From assembly GCA_038845975.1 (NCBI GenBank), contig JAWBQF010000004.1, positions 72,020 through 136,019 on the forward strand: a stretch of DNA of 64,000 nucleotides, read 5' to 3'. The DNA comes from Candidatus Methanomethylicia archaeon (GTDB lineage: Archaea; Thermoproteota; Methanomethylicia; CALHIW01). Made by a program: the position numbers and the translations under genes. The notes beneath the pieces were generated by a model that saw only the letters and a program-made list of their open reading frames with translations, ran no database searches and was not told the DNA's origin. Of this stretch, positions 1 to 64,000 are shown piece by piece. The stretch's first letter is position 1; each line of letters starts with the position of its first letter.

Positions 1-1
1 T

Positions 2-1150
2 GATGAGGCTGTAGCTTATGCTGTTAAGCAGTGTGACGTTGATGTTATTGCTGCATATCCCATTACACCACAGACAATCATTGTTGAGAGAATTAGTGAT
101 TTTGTTGCTAACGGTGAAATAGATGCTGAATATGTATGTGTTGAATCAGAACATTCAGCTCTCTCCGCATGTATTGGTGCAAGTGTAATGGGTGCTAGAG
201 TATTTACTGCTACAGCTAGTCAGGGTCTAGCTTTAATGCATGAAATACTCTATATAGCTTCCTCTCTTAGGCTACCTATTGTTATGGCTGTTGTAAATAG
301 AGCCTTATCTGCACCTATTAATATTCATGGAGACCATTCTGATATGATGGGGTCTAGAGATTGTGGATGGATTCAAATTTATACTGAAAACGCTCAGGAA
401 GCATATGACACTACAATTCAAGCATTTAAAATTGCTGAAGACCCCAATGCATCTCTACCTGTAACTGTTAATCTTGACGGTTTTATAATTTCACATTCAA
501 TGGAGAGAGTTGAAATCCTAAATGATGAAGATGTTAAAAGATTTCTCCCACCTAGAAAACCTTTATATAGACTTGATGTAGAAAACCCAATAACTATTGG
601 GTCACTATGCTTTACCGATTACTACTTCGAGTTTAAAAGACAGCAAGCCGAAGCCATAGAGGAATCATACAAGACAATAATGAGTGTTATGAATGAATAT
701 AGTAAAGCATCAGGTAGAAGCTATAAGTTTATAGATACATATGGTATTGAAGATGCTGAGGTACTGATTGTCTGCATGGGAAGTACATGTGGAACTGCTA
801 GATTTACAGCTAAAAGACTAAGAGAAAGAGGAGAGAAAGTAGGAATTGTTAAGGTATCACTATATAGACCGTTTCCAAGTAAAGAAATAATTGAAGCTAT
901 CAAAAATGCTGAAGCCCTGGTTGTTATGGATAGAGCTGTAAGCTTTGGGGCTCCCTCAGGACCGCTATGCTCAGACATTAAAAATACACTATATGATGCT
1001 GGATTAAGAATAAAGATTTTAAATATAATCTATGGTCTTGGAGGAAGAGATGTCTCACAAAGTGATGTAGAGCAAGCGTTTAAGCTAGGCTTTAAATTAA
1101 AATCAGGAGATGTAAAAGATAAAGTCTTATGGCTAGGGGTGAGAGAATAA
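2..1150 (+). CDS. porA: Pyruvate/2-oxoacid:ferredoxin oxidoreductase alpha subunit (5' end outside window)
   Basis: The frame is open from position 2 (DEAVAYAVKQCDVDVIAAYPITPQT...VESEHSA) and continuous with the 188..1150 ORF. Motifs ATASQGL, NRALSAP and YGLGGRD. Confidence 0.95.
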   Translation, partial: DEAVAYAVKQCDVDVIAAYPITPQTIIVERISDFVANGEIDAEYVCVESEHSALSACIGASVMGARVFTATASQGLALMHEILYIASSLRLPIVMAVVNRALSAPINIHGDHSDMMGSRDCGWIQIYTENAQEAYDTTIQAFKIAEDPNASLPVTVNLDGFIISHSMERVEILNDEDVKRFLPPRKPLYRLDVENPITIGSLCFTDYYFEFKRQQAEAIEESYKTIMSVMNEYSKASGRSYKFIDTYGIEDAEVLIVCMGSTCGTARFTAKRLRERGEKVGIVKVSLYRPFPSKEIIEAIKNAEALVVMDRAVSFGAPSGPLCSDIKNTLYDAGLRIKILNIIYGLGGRDVSQSDVEQAFKLGFKLKSGDVKDKVLWLGVRE

Positions 1151-2070
1151 TGGTTACCCTTAGGGAATTACCAATTGAGGACTATATCGTATCTGGACAT
1201 AGAATGTGTGCTGGATGCGGATCAGCTATTGCTGCAAGAATGGCTTTAAAAGCTGCAGGACCAAATACAATTGTTGTAAATGCTACTGGATGCCTTGAAG
1301 TAGCAACAACAATTTATCCATATACTTCTTGGAGGATTCCATGGATACATGTAGCCTTTGAAAATGCAGCTGCTGTTGCAAGCGGTATTGAAGCAGCCAT
1401 AAGAGTATTAACTAGGAAAAACTTGATGAAACAGAAGCCCAACATCATAGCTTTTGGAGGAGATGGAGGAACCTTTGATATAGGAATTCAAGCATTATCT
1501 GGAGCATTAGAGAGAGGACATAGATTCCTATACATATGCTATGATAATGAAGCCTATATGAATACTGGAATACAACGTAGTGGAGCAACTCCACTTGGTG
1601 CTGCTACAACTACAAGTCCCTCAGGCAGAGTTATACCTGGTAAGAAAGAGTGGAAAAAGGACTTAATAGGTATCGCTGTTGCACATAATATTCCATATGC
1701 AGCTACAGCATGCATATCATATTGGAGTGACTATATTAATAAGGTTAAAAAGGCCTTAAGCTTTAATGGACCTACAGTTATCCATGTTCTTTCACCATGC
1801 CAGCTTGGATGGCGTTTTGATCCTAGTGAAACAATAAAATTAGGTAGGTTAGCAGTACAAACCAGGATATTCCCAATATATGAGGTTGAATATGGTAAAT
1901 ATAAATTAAATATTAATGTAACAAAGCCTTTACCAGTTATAGAGTATATAAGGATACAGGGTAGATTTAGGCATTTACTTGAACCACAAAACAGCCATAT
2001 TATTGAAGACATACAGAAAAACATTAATTTACAGTGGAATCGTTTACTTAAACTTTGCAGTATAGAGTAA
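1150..2070 (+). CDS. porB: Pyruvate/2-oxoacid:ferredoxin oxidoreductase beta subunit
   Basis: HRMCAGCG, TPP-binding GGDGG...YDNEAYMNTG and SPC motifs. The ATG at 1150 overlaps the porA stop (TAATG). Confidence 0.95.
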   Translation: MVTLRELPIEDYIVSGHRMCAGCGSAIAARMALKAAGPNTIVVNATGCLEVATTIYPYTSWRIPWIHVAFENAAAVASGIEAAIRVLTRKNLMKQKPNIIAFGGDGGTFDIGIQALSGALERGHRFLYICYDNEAYMNTGIQRSGATPLGAATTTSPSGRVIPGKKEWKKDLIGIAVAHNIPYAATACISYWSDYINKVKKALSFNGPTVIHVLSPCQLGWRFDPSETIKLGRLAVQTRIFPIYEVEYGKYKLNINVTKPLPVIEYIRIQGRFRHLLEPQNSHIIEDIQKNINLQWNRLLKLCSIE

Positions 2071-2281
2071 TCACATCTAAATTCAATACCTATTTTAATA
2101 TCTTCATTTATACAAATAACTTATAATTTTTACTTGAAGTTTTGTATGATAGACTGGTTTAGATACTACTTCTAATGTTATTAGAAATTTAACCTTCAAC
2201 TACTGTTAATATTATAGTAACATGGTTATCAAGCTTAATAATTAGCTAAAATTTAATATTTATATGTAGTTTAGTGATGTT

Positions 2282-2905
2282 ATGCTTGAAAGACTTTCAT
2301 GCAGTATTTTAGCTGGTGGAGATTCAAGTAGATTTGGATCTTATAAGGCTTTAGCAATAATTAATAACAAGTTTTTAATAACACATATTATAGCTAAGCT
2401 TATATCTCTAATACCAGACATAGTAATTACTGTAAGTAATGACAAACAGGAGAGAATGTTAAGAGATGCTATTAAAGAATTTAATGTTAGAATAGTTATT
2501 GATAAGCCTTTAGGAATTAAAGCTCCTATTGTTGGCTTCTATACAGGACTTATTGAATCAAGAAATGATTATGTTCTACAAGTTGCTTGCGATATGCCAA
2601 ACATATCAATAAAATGTATTAAGTATATGTATGAGGAAGTAATAAATCATAAGTATGATGCAGCTATACCAAAATGGAATAACCATATTGAGCCATTGCA
2701 TGCTATATACAATAGAAAAAAAACTATTAAAGTAGTTGAAGAAGTATTGTATTTAGATAAAAGACTAGATTTTAGAGCAGTAATAGATAAAATTAGTAAT
2801 AAAATATTCATTCCAATTGGTGGAAAATGTCCTGAAGAAACATTCTATAATATTAACTACAAATATGAATTACTAAAACTGAATCTTCACTGTGATGATT
2901 ACTAA
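2282..2905 (+). CDS. mobA: Molybdenum cofactor guanylyltransferase
   Basis: LAGGDSSRFG..KA, ACDMP and EPLHAIY motifs. Confidence 0.88.
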   Translation: MLERLSCSILAGGDSSRFGSYKALAIINNKFLITHIIAKLISLIPDIVITVSNDKQERMLRDAIKEFNVRIVIDKPLGIKAPIVGFYTGLIESRNDYVLQVACDMPNISIKCIKYMYEEVINHKYDAAIPKWNNHIEPLHAIYNRKKTIKVVEEVLYLDKRLDFRAVIDKISNKIFIPIGGKCPEETFYNINYKYELLKLNLHCDDY

Positions 2906-3286
2906 TAGTAGGCTCTAGATTTCTTTAAACTTAAGCATTCTTAATTATTTCATCGTAGGAAAATTCACGAATCCATTATTTCTAGTCATTTTCATAGCAT
3001 TAAACCATTAACTTAGAAGCATTGAATCACATAGATGAGACTATAGTAAAGTAAGATACTGCTATATTTTCTATTTTATGTTGAAGCAGTTCTTCAATAG
3101 AAGGCTCTTATTCATATCCAAAGTTCACTACTATCTTTAAGATAAATTCTCAATAGAACTATATTATGAAATAGAATAAAAAGATTATATTTGATTTAAT
3201 GTTATTAACCTAAAGAAAGATTAAAGATAGAGAATGAAGAACATCTATAATTAAGTGAGAAATGAAATTATATACTTTTACGTTCC

Positions 3287-3900
3287 TTAATAAGATTTTG
3301 TGGTTGCTAGTATGCAGATTATTTCTAGGATTTCCATTACTGCTTTTATTGAGTTTATGTTTCTTGATCTTCTACATGTTTTGAAGGCTGTTAAATATAG
3401 GCTTACATTATCCTTACATATTTCTCTATGTATTGTTAGCTATTGTCTTAGTATTGATGCCTTATTCTTATAATTATTTACATGGCATTTATCTTTAATC
3501 CATTCACCATCTGAATGGTCTACGTATTCATGAATATATCCTAGCTTGCTTAAGCCCATGTACAAGTTGAAGCTATCCATGTATATCGTTGAGCTCTTCT
3601 CAACCCGTCTACCTAAGATCTTAAGAGCTGCTTGGATTCAACATTGCTTAATGGAACATAATCCCCTGCTCCTACCAGCGATTATGAATACGTTGGCTTA
3701 TCGTAACTCCATAACCCACGTCTTCTCATACTCCAGTCTTGATGGTGTTTACTATTCTAGGTTTGGTCTTATAAGATATGCACCATTAAACTCAATCTTA
3801 CCAGTCCGTACTTTTAAAGAGAGAATTATAGTAAATATATGGTTCTATGGAATTGCTTGGAGTTTTGCTTAAACATGATTAAATCTACTAAGAGTAAGTA
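3287..3900 (-). pseudogene. Decayed IS1595-family transposase
   Basis: Minus-strand translation GRRVEKSSTIYMDSFNLYMGLSKLGYIHEYVDHSDGEWIKDKCHVNN...SILRQ*LTIHREICKDNVSLYL matches the ISXO2-like DDE C-terminus. It has stops and frameshifts; boundaries are approximate. Confidence 0.75.
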
Positions 3901-4249
3901 ATGGATTCTTCTTTCTTAAGAAGTTTCTAGCTTCTACTCTATTAGGTTTTATCAGCTGTTTCCCAGTTGCCTTGAAGATATACTACATGTCATAAAGCTC
4001 CAACATTTACACATTTTAACTTCATTTGCTGGTTCAGATGTTACAGTTTCCCATTTTTAGGGCTTATTAATCTTGAAACGTGTTTGTCACACTGTTATTG
4101 GTATGTTTGTGTTGGTTTATATGGGGTTTCAATCCTTATAGTTTATGTGTAGAGTTACTTGTAGGGTTTGTTTAGGGTTGAACCTCTTATTAATTCATGT
4201 TTAAGGGTTATTAAGCCCTTTACAGTTTAAGTTGAAGTTAGCTGGCGGC

Positions 4250-4811
4250 TTAATAGATTATTATCTTGACTTAATCTTTAGAGTTTCTTAACTGCTCATG
4301 GATTCACATAAAAGCCTATGGAGATATTGACATATGCTTTCAGAATTAGAATAGATTTAAGGTTATAGCGTGGATGAGGATGGAGCTTATGGGTAGTAGA
4401 GTATTCATGTTTTATAGTTGGTGTTGAACGTGAATTAATATTTGTAACAGTCTACGTAGTCGTACAGTCTTAGAAGTATTGATGATTGTTGGAAAATTAG
4501 GTTTGATGTTAAATACGTAAATGATGAAGGGTCCTAGTATAGATGTTTGAATGGATTAAGCAAAATAACATGAAAACCTTAGAATATACTTGAACAAGTA
4601 TTCAAATCATTAAACATAGAATTAAAAAATTCAATAATTTCAAAGGAAAATAACAAGAACAATAAGCTAGCTACATAGCTTCACATACATACACAACCTA
4701 ACAACAAGCATAAAACAAGGAGTGATGATAGTGTGGCAAACATCTTGAAACTACCTTGTGAGCTCAAGCAATCAATTACATGTACTTCTCACATCTAAAG
4801 TTCACAAAGCC
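4250..4811 (+). mobile_element. Decayed IS6-family element
   Basis: Fragments such as ILEQVFKSL / RIKKFNN. It ends in ATCTAAAGTTCACAAAGCC (4793-4811), 18/19 identical to the IS end at 47314-47332. Left boundary uncertain. Confidence 0.55.
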
Positions 4812-4971
4812 CTTAAGGCTATTTAATCTCAGATATTCATTCAACATTGTAAACATTGTCTAAATAACAATTTCAAAAATATCTTATCCTTTCAATACTA
4901 TTTAGACTTGTTCATTCATTTCATAACTAAAGTTAGGATTTCTAAGCAGAATTTTATAACGGCCACCATGA

Positions 4972-5889
4972 CTATTTAGTAGCACGACCACATCGAGTAC
5001 AGAAAACAGAGCCTTCAGGTATTTCAGCTCCACAATAGCTACATTTTACATATTTTACTGATGGAAGTAATGTAAATCTCCTCTCTCTAATACCTTCATA
5101 TTTCTTAGCTACTAGAACTGCTACTTCAAGCAGTATAATCATAGGTATGAATAGTGCTAAATCAGCTAATGGACCGCCATTAGGTGTTATAATCGCTGTA
5201 AGTATAAACAATACTGCATATATGTATCGTCTTCTTTTAGTTACAATGGTAGTATCTATAAAGCCAAGCTTTACAAGAATAACAAAGATAACTGGTATCG
5301 TAAATGATAGTCCAGTCATTAAAACTGTAAAGAATATTACATTGTAGAAATCAATTACAGAAATGAATGCTTGAGCACCAACTATATAATAGAATGGAAG
5401 CATAGCCCATATTAAGAATGGACATAAAATGAAAAAGCCGAAAAGCCCACCAACAATGAACAGTATTGTGAATGAGGTTATGAATGGATATATCATTTTT
5501 CTTTCATGTGGATATAGAGCAGGATCTATAAACTTGTAAGCCTCATACGCTATAACAGGCATAGATACAATTACACCGAATAATATTGATGTTAAAACAT
5601 AAAGTTCAAGAGGAGCAGTAATCTCTACAGCTATAAGCTCTATTCGAGTTGAGTTTAAGGAATGGAATAGAAATGAGGATTCTAAAATATATGATCTAAT
5701 ATTTCTAAGAATTAAGCCTATTAAAGGCTCATAGAAGCCTAAAGGATCCTTTATAAAGTCGATGTTTGCCGGAAGAACCATCATTGCAATGGATGACATT
5801 AATAAACAGTATACTACGACTTTTAATCTAGCCTTAAGTTCTTCAATATGCTCTGAGAAAGCCATTTCATTAGACAATATAGACCACAT
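4972..5889 (-). CDS. tatC: Twin-arginine translocase TatC with C-terminal zinc-ribbon extension
   Basis: HIEELKARL, YKFIDPALYPHER and AIITP motifs with about 6 TM helices. The tail is CSYCGAEIPEGSVFCTRCG. Confidence 0.92.
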   Translation of the reverse strand: MWSILSNEMAFSEHIEELKARLKVVVYCLLMSSIAMMVLPANIDFIKDPLGFYEPLIGLILRNIRSYILESSFLFHSLNSTRIELIAVEITAPLELYVLTSILFGVIVSMPVIAYEAYKFIDPALYPHERKMIYPFITSFTILFIVGGLFGFFILCPFLIWAMLPFYYIVGAQAFISVIDFYNVIFFTVLMTGLSFTIPVIFVILVKLGFIDTTIVTKRRRYIYAVLFILTAIITPNGGPLADLALFIPMIILLEVAVLVAKKYEGIRERRFTLLPSVKYVKCSYCGAEIPEGSVFCTRCGRATK

Positions 5890-6014
5890 TAAATGCTATC
5901 TACACTAAGGTTTTAAACTTTTAGGCCTAGCTTAAACATGACTTATTTTCAATAATATTAATAAAGCTGTTTAAGCTAAGCTTAAGATTAGTTAAATTGC
6001 GGTAAACTACTAAA

Positions 6015-6299
6015 CTACCTAGCACGTGTCTTCTCAAGTATTTCTTGTACTATTTGTTCACGTGTTTTACCTTCAGTTTTTATACCGAGATTTTTAGCAA
6101 TTTCTATTATTCTTTCATCTGTTGTTGAAGATTTTTTAATTTCATCCTCAATACCTTTAGAAGCCTTTTCAAACTCCTTCTTCGCTAGTCCTATTGATCT
6201 AGCAAGCTCCGGAAGCTTCTGAGGACCCCATAGGAATATAACTACTATTAACACAATCACGATAATCCATTCCCAATTCATTATCGCTAACGGTATCAC
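6015..6299 (-). CDS. tatA: Twin-arginine translocase TatA/TatE
   Basis: Single TM helix followed by WGPQKLPELARSIG.AKKEF; next to tatC. Confidence 0.92.
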   Translation of the reverse strand: MIPLAIMNWEWIIVIVLIVVIFLWGPQKLPELARSIGLAKKEFEKASKGIEDEIKKSSTTDERIIEIAKNLGIKTEGKTREQIVQEILEKTRAR

Positions 6300-6468
6300 A
6301 ATTCCACCTAAATATAACTTTAGAAAGATGAATTTAAACTTATCTATCTTAATAGTTAATTACTTATCATACTAGACTTAAATTAGAAGTTGTAAAGCAA
6401 ATTAAACTATTTAAACTTACATATTGGGTGTTTTAAATTGTTTCATGCTAGATATGATTATTAGTGAT

Positions 6469-6720
6469 ATGATGTTACTGGACTTATCAGATTTAATTAA
6501 TAAAATTGATGAGTTCTTTAACGCTCTTGAACAGATAGCATCAGAATTTTTCACTCGTGCAAATCTACTTATCTTAGCAATTGCAAGAATATCCTATATT
6601 ACGTTAGCTACAGCCGGCTTTCTATTGTACTTTTCAGGTATTGATAGGTATAGAGGGAAAAATCTGATGATAGGTGGACTAATCTTAGCATTAATAACAG
6701 AGTTTATGGGGGCAGCATAA
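6469..6720 (+). CDS. Small two-TM membrane protein, possibly pilin-like
   Basis: ORF track 6424..6720. The ATG at 6469 lies about 30 bp after TTTTAAAT. Two hydrophobic helices flank RYRGKNL. Confidence 0.65.
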   Translation: MMLLDLSDLINKIDEFFNALEQIASEFFTRANLLILAIARISYITLATAGFLLYFSGIDRYRGKNLMIGGLILALITEFMGAA

Positions 6721-7319
6721 TTATACATCTAAAGTCACTATGGTGTTACATCTAACCTATATCTTATCCTTAAAAGCTAACCATTTTTAGCTTATTGGAA
6801 ATATTCTTGTACTCTTAACTTTAGCCTTCTCCTCATAGCTTAGATTCCTGCACTTCTAAGGTCTTCTACAAATTATTCCAGTATCTTTAAGTATATTTCA
6901 TACATGACCCTTATCTCTTAAAGTCTTTTACTAAGTGCTATAATGGAATCCTAACATCTCGGTTATTTCTAGGTATAAGACTGAATCTTTAGAATTAACC
7001 ATACTCTTTCTACTCTACTTGCTTATCTTTACTTTCATCTTAATTTTAAACTTATTCTTGGGAAATTATACACTTTATAATGCTCATCCTATTTGTATAT
7101 GCCTTCTAAATATAAGCTTTGATAAGATTCCTGTATGAGAATCCCATCAGATCTCACTATATGTCCCTTCTATACTCATGAAATCTTGGTTTTACTTAGA
7201 AAGTCTTTTAACACTACTTTACTAATCTCAGAAAACATAAGCCTCTAGATCCCTAAAATATAGTATTCTAGCAAATATGTAAGCATCATATTAAAATGGA
7301 CTTAACTGATTACACTAAT

Positions 7320-7772
7320 TTAAATGCTAGAGTGATTAAGCTGCATTAATGTCTCTACTCTACTTACTACTCTATACATATTCCAGTATACAGTTTTAGT
7401 TAGTTTAACAATTGCTGATGCCAATAATTCAGCTGTAGTTCTATCAAGGATTTCACTCACGCTTAAACCATTAATTTTACAGATAGATAGTAATTCCTCA
7501 CATACTCTAAATATTAACCAAGACCTTAATAGTATAACTTTAACATACTTTCCCTCATACTCTTTAAATAACCTAACAGTACTAGCCAGTAATTTTCTAA
7601 AAATTTCTTCATTTATATGATTACCATCTATGTTTAGGAGGTGTTGAAGATGTTGAAAACATAGCTTAATACATTCATTAGAGTTTATAACAGCATCTAC
7701 AAATTGTAGCTTATTTAATTTTCTCTCAGCAATGATTAATACTTCATAAGCTTGGTCAAAAGCAGCAGTCAT
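7320..7772 (-). CDS. Hypothetical protein, possibly HEPN-like fold
   Basis: 150-aa helical ORF whose N-terminus resembles HEPN helices 1-2. No RxxxxH motif. Confidence 0.5.
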   Translation of the reverse strand: MTAAFDQAYEVLIIAERKLNKLQFVDAVINSNECIKLCFQHLQHLLNIDGNHINEEIFRKLLASTVRLFKEYEGKYVKVILLRSWLIFRVCEELLSICKINGLSVSEILDRTTAELLASAIVKLTKTVYWNMYRVVSRVETLMQLNHSSI

Positions 7773-8150
7773 CTTAACTCTACTGAAGTTCTCATTAGAG
7801 TTTATATAATTACATCAAACTAAGCATAATTATAAGTTAACATATTATCACGCATGAAAGTTACTATCATACCATAATGTAATTATATTAACTTTACTTG
7901 GAGATGCTTCTTCATTCTTAGAGAGGATGTTTATGATTATCCAAGTTCTGAATGTTTACCTCATATAATAGGAAATTCTAGTAATTGCTTATATACAATA
8001 TAGCTAGATAAGATTATCCGGTAAAAAGCATTGTAAATTAAATAAATGGTCTTGTAAATAGTTAGTAAGCTTTTTAATCATTAAAGAATATTATAGTAGA
8101 ATTATAGATACATAGTGATAATTATATAGTATAAGTTAAGTATACTGATT

Positions 8151-8654
8151 ATGAGGAAATGGAAGGCAAATATACCGGAATCAGAAGGAACATACATATT
8201 AGTTATGGAGGTAGCTAGTGATTTTAATATTAAGATAGGATGTCTTGGAAAACATGAATTAAAAGAAGGAATATACATGTACGTAGGTAGTGCTAGAGGA
8301 CCTGGTGGATTGAAAGCTAGGATTTATAGACATTTAAGATTAAATAAAAGAATAAGATGGCATATAGATTATTTAACGGTAAATCCAAAGGTTAAGATTA
8401 AAGCTGTATTTTACCTTAAATCCAAGACTTTACTTGAAACCATAGTAGCTAGGAGATTGCTTAGCAGTAATTTTTTTGAAGGAGTAATAAAGGGATTTGG
8501 ATGTACTGATAGGAAAAATAGCTATACACATCTGTATAAGTTGAAGAATATAAATTCAATTGAAGAATTAATGAAAGAATTAATGAGAATAGTTGGAGAT
8601 ATATGTCGTGGAGAACAAGGATTCATAATTATTAACGACACTACGTTGGTGTAA
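8151..8654 (+). CDS. GIY-YIG/Uri-superfamily nuclease (DUF123)
   Basis: GTYIL, GIYMYVGSARGPGGL..RI.RH, RWHIDYL and GFGCTD...THL motifs. Confidence 0.88.
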   Translation: MRKWKANIPESEGTYILVMEVASDFNIKIGCLGKHELKEGIYMYVGSARGPGGLKARIYRHLRLNKRIRWHIDYLTVNPKVKIKAVFYLKSKTLLETIVARRLLSSNFFEGVIKGFGCTDRKNSYTHLYKLKNINSIEELMKELMRIVGDICRGEQGFIIINDTTLV

Positions 8655-8667
8655 GATGAGATAAGTA

Positions 8668-9408
8668 TTAGCTTTCACTCATCCTAATTCTTTTTACCTC
8701 GTTTATTATCATTAAAAACGGTGAAGCATATATATGTACTAGTGGGCTAAATGGAACATACATTACTAGAGTCTGTACAAGTATTGAATGAAATAATAGT
8801 AGGTTAATGTCAGGTATATGTTCTAATCTTAATGTGAATCCTGGAGGTATTACAATTACTTTTTCCTCAGTAATAAATGGAGAAAACCTCATCAAATTCC
8901 CAGTTACAATCACTAAAATTAACAAAAGAAGAACAATATAATTACCTAAACTTGAAACTGATCTTAAATAAATTAACCTATACATTACTAGGATTATTAG
9001 TGCTGTCATGACTACAATTCCAAGTATTGTTGGAAGAGTATATTTAAGAAATTCCTTAGGCGCTATCCATGTAAACCATTCTAGGGACCATACTCCAAAA
9101 CCGCGAAGATGCCCAAATATTATGAAAAGCACAGGTATATGAAAAGCTATCCAAGACACTATCCAAAGCTTATATGAGCCTCTTAATAGCTTAAACTGCA
9201 ATACATATCTTGAAATAGTTGATATTAAAGATTGTAAAACAATGGATAATGTTAACTCTTTAAGTGGTAATACATTATCCCTAACAAAAACGCTATATGT
9301 ATGCTTAATCCATGAAGATATTTTAAGAGTTACACCTAAAGTAAAAACTATATAAGTAATTAATGGGAGAATTCTAAACGTAACTATTTCCAGATACTGA
9401 GAAAGCAT
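8668..9408 (-). CDS. NarI/DsrM/HdrE-family membrane cytochrome b
   Basis: About 5 TM helices with four heme-ligand His (AFHI, FGHL, LFHS, LVHI) and a PFSPLVH motif. Confidence 0.85.
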   Translation of the reverse strand: MLSQYLEIVTFRILPLITYIVFTLGVTLKISSWIKHTYSVFVRDNVLPLKELTLSIVLQSLISTISRYVLQFKLLRGSYKLWIVSWIAFHIPVLFIIFGHLRGFGVWSLEWFTWIAPKEFLKYTLPTILGIVVMTALIILVMYRLIYLRSVSSLGNYIVLLLLILVIVTGNLMRFSPFITEEKVIVIPPGFTLRLEHIPDINLLLFHSILVQTLVMYVPFSPLVHIYASPFLMIINEVKRIRMSES

Positions 9409-9521
9409 AACTACACAACTAGAAGTAGCTTATAAAGTTACTTCTTTCACACCTATCTCATTAACTTAAGCTATCAACTACACATATACTATACATGTGA
9501 AACTCAAGAGTCTTCATATTT

Positions 9522-9800
9522 ACCTTATGAACTTTAGCTTTATTTTAGTTTCTCTCTCTTATTTATGGTGTCAGTATGGTTAAAGTTGTTAGGTCTGTTA
9601 GCGAGAACTCCATTTACTATAGCTTTATGATGCTTACATATTTCCATTCATGTTCATCTAGAATGGCTTCGAATATTTTAAACTTCATTACTACAGGAGT
9701 TGTACATCTATATTATGTCTTACTTTAATCTCTCTATTTGAATTTAATAATAATGTTAGGTAATTACAGTTAATGATACAGGTTTAGGGAATAGTAGCTT
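9522..9800 (+). mobile_element. 5' fragment of IS6-family element (same family as 46636..47332)
   Basis: TTATTTATGGTGTCAGTATGGTTAAAGTTGTTAGG...GAGAACTCCATTTACT...CTAGAATGGCTTC aligns by eye to the reverse complement of about 47090-47332. Confidence 0.75.
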
Positions 9801-10092
9801 AATGGAGAGAATAATATATTAGAATTGATAAAAATGTATAAGTAACTATTTGATTTCACAATTCATGTATTCGTCATAAAGAATCCTTCCTTATAATAGT
9901 TTTAGATATTAATAGTTTAGTTTCCATATTCTGAATTCATATCTTCACCTAATAATTTTAAGTATATTAGCACATATCCAGGATGAAGTGGAGAAATCTA
10001 CATAGAAATTATTGACTCATAAATACTTATATTTTAATGATGGATGGAAATGATGATTTTGGATAGTAAAGTTGTGGAGTTAAAAAATTCAG

Positions 10093-11586
10093 TTACTCCT
10101 TAAAAGATAGTACATATGCTAGTGGAATTGATAATAAAGTTATTATTCCTAGAAGCCATGCTGCCGGTGCCCAAGGTACTTCAGGATATGAGTATGGATA
10201 CTTTACATAGGACATTCCCAATACTCCGGATATTAATGTTAAAACACCAATGATTGCTAGAGCTACTAGAGGATTCTTATTAACTTTTAGCTGTAATTCT
10301 GAGTTTTCTAAGGTTTCATGAGACCCTATAATGGCTAGTTCAACTATTGGAAATAGTTTAATAAACACGGTATAAATTAATGCTGCTATAGCATATCCTC
10401 CAATTATAAGTGAGAATTCAACCCATGTTGGTATATATATACCTAGTGGATACGGTAGCTCCGGTCTTAAAAGTACAGGAATAACTATTATAATCCTCTT
10501 AATCCATAATCCAATATTAATTAGAGTAGCAGCTAAAACAATAAGCTTTATACTGAAAAATTTAGGTATAAATGTATAAATTGAAAGCATAATAAATGGA
10601 ATAGCTAATGTTATGATTACTACAAACCAATATAAGGCTGCATAATCTCCGAAAAAGAGAATGTTTGAAACCTCTTTTTCACGTGCTGGACCCAAATATC
10701 TTATTGTAACCTGCTCACATATCATGAAGTATATGTATATTGCTAAAACAACTCTAAGAAAATTGGATAAAATCCTAAATATTTGAGGAGTTATAAGAAA
10801 TTCCCACTGGAAAATTTTTCTGAAAACAGCAGCAACCATTATAATTGTTGCAACACCTGAAGCAATAGCTCCGGTTACGAAATAAGGCCCGAAAAATGGA
10901 TTATACCATCCAGGCCTAACCATTAAGCCGAAAACCCAAGATACAACAGTATGAACACTTACCATTATTGGAAGTATTACTAGAGCAAGCCACCATGCTG
11001 CTTTCTCATGAGCTTTCCTGGATAATACATCATACTTATATCTTAATGAAGCTATTTTATACAACCATGATCTCTTTATAAGATGTTTAGCACATAATGC
11101 TATATCCTCCCTCATCGTTACATAAAGATATATTATTGTTGCTACTAGATATGTTGTTATTGAGGTCATATCCCACACTAGAACTGAAAGCCATCTTCCA
11201 TAAGCAAACATATTAAGAACTCTTTCAGGCCTACCTAAATCAAAAAGTACATTCATAAAAGCTATAATTAGGCTAACAGCTGTTAATAATTCAGCCATTC
11301 TAACAATAGGCTTAAGAACTACAACTCTTAACAGTCTGACACCAGCAGAAATAGCTATACCAGCATGACTAACACCTATTAGAAAAACGAAATTAGCTAT
11401 ATATAATCCATAAATAACATAGTCTCTCATACCTGTAACTCCAAGTCCATAATATAACTGAATATACCAGGCATATAGAAACCACACAATAGTTACCGCT
11501 AATACCGAGATAAATATGTAAAATTTCCTTGATGTATATGTAAGAGGTCTTAATACTTTACTAAGTTCATTTCCACTATAACTCAT
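10093..11586 (-). CDS. NrfD/PsrC/DsrP-family quinol-interacting membrane subunit
   Basis: GLGVTG, YIANFVFLIGVSHAG, DLGRPER, SVHTVVSW and PYFVTGAIASG motifs; about 10-12 TM helices. Confidence 0.92.
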   Translation of the reverse strand: MSYSGNELSKVLRPLTYTSRKFYIFISVLAVTIVWFLYAWYIQLYYGLGVTGMRDYVIYGLYIANFVFLIGVSHAGIAISAGVRLLRVVVLKPIVRMAELLTAVSLIIAFMNVLFDLGRPERVLNMFAYGRWLSVLVWDMTSITTYLVATIIYLYVTMREDIALCAKHLIKRSWLYKIASLRYKYDVLSRKAHEKAAWWLALVILPIMVSVHTVVSWVFGLMVRPGWYNPFFGPYFVTGAIASGVATIIMVAAVFRKIFQWEFLITPQIFRILSNFLRVVLAIYIYFMICEQVTIRYLGPAREKEVSNILFFGDYAALYWFVVIITLAIPFIMLSIYTFIPKFFSIKLIVLAATLINIGLWIKRIIIVIPVLLRPELPYPLGIYIPTWVEFSLIIGGYAIAALIYTVFIKLFPIVELAIIGSHETLENSELQLKVNKNPLVALAIIGVLTLISGVLGMSYVKYPYSYPEVPWAPAAWLLGIITLLSIPLAYVLSFKE

Positions 11587-12362
11587 TTAGATCCCCTATT
11601 AATATAGTAAATACGTGGCTTATATCCAAGATCTTCCCTAAGTCTGAATGATACGTTTTCCCTTATGAGCTTTGATACTTCGCTTTCAGGATCGTTTAAA
11701 TCACCGAAATATCTAGCACCTGTTGGACATTCAACAACACATCTAGGTTTTAACCCACGTGTAACTCGATGAGGACAGAAAATACACTTTTCTACAACTC
11801 CAGCAGGTCTAGGTGGGAGAGCATTAGGATTTAGCTCACCTTCAGGTACTTGAGGCCAAACCCAATTAAAACGTCTAGCATTATATGGGCAGGCAGCCAT
11901 ACATAATCTGCATCCAATACATCTCCTATGATCTATCCAAACAACCCCAGTTTCAAGTTTAAAGGTTGCACCTACAGGACATACTTTAACACATGGTGGG
12001 TCATCGCATTGCATACATTGAACAGGTATATACCATTTACCCTCTTCGGTTTCGCTATAGCATTCATCACCAACATCTATATCAAGTATACCACGAGGTA
12101 AAGCGTAGACCTTAATATAGCTGAATCCAGAATTTCTACCTATATTATTCTCCTTAATACACGCATACATGCATATCCTACATCCAATACATTTAGATAG
12201 ATCTATTACCATAGCGTACTTGGGAAATACGTTATTTTTAGAATCTATACCACTAGCTTCACTGCCAATCTTAATGGATTCTGTAAAAATTTTTGATGTA
12301 AGTAGGAGAATGGGAGCTGTACATAGTATTTTTAGGAAGCCCCTCCTACTTACATTACCCAT
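11583..12362 (-). CDS. NrfC/DsrO-like 4Fe-4S protein with Tat signal peptide
   Basis: SRRGFLK twin-arginine motif. Cys groups CIGCRICMYAC, CMQCDDPPCVKVCP, CIGCRLCMAACP and CIFC...CVVECP. Confidence 0.93.
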   Translation of the reverse strand: MGNVSRRGFLKILCTAPILLLTSKIFTESIKIGSEASGIDSKNNVFPKYAMVIDLSKCIGCRICMYACIKENNIGRNSGFSYIKVYALPRGILDIDVGDECYSETEEGKWYIPVQCMQCDDPPCVKVCPVGATFKLETGVVWIDHRRCIGCRLCMAACPYNARRFNWVWPQVPEGELNPNALPPRPAGVVEKCIFCPHRVTRGLKPRCVVECPTGARYFGDLNDPESEVSKLIRENVSFRLREDLGYKPRIYYINRGSK

Positions 12363-12366
12363 TGCA

Positions 12367-12885
12367 TCACCCTAAGTTAGGTTTAGCTAAAAAAAATATT
12401 AGAATAGCTATTAGTGCTAATAATAGAATGATATATTGGTATTTTGGAGGAATTGGGCTTGGAGTAGTTAATGGTGGCTGGAGAGTAACATCTTCCAGTC
12501 GTGATGGACGTACTATCCATGAGGATTCCCATGTATAATTAATTGTAGTGTGAACAGTTTCACTCCATAGATTAGGCTCTTTAGCATGGCATTGACTACA
12601 CTGTATTGCTTTATCTTTAATTATTGTACCGTTTAGTAGGCATAGTGCTCCATGGTTTGGTTCAATGGGCCAGCTAACAATATGGCAGAGAGAGCATACC
12701 TTCGGTTCATCTCCAAGTTTACTATGATTACCTAAATATATGTATCTATGACATCCATAGCAATAAGGCTCTTGTGGTGAAACATATGGTGGAATGCTTA
12801 ATGCTAGTATTAGTACAATACATAATCCTAGAAGTAGAACTATAATAAGACGTGGGTAATCAGTAAGTACTTTAACAATACTCAT
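12367..12885 (-). CDS. Membrane-anchored triheme cytochrome c
   Basis: Three CxxCH motifs (CYGCH, CSLCH, CSQCH), an N-terminal hydrophobic helix, a Pro-rich linker and a C-terminal TM helix. Confidence 0.88.
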   Translation of the reverse strand: MSIVKVLTDYPRLIIVLLLGLCIVLILALSIPPYVSPQEPYCYGCHRYIYLGNHSKLGDEPKVCSLCHIVSWPIEPNHGALCLLNGTIIKDKAIQCSQCHAKEPNLWSETVHTTINYTWESSWIVRPSRLEDVTLQPPLTTPSPIPPKYQYIILLLALIAILIFFLAKPNLG

Positions 12886-12919
12886 AAAATCACCTCCTAT
12901 AATAGTTTAATAATCATAA

Positions 12920-14899
12920 TTACACCCCATCTAAAGATTTAGAAATAAGCTCAGTTAAATCACATATAGATACTTTCTCATCAATACCCTTAATTCTTGC
13001 AGCATCCTCAAGCATTGCTAGACAAAATGGACACTCGGTAATTACTCCTTCCACATTTAAATCTGTAAGCTCCTCAAGTCTTACAACACTAATTCTCTTC
13101 TCCTCAAGTATTTCATACCAATAATTCGCACCACCACCTCCACAGCAAAATGTTTTCTTTCCTCTATTTCCAGCTTCCTTAACCTTTAATCTTGGAATGT
13201 GTTTTAGAATAGTTCTAGGCTGATTATATATGTTGTTGTATCGTGCCAGATAACATGGATCATGAAGTACTACTACAGTATCTATTGGTTTGCCTATCTT
13301 GATAGCTCCCTTCCTCATAAGGTTTTCAATAAGCTCAGAGTAATGATAAACCTCAATATCTAGTAATCCAAATTTTGGGTATTCGTTTTTAAATGTATTA
13401 TAGCAGTGTGGGCAAAGAGTTAGTATTTTCCTGACGCTATACTTCTTAAATAGTTCAATATTATTTAATGCTATTTCTTGAAATCTACTTTCTTCTCCTA
13501 GTCTCCTTGCAGGATCACCGCAGCATGTTTCCTCAGCTCCAAGTACTGTAAAGCTTATATTAGCAGTTCTAAGAATCTTTATGAGAGATTCTGAAATTTT
13601 AATAGCTCTACTATCATATGAAGCTAAACATCCAATCCAAAGTAAATATTCAACATTAGGATTTTCCTGAATAGTCTTAACGTTTAATTTAGCTGCTAAT
13701 TCCTGTCTATCCCACTGCGACATTCCTAAGCTATTTGAGGAATGAGCTAGATTACTTAGTAGATCGCTTTTCTTCTTATCAAGTCTGGAATTTCCTACAA
13801 GCCATCTTCTAAGGTCAACTATAAAGTCTACATGACTTATCCATGCAGGACATGTGATCATGCATTTTCCACATGTTGTGCAGGACCAGACCTCATCTTC
13901 GGATATTATTGAGCCAGTTAATGTCTCAACATCTCCAGTTATGAGTTGTTTTTTAAGTTTTTGAATTATCATTCTAGGCTTTAAAGCTCTTTTTGAAGCT
14001 ACAGCAGGACAAACTTCGTCACATCTTCCACAATTAGTACAGGAATCAACCATAAACTTTCTAGGCCAATCAAGATCCCAAACATTACCTACACCAAATC
14101 GAATATTCTCCATCGCTTCAGGATTGCTTAATAACTCAGACAGTAGGAATGGAGTTGTTATTGAGCCTAATGGTTTATCAGATTGAATAGCAATATTTCC
14201 TGGTACAGCTAAAATATGCCATAACTTAGAGTATGGAATAGCTGCTATAATAATACATGCTGCAATAACATGTGACCACCAAAACAATATATGAAGAGTT
14301 TCCGCAGTATTAACTGGTATACTAGTTAAAAATAGTGAGATTATAGAGCCTACAGGAGACCATGCAGAGGATAATGAGGAAAATATAAGTTTAAAACTTT
14401 CAGTTAATAATCCTGATAGCCCTAGATATAGTAAAGCTACTAGAGCTAGAAGATCTTCCATTCCAGTTTCAAGCTTCCAAGGTCTAATAACCACTCTTCT
14501 AATTAATGCTAGGCAAACACCTACAATGAATAGAATACCGGAAATATCCATAATTAAGCTTAAATATTGAAAATAGGAGCTGCCGAAAATTAACACTAAT
14601 GGAAGGTTTAAATTAAATAGAAAAGGAAAACCGAGAATAACCTTTCCAAATAGGAGTATTAGGAAGCCGTACATAATTAGAAAATGTGAAATACCAATAT
14701 AGGGATCATTTAATACCCTACCTTGAAGAAGAACATCCCTTAAAAACTTAATATAATTTCTAGAAAAATACTTAAACTGATTAATAAACCCAGTAATACC
14801 ATAAATCTTAACTCTAATGTAGAAACCATAAGTAAACATCACCAACGATCCAATAGCTAAAGCATACATTAACGTTGGTGATGGGGGGGTTAAATTCAT
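12920..14899 (-). CDS. HdrF/FadF/EMO-like fusion: NarI-type cytochrome b + 2x[4Fe-4S] + two CCG domains
   Basis: N-terminal 5-TM domain with His ligands; CTNCGRCDEVCP and CTTCGKCMITCP; CCG.P...CPHC and HDPC...CCGGGG...CPFC. Confidence 0.9.
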   Translation of the reverse strand: MNLTPPSPTLMYALAIGSLVMFTYGFYIRVKIYGITGFINQFKYFSRNYIKFLRDVLLQGRVLNDPYIGISHFLIMYGFLILLFGKVILGFPFLFNLNLPLVLIFGSSYFQYLSLIMDISGILFIVGVCLALIRRVVIRPWKLETGMEDLLALVALLYLGLSGLLTESFKLIFSSLSSAWSPVGSIISLFLTSIPVNTAETLHILFWWSHVIAACIIIAAIPYSKLWHILAVPGNIAIQSDKPLGSITTPFLLSELLSNPEAMENIRFGVGNVWDLDWPRKFMVDSCTNCGRCDEVCPAVASKRALKPRMIIQKLKKQLITGDVETLTGSIISEDEVWSCTTCGKCMITCPAWISHVDFIVDLRRWLVGNSRLDKKKSDLLSNLAHSSNSLGMSQWDRQELAAKLNVKTIQENPNVEYLLWIGCLASYDSRAIKISESLIKILRTANISFTVLGAEETCCGDPARRLGEESRFQEIALNNIELFKKYSVRKILTLCPHCYNTFKNEYPKFGLLDIEVYHYSELIENLMRKGAIKIGKPIDTVVVLHDPCYLARYNNIYNQPRTILKHIPRLKVKEAGNRGKKTFCCGGGGANYWYEILEEKRISVVRLEELTDLNVEGVITECPFCLAMLEDAARIKGIDEKVSICDLTELISKSLDGV

Positions 14900-14920
14900 A
14901 GTGAAGTTAGTTGAATCAAC

Positions 14921-14938
14921 ATTTATATAAATTTTTCC
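14921..14938 (-). promoter_or_regulatory. Putative BRE/TATA promoter of the redox operon
   Basis: Minus-strand GGAAAAATTTATATAAAT about 22-38 bp upstream of the ATG at 14899. Confidence 0.55.
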
Positions 14939-15042
14939 TAGATTTTACTAAGAATTCCATGATACTGTATTAATTATTAACGCATAAAATATTTTAAGAT
15001 AATTCTGTAAATGTTTAAATACTAATATATTCAAGTTTATTC

Positions 15043-15387
15043 ATGGTTGAGCTAGCAACTACCGATTTAGCGCTTAAAATCTTATCTAGATATAAGCTAT
15101 GTAATAAATGTCTTGGTAAACTATACTACGATCCCGGATATGTTAAGGATGAAGAGAGAGGGGAATCGGTAAAGATTGTCTTATATATAGAGGCATTTAA
15201 ATACATTCAAGAAGACAACTACAATCATGGAATAGAAATTCTTAAAACATTAGCTGAAAATGGTGATTTTCACCCAGCATATTTAAGCCTAAAAGAGCTT
15301 AATATAAATATGGAAAGGGGAGAGTTTCAATGCGATTCATGTACTGGAAAAATAGATTTAAACAGTCTTAAAGACAAGAATGAATAG
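15043..15387 (+). CDS. Stand-alone protein resembling the N-terminal Zn-binding domain of archaeal Pus10
   Basis: LCNKCLG...ERGESVK...LKTLAENG...CDSCTG pattern. No pseudouridine synthase catalytic domain follows. Confidence 0.6.
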   Translation: MVELATTDLALKILSRYKLCNKCLGKLYYDPGYVKDEERGESVKIVLYIEAFKYIQEDNYNHGIEILKTLAENGDFHPAYLSLKELNINMERGEFQCDSCTGKIDLNSLKDKNE

Positions 15388-15887
15388 GTATTATATGAGG
15401 TAATTTTACGATAAAATTTAACAATAAACTAATTACATGTTACTAACTATTATTGTTTAAGCTAGGAATACTGGATTATATTAAGAGTTTATGAATTATA
15501 TATTATAATCCAATTATATAAACAATATTTAAAGTCAGCAATGAATAGCATATAATTATTATGTCTCTAGTATATCATGTCTATGAAGTATAGTTCATAT
15601 AGTCTTTATACATGCTAAAGCTTTAAACTATTCAACAAGAATTTGATTATAAATTTCAATTTATACGCTATACAAGCAAATCTTCAAGATGTGGAGCTGG
15701 TTTACTATTTATGTATTGATGAATAGTAAATTACACGTAAGTTTAACTAAGTTTACGTGTATGGCTGTAAGTATTAGAATATAATTTCATGATGCTTGAT
15801 ATGGGATATAATCATGCTGTTCCAGAAATGCTACCAGATGCTTTATTTAGTTTCTAATTGCTTCTAGCAGTATATAGCTGGAAAACT

Positions 15888-16634
15888 TTACGTAAATTCT
15901 TCCTGAATCAATTGGATAAGATTTTTCCTAATGTCAAGAAATACATCACTAAATATGCTTCTAGGTTTCGGTAATATTGCTGAAAGATCTATTTCCTTCT
16001 TTACTGTTGCCGGTCTTTTTGTTAAAACAATTACAGTATCAGCTAGAAAAACTATTTCCTCAACATTATGACTTACAAATACTGTAGTTTTCCTATATTT
16101 TTGATGAATTTTAAGAACTTCAAGCTGAAGATAATATCTTGTTTGAGCATCAATATTTGCAAATGGTTCATCCATTAGTAGGACATCAGGGTCTATAGCT
16201 AAAGCCCTTGCAAGACATGCTCTAGCTTTCATACCTCCTGATATTTCATGAGGGTAATAATCTTTAAATTCATATAATCCTACAGCTTTAAGGAGATTAT
16301 AAACAAGCTCCCTACTAGATTTTTTATTAATACCTCTAATTTCCAATCCAAAGAAAATGTTTTCCTCAACAGTTCTCCAAGGATATAGTGTAAGGCTCTG
16401 AGGAACATAGCCTATTTTATGTCTATATGTATTAGGGGCTTCATTATTAATAAGTACTTTACCAGTATCTACCTTCTCGATACCGCTTAAAATTCTTAGA
16501 AGAGTTGTTTTACCACAGCCTGAAGGACCTAAAACTCCAATAAGCATTCCAGGTTTAGCAGTGAATGATATATTATTAAGCACTTTAAGATTATTAAAGG
16601 ATTTACTAACACCCACAATATTTAGCTCAGCCAT
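15888..16634 (-). CDS. ABC transporter ATP-binding subunit (NitT/TauT/SsuB family)
   Basis: GPSGCGKTT, ISGGM and LLMDEPF motifs. Confidence 0.93.
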   Translation of the reverse strand: MAELNIVGVSKSFNNLKVLNNISFTAKPGMLIGVLGPSGCGKTTLLRILSGIEKVDTGKVLINNEAPNTYRHKIGYVPQSLTLYPWRTVEENIFFGLEIRGINKKSSRELVYNLLKAVGLYEFKDYYPHEISGGMKARACLARALAIDPDVLLMDEPFANIDAQTRYYLQLEVLKIHQKYRKTTVFVSHNVEEIVFLADTVIVLTKRPATVKKEIDLSAILPKPRSIFSDVFLDIRKNLIQLIQEEFT

Positions 16635-16642
16635 ATGACCAC

Positions 16643-17398
16643 TTAAACCTGTCTAACAAAGCCTTTCTGCCACTTTAAAGTCTTAATCTCAATAACTCTA
16701 ACAATTCTCTCAAGAATAAAACCTATTACACCAATAACTAACATGTATGCTGTTACTGCAGATATATCATGTAAATACCTCATATTCATTATTTGAAGAC
16801 CAAGACCTGGAGGACCAAACATTTCGGCTGCGACAACACACATCCATCCAACACCTACACCAGTTCTAATACCGCTTAGCATGGATGGAAGAGAAGACGG
16901 AAGAGCAACCTTAACTAGAATGTCTAGATCACCAGCTCCTAATGTTCTAGCTATCTCTACATATTCTAACGGTACATTACTAAATCCTAGAAAGGTATTT
17001 GTAAATATTGGAAAGAAGGAGCCTATAAATATTATTAGGGAGGATGCTTCAAAATCACTTCTAAAAGATATGAGAGCGAATGGAATCCATGCTATTGGTG
17101 GAATAGGTCTAATAATTTCTACTATAGGTTTAATAAGGGCTCTTACTGAACGATACCATCCAGACAACGCACCAATAGGAATAGCAACTACTAGAGCCAT
17201 GGCAAATCCAGCAATGAAGTGGACGATGCTATGATATGCATATATTGGGATTTTATCTATTAATGCATAGATGGAGAAAACAACATCAACAGGTCTAGGT
17301 AGAATAGCAGGAAGAATCCGGATTTCTGATGCTAACTCCCATAGTGAAATAAATACGGCAATAGATGTTAACGATATTAGGCTATCTCTAAACTTCAT
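16643..17398 (-). CDS. ABC transporter permease (NitT/TauT/SsuC family)
   Basis: RPIPPIAWIP, EIARTLGA and VVAAEM motifs. Confidence 0.93.
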   Translation of the reverse strand: MKFRDSLISLTSIAVFISLWELASEIRILPAILPRPVDVVFSIYALIDKIPIYAYHSIVHFIAGFAMALVVAIPIGALSGWYRSVRALIKPIVEIIRPIPPIAWIPFALISFRSDFEASSLIIFIGSFFPIFTNTFLGFSNVPLEYVEIARTLGAGDLDILVKVALPSSLPSMLSGIRTGVGVGWMCVVAAEMFGPPGLGLQIMNMRYLHDISAVTAYMLVIGVIGFILERIVRVIEIKTLKWQKGFVRQV

Positions 17399-17427
17399 AT
17401 ACTGTCAACTATCAAATAGAAGTTAAC

Positions 17428-18528
17428 TTATAAGGTTTCCTTAACAGCTTCTTCATATATTGACTTGTTAAGCAGATCATTAATTTCTGGTTTAACCTTT
17501 ATTGATCCTATATTATACATTGCATTAACAAACATAATCAACCCTTCCTCAGCTTTACTTGGATCCGGATTAAATATAATTTTTGTTTTATTATCTGTAA
17601 ATGTCTTCATCAATACGTATCTAGTAAAAGTTATATTATAGCCCCAAAGCTCAGAAAGCTTTAAAGCACCAATTTCAATAGCTTCAACGGTATTCTCAGC
17701 AATATATTTCTCAGCCTTTACATGTAGTTTAACCAGTAATCTAGCTAAATCCGGATACTTCTCGTAGAATTCTCTACTTATAGCAAGTACACAGCATGGA
17801 TGATCCAATACCATATCACCGCTTGAAGTAACTATTTTACCAATATTTTTAATTTCACAAATTTCGGGAGTTGGTGAGGGGGCAAATATAGCATCTACCT
17901 TTCTAGTTGATAATAATTCAATTTGTTCCTGAGGGCCAGAAACCGGCTTAATATAGACGTTTACATTAGGATCACCTAAATCTCCAGGTTTTAATCCATT
18001 ATTTTTAAGCCAGCTAATCATGATTGTATGTTGAATACTACCTGGAGGATATGTTGCAATTACTTTTCCAATCAGGCTTTTTGGACTAGTATAGTTTAAT
18101 TCAGGATTTACTACAAGCGCTGAGCCATGATATTGAGCTATAGCAACTATAATAGCCCGTGGTACAGATCGGCTAGATTGCTTAGCTTCAAGATATTTAG
18201 CTACAGCACTAATAGCCGGAGTTGCACCAACATACATGACATCAATATCACCAGCTAAAAATCTCTCAACTTGCGGTGGACCACTAGGAAACGACTTCTC
18301 AATAATAGTTACATTATATCCAAGCTTAGCAGCTTCAGACTCAATCCATTTCTTACTTAGCATAATGAAAGCCGGTAAATGATGATCTGAAGGCTGATAT
18401 GAAAATTTAATAGTAACATATCTAGACTCTACCGGCTTATTGAATGTTATAAGAAATATTGCTATTGAAGCTATAAGAATAACTGCTACGATCATAATAG
18501 CTTTACCTATGTTCTTCAATGCAGTCAC
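17428..18528 (-). CDS. ABC transporter substrate-binding protein (SsuA/TauA/NrtA-like)
   Basis: N-terminal anchor; YQPSDHH, FPSGP, GSIQH and HPCC motifs; operon context. Confidence 0.88.
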   Translation of the reverse strand: MTALKNIGKAIMIVAVILIASIAIFLITFNKPVESRYVTIKFSYQPSDHHLPAFIMLSKKWIESEAAKLGYNVTIIEKSFPSGPPQVERFLAGDIDVMYVGATPAISAVAKYLEAKQSSRSVPRAIIVAIAQYHGSALVVNPELNYTSPKSLIGKVIATYPPGSIQHTIMISWLKNNGLKPGDLGDPNVNVYIKPVSGPQEQIELLSTRKVDAIFAPSPTPEICEIKNIGKIVTSSGDMVLDHPCCVLAISREFYEKYPDLARLLVKLHVKAEKYIAENTVEAIEIGALKLSELWGYNITFTRYVLMKTFTDNKTKIIFNPDPSKAEEGLIMFVNAMYNIGSIKVKPEINDLLNKSIYEEAVKETL

Positions 18529-18765
18529 CTAAACCCTAAAAGGGATGAGGTATATAAAAATTTCTAAATAGTATATAAATAGAGCCTTTTCAAATACAAA
18601 TGGATAGAAAAATATCCTTACAGTATTACTATTTGATTTCCTACAACTTTAAATATGTTTATTTCATTGTTTTGAAATGTTTAATATGAATTAAGTATTG
18701 AAATAAGGAATTATATGTGGAGCATAATTAAGCAATAACGTTTCCAGAAGCGCTACTAGATAATA

Positions 18766-19302
18766 CTAGCTGATAGTGTTAAACTGTGATGCTGCTCTTT
18801 TTATTGATTGAACAATATCGTTTTCGCATACATTAACTGAAACAAGAGGTATATCTATAAAATCCTGTAGCATCTGGATGACTATTGGTGCTGCAACTAT
18901 AGCTTTGGCTCCATCTTTAACTGCTTTTATAGCAACCCTATATACATCATCAAGCGTATTTACAGAGTATCCTTTAACCTTTATATTTAGCTCTGTAAGC
19001 TCTCTTGAAGATAAAATTCTTTCAACAACTTGTCTAGTAGCTAGAAGAGCTATAAAATCCTTCTCATAACTTTCCCTATTATGAATACTTTTAAAACCAT
19101 TTATGATTGCTCTTAAAGTATAAATTCTAATACCGCCTTTCCCACTTACAATCTTCTTTAAAGTACTTAATGGAACACCTGATATATTTGAAAAATCACG
19201 AAGCTTAACTCCTGAAATTATTAGAGCTCTTCTAAACTCTTTTCCAAACTCAGCATCTGACATTAAAGCAGCATTAACCAATCTCTGAATTATAGAACTC
19301 AT
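18766..19302 (-). CDS. XRE-type HTH transcriptional regulator
   Basis: HTH LRDFSNISGVPLSTLKKIVSG plus a C-terminal alpha/beta domain (DGAKAIVAAP); upstream of the ABC operon. Confidence 0.78.
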   Translation of the reverse strand: MSSIIQRLVNAALMSDAEFGKEFRRALIISGVKLRDFSNISGVPLSTLKKIVSGKGGIRIYTLRAIINGFKSIHNRESYEKDFIALLATRQVVERILSSRELTELNIKVKGYSVNTLDDVYRVAIKAVKDGAKAIVAAPIVIQMLQDFIDIPLVSVNVCENDIVQSIKRAASQFNTIS

Positions 19303-19489
19303 ATAAACTATTAACTATAGCTTTCTTATATTTCTTCATAACAATAGCTTTACTACTTGCCGATTTAAAACCTAAAATAATTATTGATTAGAATTGTTAT
19401 GATTCTAATCAATATAATGGTAGTATGGATTTTACAGATATGTCTTGAATGTAATAGTTTATTTTAATACATCTACACGATAAACTCAC

Positions 19490-19630
19490 TACAAAACCTC
19501 AGTAGTATTATTATGTATACTGTTTGGATGAGTGTTGATACTAGCCTTTCATACCCATAGTTACTCTTCTGAATGATGTTATCAATGCGAAAAGCCTTTC
19601 AACAATGCTTCTCATGCTTTTATATACCTT
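19490..19630 (-). pseudogene. IS5-family transposase C-terminal relic
   Basis: RSIVERLFALITSFRRVTM / YERLVST matches the R.xVER.FAW...FRR...RYE motif; frameshifted. Confidence 0.6.
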
Positions 19631-19672
19631 CTTAATGAAAGCTTGTAGTCAAAGTTATTAGTTAATGTTTAT

Positions 19673-20743
19673 CTACAGTATAAACCATTTCCCATCCTTC
19701 ATTACTAGCTCATTATCGAAGTATATTTCTCCATTTACTCTTAAATCTTTAATCATATCCCAATGTATTGCTGATTCATTCCTGCTTAAAGTTTCACTAT
19801 AGCCTCTTCCTAATGCTAAGTGTATTGTACCCCCAATTTTTTCATCAAACAATATTTCCTTAACACTTCTAGTAATGTTGTAGTTAAGACCTATACCAAA
19901 CTCACCTATTCTTCTAGCTCCTTCATCTGTATTTAGCATTTTTTTAAGAAATACTTCATTAAATCGGGCTTTACACTCAGTAACGACACCATCTTTAAAT
20001 TTTAAATGGATGTCTTCAACTATGTTTCCGTAAAAAACTGCTGGTATGTCAAATTCTATTACTCCATTAACGCTGTCTTCAATTACTGATGTGAAAACTT
20101 CTCCATCAGGCATGTTTCTCTTACCATCAGCAACTACAGCGCTTCTATTTTTAACGCTGAACTCTATATCAGTATTTGAGCCTATAATTCTAACTTTATC
20201 TGTTCTATTAAGCCTATCTTTAATTTTATGTAGTTCCATAGATGTTTTTCTCCAATCAATAAGGCAGGCATTAAATACAAAGTCTTCAAACTCTTGAAGA
20301 GACATACCTGCTTCCTGCGCTAATCCTTCAGTTGGGCAGTAAAAGATAACCCATCTCGTTTTTTCAACACGCCAATCAAATATAGGTTTTAAAACTTTCA
20401 TTCGCATACTGATTTTTGATGGATCAATAGATGAAAGCTCCTTTACATTTAATGGAGCTCTTAAAGCAATATATACATCAGTATTTTTAATCTCAAACAT
20501 ATCGATTTCAGGGAAGAATTGAATATGCTTGTCTTGAGCATACTTATAAAACATGTACTGTCTTCCAGGAATTTCAACTCTAATCCATGGATAAGCTCCT
20601 TTAATAAGAGCATTCTTATAAATTTCCAATGCTAAATCTTTAGCAGCTAAATCAGCATATATTAATACTTTATCATCACTTCTAACCTCCGTTGAATATT
20701 CAAGAAGTAAATTAGCTATTTTAACTATTCTCCCATCAACCAT
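19673..20743 (-). CDS. Thermophilic metalloaminopeptidase (M29, AmpT/PepS family)
   Basis: NMPDGEVF, GEFGIG, FDEKIGGTIHLALG and SAIHWD motifs. Confidence 0.93.
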   Translation of the reverse strand: MVDGRIVKIANLLLEYSTEVRSDDKVLIYADLAAKDLALEIYKNALIKGAYPWIRVEIPGRQYMFYKYAQDKHIQFFPEIDMFEIKNTDVYIALRAPLNVKELSSIDPSKISMRMKVLKPIFDWRVEKTRWVIFYCPTEGLAQEAGMSLQEFEDFVFNACLIDWRKTSMELHKIKDRLNRTDKVRIIGSNTDIEFSVKNRSAVVADGKRNMPDGEVFTSVIEDSVNGVIEFDIPAVFYGNIVEDIHLKFKDGVVTECKARFNEVFLKKMLNTDEGARRIGEFGIGLNYNITRSVKEILFDEKIGGTIHLALGRGYSETLSRNESAIHWDMIKDLRVNGEIYFDNELVMKDGKWFIL

Positions 20744-20876
20744 TCAAACCACCAAATAGCTAAGCTATTAGAATTTTCAATCTTATATATCTTCTTAATT
20801 AATGATGGATGCTGAAGCTTAACAGCTACTAATTCCTTACTAAATGCGTTAATTATATATTTAATAGCTAATTAGC

Positions 20877-21542
20877 ATGAATATGGTTGGATCTATATTT
20901 AAAATAAGGAAAGTAACTGTTGGACCTCTTGAAACAAACTGTTACTTATTAATTAATGAGAATACAAATAACGCTGTAGTTGTCGATCCTGGATGGGATT
21001 CAGATAAAATAATTAGGGTTCTCAGGGATACCCATATTAAGTACATTATTGCTACTCATGGACATTTCGATCATGTTTCAGCCGTTAAGAAGCTAAGAGA
21101 AAGTAAGGGAGGAGCATTTATGATTCATAAGTTAGACCTAGAAATACTTAGCCACGCTAGGATTAGCTCATATCTTTTCCTAGGAGCTAATATTGATGAG
21201 CCGCCAAGCCCAGATATAATTCTTGAGGATGAAGTAGAAGTAGAATTTGAAGAACTTAAACTTAAAATAATCCATACACCAGGTCATTCTCCAGGTAGTA
21301 TAAGTATATACATTAAGGAATTAAATAGCCTGCTAAGTGGAGATACATTATTTAGGGATAGTGTAGGTAGAACTGATATTCCAGGTGGATCATGGGAAGA
21401 ATTAAAGAACTCACTAAGAAAACTACTTCAAAACCTTCCGGATACAACGGTAATATATCCTGGTCATGGTCCTGAAACAACAGTAGGTAGGGAGAAAAGT
21501 ATTAATCCATTTGTTAATGAGATACTATTCAGCAAACATTGA
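20877..21542 (+). CDS. MBL-fold metallo-hydrolase (glyoxalase II-like)
   Basis: THGHFDH, HTPGHSPG, SGDTLF and YPGHG motifs. Confidence 0.92.
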   Translation: MNMVGSIFKIRKVTVGPLETNCYLLINENTNNAVVVDPGWDSDKIIRVLRDTHIKYIIATHGHFDHVSAVKKLRESKGGAFMIHKLDLEILSHARISSYLFLGANIDEPPSPDIILEDEVEVEFEELKLKIIHTPGHSPGSISIYIKELNSLLSGDTLFRDSVGRTDIPGGSWEELKNSLRKLLQNLPDTTVIYPGHGPETTVGREKSINPFVNEILFSKH

Positions 21543-21866
21543 ATTTATATCTTCATAGTTCTAAATTGCTCTTTATATTGCTTTTTATAATGTTACTAAT
21601 TTATTGATAGTGTTGTTTATATTAGGGCTCTCATCAGTCTCACATGTCAAGTTTAGCGTTTCACTAAGCTTCTTAGGAATTATTGGAAACCAATATCTGA
21701 AAACTATAGACCTAATTCGTCTCCATATAGTAATACTACTAAATCATGGTAATAACATAATAAATCTTAAATCACTAATTTGATATTTTAGACATTAGTA
21801 CTCTATAAACTTTAATGTGGAAGTATATGTTTGATTGGTTAAGTTCACAAGGTGGAAAGCGTATTA

Positions 21867-21880
21867 GAAAAGTTTAATAG
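21867..21880 (+). promoter_or_regulatory. Putative BRE/TATA promoter of reverse gyrase
   Basis: GAAAAGTTTAATAG about 30 bp upstream of the ATG at 21910. Confidence 0.5.
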
Positions 21881-21909
21881 TACTAGAACGATTAGGCTTT
21901 AGGCAATAT

Positions 21910-24900
21910 ATGAGAGCACTGTTTCTAAATGCTTGTCCAAATTGTGGAGGAGATATACTGGATGAGAGGCTTTCACTGGGAGTACCTTGCGAGAAATGTC
22001 TTCCAATATCAATTAAAGAAATAACCGAGATATCATCAGTAGTAGGTAGTGAGAATTTTAAATTTAAAGTTTATGAACTCCTAAAAAGCCATAATACACT
22101 AAGCGGACTTTCCAGTCTGTTTAGTGTTGATGTTAAGCTTAAGGAGTTAGATGAGTTGTTTCATAAAGCTACGGGAAGTAGGCTTTGGAGTGCTCAAAGA
22201 GCATGGGCTAGAAGGGCGCTAGCTGGTAGAAGTTTCGCTATAATAGCTCCCACCGGTATGGGTAAGACAGTTTTTGGAATTGCATTATCAGTATATAATG
22301 CTTTAAATGAGAAACGTAGCTACATTATTGTTCCAACAGCAATTTTAGCTGAACAGGTTTACAGTAAAATCAATATATTTATTGAAAAGCTTAATCTAAA
22401 CATTAAAGTTTCACGTTACCACTCAGTTTTAGATGGAAACCAAAGAAAAAAGGAGCTTAACAAGATTATTAACGGTGAATTCGATATATTAGTCACTACT
22501 TCAAGCTTCCTCACTAACAATTTTAATATAGTTTCAAAATACTTATTTAACCTAGTTTTTGTAGATGATGTTGATTCTCTATTAAAATCTTCGAAAAATG
22601 TAGATAAAGTACTTATGCTTTTAGGTTTAACTCCTGAAATTATATCTAATGGTTTAAAAATTGTAGATCTGAAAGCTAAACTTTCAAAACTTCAAAAACG
22701 AAAAACAACCTCTAAAGAAGTAGACAGTATAGAATCTGAAATTGAACATACTAAAGAGGCAATTAGCGACTTCATAAATAAGGTAAAGACAGGAATTCTC
22801 ATAGTTTCAGGAGCTTCAACTAAAGCTAGAAGAACCAAGAGAGTTAAGTTATTCAATGAGTTATTGGGATTTGAAATAGGATCAAGAATAGAGTTTATTA
22901 GAAACATAGAGGATATATATGTTCATGATGTACATGTAGTTGAGGATAAGGTTATTGAGCTTATAAGGAAGTTAGGATCTGGAGGCATTGTATTTATTCC
23001 AATGGATAAAGGGGTAGAATATGCTGAAAAGCTTTACGGAAAGCTTATAGAGAGCGGTATTAATGCTGGTATCTACACTAAATCTAAAAGGAAGCTTATA
23101 GAGGATTTCACTAATGGTAAATATGATGTCCTAATTGGTATGGCTTCCTATAGAAGCCCATTAACTAGAGGTATTGATATTCCACATAGAATTAGGTATG
23201 CTATATTTGCTGGAGTTCCAAAGTTTAGAATTAGCCTTGATATTGAAGAGGAGTTTAAACCTTCACGTGCATTAATATTACTTGCAAATTTAAGAGATTT
23301 ATTGGAGCAGAAGGAGCAGGATTTAGTGGACAAGTATATAATGGATCTTAGAAACTTAATAGCAATTATTGGAAGAGATGACATGAAGAAAATAGTTGAT
23401 GCTGTGAAACAGAATGTTAAGCTTACAGGCTTCCTTGAAAGAGTTAGAAGGAAGTTTATTGAAATAATTTCGTTTTTAACAAATCTAATAGGAAGAGAAG
23501 ATATTAAGGAGAAAATTAAGCTAGCACCTCACCTGTCAATAAGCTCCGAGTTAGGTAAGCCGTATCTCGTAGTTCCAGACGCTGTCGCATATATTCAAGC
23601 ATCAGGTAGAACTTCAAGATTGTATCTTGGAGGAGTATCAAAGGGTATTTCCATAGTTATTATTGATGATGATAAAGCATTTAATGGATTAGTAAAGGAT
23701 GTTAAATGGTATGTTGAAGAAATAAATTGGAAAGATATCAAGGATGTTAATATTACTAAGTTATTGGAAGCTGTAGATAGCGATAGAGCTACAATAAGAA
23801 AGCTAATGGATGGAGTGATAAGTCCAGAATTTCAGGATATAGTTAAAACAGCACTTCTAGTTGTCGAGTCGCCTACTAAGGCAAGAACTATAGCGAAATT
23901 CTTCGGTAAACCTAGTAAAAGAACTATTCATGAACTAACTATTTACGAAGTAAGTACTGGGGACTTAGTTCTTAACATAGCTGCTAGTGGAGGACATGTC
24001 TTCGATATCCCAACCTATGATTTAGGAGGTAATAGTTTATATGGTGTATTAAGTATTGATGGAAGATTTATACCGGCATACATCACTATTAAGAGATGTT
24101 TAAAATGTAGGAAAACATTCACGGAGCCAATAGGAAAGTGTCCATCCTGTCAATCTCCTCTAGAAGATAAAATGTGGATTATAGAAGCATTAAGAGATGC
24201 TGCTTGGGAGGCAGATATGGTTTTAATAGGAACTGATGCTGATGCTGAAGGGGAAAAAATAGGATGGGATATTGCACAAATGCTGATGCCGTATACTTCA
24301 ATGATTAAAAGAATTGAATTTCATGAAGTAACAAAAAGAGCATTAATAAATGCATTAAAAAATATGCGTGATATTAACCATAAACTTGTAGAAGCCCAAA
24401 TAGTACGGAGAATTGAGGATAGATGGATTGGATTTGAGCTCAGTAAGAAGCTATGGTCTAAATTTAATAATTACAGGTTATCAGCTGGAAGAGTACAAAC
24501 TCCTGTTTTAGGCTGGGTTGTTGAAAGAACAAGTGAAACTAGAAGAAATATTCAGGATTTCTTCGAGCTTACATTAGAGAATGGAATTAAAATAGTTTTA
24601 AAAAAGCCATTAATGAAACATGAGGAAGTTAAAAGAGAAATAGATAAACTTAAAAATTTAACATGCATAGTTAAATGGGTTTTAAAGGAAGAGGAGGAAG
24701 TTAATCCGTCACCACCATTCTCAACAGACTCACTACTTAACGAGGCAGCATCAACACTAAAGTTTAATGTTAGTAAAACTATGGCTTTAGCTCAGGACCT
24801 ATTTGAAGTAGGCTTAATAACATATCACAGAACTGATAGTATAAGAGTTTCTTCAATTGGGCAGAATATAGCATTAGAATACATTAGGGATAAATTTGGT

Positions 24901-25593
24901 GAAGAATTCTTTAAGCCACGTGAATGGTCGAGAGAGGGGGCACATGAATGTATAAGACCGACAAGACCTATAGATACAGCGAGACTTAGACAACTACTAG
25001 CATTAGGTGTTATAAGACTTGCTAAGAGATTAACAGATGATCATCTAGCATTATATGATATTATATTTAAAAAATTTATTGCAAGCCAAATGACACCTAC
25101 AAAAGTAGTTAAGCAGAAATGTGAAATAGCTATTGAAGACTACATTGAAAAAATTGAAGGTTACATACACATAGTTAAACCTGGCTTTAGCCTTATAAAA
25201 CCTCTCCACTTAATACCGGAGGTCAAGGAAGGCGCAATAAAGATATTAAATGTACAGAACTGGAAAGCTCCAACAGTTAATTTACTAACACAGGGAGATA
25301 TAATAGGACTAATGAAAATTAGAGGAATAGGAAGACCATCAACATACGCTAAAATTATGGAAACACTATTTCAGAGAGGATATATAAAGGAAAGCCCTAA
25401 AAGAAACATAATTTCAACAAAGAAGGGGTACATGGTTTACATTTATCTTTCCAACGAGTTTAATGAATTTGTATCTGAAGAAACAACAAGAAAACTTGAG
25501 GAAATAATGGATTTAATAGAAAAAGGAAGTATTGATTATCAAGATGTTCTACATAAACTATACAGTGAAATAGTAAGTATAAGAATAAGGTAA
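21910..25593 (+). CDS. rgy: Reverse gyrase
   Basis: N-terminal Zn finger (CPNC...CEKC), SF2 helicase-like APTGMGKT/DDVD/QASGRTSR, TOPRIM VESPTKA, a second Zn finger and catalytic ITYHRTDS. Confidence 0.98.
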   Translation: MRALFLNACPNCGGDILDERLSLGVPCEKCLPISIKEITEISSVVGSENFKFKVYELLKSHNTLSGLSSLFSVDVKLKELDELFHKATGSRLWSAQRAWARRALAGRSFAIIAPTGMGKTVFGIALSVYNALNEKRSYIIVPTAILAEQVYSKINIFIEKLNLNIKVSRYHSVLDGNQRKKELNKIINGEFDILVTTSSFLTNNFNIVSKYLFNLVFVDDVDSLLKSSKNVDKVLMLLGLTPEIISNGLKIVDLKAKLSKLQKRKTTSKEVDSIESEIEHTKEAISDFINKVKTGILIVSGASTKARRTKRVKLFNELLGFEIGSRIEFIRNIEDIYVHDVHVVEDKVIELIRKLGSGGIVFIPMDKGVEYAEKLYGKLIESGINAGIYTKSKRKLIEDFTNGKYDVLIGMASYRSPLTRGIDIPHRIRYAIFAGVPKFRISLDIEEEFKPSRALILLANLRDLLEQKEQDLVDKYIMDLRNLIAIIGRDDMKKIVDAVKQNVKLTGFLERVRRKFIEIISFLTNLIGREDIKEKIKLAPHLSISSELGKPYLVVPDAVAYIQASGRTSRLYLGGVSKGISIVIIDDDKAFNGLVKDVKWYVEEINWKDIKDVNITKLLEAVDSDRATIRKLMDGVISPEFQDIVKTALLVVESPTKARTIAKFFGKPSKRTIHELTIYEVSTGDLVLNIAASGGHVFDIPTYDLGGNSLYGVLSIDGRFIPAYITIKRCLKCRKTFTEPIGKCPSCQSPLEDKMWIIEALRDAAWEADMVLIGTDADAEGEKIGWDIAQMLMPYTSMIKRIEFHEVTKRALINALKNMRDINHKLVEAQIVRRIEDRWIGFELSKKLWSKFNNYRLSAGRVQTPVLGWVVERTSETRRNIQDFFELTLENGIKIVLKKPLMKHEEVKREIDKLKNLTCIVKWVLKEEEEVNPSPPFSTDSLLNEAASTLKFNVSKTMALAQDLFEVGLITYHRTDSIRVSSIGQNIALEYIRDKFGEEFFKPREWSREGAHECIRPTRPIDTARLRQLLALGVIRLAKRLTDDHLALYDIIFKKFIASQMTPTKVVKQKCEIAIEDYIEKIEGYIHIVKPGFSLIKPLHLIPEVKEGAIKILNVQNWKAPTVNLLTQGDIIGLMKIRGIGRPSTYAKIMETLFQRGYIKESPKRNIISTKKGYMVYIYLSNEFNEFVSEETTRKLEEIMDLIEKGSIDYQDVLHKLYSEIVSIRIR

Positions 25594-26346
25594 ATCGTAC
25601 TCCAATTAGAGCGACATAGAAGCATTTCTTCATTCTTACTATCCTATATGTTTAAGCTTGAGTTTTCTTTATTTATAGTGAATTGTAGCTATTTGCTTGT
25701 AAATATTATAATTTAGATTTCATCTAATAAAGTTTAGTTTATATATTGTTGGTTTATCTGGTTAGGTTTGCGATGCTTACGATACTCAAATACAAAATTT
25801 ATCACTCTAATAAATAATATGAGTTGAACTATTTTAAGAATAAAACCATTAACAGAATCTAAGCTTCTAAACGAACTATATAAGCTTTCCAAAATCTTAT
25901 ATATTGTTTCCCAATATAGACACTACCCACCTTTACTGTCACTAGCATAAGCTAGTTCTACTCCTCCCATAATCACATTACGATATAACTCCACTATAAG
26001 AATGATCTAATTCAGCTCTACCTTACATATTAGCGAATACTAGCTCTTATCAACTATGTTTAGAATTAATTGTTGATTTCAAAATGTTAATTTGATTAGC
26101 TGTTAATCACCTATATTGGAAGAGTAGTTAACAATTTTAAAGCTAATCATCATCCTACACTAAACTTCTACGATATAACTATGGGGTATTCGTAAATCCA
26201 CATAGAAAACATTATACTAATGCTTAGTCTCAAATATAGATAGCCATATTAATCATAATAATAGTGCTGAATGACTGTCTAAATGTAGGTGTTATGAATT
26301 CATATACTATGGAAAATTTTAAGTGCTTACAATTATATTTCAACTT

Positions 26347-28017
26347 ATGAGTTACATAAATAATGTAGTACTAAAACAAATCGAACTAGAGGAAAAAGAA
26401 AGGGAAAAAGCTAAAAAAGGGCTTGAAAGAAAGAATAAATTTGAAACATTATCAGGCATTGAGGTTAAACAGTTTTATAAACCTGAAGATATTAAAAATT
26501 TAAATTATGAAAGGGACTTAGGAGATCCAGGTCATTACCCATTTACAAGAGGTATTTATGAAACCATGTATCGCGGTAGACTCTGGACTATTAGAATGTT
26601 TTCTGGATTTGGAAGTCCAAGAGAAACAAATTCTAGATGGAAGGACCTAATAGCTCATGGTGAAACAGGATTAAGCTGTGCCTTCGACTATCCAACACTT
26701 TTAGGATATGATTCAGACGATCCATTAGCAAGAGGGGAAGTTGGTAGATGCGGTGTTTCTGTATCATGTATTAAAGATATGGAAGATCTTTGGAGTGGAA
26801 TACCTATTGGCAAAGTTACTGTAAACTATACTATAAATACTCCAGCAATATATATTCTTGCATGCCATTTCGCTCTAGCTGAAGCTCAAGGCTACTATTT
26901 AACTGATGTTAGCGGCACAACACAAAATGATATGCTTAAGGAGTTTATAGGTCAGAAATCATATAGATTCCCTCCTGAACCACATGTTAATATTGTTATT
27001 GACATTATAAAGTTCTGCGTTAAGAATGCGCCCAGATGGCATCCAGTTAGTGTAAGCGGCTATCATATAAGAGAAGCTGGAGCTACACCTATTCAGGAGC
27101 TTGCATGGACAATTGCAGATGGCATAACCTATATTGAGAAATGCATAGAAGCTGGATTAAATATTGATGATGTTGCACCAACATTTTCCTTCTTCTTTGC
27201 ATGTGGGGATAACTTTTTCGAAGAAATAGCGAAGTTTAGAGCTGCTAGACGTATATGGGCTAAAATTATGCGTGAGAGATTTAATGCTATTAAGACCAAA
27301 TCTTGGACTCTTAGATTTCATACACAGACAGCAGGCCATACATTAACATATCAATATCCAGAGCTTAATATTGTTAGAGTAGCAATACAGGCTTTAGCTG
27401 CAGTTCTAGGAGGAACACAGTCACTTCATACAAACTCATTTGACGAAGCAATATGTGTCCCTACTGAAAAAGCAGCTAGAATAGCGACTCTTACTCAACG
27501 TATTATAGCACATGAAACCGGTGTAGCTGATGTAATTGATCCATTAGGAGGTTCATACTATGTAGAGTGGTTAACAAATGAAATGGAGGAGAAAGCATGG
27601 AGTGAAATAGAAAGAATAGAGAGAATGGGCGGGGTTATAGAATGTATAAAGAATGGCTACTTCCTCATTGAAATTGCGAAATCAGCAAATGAATATAGAA
27701 GAAAAATGGAGAGGGGGGAAATAGAGAAAGTTGGGGTTAACATACTTCAACCAGCTGAGCTAAAATACGATTTTAAACCTTTGAAAGTACCTTTAGAACT
27801 TGAAGATGAGAGAAGGAAATTTCTAAATGAATTTAGAGGAAATAGAGATCAGCAAAAAGTCAATTATATACTAGATAAGCTAAGAAAAGCTGCTGAGAAA
27901 AATGATCATTTATTCCCAGTAGTACTTGAAGCTGTTAAAGCTAAAGCAACATTAGGAGAGGTTATGTACGTATTTGAGGGGGTTTATGGAAGATATCGTG
28001 AACCCACAATCTTCTAA
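26347..28017 (+). CDS. AdoCbl-dependent acyl-CoA mutase large subunit, isobutyryl-CoA mutase-type signature
   Basis: YPFTRG, WTIRMFSGFG, QNDMLKEFIGQK, SGYHIREAGA and QSLHTNSFDEA motifs. ATG at 26347 follows a TATA at about 26317. Confidence 0.92.
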   Translation: MSYINNVVLKQIELEEKEREKAKKGLERKNKFETLSGIEVKQFYKPEDIKNLNYERDLGDPGHYPFTRGIYETMYRGRLWTIRMFSGFGSPRETNSRWKDLIAHGETGLSCAFDYPTLLGYDSDDPLARGEVGRCGVSVSCIKDMEDLWSGIPIGKVTVNYTINTPAIYILACHFALAEAQGYYLTDVSGTTQNDMLKEFIGQKSYRFPPEPHVNIVIDIIKFCVKNAPRWHPVSVSGYHIREAGATPIQELAWTIADGITYIEKCIEAGLNIDDVAPTFSFFFACGDNFFEEIAKFRAARRIWAKIMRERFNAIKTKSWTLRFHTQTAGHTLTYQYPELNIVRVAIQALAAVLGGTQSLHTNSFDEAICVPTEKAARIATLTQRIIAHETGVADVIDPLGGSYYVEWLTNEMEEKAWSEIERIERMGGVIECIKNGYFLIEIAKSANEYRRKMERGEIEKVGVNILQPAELKYDFKPLKVPLELEDERRKFLNEFRGNRDQQKVNYILDKLRKAAEKNDHLFPVVLEAVKAKATLGEVMYVFEGVYGRYREPTIF

Positions 28018-28027
28018 GTGAGGTAGC

Positions 28028-28429
28028 ATGGAGAAGAAAATTAGAGTACTTATAGCTAAGCCTGGACTTAATGGGCATGATAGAGGAGCTAAAGTTGTAG
28101 CTAGAGGACTTGCAGAAGAAGGAATGGAAGTTATATATGCTGGATTATGGAATACGCCTGAGCAAATAGTTGAAACAGCCATTCAGGAGGATGTTGATGT
28201 AATAGGTTTAAGTATTCTCTCAGGAGCACATGATGTTTTAGTACCGGAAGTTTTAAGGATTCTAAGAGAAAGAGGAATTGATAATGTTATAGTATTAGTT
28301 GGAGGTACTATTCCACTTGAAGATATTAAATTTCTAAAGGATTATGGTGTAAAAGAGGTTTTTCTTCCAGGAACACCAATTTCAGAAATAGCTAAATTCA
28401 TAAAGCAAATAATATACAAAACTGAGTAA
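28028..28429 (+). CDS. Acyl-CoA mutase cobalamin-binding small subunit
   Basis: KPGLNGHDRGAKV, GLSILSGAH and VGGTIP motifs. Confidence 0.93.
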   Translation: MEKKIRVLIAKPGLNGHDRGAKVVARGLAEEGMEVIYAGLWNTPEQIVETAIQEDVDVIGLSILSGAHDVLVPEVLRILRERGIDNVIVLVGGTIPLEDIKFLKDYGVKEVFLPGTPISEIAKFIKQIIYKTE

Positions 28430-28834
28430 ACAAAATAAATAAGAGTAAAATAAAGAATAATCATAAATCCTAAATGGACTTATAAAATACCAAATATTAA
28501 ATACAGATTAGAATAAGCAATAACATCAAAAGAAAACTAAAAATCAATATTGAACCATATAAGTACTATGAAATTAATCAATGCTATCGATTAAACATGC
28601 TTAGTTAGAAGACAAAATCATATGATGGAATATATAATTTAATTTCTAAAATATAACAGAAAATACAAACTGATACAAGTAAACTTCAACAATAAGGTAT
28701 GGTGTAGAAGCTATAATAATTACTCAATTCCATATATTAAAATTCTTTCCATTAATTATTTTGATGCATTTATTGATAATATATGGTTTAGTTTAACTAT
28801 AATTCAGTAGCAAGTTAACATCTATGTTAGGAAT

Positions 28835-29797
28835 TTATGATGAATGAAGCATTTTTGATATGAGTCTAATAATTTGTTTAGTTGCGTTATAGGATGTTAT
28901 TTCGGATCTCATATATGATTCTACTATTTTTCCAATTTCTAAGTCTTTATATAGCTTCTCTTTAATAATCATGTTTAACTCGTATAGAACATTATCTGTA
29001 AGCTCGGACATAAAGCGTTTTCTATTAAGTTTTGTAAAAGTATCCGTTTTATAGAGGAAGTCCTTATGAATCTGTATTTGATGATATAGCTCCTCTACTC
29101 CTATTCCGGTTAAACCAATGGTTTTCACTACTGGAGGTATCCATCCTTCTTCATGTTTTCTATATTTAAGAAGCTCTACTAACATCATAGCTACCAACTC
29201 AGCATTTGGATTATCTGATTTATTTATAACATATATGTCTGCAACCTCCATTATACCTGACTTCATAAACTGAATTTCATCACCAAGCATGGGTCCAAGT
29301 ACAAGTAGGACTGTATGTGAATAGTTTGCTATATTCACATCAAGCTGCCCAGCACCTACACTTTCAATTATTATAGTATTGAAACCTGCTGCTTCAAGAA
29401 TTCTAATAGCTGGACCTAATGCTCTTGCAATGCCGCCATATCCTCCCCTTGTAGCCATACTTCTAATAAAAACTCCATCATCAAGACTATGTCTTTGCAT
29501 TCTAACCCTATCACCAAGTAGTGCTCCACCAGTAAAGGGGCTTGTAGGATCAATAGCTATAACAGCAATACTACATTTTGACTTTCTATATATTGATATT
29601 AACTTATCTATGAGTGTGCTTTTACCAATTCCAAGAGGACCAGTTACACCTACTATATGAGATTTTCCACAGTATTCTCTTAATGCTTTAAGTATATAAC
29701 ATGCTTCAGGTTTAAAATTCTCTATAGTCGATATTGCTTTAGCTATTGCTTTCTTATCACCGTTTAGTATATCTTTAACGATTTCCATTTCTATCAT
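28835..29797 (-). CDS. meaB: Mutase-associated GTPase chaperone MeaB/ArgK
   Basis: GVTGPLGIGKSTL, DPTSPFTGGALLGDRVRM, FIRSMATRG and NKSD motifs. Confidence 0.93.
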   Translation of the reverse strand: MIEMEIVKDILNGDKKAIAKAISTIENFKPEACYILKALREYCGKSHIVGVTGPLGIGKSTLIDKLISIYRKSKCSIAVIAIDPTSPFTGGALLGDRVRMQRHSLDDGVFIRSMATRGGYGGIARALGPAIRILEAAGFNTIIIESVGAGQLDVNIANYSHTVLLVLGPMLGDEIQFMKSGIMEVADIYVINKSDNPNAELVAMMLVELLKYRKHEEGWIPPVVKTIGLTGIGVEELYHQIQIHKDFLYKTDTFTKLNRKRFMSELTDNVLYELNMIIKEKLYKDLEIGKIVESYMRSEITSYNATKQIIRLISKMLHSS

Positions 29798-29959
29798 GTC
29801 TCATTTCAATTACTTCATCCTTATAAAAGTTTTCTAGCGGTTAAGATGTATTTTTAAATATGATTGATAGAATTAGTTAACATTAGATATCTCATCTTTA
29901 CTAATAAAATTAAATCTACGAACATACTTCATGAATTTAGCTTCTAATATTTATTTAAA

Positions 29960-30342
29960 ACATGATTTTAAGATTTACCCTTACATATAGGGGAATTTTG
30001 TATTAATCTAGGCTGTGATTGAGAATTTTACTTCTAGTATTTTGAATAGATTATATGCTTCATGAGTTAAGATCAACCTATTCTTATGGCTGTGATTAGT
30101 AGAGTTGGAAAAGTTAAGAAGACAGGTATGACTATATTTATTAATCTCTTCACACGTAGTTTCCAGTATTGAGAAGAATATTGTGATGAAGTTTCTTTAA
30201 GTTCTCTCTATTCTTATTTTGTTTATTCTTTGCTATTATAGGAAAGACTATAGAGTAGCTGTTGAAAATTATGAAGATTTGTGAAGGAACTAGTGAAATT
30301 TAAAGGATAGTAATTATAATGCAGCTTTTAAAAAAGTTTTGA
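29960..30342 (+). pseudogene. Acyl-CoA dehydrogenase relic
   Basis: 30265-30342 reads KIMKICEGTSEI*RIVIIMQLLKKF*, matching the ACAD C-terminal motif KI..IYEGTSEIQR.VI. The upstream part is poorly recognisable and the start is approximate. Confidence 0.65.
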
Positions 30343-30370
30343 AGTGGATTTATTAGGATTAAGCTAGCTC

Positions 30371-31165
30371 TTACTCCCCCTTAAACTCCGGTTTTCTCTT
30401 TTCAAAAAATGCAGTTATACCTTCAATCACATCTTTTGAAGAAATCACCATTCCAAATGCTTCAGCTTCAATTCTTAATCCAGCCTCTAATGATGCTTGA
30501 ACGCCAAGATTTAATGCATACTTAGCGCATTTTAATGCTATTGGTGGACCTTCAGCAAGCTTTCTTGCAAATGCTTTAACTTCCTCTTCAAACCTATCTA
30601 CCTGAACAACCTTATGCACTAATCCAATTCTTAAAGCTTCATCAGCAGTTATTCTATCACCTAACATTATTAGCTCTTTAGCTTTCGCTAAGCCAATTAT
30701 TCGTGGAAGCCTCTGTGTTCCTCCCCATCCCGGAATGATCCCAAGCTTGATCTCAGGCTGACCAAGCTGGCTTGTTTCTGAAGCTATTCTAAAATCACAT
30801 GCAAGAGCTAATTCTAATCCACCACCTAAAGCATATCCATTTATAGCTGCTATAACTGGCTTCGAAATCTTTTCTATCTTCGATATTACCTCCTGCCCTT
30901 TACTTGATGCTTCCACAGCTGTTACTGGTGTTAAGCTGGAAAATGATGTTACATCAGCACCTACACTAAATGCTCTATCACCTGCACCTGTTATAATTAT
31001 GCATCTAACATCTCCATCAGCTTCAAACTCATCTAGAGCTGTTGAAAGTTCGTTTAGTAGTTCTATAGTCATAGCATTTAGTCTATGTGGCCTATTAAGT
31101 ACTATCCAACCTATATTACCCTCCTTTTTCACAATTATATTTTCAAATCTTCTTACCTCAGACAT
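30371..31165 (-). CDS. Enoyl-CoA hydratase (crotonase)
   Basis: LNRP..LNA, AFSVGAD, ALGGGLE and GQPEIKLGIIPGWGGTQRL motifs; both catalytic Glu present. Confidence 0.95.
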   Translation of the reverse strand: MSEVRRFENIIVKKEGNIGWIVLNRPHRLNAMTIELLNELSTALDEFEADGDVRCIIITGAGDRAFSVGADVTSFSSLTPVTAVEASSKGQEVISKIEKISKPVIAAINGYALGGGLELALACDFRIASETSQLGQPEIKLGIIPGWGGTQRLPRIIGLAKAKELIMLGDRITADEALRIGLVHKVVQVDRFEEEVKAFARKLAEGPPIALKCAKYALNLGVQASLEAGLRIEAEAFGMVISSKDVIEGITAFFEKRKPEFKGE

Positions 31166-31170
31166 TATAT

Positions 31171-32367
31171 CTACCTATTATAGATGTGGAAGCCTTGACC
31201 GGTTTTCTTGCCAAGTCTACCCTTACTAACATAGTCTTCAAGAAGGGGGCATGGCTTATACATTTCTTCACCGTATTTTGAATACATATCTCTTAGTTTA
31301 CCTAGCACTACATCTAGACCTAATCTATCTCCTAATTCACACGGTCCTGAAGGCCAGCCAGTACCAAGCTTCATACCAGTATCTATATCTACTGGATCTG
31401 TAACATCTTCATGTATTAGCCAGGCAGCTTCATTAATTGCTACAGCATATACTCTATTTATATCATATTTTCCTGCAAGCGTAAACTTTATTCTTGGTCT
31501 ACCAGATAACCAATCATAAAAGCCCTGACCGGTTTTTTGACCAAGCTTACCCTCATTTAGTAGAGGTTCAGCTAATGGACATGGCTTCATTCTTTCACCG
31601 TATGCTTCATACATAACTTTTGCAACGCTTGCTAGTACATCAAGCCCTACATAGTCAGCAAGCTCAAATATACCCATTGGAAATCCTGCCTTATACTTAA
31701 CCGATGCATCAATCTCCTCTATTGTAGATTCCTTTCGATATACAGTCCAAAATGCTTCATTGAATACTGCTCCAAGAACTCTATTTACTATAAAGCCTCT
31801 AACATCCTTTCTACATGTAACAACGGTTTTACCCATTTTTTTAGCGAGTTCAGTAATAATGTTCATAGTTTCATCACTTGTAAACTGTCCCTTGATTACT
31901 TCACATAGCGGCATTAACTGCGGTGGATTGAAAAAATGCATTCCAGCAATTTTATCCGGTCTACTTGTAGATTTCGATATTTCGGTAATGCTTAGACTTG
32001 AAGTATTAGTTGCCAGGATAGTATGTTTAGGAGCTAACTGGTCAAGCCTAGCAAACAGCTCCTTTTTCAACTCGATTTTTTCAGGTATTGCTTCTATAAC
32101 TACATCAGCACTTCCAGCAACTTCCTCTAGCCTTGTTGTTGTTTTGATACGTGAAAGAATAAGAGATACATCTTCAGGTTTAATTCTTCTTTTCTCAGCA
32201 AATTTTTCAAGACTCCATTTTATCTTTTCAATAGCTTTAGCTAAAATCTCATCGCTTACATCAACCATTACAACATTATATCCAGCAGTTGCAGCGATTT
32301 GAGCAATACCGTGACCCATAGTTCCAGAACCAATAACAACAATATTTCTAACATCTTCAACCTTCAT
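31171..32367 (-). CDS. 3-hydroxyacyl-CoA dehydrogenase
   Basis: GSGTMGHG Rossmann motif, ATNTSSL and GMHFFNP; duplicated C-terminal domain. Confidence 0.95.
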   Translation of the reverse strand: MKVEDVRNIVVIGSGTMGHGIAQIAATAGYNVVMVDVSDEILAKAIEKIKWSLEKFAEKRRIKPEDVSLILSRIKTTTRLEEVAGSADVVIEAIPEKIELKKELFARLDQLAPKHTILATNTSSLSITEISKSTSRPDKIAGMHFFNPPQLMPLCEVIKGQFTSDETMNIITELAKKMGKTVVTCRKDVRGFIVNRVLGAVFNEAFWTVYRKESTIEEIDASVKYKAGFPMGIFELADYVGLDVLASVAKVMYEAYGERMKPCPLAEPLLNEGKLGQKTGQGFYDWLSGRPRIKFTLAGKYDINRVYAVAINEAAWLIHEDVTDPVDIDTGMKLGTGWPSGPCELGDRLGLDVVLGKLRDMYSKYGEEMYKPCPLLEDYVSKGRLGKKTGQGFHIYNR

Positions 32368-32420
32368 AAAATAACCCCATTCAAAATTGAATGTATTGGA
32401 ATTATATAAAGTTTTCCAGA

Positions 32421-32849
32421 TTAAATCGGTGTAAACTCATAGGTTAATGCTCCTTCCTGAGATATCTTAGCCTTTAGTTTAACTTTCATTCCGACCTTTA
32501 TATCTTCTATTAACGCACCTGTAAGCCATGCTAAAACCCTTACACCATCCTTAAGTTTAGCTATAGCTATAGTATAGGGCTCATACTCCTGGAATGATTG
32601 GGGCTTAACTACAACATGAGTAAATGTTTCAATTTCTCCTTCACTACTTATTGGTATCCATTCAATATCTGAGGAGTAACAGTTTGGACAGTCTGCTACT
32701 GGTGGAAAGTTTAGTGTTCCACAATTCTTACACTTTGTTGCAAGCACTTTACCCTCTTTAAGTCCATCCCAAAACTGCTTAATCCTACTTATTGGAATAT
32801 CATAGCTTAAACTCATAGGTCTAGACTTTAGAGTTGGCATGGTTGACAT
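32421..32849 (-). CDS. DUF35 Zn-ribbon/OB-fold thiolase partner
   Basis: CKNCG...CPNC followed by an OB fold; directly after the thiolase. Confidence 0.9.
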   Translation of the reverse strand: MSTMPTLKSRPMSLSYDIPISRIKQFWDGLKEGKVLATKCKNCGTLNFPPVADCPNCYSSDIEWIPISSEGEIETFTHVVVKPQSFQEYEPYTIAIAKLKDGVRVLAWLTGALIEDIKVGMKVKLKAKISQEGALTYEFTPI

Positions 32850-32854
32850 AGTAG

Positions 32855-34033
32855 TTACCTCCTCAATATAGTTACATAGCAGTAATGTCCAGTTCCACCT
32901 ACATTATGAGCTAAGGCTATATACTTTCTAAACGTTACTTGTCTTGATCTTTCAATAGCTTCCCCTCTTAACTGTTTTGTTAATTCAGCAATCATTGAAG
33001 TACCTGTTGCACCTATTGGATGGCCTTTTGCCTTAAGTCCTCCATCAATATTTACCGGTATTTTACCATTAACTTCAACCTCCCCCTCCCTAATCAGCTT
33101 TACACCTTCACCTTTCTTACAGAATCCAAGATCTTCATAGGCCATAAGCTCAGCTATTGTAAAGCAGTCATGAACGCTTGCTAACTCTATATCTTTAGGT
33201 TCAATATTAGCCATTCTATAAGCCATCTGGGATGCTTTAACTGTAGGATATAGTCCAACATAGCTAGATCTCTTACTTAGATTAATAGTACCTGATGAGT
33301 ATCCTAATCCAGCAATCCATATTGGAGTATCTATCTTAAACTCTCTAACCCTATCCTCTGATGCTAATACAATAGTAGCAGAACCATCAGTTATAGGACA
33401 GCAATCATAGAGTTTAAGAGGCCAAGCAATAACCATTGATGATAAAACATCATCTATAGTTATGGGCTTTCTAAATTGAGCATTAGGATTCATAGCTGCA
33501 TACTTATGGTTTTTAACAGCTATTAATGCTAAATCCTCCTCTGTTGTTCCATACTTAGCCATATGAGCAGTTGCATGTAATGCATAGTATGCTGGAAACG
33601 TTACACCAAAGTTATGGAACTCCCATAAGTAACATCCAGCTCTACCCATAAGTTCAATAGCAGTTATAGTATCAACCTCCCTCATCTTCTCAACACCAAC
33701 AACAAGAGCTACATCAATCTGACCACTTGCAATAGCTGAATATGCAGTAAAAAACGCAGCACTACCAGTTGCACAGGCAGCTTCAGTTCTAAGTAAACCC
33801 ACACCTGATAAACCACAATACTCAGCTATACTTACTGCTGGTAACGGCTCCTCATACCAGACCCCAATAGATCCTAAAACCATAAGCTCAATATCTCTCT
33901 TATCAACTCCAGCATCCTCAATTGCAGGCTTAATAGATTCAAATGCAAGCTCATTAACATTTACATCCTGTCTAACTCCAAACTTTGAATGGCCAACACC
34001 GATAATTGCAACACGTCTAAACATTAAAATCAC
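32855..34033 (-). CDS. Archaeal acetyl-CoA acetyltransferase (thiolase)
   Basis: EAACATG, CPITDG, HDCFT, GHPIGATG and HNVGG motifs. Confidence 0.95.
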   Translation of the reverse strand: MILMFRRVAIIGVGHSKFGVRQDVNVNELAFESIKPAIEDAGVDKRDIELMVLGSIGVWYEEPLPAVSIAEYCGLSGVGLLRTEAACATGSAAFFTAYSAIASGQIDVALVVGVEKMREVDTITAIELMGRAGCYLWEFHNFGVTFPAYYALHATAHMAKYGTTEEDLALIAVKNHKYAAMNPNAQFRKPITIDDVLSSMVIAWPLKLYDCCPITDGSATIVLASEDRVREFKIDTPIWIAGLGYSSGTINLSKRSSYVGLYPTVKASQMAYRMANIEPKDIELASVHDCFTIAELMAYEDLGFCKKGEGVKLIREGEVEVNGKIPVNIDGGLKAKGHPIGATGTSMIAELTKQLRGEAIERSRQVTFRKYIALAHNVGGTGHYCYVTILRR

Positions 34034-34221
34034 AATTTAAGACTCTATACATTCTTATATTCTTTATGTTAAATCAAGACTTTAAAGATTGTTAGAAGGA
34101 TAAAATAGGAGTTTTCAAGGAGTTGCTTTATGATAAATAGCCGTATAGCTACTATTTATTCGTGAAATCCATTGCTATTTCCTTAATTCCTAAGGGAAAA
34201 TCGATGAAGTCTAAATTAATA

Positions 34222-34713
34222 CTATCTGGGAGTATTAGATTGAATGTTTAATTGCCTTCCTTCTGTATCTATCTCTCCCTTTCTAATTCTTGTTGAGGAA
34301 ATTGGTTTACCGTTTTCTGCTTTAACTAGTTTAATAACTATTATATCTAGTTTTTTAAGTCCTTTCTTTTCTCTGATTTCATTTATTTCTAAAGCTCTTC
34401 TCTCTGTTTCTTCACTTACAATTATAGCATCTAGATCAGGTATGCTTACTGCTGGTCCAAACACATCACTTATCGGTACTATTTCTACTCTATCTAACCA
34501 TCCTTTAGCTGCTAGAAAATCTCTAATTTTTCTCTCTCTCTCTTCATAGCTCTCAATTAAGTTATGGTATTCCTTATTTTTTATTAAATGTTCATCAGCT
34601 AGCCCTATTAACACCTTATCTCCAATAGTAAATGCTGTTTCAATTATTACTTTATGCCCTTTATGTAGATGATTAAATGTACCACCTAAACATACATAAG
34701 CATATTTCGACAT
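34222..34713 (-). CDS. coaD: Phosphopantetheine adenylyltransferase (archaeal/eukaryotic type)
   Basis: GGTFNHLHKGH, IVSEET and ISSTRIR.GEID motifs. Confidence 0.9.
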   Translation of the reverse strand: MSKYAYVCLGGTFNHLHKGHKVIIETAFTIGDKVLIGLADEHLIKNKEYHNLIESYEERERKIRDFLAAKGWLDRVEIVPISDVFGPAVSIPDLDAIIVSEETERRALEINEIREKKGLKKLDIIVIKLVKAENGKPISSTRIRKGEIDTEGRQLNIQSNTPR

Positions 34714-34987
34714 ATAAGCAATAATTATCTACTTAAATATTAATCTTTTCAAGTAGTAAATACATTGCAGTATGTTAACATTAAATGATCTTAATATATA
34801 ATAGCTTCCTTTAATTTTATTTATAGAGTTATATTTCAAGATCTTTTAATTTTAGATATGAAGAGTTCTTGATTACATTATATTAATCCTTAAGAGTATT
34901 ATTAAATATTAATGGTGAATAGGAAGAGTTTGGAGACTTATTTGGCAACATATTTAACCAACTTAAAAGATACAAATACTAGAAGTA

Positions 34988-35512
34988 TTATTTTCTTCTA
35001 TATTGTTTAGGACTAAAACCTCTTCTAAGCAGAGCTTCTAATAGAAGGTAGCCAAGTATATTGATTGCTATAAATGAACCGATGAAGATACTGATTAATC
35101 CTATCTCTATAGGAATATTGAAGATAAGAGATAAATATCCACCAACAATAAATGTTATTATAACTGTTTCTGCAAAACATCCTAGAATTCTACGTTTACG
35201 TGTTAAGCTACCTCTACATATATGGTAGGCTACTGTGCAGGCTATAAGGTTTGCAGCAGAACCACCAATAATATCTATAACTCCTAATCCACCATAGAAG
35301 TTTGCAGCTAGACAGCCTATACATGTTCCAATAGCTACGGGCATGCCGAACATCATGGATAAAGGTAATAAAGCATCTGCAATCCTTACCTGATAAACTC
35401 CAAAGCTTATCGGAGCTAAAGAAGTAACAATTACGGCGTAAAGCCCAGCAAAAACACCTGTATAAGCTATCTCTCTACCTCTAAACTTAAAAACTCCAAC
35501 CATATGTAACAC
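34988..35512 (-). CDS. QueT-family membrane transporter
   Basis: LAPISFG.YQVRIADAL, GC..ANF.G and DIIGGS motifs. Confidence 0.82.
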   Translation of the reverse strand: MLHMVGVFKFRGREIAYTGVFAGLYAVIVTSLAPISFGVYQVRIADALLPLSMMFGMPVAIGTCIGCLAANFYGGLGVIDIIGGSAANLIACTVAYHICRGSLTRKRRILGCFAETVIITFIVGGYLSLIFNIPIEIGLISIFIGSFIAINILGYLLLEALLRRGFSPKQYRRK

Positions 35513-35699
35513 AAAATAGAAAATATTTACACCTCTTAACTCTTACTAAAATCTCCTTGATTTAGTGATAGAGAATACCTGCTAACCGACTATTAGCCAT
35601 ATATATACTCCCATATCTAAATTCGAAGAATAGATAGAATACTTTGGATAAGCTAAATTGGTTAAATAGCTAAATCATAGGGAAGCTGGTAGTTATGAT

Positions 35700-35980
35700 A
35701 ATTACTGTTTAGGTTTTGAAGTAAATTTAGAAACATGGTAATGTTAAGTTTAACTAATTAGAGAATTCAAGATATATGTTGTTTAAGTATGATTATGATT
35801 TTGATGAAGATGTGTTGGGGAAATCACTAAGAAATTTAAGCAGAGAATTAGAGTATTCTTCAACCTAATAAAATCAAACTCCAATAAGCTATATTCTAGA
35901 TGATAAAATACAATTAAATACTGGAATCTATTTACTAAGCTACTCATATCATCTACAACTATCTAAGAAGAAGTTAAATT
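35700..35980 (+). pseudogene. IS6-family transposase C-terminal relic
   Basis: KKFKQRIRVFFN fragment resembles the IS6 K.R...F.N motif; heavily decayed. Confidence 0.4.
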
Positions 35981-36170
35981 GTCATACCTAGAAAAAGAAA
36001 GAGGAAGAAATAAATAGAGATGGAATGAAGAATAGACATAAAATAGGTCTACTTATTTCCTCCACCTAAATGTTATTAGATTAAAGATAGGGATTATGAA
36101 AAACCTATATACCATAGAAATGTTTCGATTTCGCTCTAAATCTTCTCTACTCTTAAGTTTTAAAGAGAAT

Positions 36171-37664
36171 TTAAGTTTTATTTTTAAGTTTTTCTCTTAC
36201 ATATGAAATTAATGGTAGAAGCCATGCAAGTATTGTTAGTATACTTAAAGCTGCTGCAATAGGTCTTGTAAAGAATGGAGCTACTTCCCCTCTAGTTTTA
36301 ATTATGCTCATCATGAATTGACGTTCAAGTATAGGCTGTAAAACTATTCCTAAAACCATTGGAGCTGTTGGAAATCTGTTTTGTTCCATGAAGTATGCTA
36401 TGATACCTAGTATAAGCATTAAAGCTACATCAAAGAGACTATTATTTATCGCGTAAGATCCAATAATACAGAATACAAGTATTGCAGGCATTAATATGTT
36501 TCGTGGTATCTTTAAAAGTAGACTGCTTAATCTTATTGTAAGATAGCCGAATGGAAGCATGATTATATTAGCTAGTATGAATATAGTGAATAATGCATAT
36601 ACGAGATCTGATTGCTGCTGAAATATTAATGGTCCAGGTCTAAGTCCCTTCATCATTAAAACACCTAGAACAATAGCAGTAATAGAGTCCCCAGGTATTC
36701 CGAATACTAATGTAGGTATCCATGCACCTGCAAGTGAAGAATTGTTTGCAGACCCAGCATCAACAATAGCCTCAATACTACCTTTACCGAACTTATCTTT
36801 CTCCCTGGAGAATTGTTTTGAAACACCATATGCAACCCATGCTGCAATATCTGCTCCAGCACCTGGTAATGCACCGATAAATGTCCCTATCAATGATGAT
36901 CTTACAAAGTTTATCTTATACTTTCTAAGTACAGATAAAACATCTCTAAGTATATATTTCACTCTTGTTTCAGCTATAGATTCATAAACTTTTTCACTAC
37001 TAACCTGTCTAATTATTTCAGGTATACCGAATATACCTATCATAGCAGGTATAAACGATACTCCGCCTAGAAGCTCAACATTACCAAATGTAAATCTAGC
37101 AAATCCATATGTTTCATCTAAACCTATAGATGCCAGAAAGAGACCTAATAGAAGAGATAATGCACCTTTAATCGGTGAACCTGTTGAAACTGCTACAGCA
37201 GTACTTAACCCGAAGGCACACAGCCAGAAATACTCAATAGAGGTAAATGATGATGCAAACTCTGCAAGTGGAGGAGCAAACAGTATTAACATCAATACAC
37301 CAAAAAGCCCTGATAAAAATCCTCCAATTATAAGGTCAATACCTAAAACAAGTCCAGCCTTACCCTGTTTTGCAAGCTCATATGAATCCTGAGTAAAAGC
37401 AGCTGATGCTGGTGTACCTGGTATTCTTATTAGTGTTGCAGGTATATCTCCCGCGAATATTGCTAATGCCGACATGGTTATAATCATAGCTAATCCTGGA
37501 AGAGGAGGAAGCCAAAATGTGAATGGGACAAGAAGAGCTGTAGCCATAGTAGCTGTAAGTCCGGGGATTGTTCCAATAAAAAGCCCATATAAAGCAGCAA
37601 CTACAATAGCGAAAACAACTTCAGGATTTAAAATCATTGATAAAATTTGGAAAGCATCAATCAT
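36171..37664 (-). CDS. tctA: Tripartite tricarboxylate transporter large membrane subunit
   Basis: Repeated G..PG motifs (GTIPGLTA, IPGTPAS, GALPGAGA, GIPGD); about 12 TM helices. Confidence 0.93.
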   Translation of the reverse strand: MIDAFQILSMILNPEVVFAIVVAALYGLFIGTIPGLTATMATALLVPFTFWLPPLPGLAMIITMSALAIFAGDIPATLIRIPGTPASAAFTQDSYELAKQGKAGLVLGIDLIIGGFLSGLFGVLMLILFAPPLAEFASSFTSIEYFWLCAFGLSTAVAVSTGSPIKGALSLLLGLFLASIGLDETYGFARFTFGNVELLGGVSFIPAMIGIFGIPEIIRQVSSEKVYESIAETRVKYILRDVLSVLRKYKINFVRSSLIGTFIGALPGAGADIAAWVAYGVSKQFSREKDKFGKGSIEAIVDAGSANNSSLAGAWIPTLVFGIPGDSITAIVLGVLMMKGLRPGPLIFQQQSDLVYALFTIFILANIIMLPFGYLTIRLSSLLLKIPRNILMPAILVFCIIGSYAINNSLFDVALMLILGIIAYFMEQNRFPTAPMVLGIVLQPILERQFMMSIIKTRGEVAPFFTRPIAAALSILTILAWLLPLISYVREKLKNKT

Positions 37665-38122
37665 CTAAACACACCCATAGGCAAATTAATCTTTAGTACA
37701 ATACCGAATAGGAAATAGGTACCGAACGTGATTGATAATGTAATTATAATATTATGATAGATCGGTACCTTCATTAACATCATAGTAACAAATAAGATAA
37801 GAAATATTGTTAATATATATCCTAAAACATTTACGAGATATATATATGCAATTACACCTAATATAATCGATATAGCATTATAGAATCCACTACTCCTAAA
37901 AATATTTGAGAAACTAGGGAAATCGATTTTAAAATCCTTCTCTAATAATCCTTTAATAGTGAGAACTAATGCAAAAATAATTATTAGTATTGAAACTATA
38001 CGAGGGAAAAAATCGGGCCCGGGAAGTCCAGGCCCAGCTTTAGGATAATCTAGTGTATCATAGTATATACATGCTCCAAACACTATGAATACGATGCCGA
38101 ATATTACATCCCTTATATTCAT
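37661..38122 (-). CDS. tctB: Tripartite tricarboxylate transporter small subunit
   Basis: Four TM helices, GPDFFP and C-terminal LKINLPMG; lies between tctC and tctA. Confidence 0.88.
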   Translation of the reverse strand: MNIRDVIFGIVFIVFGACIYYDTLDYPKAGPGLPGPDFFPRIVSILIIIFALVLTIKGLLEKDFKIDFPSFSNIFRSSGFYNAISIILGVIAYIYLVNVLGYILTIFLILFVTMMLMKVPIYHNIIITLSITFGTYFLFGIVLKINLPMGVFR

Positions 38123-38125
38123 AGC

Positions 38126-39127
38126 TTATTTACCGTATGCTTCCTTTACTAGTTTACCTACTGATTCATAATCTTCAGCTAGGAATTTTGCGAAATCACT
38201 TGATCCCCTCCAAACCATTCCGAAACCATTAGTATTCATGAAGTCTTTAAACTCCTTTGAATCATATATCTTCTTCAACGCATCCTCAAGAATCTTTACT
38301 ATATAGTCAGGTGTACCTTTAGGAACTGCAAATCCTCTCCATGCTCCATAACTCCATTTCATTCCAAGCTCATTCAATGTCGGTATATTAGGCATTGCTG
38401 GATTCCTCTCATCAGCCATAACAGCTAAACATTTAACCTTTCCAGCATCAATTAATGGCTTAGCTTCAGGTAGACTACATGTAGTTATAGCAATTCCTCC
38501 AGCAACAACTTCCTGGAGTGCGGGCGCTGCACCTGTACTTGGAACCCAACGTACAGAGTTAGGGTCTAAACCGGCTGTTTTTAACCATCCTATCCTTGCT
38601 ATATCCCATACTCCACCTAAAGCTGTACCTGAAGCTGTAAGTTCACCTGGATGCTTCCTAATATAGTCTAAAAGTTCATGTACATTATTCCATGGAGCAT
38701 CAGCTCTCACATTTATTGCTGCAGGATCAAAATTTATCTGTGCAATAGGTTTAAAATCAATATATGTAACATTAGCAAACCCCATCCATTTAAGCATACT
38801 TAACTCCCAAGTTATTATTGTAAGCGTATACCCATCTGGAGGAGCTGTTGCTCCGGCAGTATGTCCTACTGCACCTCCACCACCAACTCTATTCTCAACG
38901 CTTACAGGTACTCCAAGCTCTTTTTCAAGTAGTGATGCTACCATTCTACTTATCCTATCAGTTCCACCTCCAGCAGCCCATGGACATATTATCACAATAG
39001 GCTTAGATGGATACTTTGGAGGAGCGGTTACAGTAGAGTAGTACCAATAACCAGCAGCAATAGCAACGATAAGCAGTACAACAATAACGGCAGCTATAGT
39101 GGACTTCGTTATAGCTAACCTATTCAC
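38126..39127 (-). CDS. tctC: Tripartite tricarboxylate transporter substrate-binding protein (Bug/TctC)
   Basis: YPSKPI.IICPWAAGGGTD, PPDGYTL and PKGTP motifs; N-terminal membrane anchor. Confidence 0.92.
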   Translation of the reverse strand: MNRLAITKSTIAAVIVVLLIVAIAAGYWYYSTVTAPPKYPSKPIVIICPWAAGGGTDRISRMVASLLEKELGVPVSVENRVGGGGAVGHTAGATAPPDGYTLTIITWELSMLKWMGFANVTYIDFKPIAQINFDPAAINVRADAPWNNVHELLDYIRKHPGELTASGTALGGVWDIARIGWLKTAGLDPNSVRWVPSTGAAPALQEVVAGGIAITTCSLPEAKPLIDAGKVKCLAVMADERNPAMPNIPTLNELGMKWSYGAWRGFAVPKGTPDYIVKILEDALKKIYDSKEFKDFMNTNGFGMVWRGSSDFAKFLAEDYESVGKLVKEAYGK

Positions 39128-39483
39128 AAATAGTCACCATAATAATGAAAGATAGAAGTTTATATTTCTTTCGCTTTCACTGGAATTGCCTCTGTTAACT
39201 TAAGTAGAGTATTCTAGGTAGAACGTTTCTTTAAAGTAGAAGTAGTTATGACTTAGCAGTAATGATCTATTTTAATATTTAAGTATGACTAGGCTATAGT
39301 AGTACTTAACCATCCTACTATAAGCAGTAAACATATATTAAGATACTTCCACACAATCTAAACAAATAAGTATTGAGAATGTGTAGATGGAAAATCATTC
39401 ACCATATTATTAAGAAGTAGAAATTAATAAATATGGCTTATAGGAACTAGGTGTTTAGTCTAAGTATTGGTAGTGAATAGGCT

Positions 39484-40359
39484 GTGAAGTTAGCTTATAG
39501 ATTAGGAGTATTAAACCTGAAGACTTCAGGATACTTATCCGTAGCTATTGCTGCAGTTATTTGGGGTTCTAATGGAGTAATTGTTAACTGGATTCCTCTT
39601 AATGCATATGTTATTGCTTTCTTCAGAGTATTATTTGCCAGTTTAAGCCTCTTACCTGTAGTGTTCCTAGTATGGAGGTTTGAAGCATTAAAGGCAGCTC
39701 AAGCCTGGCGAACTATGCTGACTTTAGGAGCATTATTGGGTTTAGGCTGGGGATTCCTCTTCTCATCAATGAAGCTAATCGCTATAGCTAATGCTGTTCT
39801 ACTAAACTATATGGCACCAATCTTCACAGCCATACTTGCACCCATATTTTTAAAGGAGAAAATTGAAAGAAACACTATAGTAGCACTAGCTATATCTATG
39901 ATGGGTGTTATGCTAATTTCATATCAAGATACTTTTCAAGGTAATCTAAATATTCTGGGAGTAGTATTTGGATTACTTGCTGGGTTTGCTTATGCTGGCT
40001 TTATCATTCTATCTAAGAAGGCTATGAATAGATTTCCCAGCTATATTGTAGCTTTCTACTCCTACCTAGCAACTATACCGTTCCTCATTCCCTTCCTAAT
40101 AGGTATTGATCTATCCATGAATTTAACATCCTGGATTCTTCTAATAATACTAGGTAGCTTCAATACAGGTTTTGCTGTTACACTTTACCTCTATGGGCTT
40201 AGATTAATTAAAGCTCAGAAAGCTGTAATCTTCACATATTTAGAGCCTACAAGTGCTATGATTTTCGGCTTTATCTTCCTAGGTCAACAGCCAACATACA
40301 TCATGCTTACTGGCGGCTTCCTAATTCTTCTCGCAGGATACATTGTAGCCTCAAAATAG
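39484..40359 (+). CDS. EamA/DMT-family transporter
   Basis: About 10 TM helices with two EamA repeats (NYMAPIF...FLKE, YLEP...FLG). Confidence 0.9.
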   Translation: MKLAYRLGVLNLKTSGYLSVAIAAVIWGSNGVIVNWIPLNAYVIAFFRVLFASLSLLPVVFLVWRFEALKAAQAWRTMLTLGALLGLGWGFLFSSMKLIAIANAVLLNYMAPIFTAILAPIFLKEKIERNTIVALAISMMGVMLISYQDTFQGNLNILGVVFGLLAGFAYAGFIILSKKAMNRFPSYIVAFYSYLATIPFLIPFLIGIDLSMNLTSWILLIILGSFNTGFAVTLYLYGLRLIKAQKAVIFTYLEPTSAMIFGFIFLGQQPTYIMLTGGFLILLAGYIVASK

Positions 40360-40903
40360 ATATTATAAGTTAATGGCTAAATAGAATTAAACTAACCGGT
40401 TAGACGTAAAGCCCACTATAAACTGGTTCTTAATAGTTTTAGCCAATCTATTTTATACTTAGAAAGTGTCCCCTATCAATATCCTGAACTATCTAATCTA
40501 AAGACAACTAAGAGTATTAATCTTTAATTTTACTTAAGCATCATCCTCCTATACATCAGATTACTCCATAAAATAATAAATGAAATAGACTATTCTTCTA
40601 CATCTCAATAGTGTTTACTCTCTTAAAGAAGCCATAACTACTAATTATATCAACATAGGGTAAGAATACCTCTAAATAAAACCCTTAAAGTTAACAGGGT
40701 GCTTTTCATGTCGATAAGAATTAATAGTATCTTCATAGTATATATGAGCTGAAGATGCTGTACTTAATTAGATACAGGTTCTAAAATGATAGCATGACTT
40801 ATCTTCTATGCATGTGAAAGAGAGTTATCATCACATTAGTAAAGTTTAACTAGAATATTTTGTTAAGTATTTTAATGCTTCAGAGTATTATGATTGTGGA
40901 ATT

Positions 40904-41752
40904 ATGGAGTATCAAAGGTTTCTAACTCGAGGCTTTAAGCCCTTTAATCCTTTAGAGTTAGCAAAGGAAACTGAGAAAATAGTAACTAGGGAGGGAAATG
41001 AAGGTTTAGAGAGGAAATATACAGATTTTTATTCTGTTCCTGTTTATAGAGGTATAGCTACTGGGTATGCTGTTGGATGTTGTTTAAGATGTATTTACTG
41101 CTGGAGTAATTGGTCTAGAGATTTTCCTGAAAGGTTTGGTAAGTTTTACTCTCCTAGACAAGCTGCTCAGAATTTATTTAAGGCAGCTGAGCAGGGAATA
41201 GTTTACTCTAATTATTGGAGGATACTTATCCCTAAAATTAGTAAGCTCCGCTTATCTGGATGTGAGCCTACTATTGGAAAAGAGCATTTATTAGCTGTTC
41301 TCAGCTTTGTTAAAGAATCAAAATATCCCCTTTTTATTTTGGAAACAAACGGAATAATTTTAGGAAATGATAGAGATTATGTTAGAAAACTTGCTGAATT
41401 TAAGGGTAAGCTCTACGTTAGAGTTTCTTTCAAAGCCGCTACTCCAGAAGGCTTTACTCAGAGAACTGGAGCAATGGGGGAATTCTATGAATATCCCTTC
41501 AAAGCTTTAAAACATTTACTTGACGAGGGAATTTATGCAAGAGCAGCAGCAATGACTGATAGTAGAATAATGCCGAAAGAAGAGAGAGAAATCCTAATTC
41601 ATATGCTTGATGAAATCGACCCAAAAGCAAACTATGCTAAAACTCTAGAGGAGGAAGTTATTGATGCATACGACACAACAATGAAGAGATTAAAGGCCTT
41701 CAAAGATAGGGAATATGCAAGAAAGCTTATACAGGAATTCCTAGAGATATAA
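40904..41752 (+). CDS. Radical SAM protein of unknown function
   Basis: CxxxCxxC within GCCLRCIYCW, SGCEP and ETNG motifs. Confidence 0.9.
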   Translation: MEYQRFLTRGFKPFNPLELAKETEKIVTREGNEGLERKYTDFYSVPVYRGIATGYAVGCCLRCIYCWSNWSRDFPERFGKFYSPRQAAQNLFKAAEQGIVYSNYWRILIPKISKLRLSGCEPTIGKEHLLAVLSFVKESKYPLFILETNGIILGNDRDYVRKLAEFKGKLYVRVSFKAATPEGFTQRTGAMGEFYEYPFKALKHLLDEGIYARAAAMTDSRIMPKEEREILIHMLDEIDPKANYAKTLEEEVIDAYDTTMKRLKAFKDREYARKLIQEFLEI

Positions 41753-42131
41753 GCAAACATTCCTAATGCGATAGCCCTTACAGTTGGAGGCTTACTTGAT
41801 GCAAAGTTCAGGTAATTTATGACTAAGATAAAAATTATAGCTTTCCTCTCCTCCTCACCTAATTTAAAATCCTGAAGAAACCTTCAAGATTAGGCATTAT
41901 CTCCTCTACGAACATTTATAGAACTGTGTAAAATATCCCAAAGCTAATACGTGTTATACTGGAGAGGAAAGGTGAATAGTTAATAGATTAAACAAGATTT
42001 CTTTCTTTAATGTTTTATCTTCCATCAATGATTTTAAAATCATCTTTACCTCATTTTACTAAGTTTATTTTACATTAGAAAACTCTTACACAATATTTTT
42101 ATGATAAGAATACTAATAACTCTGAGGGAAG

Positions 42132-42797
42132 TTGCCGGAAGAAATACCGTGGCCTTTCAGTAGGCTTTATGATAGATATGTTAATCGAGTATTCGTTAAG
42201 TGGTTTAAGCAGATAGCAAGTGAAATTAGAGATAGCCATATATCAGGAACTATTCTTGATATAGGTACTGGTCCTGGACGTTTACCTATAGAAATAGTTA
42301 AGCAGGTACCTAATGTTAAAGTGATTGGAATCGATATTTCAAAGAGTATGATTAAGATTGCGAGAAAGAATGCAGAGAAGGAGGGAATTGATAAAGTTGA
42401 GTTCAGAATTGGAAGTGCTTATAATACTGGTTTTAAGGATTTATCTGTAGACTTGGTTTTAAGTACAGGGTTAATTCACCATTTAAAAGAAGCTGTTAAA
42501 GCTTTTAACGAAATATATAGAATCCTAAAGTATAAAGGAGAAGCCTGGATTTATGATGGACGTAGAGATGCTACAAAAATTGAAATTGAGGAAACTATTC
42601 GAAGTATGGATATGGAGAAGGATCTCCCACTACCCTTATGGATAATAGAGAGAATTTGGCCCTACATGCATATAGGATGTAAAACAGATGTTTACATTAC
42701 TGGTAAAATTGGAGAAGCTCTCAGGAAAAGCTTGTTTAAAAGCTATAACATTGATAAGAAAGGAGCCTACATAAAGATCACGCTAAAGAAAACCTAA
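42132..42797 (+). CDS. Class I SAM-dependent methyltransferase
   Basis: ILDIGTGPG, GIDIS..M and EIYRILK..G motifs. Confidence 0.9.
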   Translation: MPEEIPWPFSRLYDRYVNRVFVKWFKQIASEIRDSHISGTILDIGTGPGRLPIEIVKQVPNVKVIGIDISKSMIKIARKNAEKEGIDKVEFRIGSAYNTGFKDLSVDLVLSTGLIHHLKEAVKAFNEIYRILKYKGEAWIYDGRRDATKIEIEETIRSMDMEKDLPLPLWIIERIWPYMHIGCKTDVYITGKIGEALRKSLFKSYNIDKKGAYIKITLKKT

Positions 42798-43043
42798 AAT
42801 CACTGAAATTATTAGAAACCAGTAATCTATTCTCCCATAGCTTTTATCCTTAATGTTCTAGTGTAAATTTAGAATTGGTTAGGGAAACTGTTAAGAAGAA
42901 GCTTCTGAACTTTAAGAGTAGATTTTAAAGATATTATAGTTAAGTTGATAGAACATAGCTTAAATAGTGAAAATATTTATGGGGAGATAGATAATTAATT
43001 TTAAACATAATTTCTGCTAATAGATTTATAATCCTCAATTAAA

Positions 43044-46000
43044 ATGATAAGTATGAAACGAATTTCAAAGATTCTGTTATTGATAGTATTAGCTTTATCT
43101 AATTTATTATTTCTCAATTTGACTGCGGATGAGATAAACTATGAAGTAACTGGTCCCCAGGTTAAGGGTTTATGTAGCTTTCTTGAGTTACAGTATATTC
43201 ATGAAGCTGGTCTGCTTAGAGCAGCTACCACAGTAGAACCTGAAAGGGAGAGAATCTATATTGCTTCAGATAACTTATTGGCTGCAAGAGCTCTAACCCT
43301 ACTAGGAAGTAAGCTTGGTGTAAAGATACTTACCGTCTTATCCCAAAAATACAGCTTCGGCTTTAACTGTCGTCATGAAGTAATTCTTGGATTTAACATA
43401 CCTGATGAATTCTATGCTTTAAGACAGGAAAAGATTGGTGAAGTCTACTCTACAGCATTAGGCTTAAAATTTGAGATACTCTATGAGAAGCCGGATAAGT
43501 CAAGAATTATTTATGATTGGCGTGAATATGTAGACCTCACTATTTATAGAGCTTTAGACTACATTATAGAGGGAAGAATAAGCGAAGCTGAGGAACTTTT
43601 CAGAAACATACTCTCAGCTTGGGATGGAAATGGTTTTAGAGATAAAGCTCAGAAGGAAAGTGGAAGATATGAAACATACAAGATTGCACTTGCACTCTAT
43701 CTCTACAGAGTTCTTATTGAGGTTAATGGTAAATGTCCTATTGAGACTGAAACCATTAATAAATGGTATACTATCCTAAGAAGAATGCAGACAGTAAATG
43801 GAGGCATAGTAACCCACTATGTTGTTAGAAATGAAGTTATTGAGCCTTTAGGAGATGCTAATACTGAAACTACAAGTATTACAGCTATAGCTCTTAGCAA
43901 CTTACCTTCACTCTTCAGCAGGAACTCTAAGCTCTACCTATTACAGATAGATGTAATAACAGATTCAGACTGGACTAGTGTGAATTTTCCTAATGGTCCT
44001 ATTATAATAGCTTACAATGGGTCAATTCTTACAGGTGGAAATGCGTCTGAATTAAAGTATTACTTCGATAATATGAGGGTATGGATAAGTAAGAAGACAT
44101 ATGATACGACTAAAGTAACCTTGCGAATAACTGGAATAGCAATTAGGGGCTCTAATCTAGGAGGAATTGTGATAATGAAGGGACATATAGGTGTTACTGA
44201 GGTAGTATTAAGGTTTTGGGATGGAGGAGGGTTCATCTATTATAGCTCGGTTAGACATGAAGGTATTAATCAGAGTGATCCAGTATCTAATCCGAGATTC
44301 TTTACCATAAATTATGATTTTCTCTATGCCAAGCCAGTTGGTACAGCACTCCGTGAATCTATTCCACTAGCAATGCAGAAAAAAGTATGTGCTTTCTACT
44401 ATCCCTGGTATGGTAATGCTAGAGGACCTAGCCGCTGTTTCTTTCATTGGGAGGGTGTAGATGTTGATTCAATCGGTTCTTCAACCCATTATCCGATGCT
44501 AGGGCCTTACGATAGCTACGATGAGAAAGTTATAGAGACGCATATGCTATTAGCTAAATCCTCAGGTATAGATTATTTCATTGTATCCTGGTGGGGCATA
44601 GATACCTTCGAAGATAAAGTATTCCACAGTCTCCTCAATGTAGGTGAGCAGTTAGGCTTTAATATAACAATATACTATGAATCATATAGAGGATTATCCC
44701 CTCTTCTAGATCCTACCCAGATAGTTAATGAGCTTTCCTATGTAGTTAGGAATTATGCTTCTTCCCCAGCTTTTCTGAAGGTGAACGGTAGACCAGTTAT
44801 ATTTATCTATGCTGTTGAAGCATATGGGAGAGATCTGGATTTCTGGTTTAAAGTAAGGCGGAGCCTTGAGGAACATGTTGGACCCGTATATCTAGTAGGT
44901 GATTTAAGGGATCCACGGTATATTCATGTTTTCGATGCTTTCCATACATATATCGAGCTTAACCTAAACGTAATGGAGGATGTATTCAAAACCTACAGGC
45001 AAAAAATGAGTATTGGATTAAAGGATCTTGACTTAAATCAAGCTATTAACATCATACTGAGTAAAGGAAACCCAACAATACAAGAGAAAGCACTCTGCTT
45101 CACAGTAGTTCCAGGCTATGATGATAGGAAGATTAGATATCCTGGAGCTCTTCTAGATAGAAGAAATGGAGAAACCTATAAGGCCTACTGGCAAAAGGCT
45201 TTGAAAGCAGATCCAGACCTCATCCTAATTACAAGCTGGAATGAGTGGCATGAAGGTACGGAGATAGAGCCAAGTAGAGAATACGGCTTCACATATTTAC
45301 GGCTAACAGCTATATATACTGCTCAGTTTAAGAAAACTAGCTTACCATACATAGAGAAGCCTAAATTAATTTTGAAATATCTACCGAGAATAGATAATGG
45401 TACTCTAAGCCTAAACATCAGTAGTCAAGATTATACAGCCTTCATAATTACAATTAAGATTATACTTAATTCTAGTTTAGAGGCCAGCTATATGGAGGGC
45501 TACCTTACTTCCACTATACGGCAAGATAATCTTGACGTGATAACCGTAGTATTCCCCGTTCTGAAGAGTGGAGAATCTGTAACTATGAGGTTTCAACTAA
45601 GAAGACATTTACCTGATACTGTGAATATCAAAGAGACAACTGTAGAATACTATTCAGCTAATGGGGAAAGATTTAAGCAGGAAGTAGGGGAAGAGTATTA
45701 CCATAGGTTAACTGTAAGAGGACCAAGTGATTTAGCTATTACTATATTCGGTCAGCTCTATATTGCTAGAAATGGAAACATTAACCTCTGGATGAGGAGG
45801 CAAGCTGTGGAGGTACATGTCTTAAGTGAGGTTATCCAAATTTCAGATAATGAAAGACTAAGATTTACTGGATGGAGTGATGGTAATGTGGAATCTAGAA
45901 GAATAGTGAAGCTGGAAAAACCCTTAACTCTTGAAACTATATATCAAAGACAGTTCAGACTCATATTTGAGGATACTTATAACATTATCTTAATACCTAG

Positions 46001-46529
46001 CAGTATGGAGGAAAACTGGTATGTGGAGAATTCAAATGTAAACATTTCAGTTAAAGCTATACAATATATAAACAATTCAACGAGGAAGGTACTTACATCA
46101 TACTTTATAAATGATGTAGAGCATTCAGTTTCCACACAGGAAGATTTATTTATCATTAGGATAGTAATAGACCAAGCTGTCAAATTGAAGTTTAAATACG
46201 TCACACAATACTTTATTAAAGGCTATTCCAAGTTTAGCCGTGTCCTTGGTGAAGGATGGTATCCTGAAGGATCAGAGGCTATACTAAGTGTAGATAATGA
46301 TTCTGTTCCTATGGAGGGACTTCTCGGTCTAATAGGTGGAACATACAATGCAGATTCAAAAACCAAAAAGCTTAGAGTAACAGGTCCAATGGAAGCCCAC
46401 TTCGCATGGACTCCAAACTATAGACTTCCTACAACTGTTTCACTATTTGCTATTGGTCTATCCATAGGTATACTCTCCCTACTTATTGTTAGAAGACGCC
46501 GTAAGAGAACTTCTAGTACGGACAGCTAG
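43044..46529 (+). CDS. Large membrane-anchored secreted protein with GH99-like glycoside hydrolase domain
   Basis: Signal peptide; AFYYPWY, LGPYDS.D, VSWWG, PGYDD and TSWNEWHEGTEIEP motifs; C-terminal beta repeats, TM helix and RRRRKR tail. Confidence 0.88.
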   Translation: MISMKRISKILLLIVLALSNLLFLNLTADEINYEVTGPQVKGLCSFLELQYIHEAGLLRAATTVEPERERIYIASDNLLAARALTLLGSKLGVKILTVLSQKYSFGFNCRHEVILGFNIPDEFYALRQEKIGEVYSTALGLKFEILYEKPDKSRIIYDWREYVDLTIYRALDYIIEGRISEAEELFRNILSAWDGNGFRDKAQKESGRYETYKIALALYLYRVLIEVNGKCPIETETINKWYTILRRMQTVNGGIVTHYVVRNEVIEPLGDANTETTSITAIALSNLPSLFSRNSKLYLLQIDVITDSDWTSVNFPNGPIIIAYNGSILTGGNASELKYYFDNMRVWISKKTYDTTKVTLRITGIAIRGSNLGGIVIMKGHIGVTEVVLRFWDGGGFIYYSSVRHEGINQSDPVSNPRFFTINYDFLYAKPVGTALRESIPLAMQKKVCAFYYPWYGNARGPSRCFFHWEGVDVDSIGSSTHYPMLGPYDSYDEKVIETHMLLAKSSGIDYFIVSWWGIDTFEDKVFHSLLNVGEQLGFNITIYYESYRGLSPLLDPTQIVNELSYVVRNYASSPAFLKVNGRPVIFIYAVEAYGRDLDFWFKVRRSLEEHVGPVYLVGDLRDPRYIHVFDAFHTYIELNLNVMEDVFKTYRQKMSIGLKDLDLNQAINIILSKGNPTIQEKALCFTVVPGYDDRKIRYPGALLDRRNGETYKAYWQKALKADPDLILITSWNEWHEGTEIEPSREYGFTYLRLTAIYTAQFKKTSLPYIEKPKLILKYLPRIDNGTLSLNISSQDYTAFIITIKIILNSSLEASYMEGYLTSTIRQDNLDVITVVFPVLKSGESVTMRFQLRRHLPDTVNIKETTVEYYSANGERFKQEVGEEYYHRLTVRGPSDLAITIFGQLYIARNGNINLWMRRQAVEVHVLSEVIQISDNERLRFTGWSDGNVESRRIVKLEKPLTLETIYQRQFRLIFEDTYNIILIPSSMEENWYVENSNVNISVKAIQYINNSTRKVLTSYFINDVEHSVSTQEDLFIIRIVIDQAVKLKFKYVTQYFIKGYSKFSRVLGEGWYPEGSEAILSVDNDSVPMEGLLGLIGGTYNADSKTKKLRVTGPMEAHFAWTPNYRLPTTVSLFAIGLSIGILSLLIVRRRRKRTSSTDS

Positions 46530-46635
46530 CTACATGACCATGATATAGTATATTTCAAATAATACTTTTAATAAGATTTTTTGTAGTTGGTTTCTGATTC
46601 TTTTCTATGAATGTTCTTAATCTTCTTTCAAGTAA

Positions 46636-47332
46636 GGCTTTGTTAACTTAAGCATGTTTATTACCTCTATTTTGGTATTGTGTTTCTATGAATTCCTTAG
46701 CTTTTATTTTCTTGTTAATCCATGTTTGTTTAGCTATACTATTGACTTCATAAGAATTGATGTATGCTCATTATCACATTTATCCTTCATGTTATGTAGT
46801 TATCGAATAGCTTAGTTCTATCCTAATATAATGTATGATTCCTCCATTAGATTCCTAACCTATAAACTATATCATGTTTAATTTTAATATTTTACGCTTA
46901 TAGTATTAAGCTTCATCACTTAATAAACTATATTAACCGCAGATAGCTCCTAATTTTCTTAAGGAATGTTAGGGATGTAGGTATGTTGCAACATCGCAAA
47001 CCCATATGTAGAGAATTCTTCTCAATAGTGGCTCGAATACGACATAAACAATCTTCCTCATAGACCCCACACTTATAATAGCATCATCAACCACAATCCT
47101 AACATCCCCTATCAAAATCAAATAGCTTAAGATAAACCACAATAATATAGATACATAACCTAAAATAATAAAGCTTAAAATATCTGAAGCCATTCTAGAA
47201 GAACGAAAATATATAAGCAATAAACAACTAAAGTAAATGAAGTTCTCTCACTAATAAACCTAACAACTTTAACCATATTAACACCATAAATAAGGGAGAG
47301 AACTTCCAAATAAATCTAAAGTTAACAAAGCC
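46636..47332 (-). mobile_element. Decayed IS6-family element, copy A
   Basis: Perfect 14-bp TIR GGCTTTGTTAACTT / AAGTTAACAAAGCC. The interior is homologous to 60975..61687 and the transposase is broken. Confidence 0.85.
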
Positions 47333-47639
47333 ATCTACGATGATTAAAATAGGATTAACCTAACAGTTTTCATATCACTATTCAATTGCCACGAACTCTG
47401 GCATTATTGGTAAAGATATTGTGGAATGGGTTGAAGTATTCTTAAGAAAATAATTTAACTATGAAACATATTGCAACTCTTCATCAATTCATGACTAGGG
47501 TCTTGGTTTCGCCGAGACTCCAGTAACAGGGGAATTAGGCTGGTATAAATATAAAAATCTATAGGTAAAATTGATAATTAAATGAAAGGTTGGTGTGAAT
47601 GTGAAAAATAATAAAAGAAAAATACCTGGCATGCTCTGC

Positions 47640-48150
47640 ATTTTATCGGGAATTGAGTGGGAGACCTATTTTGACAGACATAATAAATCGTCCAACTATC
47701 TCTTGGAGTTTAGGCTTTCTATAAGCTAAGCGATATTTTCTTCCATCTATTCCGCAGACGAGTTTTCCCGGAATAGATATATTACTTTAGTCTTCATCGA
47801 ATAGGCTTTATTCTCTTTGAGCCTCTCTTGGGCCTTCTCAAATAATCCCCTATAGATTATCGCTGGCACTTTGACTAAAATTCACTCTTCCATCGGCCTT
47901 AAATTCTCAACCTTTTTCCTTGATCTGTTCGGCTTCTTACACTTTCTCCACCAATAAAATTCCAGTGTACATTTCTCTGGTTAGCATTCTGTAGATAGTC
48001 GTCTGATGCCGCCAACACTTTACATTCAACTTTTCCTCCTAACAATTCTATCGAACTTTGTAGGGATTTTCATCTCGTTCAATCTCTTTTGAATCTGGTA
48101 AATGTTCAAGCCATCGTTAGCGAGCTAATTGAAAACCATTCTGACAAATA
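47640..48150 (-). pseudogene. Large serine recombinase fragment (recombinase + Zn-ribbon domains)
   Basis: VRMVFN*LANDGLNIYQIQKRLNEMKIPT...TIYRMLTREMYTG...LVKVPAIIYRGLFEKAQERLKEN...GKLVCGIDG across frameshifts. Confidence 0.75.
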
Positions 48151-48187
48151 TGATTGTCAAGAGGAAAATAAAAAGAACTTTTCCGTC

Positions 48188-48541
48188 TTACTTCTCAACT
48201 TTTGAGCCGATTTCCTCCAATATCTTTAAAATTTGTTCTTTGAGTATGGGAAGTTTCTTTTTGATTGTTTCCCAAACCAGTTCCAAATTTACGCCAAAGT
48301 ATTCATGGATTAACTTATCCCTCATACCAGCGATATCTTTCCAGGAAACTTCCCGATGCCTCTTTCTCAGCTCCCTACTTAACTTCTTTGTTGCCTCACC
48401 AACTATCTCGAGAGCTCTTAAGACCGCATACTGTTTCTCTACGTTTTCAAAAAATGCTTCTTTGGTTACGCTCTCGGTAAATTTCTCTATCTTGGATATG
48501 GCATCTAAGATATGTTTTAGGTACGCTTCATCTTTTTTCAT
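48188..48541 (-). CDS. HepT-like (DUF86) HEPN RNase toxin
   Basis: [22 protein letters not shown] (RX4HXY). Confidence 0.93.
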
Positions 48542-48863
48542 AGATTACCTGCATCTCCTTTTTTACATCCTCTATTATGCAGGGGTTTAGAGTACTAAAA
48601 ATTCCAAGATCAACCTTCCTTTTGAAGATCTTACTTAACTCATTTTCTATTCTAACCAAGTCGAGGAGACTCTTCCCGCTATTTTCTTCAAATTCAATGG
48701 CTATATCAATATCGCTTTTTCTCTTTTGCTCTCCTCTAACAAAAGAGCCAAAGATAGCCATAAAAACTATGTCGTTCCTCTGGCAGATCTCGAGTAATTT
48801 CTCCTTTAAGCCTTCTTTCCTTAGCTCTTTTGGTAAATTTTCTATTTCAATTTTTATGTTCAT
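48528..48863 (-). CDS. MNT minimal nucleotidyltransferase antitoxin
   Basis: [17 protein letters not shown] (GSX10DXD) and RKVDL; overlaps the HEPN gene. Confidence 0.93.
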
Positions 48864-49009
48864 GTTGCCACTTACTAAAAGACTCCCTAAATTTAAGCCT
48901 TTTCCTCATAAAGTTTTCCGAGTCCTTCAACCAATTCTTGGATTGGGTCTAGAGATTCTTTAACCATTCTTGGTTTAAAAATTCATTAAACTTCTCATCT
49001 GAAATTAAA

Positions 49010-49068
49010 AGGTGCATAGAGACACAATACAAAACAGAGATGATCAATATGCTTAAGTTCACAAGTCT
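49010..49068 (+). mobile_element. 3'-end fragment of IS6-family element
   Basis: CATAGAGACACAATACAAAACAGAGATGATCAATATGCTTAAGTTCACAAG matches the reverse complement of about 46638-46690. Confidence 0.65.
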
Positions 49069-49112
49069 AGTTCTACTCTGCAAAGAATATTAATAAGAGA
49101 AGACTGAGTAGA

Positions 49113-49436
49113 GTGGAAATGATAGGATTACAGGAAGTAATTACGATCGCAGGTGTTGTTGCAGGCGCAATCATGGCATTGAAAGGAATTCAAGAATATA
49201 GACGTTCCATCATGTTTAGACGGGCTGAGTGGCTTTATTCGCTCTACCGCGATTTTTACATGCTTGGAGCGTTAAAAGAAGATGATGTTAAGGCCATGTT
49301 TGACTACTACTTAAAACTCTTTTATAAATCTAAGCTTACAATTGAATATTTATCAAGAATGGGTTTTGAATACTTAGCGGAATATTTAGAAAGATATAAG
49401 CATTCTACAGGTGATGGAATTGAGGGAGAAGATTAA
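49113..49436 (+). CDS. Hypothetical protein with N-terminal TM helix
   Basis: ORF track; single TM helix; overlaps the next gene; may be internally deleted. Confidence 0.5.
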   Translation: MEMIGLQEVITIAGVVAGAIMALKGIQEYRRSIMFRRAEWLYSLYRDFYMLGALKEDDVKAMFDYYLKLFYKSKLTIEYLSRMGFEYLAEYLERYKHSTGDGIEGED

Positions 49437-49779
49437 TAAAATCTTTGTTTATGGAACACTTGAGAAAACAGAGTTCTTCATAGATTTAATTAGTGCAGGA
49501 GAAATAAGGTATGTTGGGAGTGGTAAGATTCGGGCAAAACTCTACGATTTAGGAGAATATCCTGGAGCAGTAGAACATAAGGAAAGCTACGTTTATGGTA
49601 GAGTATATGAAGCCCAAAATATAGATAAGGTTTTACCGTTATTCGATAAATATGAGGAATTCTACCCAGATAATCTGGAGAGTAGCCTTTTCGTTAGAAA
49701 AGTTGTGAGGGTAACTATGGAGAATGGGGAGAGTTTAAAGGCCTTCGTCACATTTACAGCAAAGAATGTGAGCTTCTAG
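49411..49779 (+). CDS. Gamma-glutamylcyclotransferase (AIG2-like), possibly frameshifted near the C-terminus
   Basis: IFVYGTL, LYDLGEYPG and VYG.VY motifs. A 1-nt insertion near 49750 would restore AFVYIY. Confidence 0.82.
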   Translation: MMELREKINKIFVYGTLEKTEFFIDLISAGEIRYVGSGKIRAKLYDLGEYPGAVEHKESYVYGRVYEAQNIDKVLPLFDKYEEFYPDNLESSLFVRKVVRVTMENGESLKAFVTFTAKNVSF

Positions 49780-50343
49780 CCATCTTTACCCTTCTTGTGA
49801 TATGCTTCAACTCTCTTTGATGCTTTACTTTCGTTTGGTAGTTCCTTGCTCATACAAGACTCTACAAAAAAGTGCTTAAATGTTGAGGATGTTGTTTTAA
49901 CACTCTAATGCTTACTTTAGCTTACGAACCTCGACTAAGTTTCACAGCTAGCTCCTTAAACAGTTTGTAGTTCTATGACTAATCGAAGAACTTTTATTTA
50001 GCCTTGCGCCTAGGCTTAATGAGCTACTAACGCTTAAAACTATTAAAAGAATGAAATGAGTGAATAAAATGGATGTGATGAGGAGAATAAATAAGCTTAA
50101 GGGAGCAGGAGGAAAATAGTTAAAGACATTATCAAAACAATGGAAACCAGACTTCAAAGCTTAATATTGAAACCTATGTGAAGAGTGGAGAGTAATACTG
50201 CTACTACAATGGAGCTGTAAGCTTTGCTGTTGATGTTGTTAACGGCTTTTCTCAAAGCTGCATGTCGTTACAATTTTGCCTCCTGCCACGTTTAAAACAA
50301 TATTTACGTAAAATATATAATTGTCCTAGCAAAAGTATTAAAT

Positions 50344-52278
50344 GTGAGGAGGACTACTAGAGCTATTACCGTCTTTATCCTTTTAATCGTTATTGTGTTT
50401 TTAACATACCTCGGTGTTCTTTATGTTTCTGCAGCTTCTGCAAAGTATAGCATATCTAAGGCAAGCTTATTGGAAATCCCTGATCTGGTAGAGGTCTTGC
50501 TTTCAAGACGGCTTGACTTGGAGCTATGCTTAGATATAGAGGGTCATGGCTTACTATCAGTTCCAGTAAGGTCTCTTAGCGGTCAGCTATACCTGGAGGA
50601 CAAGTATGTTGGGAGTATTAGAAGCAGGGAACCTTTCCAGATTCCAGCCTCAGGTACTAGAACAATTTATATTATTCTCCACTTAGATCTTTCAAGCATT
50701 TCCTTAAGCGACATTCAGTACATTATTAATTCTATTTCCTCTCATAATGGTGAGGTGAAAATAAGTTTTGATGGTCAAATTGAACCAGTAATTCTATTCT
50801 TTCCAATAGTCATCCCAGTTTCATACCAGTTCTACACCTTAACATCTTCAAACGCACCGAAAATATCTAGCCTATCTTGGCATCCAACATCTATCACCTT
50901 AGGAGAGACAGCTGAATTCCATGTTACTGTTAGAAATGTATTTCGAGCAACTCCTATAGATGGTGTACTTGACGTAATTGTTAAGGAGGATGTTATAGGC
51001 GGCTTTGATGTTGATGCTAATATTTATCATTTCTCCGTACACTTATTACCTGGAGAATCCAAGACATTTAGCGGATCCTTTAAACCTTATAAGAGAAATA
51101 TTACTAGAGGATTCTTCCTGAAAGTCCAATGGGGATCCAGCATTCTAGCAGAGCAGGAAAACACATATCCTCCAAGGCTTTCCGTCGCAAGTGGTGTCCT
51201 AAGCCTTGTTGAAACCTATTGGACGGTAGATGGCTTAAGAGTTACAAAGTGTAAAGTGGGAGAAGAGGTTGTAGCACACATTATTTTGAAGGCAAGCAAT
51301 GCTCCGGTTGAAGGTACTGTAAGAATAAAGATAAGAAAAGATTTAGTGCTACGACCAGACGAGGACATTAAGATTTCAAGCTTCACTATATCCCTTAGAA
51401 AAGATGAATTAAGAGAATACACCTTAACATTTACTCCAAGCGAACCTAGTGGAACAAGTCTACGTGGCTACTTCATCGAGATTGAGGGAGAAATATCGTG
51501 GACTATGCCAGATGCTTACCCTCCAAGATTAACCGTAAGTAAAGATGGAATACCATCGGTAGTTAGTGCATGGTGGACAACATCTGCAGGTACTGTTACA
51601 GAAGTGAAGAATGGAGAAACCGTTCAAGCACATGTCTGCATTAGAGCATTAGGAGGAGATTTACAAGGAGCTATAACAATACGAGTGAGAAAGGATCTTG
51701 TTTCATTACTTGATGAAGATTATGAAATACAAACATACACGCTATCTCTTAAAGAGAACGAGCAGACGGAGTTGACAGTAGTATTCATAGCTTCAGAGGT
51801 AACAAGCCCATTTTTTAGAGGTTACTTCATTCAAGTAGACTTCGTCACGTGGGGTATTTCGTGGACTATGGAGAGCTCATATCCCCCTAGGCTAAAGGTA
51901 AGTGAGGCACCTATTGGAGGCATACCTTTACTTCAGAAAGCTTGGTGGACAGTGGACAATCAGGTTGTCACAGAGGCAAAGCAAGGACAGACCGTGAAGG
52001 CACATGTATTAGTTAAGGCAATTGATGGAAACTTAAAAGGCATATTAACAATTCGCATCCGTAAAGATTTAGCGTTACTTCCAGACGAAGACTATGAGGT
52101 GGAATCCTTCAGTATCAATGTACCCAAAGGCCAAACCGTGGAGTTAACTGTGACCTTCCTTGCATCAGAGAAATCCAGCTTCAGCTTCAGAGGATACTTT
52201 ATCCAAGTGGATTTCAACTCTTGGGAGACATCATGGACTATGGAGAGCTCATATCCTCCAAGACTGAAAATTACTTAA
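50344..52278 (+). CDS. Membrane-anchored LEA_2-like protein with four tandem ~120-aa repeats
   Basis: N-terminal TM helix, a LEA_2-like beta-sandwich, then four repeats each ending in YPPRL. Confidence 0.85.
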   Translation: MRRTTRAITVFILLIVIVFLTYLGVLYVSAASAKYSISKASLLEIPDLVEVLLSRRLDLELCLDIEGHGLLSVPVRSLSGQLYLEDKYVGSIRSREPFQIPASGTRTIYIILHLDLSSISLSDIQYIINSISSHNGEVKISFDGQIEPVILFFPIVIPVSYQFYTLTSSNAPKISSLSWHPTSITLGETAEFHVTVRNVFRATPIDGVLDVIVKEDVIGGFDVDANIYHFSVHLLPGESKTFSGSFKPYKRNITRGFFLKVQWGSSILAEQENTYPPRLSVASGVLSLVETYWTVDGLRVTKCKVGEEVVAHIILKASNAPVEGTVRIKIRKDLVLRPDEDIKISSFTISLRKDELREYTLTFTPSEPSGTSLRGYFIEIEGEISWTMPDAYPPRLTVSKDGIPSVVSAWWTTSAGTVTEVKNGETVQAHVCIRALGGDLQGAITIRVRKDLVSLLDEDYEIQTYTLSLKENEQTELTVVFIASEVTSPFFRGYFIQVDFVTWGISWTMESSYPPRLKVSEAPIGGIPLLQKAWWTVDNQVVTEAKQGQTVKAHVLVKAIDGNLKGILTIRIRKDLALLPDEDYEVESFSINVPKGQTVELTVTFLASEKSSFSFRGYFIQVDFNSWETSWTMESSYPPRLKIT

Positions 52279-52679
52279 AAGCTTCATTAACTATGACGAT
52301 ATTAATATTCATGAATTATTCGATCCGATCTAAAATATGAGAAATTCATTCCTTTTTAAACTTGAACGACTTCAAACTCTACGGAACTGTTTTTAATCTT
52401 GGTTCTTCAGATGTAAAAATGATGTTCCAAGCATCTATTTCCAGTCCTCCAAAATCATCCTTAACCTTACCATATTCTTCATCAAGTATTCTATGGAAAG
52501 TTTGGTATAATAGTTTAAACCGTTCCTCCTTCATAAGTTACCATAAACCATATATTACTACTAATTGAAGACCCTTCTCTATAAATGTTTTCACATCAAT
52601 TCCTAACTCTGAAGTTACTTTTCTAATTCTATTATCAAGCTCATCCATCGGGATGTTTAGTGGAAGATTACTTATAAGG

Positions 52680-53378
52680 GAATTTAGGTATTTATGCTTT
52701 TGCCGGTGGTCTTCCTAGGGTTTGATGTGGCCTATCCAGTTATACCATAGGGTGAAGAGCCTTAGGAAGAGCTCGACCTTAAATAGCCTCCTCCTCGTCT
52801 GGAAGTTATGATAGAATCATTTCATTCGTCCTTAAGGCTTCTAAACCATCGTTTCACAGCATTCCTAAGTCCAAAGCCTCCATTGAAGCCCATAGAACCT
52901 AAGAGCTTCAGGATACCAAGGGCCTCGATCGACGAGGATGAGGGGTTTGTTAAGACATGCATTAAGAACTTCCTTTAGGAATAGGTCGGTATCTAGAATG
53001 CTTCGCTGCCACAATACCCTTATAGCAAGGAGCCCTTTGTACGTCATTACTGCCCACACATAGAAGTCCAGCATCCTTAAGCTTTGTCTATGGCTACGGC
53101 CTTTTTCCTCTTAGGCTTCATATCGAGCCCTATACCTTCCATCTTCTGAACCCCGCTTCCATACCTACGTGGCTCTCCTCTATGGCTCGGCATACGTATG
53201 CTACCTATAGCTTAGACCAGCCAAATATAGGAGACAAACCCTCACCTTAAGCCTAACCGAAACCTATTATGCCTAAAGATCCCTTTATCCTTCAGAGCTT
53301 TGGGGAGTCTACCTATAACATAAACCACCCCAGAAGAATAGACCCTTAAAACACCTCAAAAGCAGAGTTAACAGTATC
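52680..53378 (-). mobile_element. Decayed IS6-family element (second subfamily), copy 1
   Basis: Fragments YVWAV and KPLILVDRGPWYPEAL. Ends in TTAACAGTATC and is homologous to 57965..58648. Confidence 0.8.
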
Positions 53379-53635
53379 TCTTTTTTGTTAGAATCTTTAT
53401 TTTATCTATTTCTTTGATTTCCATTTTCTATATGGTGTTTCTCTATCTAATGATGTGTGTAGTCTTATCAATTATAGTATTCCATTCAGTACATAGTCTC
53501 TAAAGCTTCTAAACATCTTCAAGTAATCTATAAAGGATGCTTAAATATATCCAATAAAGTTCTATGAAGCTTACACTCATATAGAATGAAGAGTAAGCTT
53601 AATGAATAATTCTATTATAACTTGGGAAAATTAAA

Positions 53636-53763
53636 GCTTTGTGGCTTAATATTCATTTCTCGTAATCTATATCATTAAATACTATGGTTATAAGTGCTTA
53701 TTAAGCTTTTTCGTACTTTATGTAAACTTGAATTTGCAAAATTTCGGAATTAAGCCACAAAGC
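53636..53763. mobile_element. MITE (128 bp) derived from IS5-family element
   Basis: Perfect 15-bp TIR GCTTTGTGGCTTAAT / ATTAAGCCACAAAGC, identical to the IS end at 63152. AAAATTAA occurs on both flanks (53627-53634 and 53765-53772). Confidence 0.85.
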
Positions 53764-53827
53764 AAAAATTAACATTACAAATCTCTAATAGTATACAAGC
53801 AGTAGTAATGATTTAAACTACTATACT

Positions 53828-56236
53828 TCACGTCATATTAATGCTTACTAGCTTCTCTATTGTTTCAGCTATTTTCAATATGTATGCTTGTGCTTTTCTT
53901 GTTAGCTTTCTTGTCTCCCCATAATGCTTTACATATTCCTCATCATCCTCACCTCCCATAATTGCTTCTAATAGTTTTCTCCTTATGTTTACTGGTGGAT
54001 AGCTTAATGGCTTAACATTATCTTCAACATATTTTCTTAATGGTATCTTATACCATTCAGACTCTATAGCTATTGATGCTGCTGTGTTTATTATGGTGCT
54101 TAAAGCCTCAACACCCTTACTTGTTAGTTTTCCGTTTTCTACGTATTCCCCAAATTCCTCAATTCCCTCAACTATGTATTTGTATAGTTTCTCCCTTACA
54201 TTTAATAGTGGTAGGATTGTTGGTTGTTTCAGCTTGAAGTTTATCTTATCTATGTTTTCAATCCATCTATATGCTTCATCTTCATCCATTCCCAATATTG
54301 ACTTTAATGCTGATGTATAGTTTTGACTGTTAACCTCTCCTGTTATGCATATTTCTTTAAGCTCACTATACGTGAACGATATGTTTAGCCTTACATGCTC
54401 CTGAAGCTTCACTACTGGATTTCTTAATGTCCCCCTTACTATTTCCCTATCTACCTCATTTCTTATTGATGCTAGTGTTGGTGGGATTTCAGGTGTTTGA
54501 ATTATGAATTCACCAGTATTCATCTCCGTAACTATCTTTATGAATTCATCCTCATACCTTCTCTCAACCCCTAAAACATTCATCATGTCTCTAGCCTCAC
54601 TACCTGAAAGCCTCATAACAATCCTAACACCTGAATTCGTAAATACATCAGGAGTTATTAGTGATGGATTCTGAGTAACTGCTATTATGTATACTCCATA
54701 CTTCCTCAACTCCCTATATATTCTATCCAGTATACTATGCCTTAACCCTATTTGAGCTACTCTATGAGCTTCATCCAGAACAATATATAGATTACTTATC
54801 CTACCCTGCTCTGCAAGTATGAATACTAGGTTTAGGATTAAATGTATTGCTAATGTTTTCTCCTCATCACCTCCTAGACTACTAAGATCTACAGCTATCC
54901 TCCCCTTCAACTCTGGAGCTGTAGGCTCACCAACTACATCTAGCGCCCCTCCAACAAACGGCTTTATCCTACTCCTCAACGCTGCATATAAATTCCTCTC
55001 CTCCTCCCTCCTACTTATCCTCATGCATGCTTCAAGCATAACATCAAGCTTTGAGAAACACTTACCACCACTTCTACTCGAAGTAAATGCTGAAAGTATA
55101 GCTTCCTGAGCAGGTGTTACTACATCTTCTCTTCCATATCTTACTCTAAGCAGTGATGTAAATACATCTATAGCATTATCTTTAAGCATGTTTGAGAATA
55201 TGTTTAGCCTTAGATCCCTAACTGATAACACCCTATCAGCTATAATACTCATCTGACCTGTCGGATCAATAATTAATACGTTATGTTTAAGCTGGCTTAC
55301 TACATGCATTACCAGAGTTGTCTTACCGCTACCTGTAGCTCCAACAATAATCCAATGATAATTTATGAATGGTATATGTAGTGGATATGTCTTCTCAAGA
55401 TTTCTCTGCAAGGTATATCCTAGAAACAATCCATCATTAAATCTCTGCTTATACTCATATATGAATTCATGGTCTGGATATGGGTAAATAATTGATGAGA
55501 GCTGACATGATGGAATAAGGATTCTAAACCTCAATACATGGTTAGGTCTAGATTTAACAGACTTTACATTATCTCCATTAACTACCGATGCTAAAACCCC
55601 CTCACCACCAGCATGAATAATCCTAACAGATGAAAGCTCATAATCAAGCTCCTGGTTAACCCTCCTTAACAAATACCTTTTCAACCATCCTACCTTATCT
55701 ACATCAATAACCGTTACCCCACATGTTCTAAGCTTAATATCGTTAAGGGATTTAGATAGCTTAACTATTCTCCTATCATCTACTTGACGTAAAGACTCAA
55801 CAACCCTACACTCATAAACCAACTCTCCACCCCTATAAGCCCTAAACCTATTAAATGAGAGGTTAATACTTGTTATTGGTGGACTACATTCCTCAAGTCT
55901 TGCACCCATCCTCTCAAAACAATTCCTAATATCATCACCATCAAAAACATACAGATACTGCTCACCCCTAAACACAACTATTCTAAACCTCCCAGATACA
56001 TTCTGAAGCTGAAAAGCACCACAACATAAAACCCTAAAACAAGACCCCTCAAGCCTAATACTAACGGGAATAAAGAAATCAAAAACAAAAAACAACATAA
56101 TAATTAAAACTAGTAAAACAACATTATAAATCCCAGACATATTAAAGGGTAAAACATGAATAGGCAAGGTAAACATCACTAATCCAAGCATACACATAAA
56201 TATCTTCAAGATATCACCAACATAAACCACTAACAA
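53828..56236 (-). CDS. HerA/VirB4/FtsK-superfamily ATPase with N-terminal TM helices
   Basis: Walker A GATGSGKTT, Walker B IVLDEAHR, Arg finger ELRKYG and TQNP. The true start may be TTG at 56209 after GGTGA. Confidence 0.88.
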   Translation of the reverse strand: MLVVYVGDILKIFMCMLGLVMFTLPIHVLPFNMSGIYNVVLLVLIIMLFFVFDFFIPVSIRLEGSCFRVLCCGAFQLQNVSGRFRIVVFRGEQYLYVFDGDDIRNCFERMGARLEECSPPITSINLSFNRFRAYRGGELVYECRVVESLRQVDDRRIVKLSKSLNDIKLRTCGVTVIDVDKVGWLKRYLLRRVNQELDYELSSVRIIHAGGEGVLASVVNGDNVKSVKSRPNHVLRFRILIPSCQLSSIIYPYPDHEFIYEYKQRFNDGLFLGYTLQRNLEKTYPLHIPFINYHWIIVGATGSGKTTLVMHVVSQLKHNVLIIDPTGQMSIIADRVLSVRDLRLNIFSNMLKDNAIDVFTSLLRVRYGREDVVTPAQEAILSAFTSSRSGGKCFSKLDVMLEACMRISRREEERNLYAALRSRIKPFVGGALDVVGEPTAPELKGRIAVDLSSLGGDEEKTLAIHLILNLVFILAEQGRISNLYIVLDEAHRVAQIGLRHSILDRIYRELRKYGVYIIAVTQNPSLITPDVFTNSGVRIVMRLSGSEARDMMNVLGVERRYEDEFIKIVTEMNTGEFIIQTPEIPPTLASIRNEVDREIVRGTLRNPVVKLQEHVRLNISFTYSELKEICITGEVNSQNYTSALKSILGMDEDEAYRWIENIDKINFKLKQPTILPLLNVREKLYKYIVEGIEEFGEYVENGKLTSKGVEALSTIINTAASIAIESEWYKIPLRKYVEDNVKPLSYPPVNIRRKLLEAIMGGEDDEEYVKHYGETRKLTRKAQAYILKIAETIEKLVSINMT

Positions 56237-57133
56237 TATAATTCATAAAATATAAAAAACACTAAATATGGTGGAGATAAGAGGAGTTACATGGAAAGCT
56301 TCAGATACATATTCAAACACACTTCTCCTAACGACCAAAACCAGATCCTTTAAGGTGATTAAAGGAATCTAAAACCCCATCTAAATATTCAACATCCTTA
56401 AGGTACTGCTTAAGGTTCATTGGAAGACCTGAATTAACTTCAATATATACCTTCCAACACCCAACGCCTAAGCCAAAGAAAATCTTCAGCAGGGAAGATT
56501 TAGAGGGATTTTATAAAGAGTTACTAAGCCTCAATATGAAAGCCTTCCCCCTACTGGCTGCATCGAGTAGCCTAATGAGAGGATATTTAGAATATTGGTT
56601 GAGAAGTTAAGGGAGAGCTCGGAGACGAAGATAGGAGGTCAATTAGGCAGTAGGCAATGTGGCTAGATTTGCTGGCCTATTGGAGGAGGAAAAAAGGAAG
56701 CTATTGATGTATTTCCCGGAACATACAAAGTTGGTTTGGCGAATGCCCTATCAAACCTAGCTAAGGAGATGGAGAGCATAGATGAACAGGTAAGACTTGA
56801 GGAGATTGGCGAGGAGATATTGATGAAGCCTGTAGAGGAGTTAATTGGGAAATGATCAATCGATGAATGAACTGCTGGAAAATAAGTGTACAATTTTGAG
56901 GAATTGATAGATGAAAGCTTTAAGAATAACAGAAATCAAACAAGATGACAAAGAATAGAAGGTCTTAGACATTGGTAGGATTGTTTAAGGAGACAAGATA
57001 CTTCAGGAAGATGCCTTTAAGGATTCAAGATGAGGTGGTCGCTGAAAAACAAAGATGAGTTCAAGTGAAAAGTTTCCGTGATAGCTCATTAAAATAAAAG
57101 GCCAAAGAGTATAATCCTCTTTAACTTATTTTT

Positions 57134-57517
57134 CTAAATTATCATAGATGTTGGTGGAATTTGCTTGAACTTTATCTCATCTTCCTTAATGTAAATTCCA
57201 TAGCTCTCCATTATATTCAATCCTATGATTACATCCCTCGCTAAATCCTCAATAACCCCAATAACCTCCATCTCAGGCAAAACATACCCATCAACTTCTA
57301 GATAAACTGTAGTATGTCCAATGAGCTTAGCATACTTCCCTCTTACTGCTAAAGGTATTTCCCTTGGCTTTTCAAAAAGCTCATAACCTATCTTCTCTGC
57401 AAATCCCTTACTGAAATAACTCCTCCTAGATCCGGTATCGAATAATGCCATAGCCTCCACTACTTTACCTTCCCTATGCACCCTAATCTTCCTTTCAACC
57501 TTAACCATAAACCTCAC
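57134..57517 (-). CDS. Retropepsin-like (clan AA) aspartic protease
   Basis: ALFDTGS catalytic motif and IIGLN C-terminal motif. Confidence 0.85.
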   Translation of the reverse strand: MRFMVKVERKIRVHREGKVVEAMALFDTGSRRSYFSKGFAEKIGYELFEKPREIPLAVRGKYAKLIGHTTVYLEVDGYVLPEMEVIGVIEDLARDVIIGLNIMESYGIYIKEDEIKFKQIPPTSMII

Positions 57518-57964
57518 ACATTAAGAGCAAACTCTAAAATATAAAAGTTTTAGAAAGAAGTCAATCCCCCTATTAAACCATGAAGAATAACATTGAAGAA
57601 TTAAATAAGATATTATATTTTGTAGTTATACCAAGCTTTAGGTTTCCATAAAATGATAGGCGTATACTTAACATCAGTTCCGGGAATGTTACTTTTATAT
57701 TTATCAACAAGTTTTCTCATCTGAATAAGCACTTCTTTTAATTTTTCACGGCATTCTTTACTAATAATTTAAGCCATTCATCTATATGATGAATTTTCCT
57801 AAACTATTTTTAACAATTCTCTCCATAACAACTTAGAGGAAAGCTCGATAAGTTTCTAAGGGATAAGCGTAATAGATTACCTCTATCTTCTGTTTCCTCC
57901 TACTACCCTTTTCCTTCTCAAGCATCTCAATTATCCTCTTATTAAATTTTCTGCTTAACTAGCT

Positions 57965-58648
57965 GATACTGTTACTTTTAGGTTTATGTTATTGCTGGTG
58001 GCCTTCCTATGGTTTGATGCAGCCTTATCCAGTATACCAGAGGATGAAGAGCTTGAGGAATAATTCGATTTTGAATAGCTCCTTCCTGTCTGGAAGTTGT
58101 TATAGAATCTTTTCGTTCTATTCTTAAGTGTTCGAAACCATCTCTCTATTGAATTCCTCAGCCTGAATGCTACATGCCTCCATATTAGACCATGATTCTT
58201 AAGAGCTTGAGATACCATAGCCTCTTATCTACGAGACTTATTAATGCATACCTTCAGAACTTGCCTCAGAAAAGCATCCAGGATGCTTCGCTGCTATGAA
58301 GTCCTTATGGCTATAAGCTTCTTGTCTTAACATCTATGACCATACATAGAACTGATATCAGCCTCCTTTAGCTTCGTCTATGGCTACGAGGCTTCGACTT
58401 CACATCAAGCCTTACCTCCTCAAGCTCCTTCACCCAACGCCATACCGTGGTTTACATCAACACCTATAGAAGTACGCAATATCCCTATAGCTTAAGCCCG
58501 CCATATATAGAATGCATTCAGCTTCCTTCTAAGCGTAACTTTATTACAGAAGACCCTTTTCCCTAAGGGCTTTAAGAAGTCTATCTATGGAAACAACCTT
58601 CAACAGATGGCTTCTCAAACTCTTCAAAAACCTAAACGTAACAGTATC
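57965..58648 (-). mobile_element. Decayed IS6-family element (second subfamily), copy 2
   Basis: 11-bp TIR GATACTGTTAC / GTAACAGTATC; RNSIERWFRTLKNRTKRFYNNF. Confidence 0.85.
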
Positions 58649-58800
58649 ACAAGTATTAGTGCTAACAGTTTTAAATCCATAATATCTATAACTGAATACG
58701 CGTCTTCACCACAAGAGATAGTTTTAGAGTTTCCACAATAATTGTGCTATGCTGGGATAGCTTTAAGTTTATTGAGAAAATATACTTAAGGTGAAAATCA

Positions 58801-59724
58801 ATGAAACACATTTCAATTTCTCTTTTTTCAATTTTATTTTTTATTTCTATTGTTTATGCTCAAAACTCCATAATATTTAATCTATGTCCAGAATCTGTTT
58901 GTTTAGAGACATGGGAAGGTTTTAATGGGGATGCTATTGGAAACGCTTCCTTCGTTAATGGAAAATTTGATTTATGGATAAATGATACAAGCGGGGGATG
59001 GGGGTTAAGCAAAATTTCACGGGGCTTAATGCCACATTATTGGGGCTTAAGATATGCATTATTAGAAAATGAAATTGAATTAACCCTTAAACAAAACCCC
59101 AATATAATACTTCAAATAGATCTAAAGTTGATTGATTTTAAAAATTACACAGTTTTAAATTCATCAATGAATGTAGCAATAGTTTTTTTCTTTGATGGAT
59201 TTATAACAGATTACCAAGTTAAATGCTATCAAACTGAAATTCAATTTTTCAGTTATTACGGAGATAGAATACAAAAAGGACAACAATGGTTTTTTACATG
59301 GAGAAACGATTCCATAGCGCAGTTTAAATTAGATGATAACCTTCAAAAAGAAACATTTAAACACTATGAATTAAATATAACCCCATACATTAAAACAATG
59401 ATGCAATACTATGGATTAGAAAAAATTAAACTAAAACATATTGAAATCTTTACAGAAGCATATAAAGGATATTGCCGTTTTGAAGTTTATTCCGTAAAAA
59501 TATCAATAAATGAAAATAATTCCGTATGGTATCAAGACCCCAAAATGTTTGGAATAATAGGGTTTTCCTTCATTTTCATTTGCCTTTTAATCTATTACTT
59601 TAAAAGAATACGTTTAAAAAAGAGGGGGAGGGCTGAAGGCAACAGTGTTGCTTGCCTTCATTACCCCTTGTCAAATGCAGCAAATTTAAATACATATCAT
59701 AAGGTATCAGATAATACCCATTGA
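58801..59724 (+). CDS. Hypothetical secreted, C-terminally anchored beta-rich protein
   Basis: Signal peptide (VYA|Q), an aromatic-rich beta domain, and a TM helix followed by KRIRLKKR. Confidence 0.7.
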   Translation: MKHISISLFSILFFISIVYAQNSIIFNLCPESVCLETWEGFNGDAIGNASFVNGKFDLWINDTSGGWGLSKISRGLMPHYWGLRYALLENEIELTLKQNPNIILQIDLKLIDFKNYTVLNSSMNVAIVFFFDGFITDYQVKCYQTEIQFFSYYGDRIQKGQQWFFTWRNDSIAQFKLDDNLQKETFKHYELNITPYIKTMMQYYGLEKIKLKHIEIFTEAYKGYCRFEVYSVKISINENNSVWYQDPKMFGIIGFSFIFICLLIYYFKRIRLKKRGRAEGNSVACLHYPLSNAANLNTYHKVSDNTH

Positions 59725-59879
59725 ATACTTCTGCTTTTACAATTGTTAGCGTTGAAGCCATTAGAACAATGGATATAATTGTTAAAGCAATTTATTTCTT
59801 TCAATTTAATACTTGATTTTTAATGTTGAAAACTTTATAAATTTATTAGGAGGCCTATGTAGTAGATATTGGGTTATGT

Positions 59880-60271
59880 ATGGGATTTTTGAAGTGGAGG
59901 GTTGTGTATGGTGTTTTATGGTTCTTAACAGTTGTTGTTTACTCTATTCCTTGGGTTTCAGTAAATGGTAAAGTATATACTGGATGGTCTTTTACAGTAC
60001 CATTTTCATTTACATATGTTATAGGAATTGTACTTGGACTTATAGTACTACTAATATGTTATAAGCCAGTCTCTATGACGGTAATGGCTGGAATATTAAT
60101 GATATTAGGAGTATTCGGTGCCTTATTTGGCTATACAATTATGAGCTTCTACATGAAGTATTAGGAGCTAAAGCAACTACAGAGGCAGGTGGTGGTTTAG
60201 CATTCATTATATCAATAATATATACTGTTGTAGGAGCTGTTGCTGGTAAAAGAATGATGAAGAAAAGGTAA
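59880..60271 (+). pseudogene. Small multi-TM membrane protein, frameshifted
   Basis: The ORF 59880..60164 continues in another frame as HEVLGAKATTEAGGGLAFIISIIYTVVGAVAGKRMMKKR* to 60271. Confidence 0.65.
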
Positions 60272-60359
60272 TTAAACAATATTTATTAAACCCTAGTTTC
60301 CATCAAATTCCACTCATCAATTAAATTATGTTGAATGCTAATATTAATAGATTATTTTA

Positions 60360-60585
60360 ATTACTAATCATCTTCCTGGTATAGCTCTCATGAACTTGAA
60401 TCCATATTCTTCTAGCTGTAAGAGTCTTGTCTCTATTATTCTTCTTATTCTGGAAACCTATTTAACCTCTAGGTAAACCGTAGCTTGTCCGATAAGCTTT
60501 GTATATTTTCCCCTCACAGCCAAGAGTATAATCTTCGGCTATCTAAATGATTCATATCCTACTCTCTCAGCAAAATCTTTACGCC
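60360..60585 (-). pseudogene. Decayed paralogue of the 57134..57517 retropepsin
   Basis: KDFAERVGYESFR*PKIILLAVRGKYTKLIGQATVYLEV versus KGFAEKIGYELFEKPREIPLAVRGKYAKLIGHTTVYLEV. Confidence 0.8.
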
Positions 60586-60974
60586 ACAAGTAATTAAATA
60601 AACATGACAAATGTCCAGAGAAAGATAATAGGAAAAATGATTTTTCCTGCAAAAAAGAAAAAGTCATTTCATTAATAGACGAGTTAAAGAAGATAAGGTG
60701 TAGGCTTTACGCCTTAATGGAAAAAGAAGAACATGAAAATTAAAATAAAAACATTTACTGTCAGATATGTCATCGTAGAACTTATTTTACCGGAAAAGTA
60801 GTTTATGAAAGCAAGAGACCAGATGTATTGAGTAGAAGCGGGTTGTGATACCACTATAAAGTCAAGACATGACATGCTTGGAGAAAAATACAATCAAAGA
60901 AGAAGAATGGGAAATTTAAGCCTAAATCCAGTAATTTGGATTTACTTCTATTTAAATTTAATCTGAAGTTATTG

Positions 60975-61687
60975 GGCTTTGTTAACTTAAGCATGTTTTA
61001 TCACCTCTATTTTTGGTATTGTATCTTCTATGAATTCCTTAGCTTTTATTTTCCTATTAATCCATGTTTGTTTAGTATGTATATTATTGATTTTATAAGC
61101 ATTAATACATGTTCACCATCACATCTATCCTTCATGCATGGTATATAATTATCGAATACTCTAGTTCTATCCTTAACATATTGTATGATTCCCTCCATTA
61201 ATTCTAACCTCTAAACTATATTAATGTTTTTTAATATTCTGCATGATGCCTTATAGTATTGAGCTCCATCACTTAATACAACTATATTCCATAGATAGCT
61301 CTAATCTTCTAAGGAATGCTAGTGATGTAAGTATGTTTGCAACATCACAAACCCATATGTAGAATCCCCCTCAATAATGGCTTAAACGCAACATAAATAA
61401 CCTTCTCTTAAAACCTACTTACAATAGTATCATCAACCATAACGATCCTAACATCCCTCCTATCAAAATCAATGGAAGCTTAAGATAAACCACGATAGTA
61501 TGGATACATAACTCCTAACAACAATAAGCTTAAAATATCTGAAACCATTCTAGAAGAACGAAAATATATATAAGCACCATAACTAGAGTAAATGGAGTTC
61601 TCTCCCTAACAAACTTAACAACTTTAACCATATTAACACCATAAATAGGGGAGAGAACTCCCAAATAAATCTAAAGTTAACAAAGCC
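60975..61687 (-). mobile_element. Decayed IS6-family element, copy B
   Basis: Same 14-bp TIRs as 46636..47332; fragment QYVKDRTRVFDNYIPCMKDRCDGEHV. Confidence 0.85.
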
Positions 61688-61894
61688 ATAAAGATTATGG
61701 TAAAACCGGAAGATTATTTGTTTTTAATGTTCTCAATTAAAGGAGTTGGAAAAAGACGACTCGAGATGCTTACAGATAATATGTTAAAGCTGTGTAAAGA
61801 CTAGGGAAGTTTGGATTAACGGAAATCTTTATTTAGAAAGATGTGTGATTTTCGCGTCAACATCTACCCAAGAGTGTGGCGATGACTCTTCATT

Positions 61895-62371
61895 CTAATA
61901 GAAGTTTAGGTTGAAGGTTTTGTTCCTAAAGTTAACTTTGAACTCATGTGTTTCTGCAATACTCTTCAATCCTATTATTAAGGGTACGTCTTCCCTCTCC
62001 GCTATGGCTATCCAAGCCTCTATTTCAGGGGACTCTATACCTTTTAAATCCATGAACTTTAAAGTAGCTCTTACAAGCCTAGCTGAGATTTCCATTTCAG
62101 ATGTAATGCCTGTCAGCTTCACAGGGGCAAACTTTTCTAGCTGAAGCATTTTGAAGAACCTAAAAGGTAATAAGGAAACAACGGCGCCCGTATCGTAAAC
62201 CATGGGGAAGGGACCGATCCAAAATCCCTTAGACTTGAATAAAACTAATGTTCTGTAAATGTAGCCTTTCCCTATTTCTAAACCATAAACCTTCCTTACA
62301 GATTCTGAAACTTCAGGTCTAAAGCTAGCCTCTGTTATCCTGTATTCCAACCTTAAGGACAAAGGGTTCAC
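61895..62371 (-). CDS. Retropepsin-like aspartic protease
   Basis: VYDTGA catalytic motif and PLIIGL motif. Confidence 0.8.
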   Translation of the reverse strand: MNPLSLRLEYRITEASFRPEVSESVRKVYGLEIGKGYIYRTLVLFKSKGFWIGPFPMVYDTGAVVSLLPFRFFKMLQLEKFAPVKLTGITSEMEISARLVRATLKFMDLKGIESPEIEAWIAIAEREDVPLIIGLKSIAETHEFKVNFRNKTFNLNFY

Positions 62372-62561
62372 CGGAGAGTATGTAATCTATTATAAAGTCT
62401 TTGCCAACTTTTTCCTTAGCCTCATCGTAAACCTTTCCAAACTCTTTACCATATGCTATAACCTTACAGTCTTTAACAGCAACATACATACCGGGATACT
62501 TCTCTTGCAATTCAGAGTAATGGGAATTTAACCACTCAAAATCCTTAATCTCCCTAAACAT
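62325..62561 (-). CDS. DUF5678-like small protein
   Basis: W...HY.EL.EKYPG.YVAV.D.KVIA.G pattern; overlaps the retropepsin gene. Confidence 0.8.
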   Translation of the reverse strand: MFREIKDFEWLNSHYSELQEKYPGMYVAVKDCKVIAYGKEFGKVYDEAKEKVGKDFIIDYILSGEPFVLKVGIQDNRG

Positions 62562-63151
62562 TCAAACCATCAAACTATAATTCGAAACACACACTTAAAT
62601 CTTTGTGAGAAAAGAAGTTACGGAAACTTATGCGTCAATCAACTCTATCATCTAAATAAAAATTCTTCTTTGTTCCTTTGAATAATATCTCAATCATATC
62701 TTCCTAAACTCATCAGCATGCTTTCAGACATACTAGAAATGCTTAAAGAAATCGATAGAACAGAAAATGTTTAAAATATATTTAAAGAGTAGGAATTTGC
62801 ATGGTCCAAAATCTGATGAGCTTTCCCATTCAACACTTATGTCTTCAAAAGGAGTAGCAGGAAGCTAGGATAAAATTCGGAGTAAAGCTGAAAGTAAAAG
62901 ACTTAGGAAATTGGTTCTGCTGCGAGATGGGTAGGCTTGGAGTCTCAGATAGATATGTAGATGCATTTTGTGAAGAGTGCCGAGAAGCGTATTAGCAAGG
63001 CATTACACAGATTTCAACCCAGAAAAACTAAAGAAATTTATGGTAAAGCTAATCTAAAGGTTTTGAGTTAAGGTTTAAAATCAATGTTCATAAAGTTTAC
63101 TTTAGCCCACCGATAAAAAATTAAGTTATTAAAAGCGATTAATAAAAAATA

Positions 63152-64000
63152 GCTTTGTGGCTTAATTCTTTATTGTTTAGGTCTCTTCTCTAATTTTATG
63201 TTTCTCTTTTTTGATTTTGTTTTATAGGTTTATTAGCATGTTGTATATGTATGCTTTAGCTTCTAGTTCTTTCTCTATTCCATGTTTTCGCCATGCAGTA
63301 TTCTCCATACTGGCGTTTAGTGTTGAGAACATTGTTTCAACAGCCCAACGTCTACCGTAGCCCACCATCCCCGCCCACCCTTCATCACCCACCTTTTCGA
63401 TAAGTCTAACCATCCTACATCTTTCCGGAGGACCTCTATCATCTCTAGCGTTACGTCTAGGCTTTATGACGGGTTTTACACCCATCCCTCTAAGGAGATT
63501 GTAGACTTCAGAATTATCGTAAGCTCCATCCATAACAGCTTCAGAAACCCTCCTAAGCTTAGATGCATCCTTGATTAATGCTGGTAGCACCTCCGAGTCG
63601 TGGAAATCGTCCGTGGTTACCTCCATAGCTAAAATCTCCTTAGTCTTAACGTCTACTGAGAAGTGGATCTTGATGTAGCACTTCTTCTTGCCGTGTACGC
63701 ACGTAACCCATCCACCAGGGACGCTAACACCGCTCGAGTCTACGGCTATAGTGACTGGCTCGTTGGAAACCCTCAACGAATCGTATAAAGATGGGTTAAG
63801 CGTTAAGATACGTCTCCTAATCCATGAGTAGTCTGCTGATGGAGGGGATAAGCCTGTTCAAAGCCCTAGTGAAGCCTTCAAGCTGTCTGTAAGGCATTGA
63901 GAAGAGATAACGTACAACCATAAGGAATTCAACATACCTAACAGTAAGCTTGAAGGGATGACCTACCTTACCACGATTCAAATCCATAAGCTCAGAATCA
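63152..64000 (-). mobile_element. IS5-family element with frameshifted transposase (runs off window)
   Basis: AVDSSG, KIHFSVD, HDS, DGAYD and RWAVETMFS motifs. The N-terminal MPYRQLEGF is in a different frame. End sequence GCTTTGTGGCTTAATTC at 63152. Confidence 0.9.

Follow-up and report, generated by a model that had tools for sequence, protein, structure and literature searches.

A central question in syntrophy is how cells get rid, in the absence of oxygen, of the high-potential electrons that acyl-CoA oxidation releases. The exit worked out so far consists of an ETF:(methyl)menaquinone oxidoreductase (EMO) and a formate dehydrogenase or a hydrogenase. In the solved EMOs, the proximal non-cubane cluster is capped by a histidine (H534 of SaEMO and H583 of EtfD), and both have lost one cysteine at the distal non-cubane cluster. 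Geobacter Cbc4 (CbcSTU) and the group 4/5 menaquinone:cytochrome c oxidoreductases of Methanoperedenaceae consist of an anchored multiheme cytochrome c, a four-cluster FeS protein and an NrfD-like subunit, with no molybdoenzyme. The inner module of DsrMKJOP is composed of DsrM and the single-CCG DsrK with its ECGH motif, and the triheme DsrJ shows His/His, His/Met as well as His/Cys ligation. The apparent operon of a hot-spring archaeon described here is a compact candidate for a third exit, from EMO to cytochrome c.

The window is the whole stretch of 64,000 nt that was analysed, and all positions are given within it. As claimed in the original prediction, five ORFs are present at the locus, all on the minus strand, with no molybdoenzyme gene among them. 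The first gene (12920..14899) encodes a fusion protein of 659 aa with Nitrate_red_gam, Fer4 dicluster and two CCG domains. It is followed by the genes of a triheme cytochrome c of 172 aa with anchors at both ends (12367..12885; CxxCH at 42, 64 and 96), a Tat-motif four-[4Fe-4S] protein of the NrfC/DsrO/QrcC type with 259 aa (11583..12362; N-terminal SRRGFLK and 16 cluster Cys) and an ActC-like NrfD-family membrane subunit of 497 aa (10093..11586; NrfD domain and a two-helix C-terminal extension). The gaps from the fusion gene down to the NrfD gene are 34, 4 and -4 bp, and 684 bp then separate the latter from the gene of a stand-alone NarI/DsrM-type diheme cytochrome b of 246 aa (8668..9408; His90, His100, His207 and His225). 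An IS relic had been proposed in this last gap. A repeat is located there (about 9530..9779, no strand), but it is a non-coding, high-copy dispersed repeat (MITE-like), with 109 genome matches at E<1e-10, 69 of them at least 200 bp long. The repeat-bearing part of the gap aligns poorly to the genome G001. The tatA and tatC genes (4972..6299, minus strand) were expected about 2.4 kb past narI, and tatA starts 2.37 kb beyond it. They may supply the export of the FeS subunit and also of other substrates, as the genome encodes six Tat-motif proteins. The reverse gyrase at 21910-25593 scores above its model cut-off.

The four genes look like a single operon behind one conserved TATA box, as judged from the promoter and spacing sequences. 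The box GGAAAAA-TTTATATA (14924..14938, minus strand) is located about 25–32 nt upstream of the first ATG, and four related lineages have a similar box at the corresponding position. It is called BRE/TATA-like by the archaeal promoter consensus. Just downstream of the TATA box, the palindrome GTTGA-N-TCAAC (14910..14920, no strand) is a candidate repressor site; it recurs exactly in G001 and in nearly the same form in three metagenome lineages. Only two perfect copies are present genome-wide, this one being the sole copy located between a TATA box and a gene. The Shine-Dalgarno sequence AGGAGGTGA of the cytochrome gene (12890..12898, minus strand) is typical for an internal gene of a polycistron, and its GGAGGTG ribosome site is kept in 5/5 lineages. 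The internal gaps are fixed in all five lineages (33–34, 1–4 and -4 bp), whereas the flanking gaps vary across the same lineages from 119 to 1066 bp and from 396 to 810 bp. The narI-type gene has its own TATA-like box (9429..9436, minus strand), with a similar box at the same place in 5/5 lineages. Therefore, narI is probably outside the four-gene transcript and transcribed separately. The matches in RNA runs were scattered contig pieces only. According to the lineage comparison, dN is well below dS for all genes at the locus (0.06–0.11 against 0.29–0.76 for the triheme cytochrome).

The adjacency of the fusion and the trio holds within the genus. As the whole neighbourhood, including unrelated genes, is syntenic there, the gene order alone is little proof. 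Outside the genus, none of 39 related EMO loci has an NrfD or multiheme gene beside EMO, none of the 80 nearest NrfD loci has an EMO fusion beside NrfD, and none of 23 distant loci screened has EMO or ETF beside the cytochrome family. Thus the adjacency of EMO and the trio was seen in one genus only. The cytochrome, FeS and NrfD genes share this order at 18 of 25 places in Bathyarchaeia and Dehalococcoidia, and this uncharacterised cassette, of interest in its own right, is found in 20 of 301 Bathyarchaeia genomes. In the NrfD tree, the 497-aa protein is located in a clade of 20 with a support of 99, and 16 others of the clade are trio members. On these sequence comparisons, the trio is an older mobile module. 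The lineage probably built the four-gene unit by placing an archaeal EMO before a cassette of the Bathyarchaeia/Dehalococcoidia type. New is the pairing of EMO and trio; each half is already known separately. It is quite unlikely that the association is a loose one, an imported trio behind an EMO gene that shares its promoter, with both serving a common quinone pool and the trio acting as an all-purpose redox valve that is not specifically linked to beta-oxidation. Such an arrangement agrees with a link in one genus, with halves that stand apart everywhere else examined, and with the result that the trio NrfD was not found in the remaining 59 of the 60 relatives from the class; the near-invariant spacing of 33–34 bp and the ribosome site and upstream palindrome conserved over dS 0.3–0.8 argue against it.

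A five-helix NarI cytochrome b is combined with two cubane motifs and a pair of CCG domains in the single chain of the 659-aa protein. Its best PDB match by sequence is the mycobacterial EtfD (E 2e-77), and EtfD (9OJN) is also the best fold match of the predicted model (pLDDT 92, TMq 0.82). The heme ligands His72, His210 and His228 are each invariant in 77/77 aligned homologues. The same holds for His498 (CPHC), the cluster-capping histidine of the EMO family, which aligns to H583 of EtfD. A histidine at this position is also present in the SdhB/TfrB-like protein of the genome, so the capping histidine is not exclusive to EMO. According to the tree, the protein is located inside an archaeal EMO clade (support 100/98) with three etfAB-adjacent members, apart from DsrK. 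A clade with DsrK-like proteins was rejected (AU test, p=3.9e-10). At 19 of 39 related EMO loci, etfAB is located within about 6 kb. By tree, fold and heme/cluster residues, the protein is of the EMO/EtfD/FadF type, with a predicted activity to match, in agreement with the original prediction.

None of the ten CCG cysteines is missing, a feature shared with heterodisulfide reductases and at odds with both solved EMOs. Among the 77 homologues, a cysteine is present at position 460 in 29 and at position 499 in 62, thus the cysteine loss is not a family-wide trait. The ten cysteines would also suit an HdrDE-like thiol/disulfide oxidoreductase acting on CoM/CoB or a sulfur carrier, in a unit like DsrMKJOP but with no DsrAB. 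The gene order mimics dsr(MK)JOP, and the genome also encodes Mtr, HdrABC-like, ComB-like and Tfr/Sdh-like genes. In Bathyarchaeia, the cytochrome-family gene follows DsrE, DsrM-like and DsrK-like genes at three places, and one trio is located downstream of an HdrD-like gene. These neighbours indicate that the cytochrome family does occur together with thiol-type inner modules. However, in EMO the CoM site is blocked from the position taken by His498 here, a histidine that the HdrB-like and DsrK/HdrD-like proteins of the genome lack, the tree sets the fusion apart from its DsrK-like and HdrD-like rows (characterised methanogen HdrD being absent from the tree), and mcrA was not found in the 93% complete genome. 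We consider a thiol/disulfide function very unlikely.

The 172-aa cytochrome has hydrophobic helices at 13-31 and 149-167. It belongs to a family with four to 11 hemes and has lost the last CxxCH. His54, His78 and His112 are candidate distal heme ligands; there is no internal Met, and Cys82 is not conserved. The domain search gave no Cytochrom_NNT match for it, and distant relatives gave sub-cut-off or marginal matches only. The FeS protein scores 211 bits on the DsrO model (cut-off 200). As a trio FeS subunit of Bathyarchaeia passes too, with 213 bits, the DsrO match is not diagnostic. This match, the triheme cytochrome and the NarI gene are in favour of a canonical DsrMKJOP/Hme complex that acts in sulfite reduction or in the oxidation of sulfur. 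That assignment is contradicted and hardly credible: the fusion scores 39 bits on the DsrK model against a cut-off of 400 and has two CCG motifs and no ECGH motif, the cytochrome has no DsrJ match (a control DsrJ scored 156 against 100), and dsrAB and dsrC, whose absence from the window had been pointed out, were not found in the 93% complete genome. The 246-aa NarI, with its four His and its own TATA box, has no DsrM model match. The NrfD protein scores 117 against 350 bits on the DsrP model, with which a genuine dsrMKJOP locus gave only 123 for its P gene.

The best match of the 497-aa NrfD is ActC. Residues were mapped by eye from the alignment against a published residue table, and most proton-pathway residues are kept; the pathway and quinone-site residues at ActC positions are His74, Arg96, Glu99, Thr102, Ser134, Asp139, Tyr146, Asp161, His212, Tyr235, Glu291 and Arg364. 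Asp replaces ActC His139, and Val replaces ActC Asp253. Asp116/Ser134/Asp139 and Arg364 form a putative quinone site.

The genome encodes five etfAB pairs and 11 acyl-CoA dehydrogenases, and no etf gene is adjacent to the 659-aa fusion. A second EMO is located directly before etfBA on contig C11, and it could serve beta-oxidation alone, which argues against an ETF-fed outlet at this locus. Beta-oxidation genes were predicted about 15 kb away; genes of ECH, 3-hydroxyacyl-CoA dehydrogenase and thiolase are indeed present at 30.4-34.0 kb, but this cluster has no acyl-CoA dehydrogenase or ETF, which are encoded elsewhere in the genome. The cytochrome c maturation genes ccmA, B, C, E and F were found on contig C12, so their absence is refuted. 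In the 93% complete genome, MqnA/D of the menaquinone ring pathway were not found, and MenD matches are below the cut-off. An MqnC-like match was identified as CofH. A MenA-like prenyltransferase is present below the cut-off, and an 11-subunit complex I-like operon is encoded. The subunit II of the single heme-copper oxidase has no CuA, thus the oxidase looks quinol-fed. The triheme cytochrome gene is the only ORF of the genome with two or more CxxCH, and foreign multiheme, DOMON, EB_dh and cupredoxin queries gave no matches in the genome. With this sole multiheme cytochrome, three hemes and a double anchor, direct transfer to a mineral or a partner cell would proceed without the usual conduits. 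The "complete wire" for syntrophy or extracellular transfer, as originally proposed, is therefore weak, given also that no menaquinone ring pathway was found.

From the observed gene content, cofactor motifs, family placement, spacing and maturation genes, we give about an even chance to the reading that the four-gene unit forms the two ends of a quinone-linked outlet, from ETF through quinone to the outer triheme cytochrome. Co-transcription, ETF as donor, the quinone, the outward direction and the acceptor are presumed in this model. Acyl-CoA dehydrogenases would reduce ETFs encoded elsewhere, and ETF would dock on the cytoplasmic CCG domains of the EMO-type protein. Electrons would then pass two non-cubane and two cubane clusters and heme b, and reduce the membrane quinone. 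The ActC-like NrfD may re-oxidise the quinol at an outer-face site and pass the electrons to the Tat-exported four-cluster protein, and then to the doubly anchored, probably bis-His, cytochrome. The acceptor would be located just outside the membrane, and a shuttle that diffuses, or an outer enzyme that has escaped recognition, is likelier than direct contact with a mineral or a partner cell. Quinone reduction near the proximal heme would yield a proton-motive loop; reduction at the distal heme, as in the Syntrophus EMO, would spend proton-motive force and drive the electrons uphill. The narrow distribution and the missing acceptor limit the value of the finding.

The flow may also be inward, as in Qrc/Hmc: an outside donor would feed the cytochrome, NrfD would reduce quinone with cytoplasmic protons, and EMO, running backwards, would deliver electrons to ETF, to be used in enoyl-CoA respiration or in biosynthetic reduction. 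EMO can run in both directions, and in Syntrophus it supports respiration with enoyl-CoA (PMC8805022). Qrc transfers electrons from a periplasmic cytochrome to quinone via an NrfD-type subunit, a molybdopterin-family subunit is carried at 45 of the 80 nearest NrfD loci, many in a Qrc-like order, and Asp116 of the quinone site agrees in type with the residue given for QrcD and DsrP, whereas ActC has a His there. Nevertheless, no outer donor enzyme that would feed a cytochrome c was found, the Tat formate dehydrogenase comes with FeS and NrfD-type anchor genes of its own and would not need the trio, and the comparable trios of Methanoperedenaceae and Geobacter are proposed as outlets. Inward flow is thus regarded as unlikely.

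Beyond the outlet itself, the four proteins might form one DsrMKJOP-shaped supercomplex with EMO replacing DsrMK, as a hard-wired conduit from beta-oxidation to the surface for direct electron export. We assign a rather low probability to this. If true, it would mean fatty-acid oxidation by a hyperthermophilic, apparently Mcr-less relative of Methanomethylicia methanogens, and a second option besides the EMO-formate dehydrogenase loop, which the genome apparently encodes as well.

Compared with known systems, the 659-aa fusion shares the one-chain plan, the heme and the capping His with the Syntrophus aciditrophicus EMO, the Mycobacterium smegmatis EtfD and FadF, whereas it keeps the cysteine that the solved EMOs have lost and has no adjacent etfAB. 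A cytochrome outlet follows here, whereas the Syntrophus EMO and EtfD depend on an enzyme encoded elsewhere, a formate dehydrogenase or a terminal oxidase. The trio matches the Cbc4 plan, as predicted; its cytochrome has three hemes and two anchors, whereas the Cbc4 type has a tetraheme with a single anchor, no periplasmic or surface cytochrome pool is located downstream here, and EMO is co-located. The Bathyarchaeia/Dehalococcoidia cassette has a homologous cytochrome family, but with four to 11 CxxCH and, in many cases, additional multiheme and ccm genes close by; in none of the flanks analysed was EMO its neighbour. With alternative complex III (ActABCDEF) and QrcABCD, the locus shares an ActC-like NrfD in which most proton-pathway residues are kept; no ActB/QrcB molybdopterin-like domain, ActF, pentaheme ActA or QrcA is present at the locus. 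DsrMKJOP/HmeABCDE is made of the same set of folds, with the genes in a similar order, but a two-CCG EMO fusion takes the place of its inner module, and the cytochrome is unrelated to DsrJ, with neither a Met nor a conserved Cys ligand. Here, the DsrMKJOP plan appears to have been put together anew out of halves that are independent, a point relevant to the role of the DsrJOP module, which is described as unresolved in PMC10861901.

All five minus-strand ORFs of the original prediction are present in the window, with the expected domains. The emo gene (12920–14899), encoding the 659-aa protein, is followed by the genes for the triheme cytochrome c, the four-cluster FeS protein and NrfD with gaps of 34, 4 and −4 bp, and the narI-type gene (8668–9408) is located 684 bp beyond nrfD. 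The 684-bp gap contains a non-coding repeat with 109 matches across the genome. According to the sequence patterns, a BRE/TATA-like box lies 5′ of emo, the first gene of the unit, and a strong ribosome site lies 5′ of the cytochrome gene. The promoter boxes were called by the archaeal promoter consensus. One promoter had been predicted; the single TATA-like box before emo is consistent with this for the four-gene unit, and the narI-type gene has a TATA-like box of its own, so it probably lies outside the four-gene transcript. An 11-bp palindrome (14910–14920) directly after the emo TATA box is conserved and recurs as a perfect copy at only one further place in the genome; a genome search with the palindrome for a regulon gave no second site linked to a TATA box. 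Sigma-70 models, which are not applicable to archaea, gave fewer promoter and terminator sites than in shuffles. No junction-spanning RNA contig was found in five public runs, one of which contained part of the region (share 0.12), as short pieces inside emo. Three raw-read RNA runs gave 0–2 reads from the region.

The four genes and the narI-type gene are in the same order in the same-genus relative G001 and in three more metagenome lineages (76–92% protein identity), and also in two near-identical contigs. The gene order is weak evidence, because unrelated neighbouring genes keep their order too. Constant internal spacing is stronger evidence: the internal gaps stay at 33–34, 1–4 and −4 bp across the lineages, and the flanking gaps are 119–1066 and 396–810 bp. 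The related lineages also retain the palindrome and the two TATA-like boxes, and each gene of the locus has a dN much lower than its dS. Adjacency of the genes holds within the genus, and the pairing of EMO with the trio (cytochrome-FeS-NrfD) is absent at the non-genus loci compared. Within the phylum, 101 of 401 genomes carry EMO-similar fusions, and the neighbourhoods were compared in 39 of the 99 EMO-positive genomes outside the genus. An NrfD or multiheme gene was near EMO at none of these 39 loci, and etfAB was within about 6 kb at 19 of them. Against the constant spacing, a loose co-location of EMO and the trio is unlikely.

Other features were observed around the locus. A stand-alone Pus10 N-terminal domain of 114 aa (15043–15387), divergent from the operon, is under purifying selection in 5/5 lineages, and a second copy is present on contig C21. 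TatC (4972–5889) carries a C-terminal zinc-ribbon extension. A 150-aa ORF (7320–7772) has no family match and was not seen in the four related lineages. An ESM Atlas search with the narI-type protein gave matches at 0.92 to NarI clusters, as leads only.

The closest solved relative of the 659-aa protein is mycobacterial EtfD, by sequence and by predicted fold (TMq 0.82). The Syntrophus EMO preprint (10.64898/2026.08.18.745454) and the EtfD paper (PMC13083937) describe three heme His residues and a His capping the proximal non-cubane cluster, at the CoM site of Hdr. These positions correspond to His72, His210, His228 and His498, which are invariant in 77/77 aligned homologues. Two features count against a plain EMO label: none of the ten CCG cysteines has been lost, and the cluster-capping His is also present in the SdhB/TfrB-like protein of the genome. 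A thiol/disulfide role, also named in the original prediction, is nevertheless quite unlikely. In trees of the soluble part (LG+G4 without a mixture model, covering sequences other than characterised bacterial EMO, FadF and methanogen HdrD), the 659-aa protein is nested among archaeal EMO-type fusions, and the AU test rules out a clade that unites it with DsrK-like proteins (p-AU 3.9e-10). The assignment of the fusion as EMO/FadF-like, not DsrK, is thus borne out, with EtfD as the best match. No dsrAB or dsrC was found in the genome (93% complete), which extends the absence noted for the window. A canonical DsrMKJOP complex is extremely unlikely.

The NrfD subunit has ActC as its best match and keeps most of the residues tabulated for ActC (PMC8076601); the residues were mapped by eye, and conservation was computed separately. 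ActC His139 is replaced by Asp, which QrcD and DsrP also have at this position. Of at least 599 confirmed NrfD relatives, the best 80 were compared by locus; 45 of these loci encode a molybdopterin-family subunit and none an EMO fusion. A search of 60 relatives from the class gave no trio NrfD in 59 of them. The cytochrome is tethered at both ends and is the sole ORF with at least two CxxCH motifs in the genome. It has four close relatives (79–88%). More distant matches, found with a profile, are tetraheme proteins anchored at both ends, and two of them carry the names Chloroflexota or Dehalococcoidia; the fourth CxxCH of these proteins is missing from the window cytochrome. The first ESM Atlas match (0.90, Paired_CXXCH) is a lead only, and the predicted fold (pLDDT 53) was set aside. 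Three spare His residues and no internal Met suggest that the hemes would be bis-His electron-transfer hemes, not DsrJ-type catalytic ones.

The cytochrome family is present in 20/301 Bathyarchaeia and 2/301 Dehalococcoidia-class genomes. The cytochrome-FeS-NrfD order is found at 18 of the 25 places; the others are a cytochrome-FeS pair at a contig end, one cut off, two stand-alone and three after DsrK-like genes, two of these in a full DsrE-M-K run. The cytochromes after Dsr-like genes in Bathyarchaeia are small 3- or 4-heme members. An HdrD-like gene precedes one of the trios. In the NrfD tree, the window protein belongs to a clade of 20 (support 99) in which 16 of the others are trio members. 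According to the recurring order and the shared clade, the trio is an older mobile unit. In a minority of Bathyarchaeia genomes, islands (L287–L309) combine 11-heme cytochrome-FeS-NrfD trios with neighbouring 8- to 12-heme cytochromes and with ccm genes. A second clade (support 97, 16 rows) contains FeS and NrfD modules without a Mo subunit from archaea and bacteria (L048, L062, L063, L076, L084, L095, L106, L122, L214–L218), several of them followed by DOMON, EB_dh, Ig-like or monoheme proteins.

The host genome (2.77 Mb, 76 contigs, 93% complete) encodes reverse gyrase, five etfAB pairs, 11 acyl-CoA dehydrogenases, a second EMO whose gene is immediately followed by etfBA, a complex I-like operon of 11 subunits, two DsrMK/HdrDE-like pairs, and HdrABC-like, Mtr and Sdh/Tfr-like genes. 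A protein encoded in another genome of its class matches one named Ca. Nezhaarchaeales at 674/676 residues, which points to Methanomethylicia as the class. The cytochrome c maturation that the prediction presupposes has its genes in ccmABCEF. Neither mcrA (at this completeness), NiFeSe_Hases-family hydrogenases nor MqnA/D were found in the genome; MenD gave no match above the cut-off, and a MenA-like gene scored below it. The futalosine pathway was rejected, the MqnC-like match being CofH. The most likely reading, held with about even confidence, is that acyl-CoA oxidation would reduce EMO through ETF, reduced EMO would reduce a membrane quinone, and the ActC-like subunit would oxidise the quinol and supply electrons to the four-cluster protein and to the triheme cytochrome on the outer face. 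Electrons may instead flow inward to enoyl-CoA reduction (PMC8805022), which is unlikely.

Several further gene sets were observed. On contig C11 (L025:6446–12081), an operon of gcvH-like, CoA-disulfide-reductase-like flavoprotein, second EMO, etfB and etfA genes places a lipoate-type carrier beside EMO/ETF, and G001 has these genes in the same order. L037 (C2:64000–80000) and the genome at large hold mtrA, C, D, E, H4MPT C1 enzymes, HdrABC-like genes and genes for F420 synthesis, and no mcrA was found. A respiratory island (L045 and L031, C7:1–20000) encodes a Tat formate dehydrogenase of the FdnG type and its FeS and NrfD-type anchor subunits, a separate Tat HybA/HmcB and HybB/HmcC-like pair without a catalytic subunit, and an HdrDE-like pair.

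The end point of the proposed ETF-to-cytochrome path is its weak step. No partner for the cytochrome was found in the genome with foreign multiheme, DOMON or cupredoxin queries. On C5 (L310:3898–6265), the genes for a putative cyclase and a DUF362 protein, both with a Tat motif, lie side by side; the DUF362 protein is a possible outer redox partner. The one heme-copper oxidase is a gene pair on contig C3 at about 22.1–24.2 kb (L243:9108–11182), followed by a hemerythrin gene; a gNOR-looking oxidase is unusual for the class, and the pair was not found in the sister genome (62% complete). In subunit II, Ser replaces both CuA Cys residues. In subunit I, Asp apparently stands where the helix-VI active-site His is expected, presumably a gNOR feature. 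By these residues the oxidase fits a quinol-fed gNOR, as described in 10.1101/2021.10.15.464467, so the cytochrome probably does not pass electrons to it. An ACIII-to-oxidase reading was rejected, as subunit II of the single oxidase has no CuA ligands.

Both halves of the locus, the EMO-type fusion and the trio, are of known kinds. No report of an EMO-cytochrome-NrfCD operon was found in the main texts of the accessible literature searched, and the accessible part of PMC3903129 does not describe the union. The words 'cytochrome' and 'quinone' are absent from the main text of the Culexarchaeia paper (PMC9723716), and a cultured Methanonezhaarchaeia strain is described as without cytochromes (PMC12700198, in the text available); a c-type respiratory module is therefore unusual for the class. 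In its plan, the trio is like Geobacter Cbc4 (10.1101/2025.04.14.648717) and Methanoperedenaceae groups 4/5 (PMC7327174).
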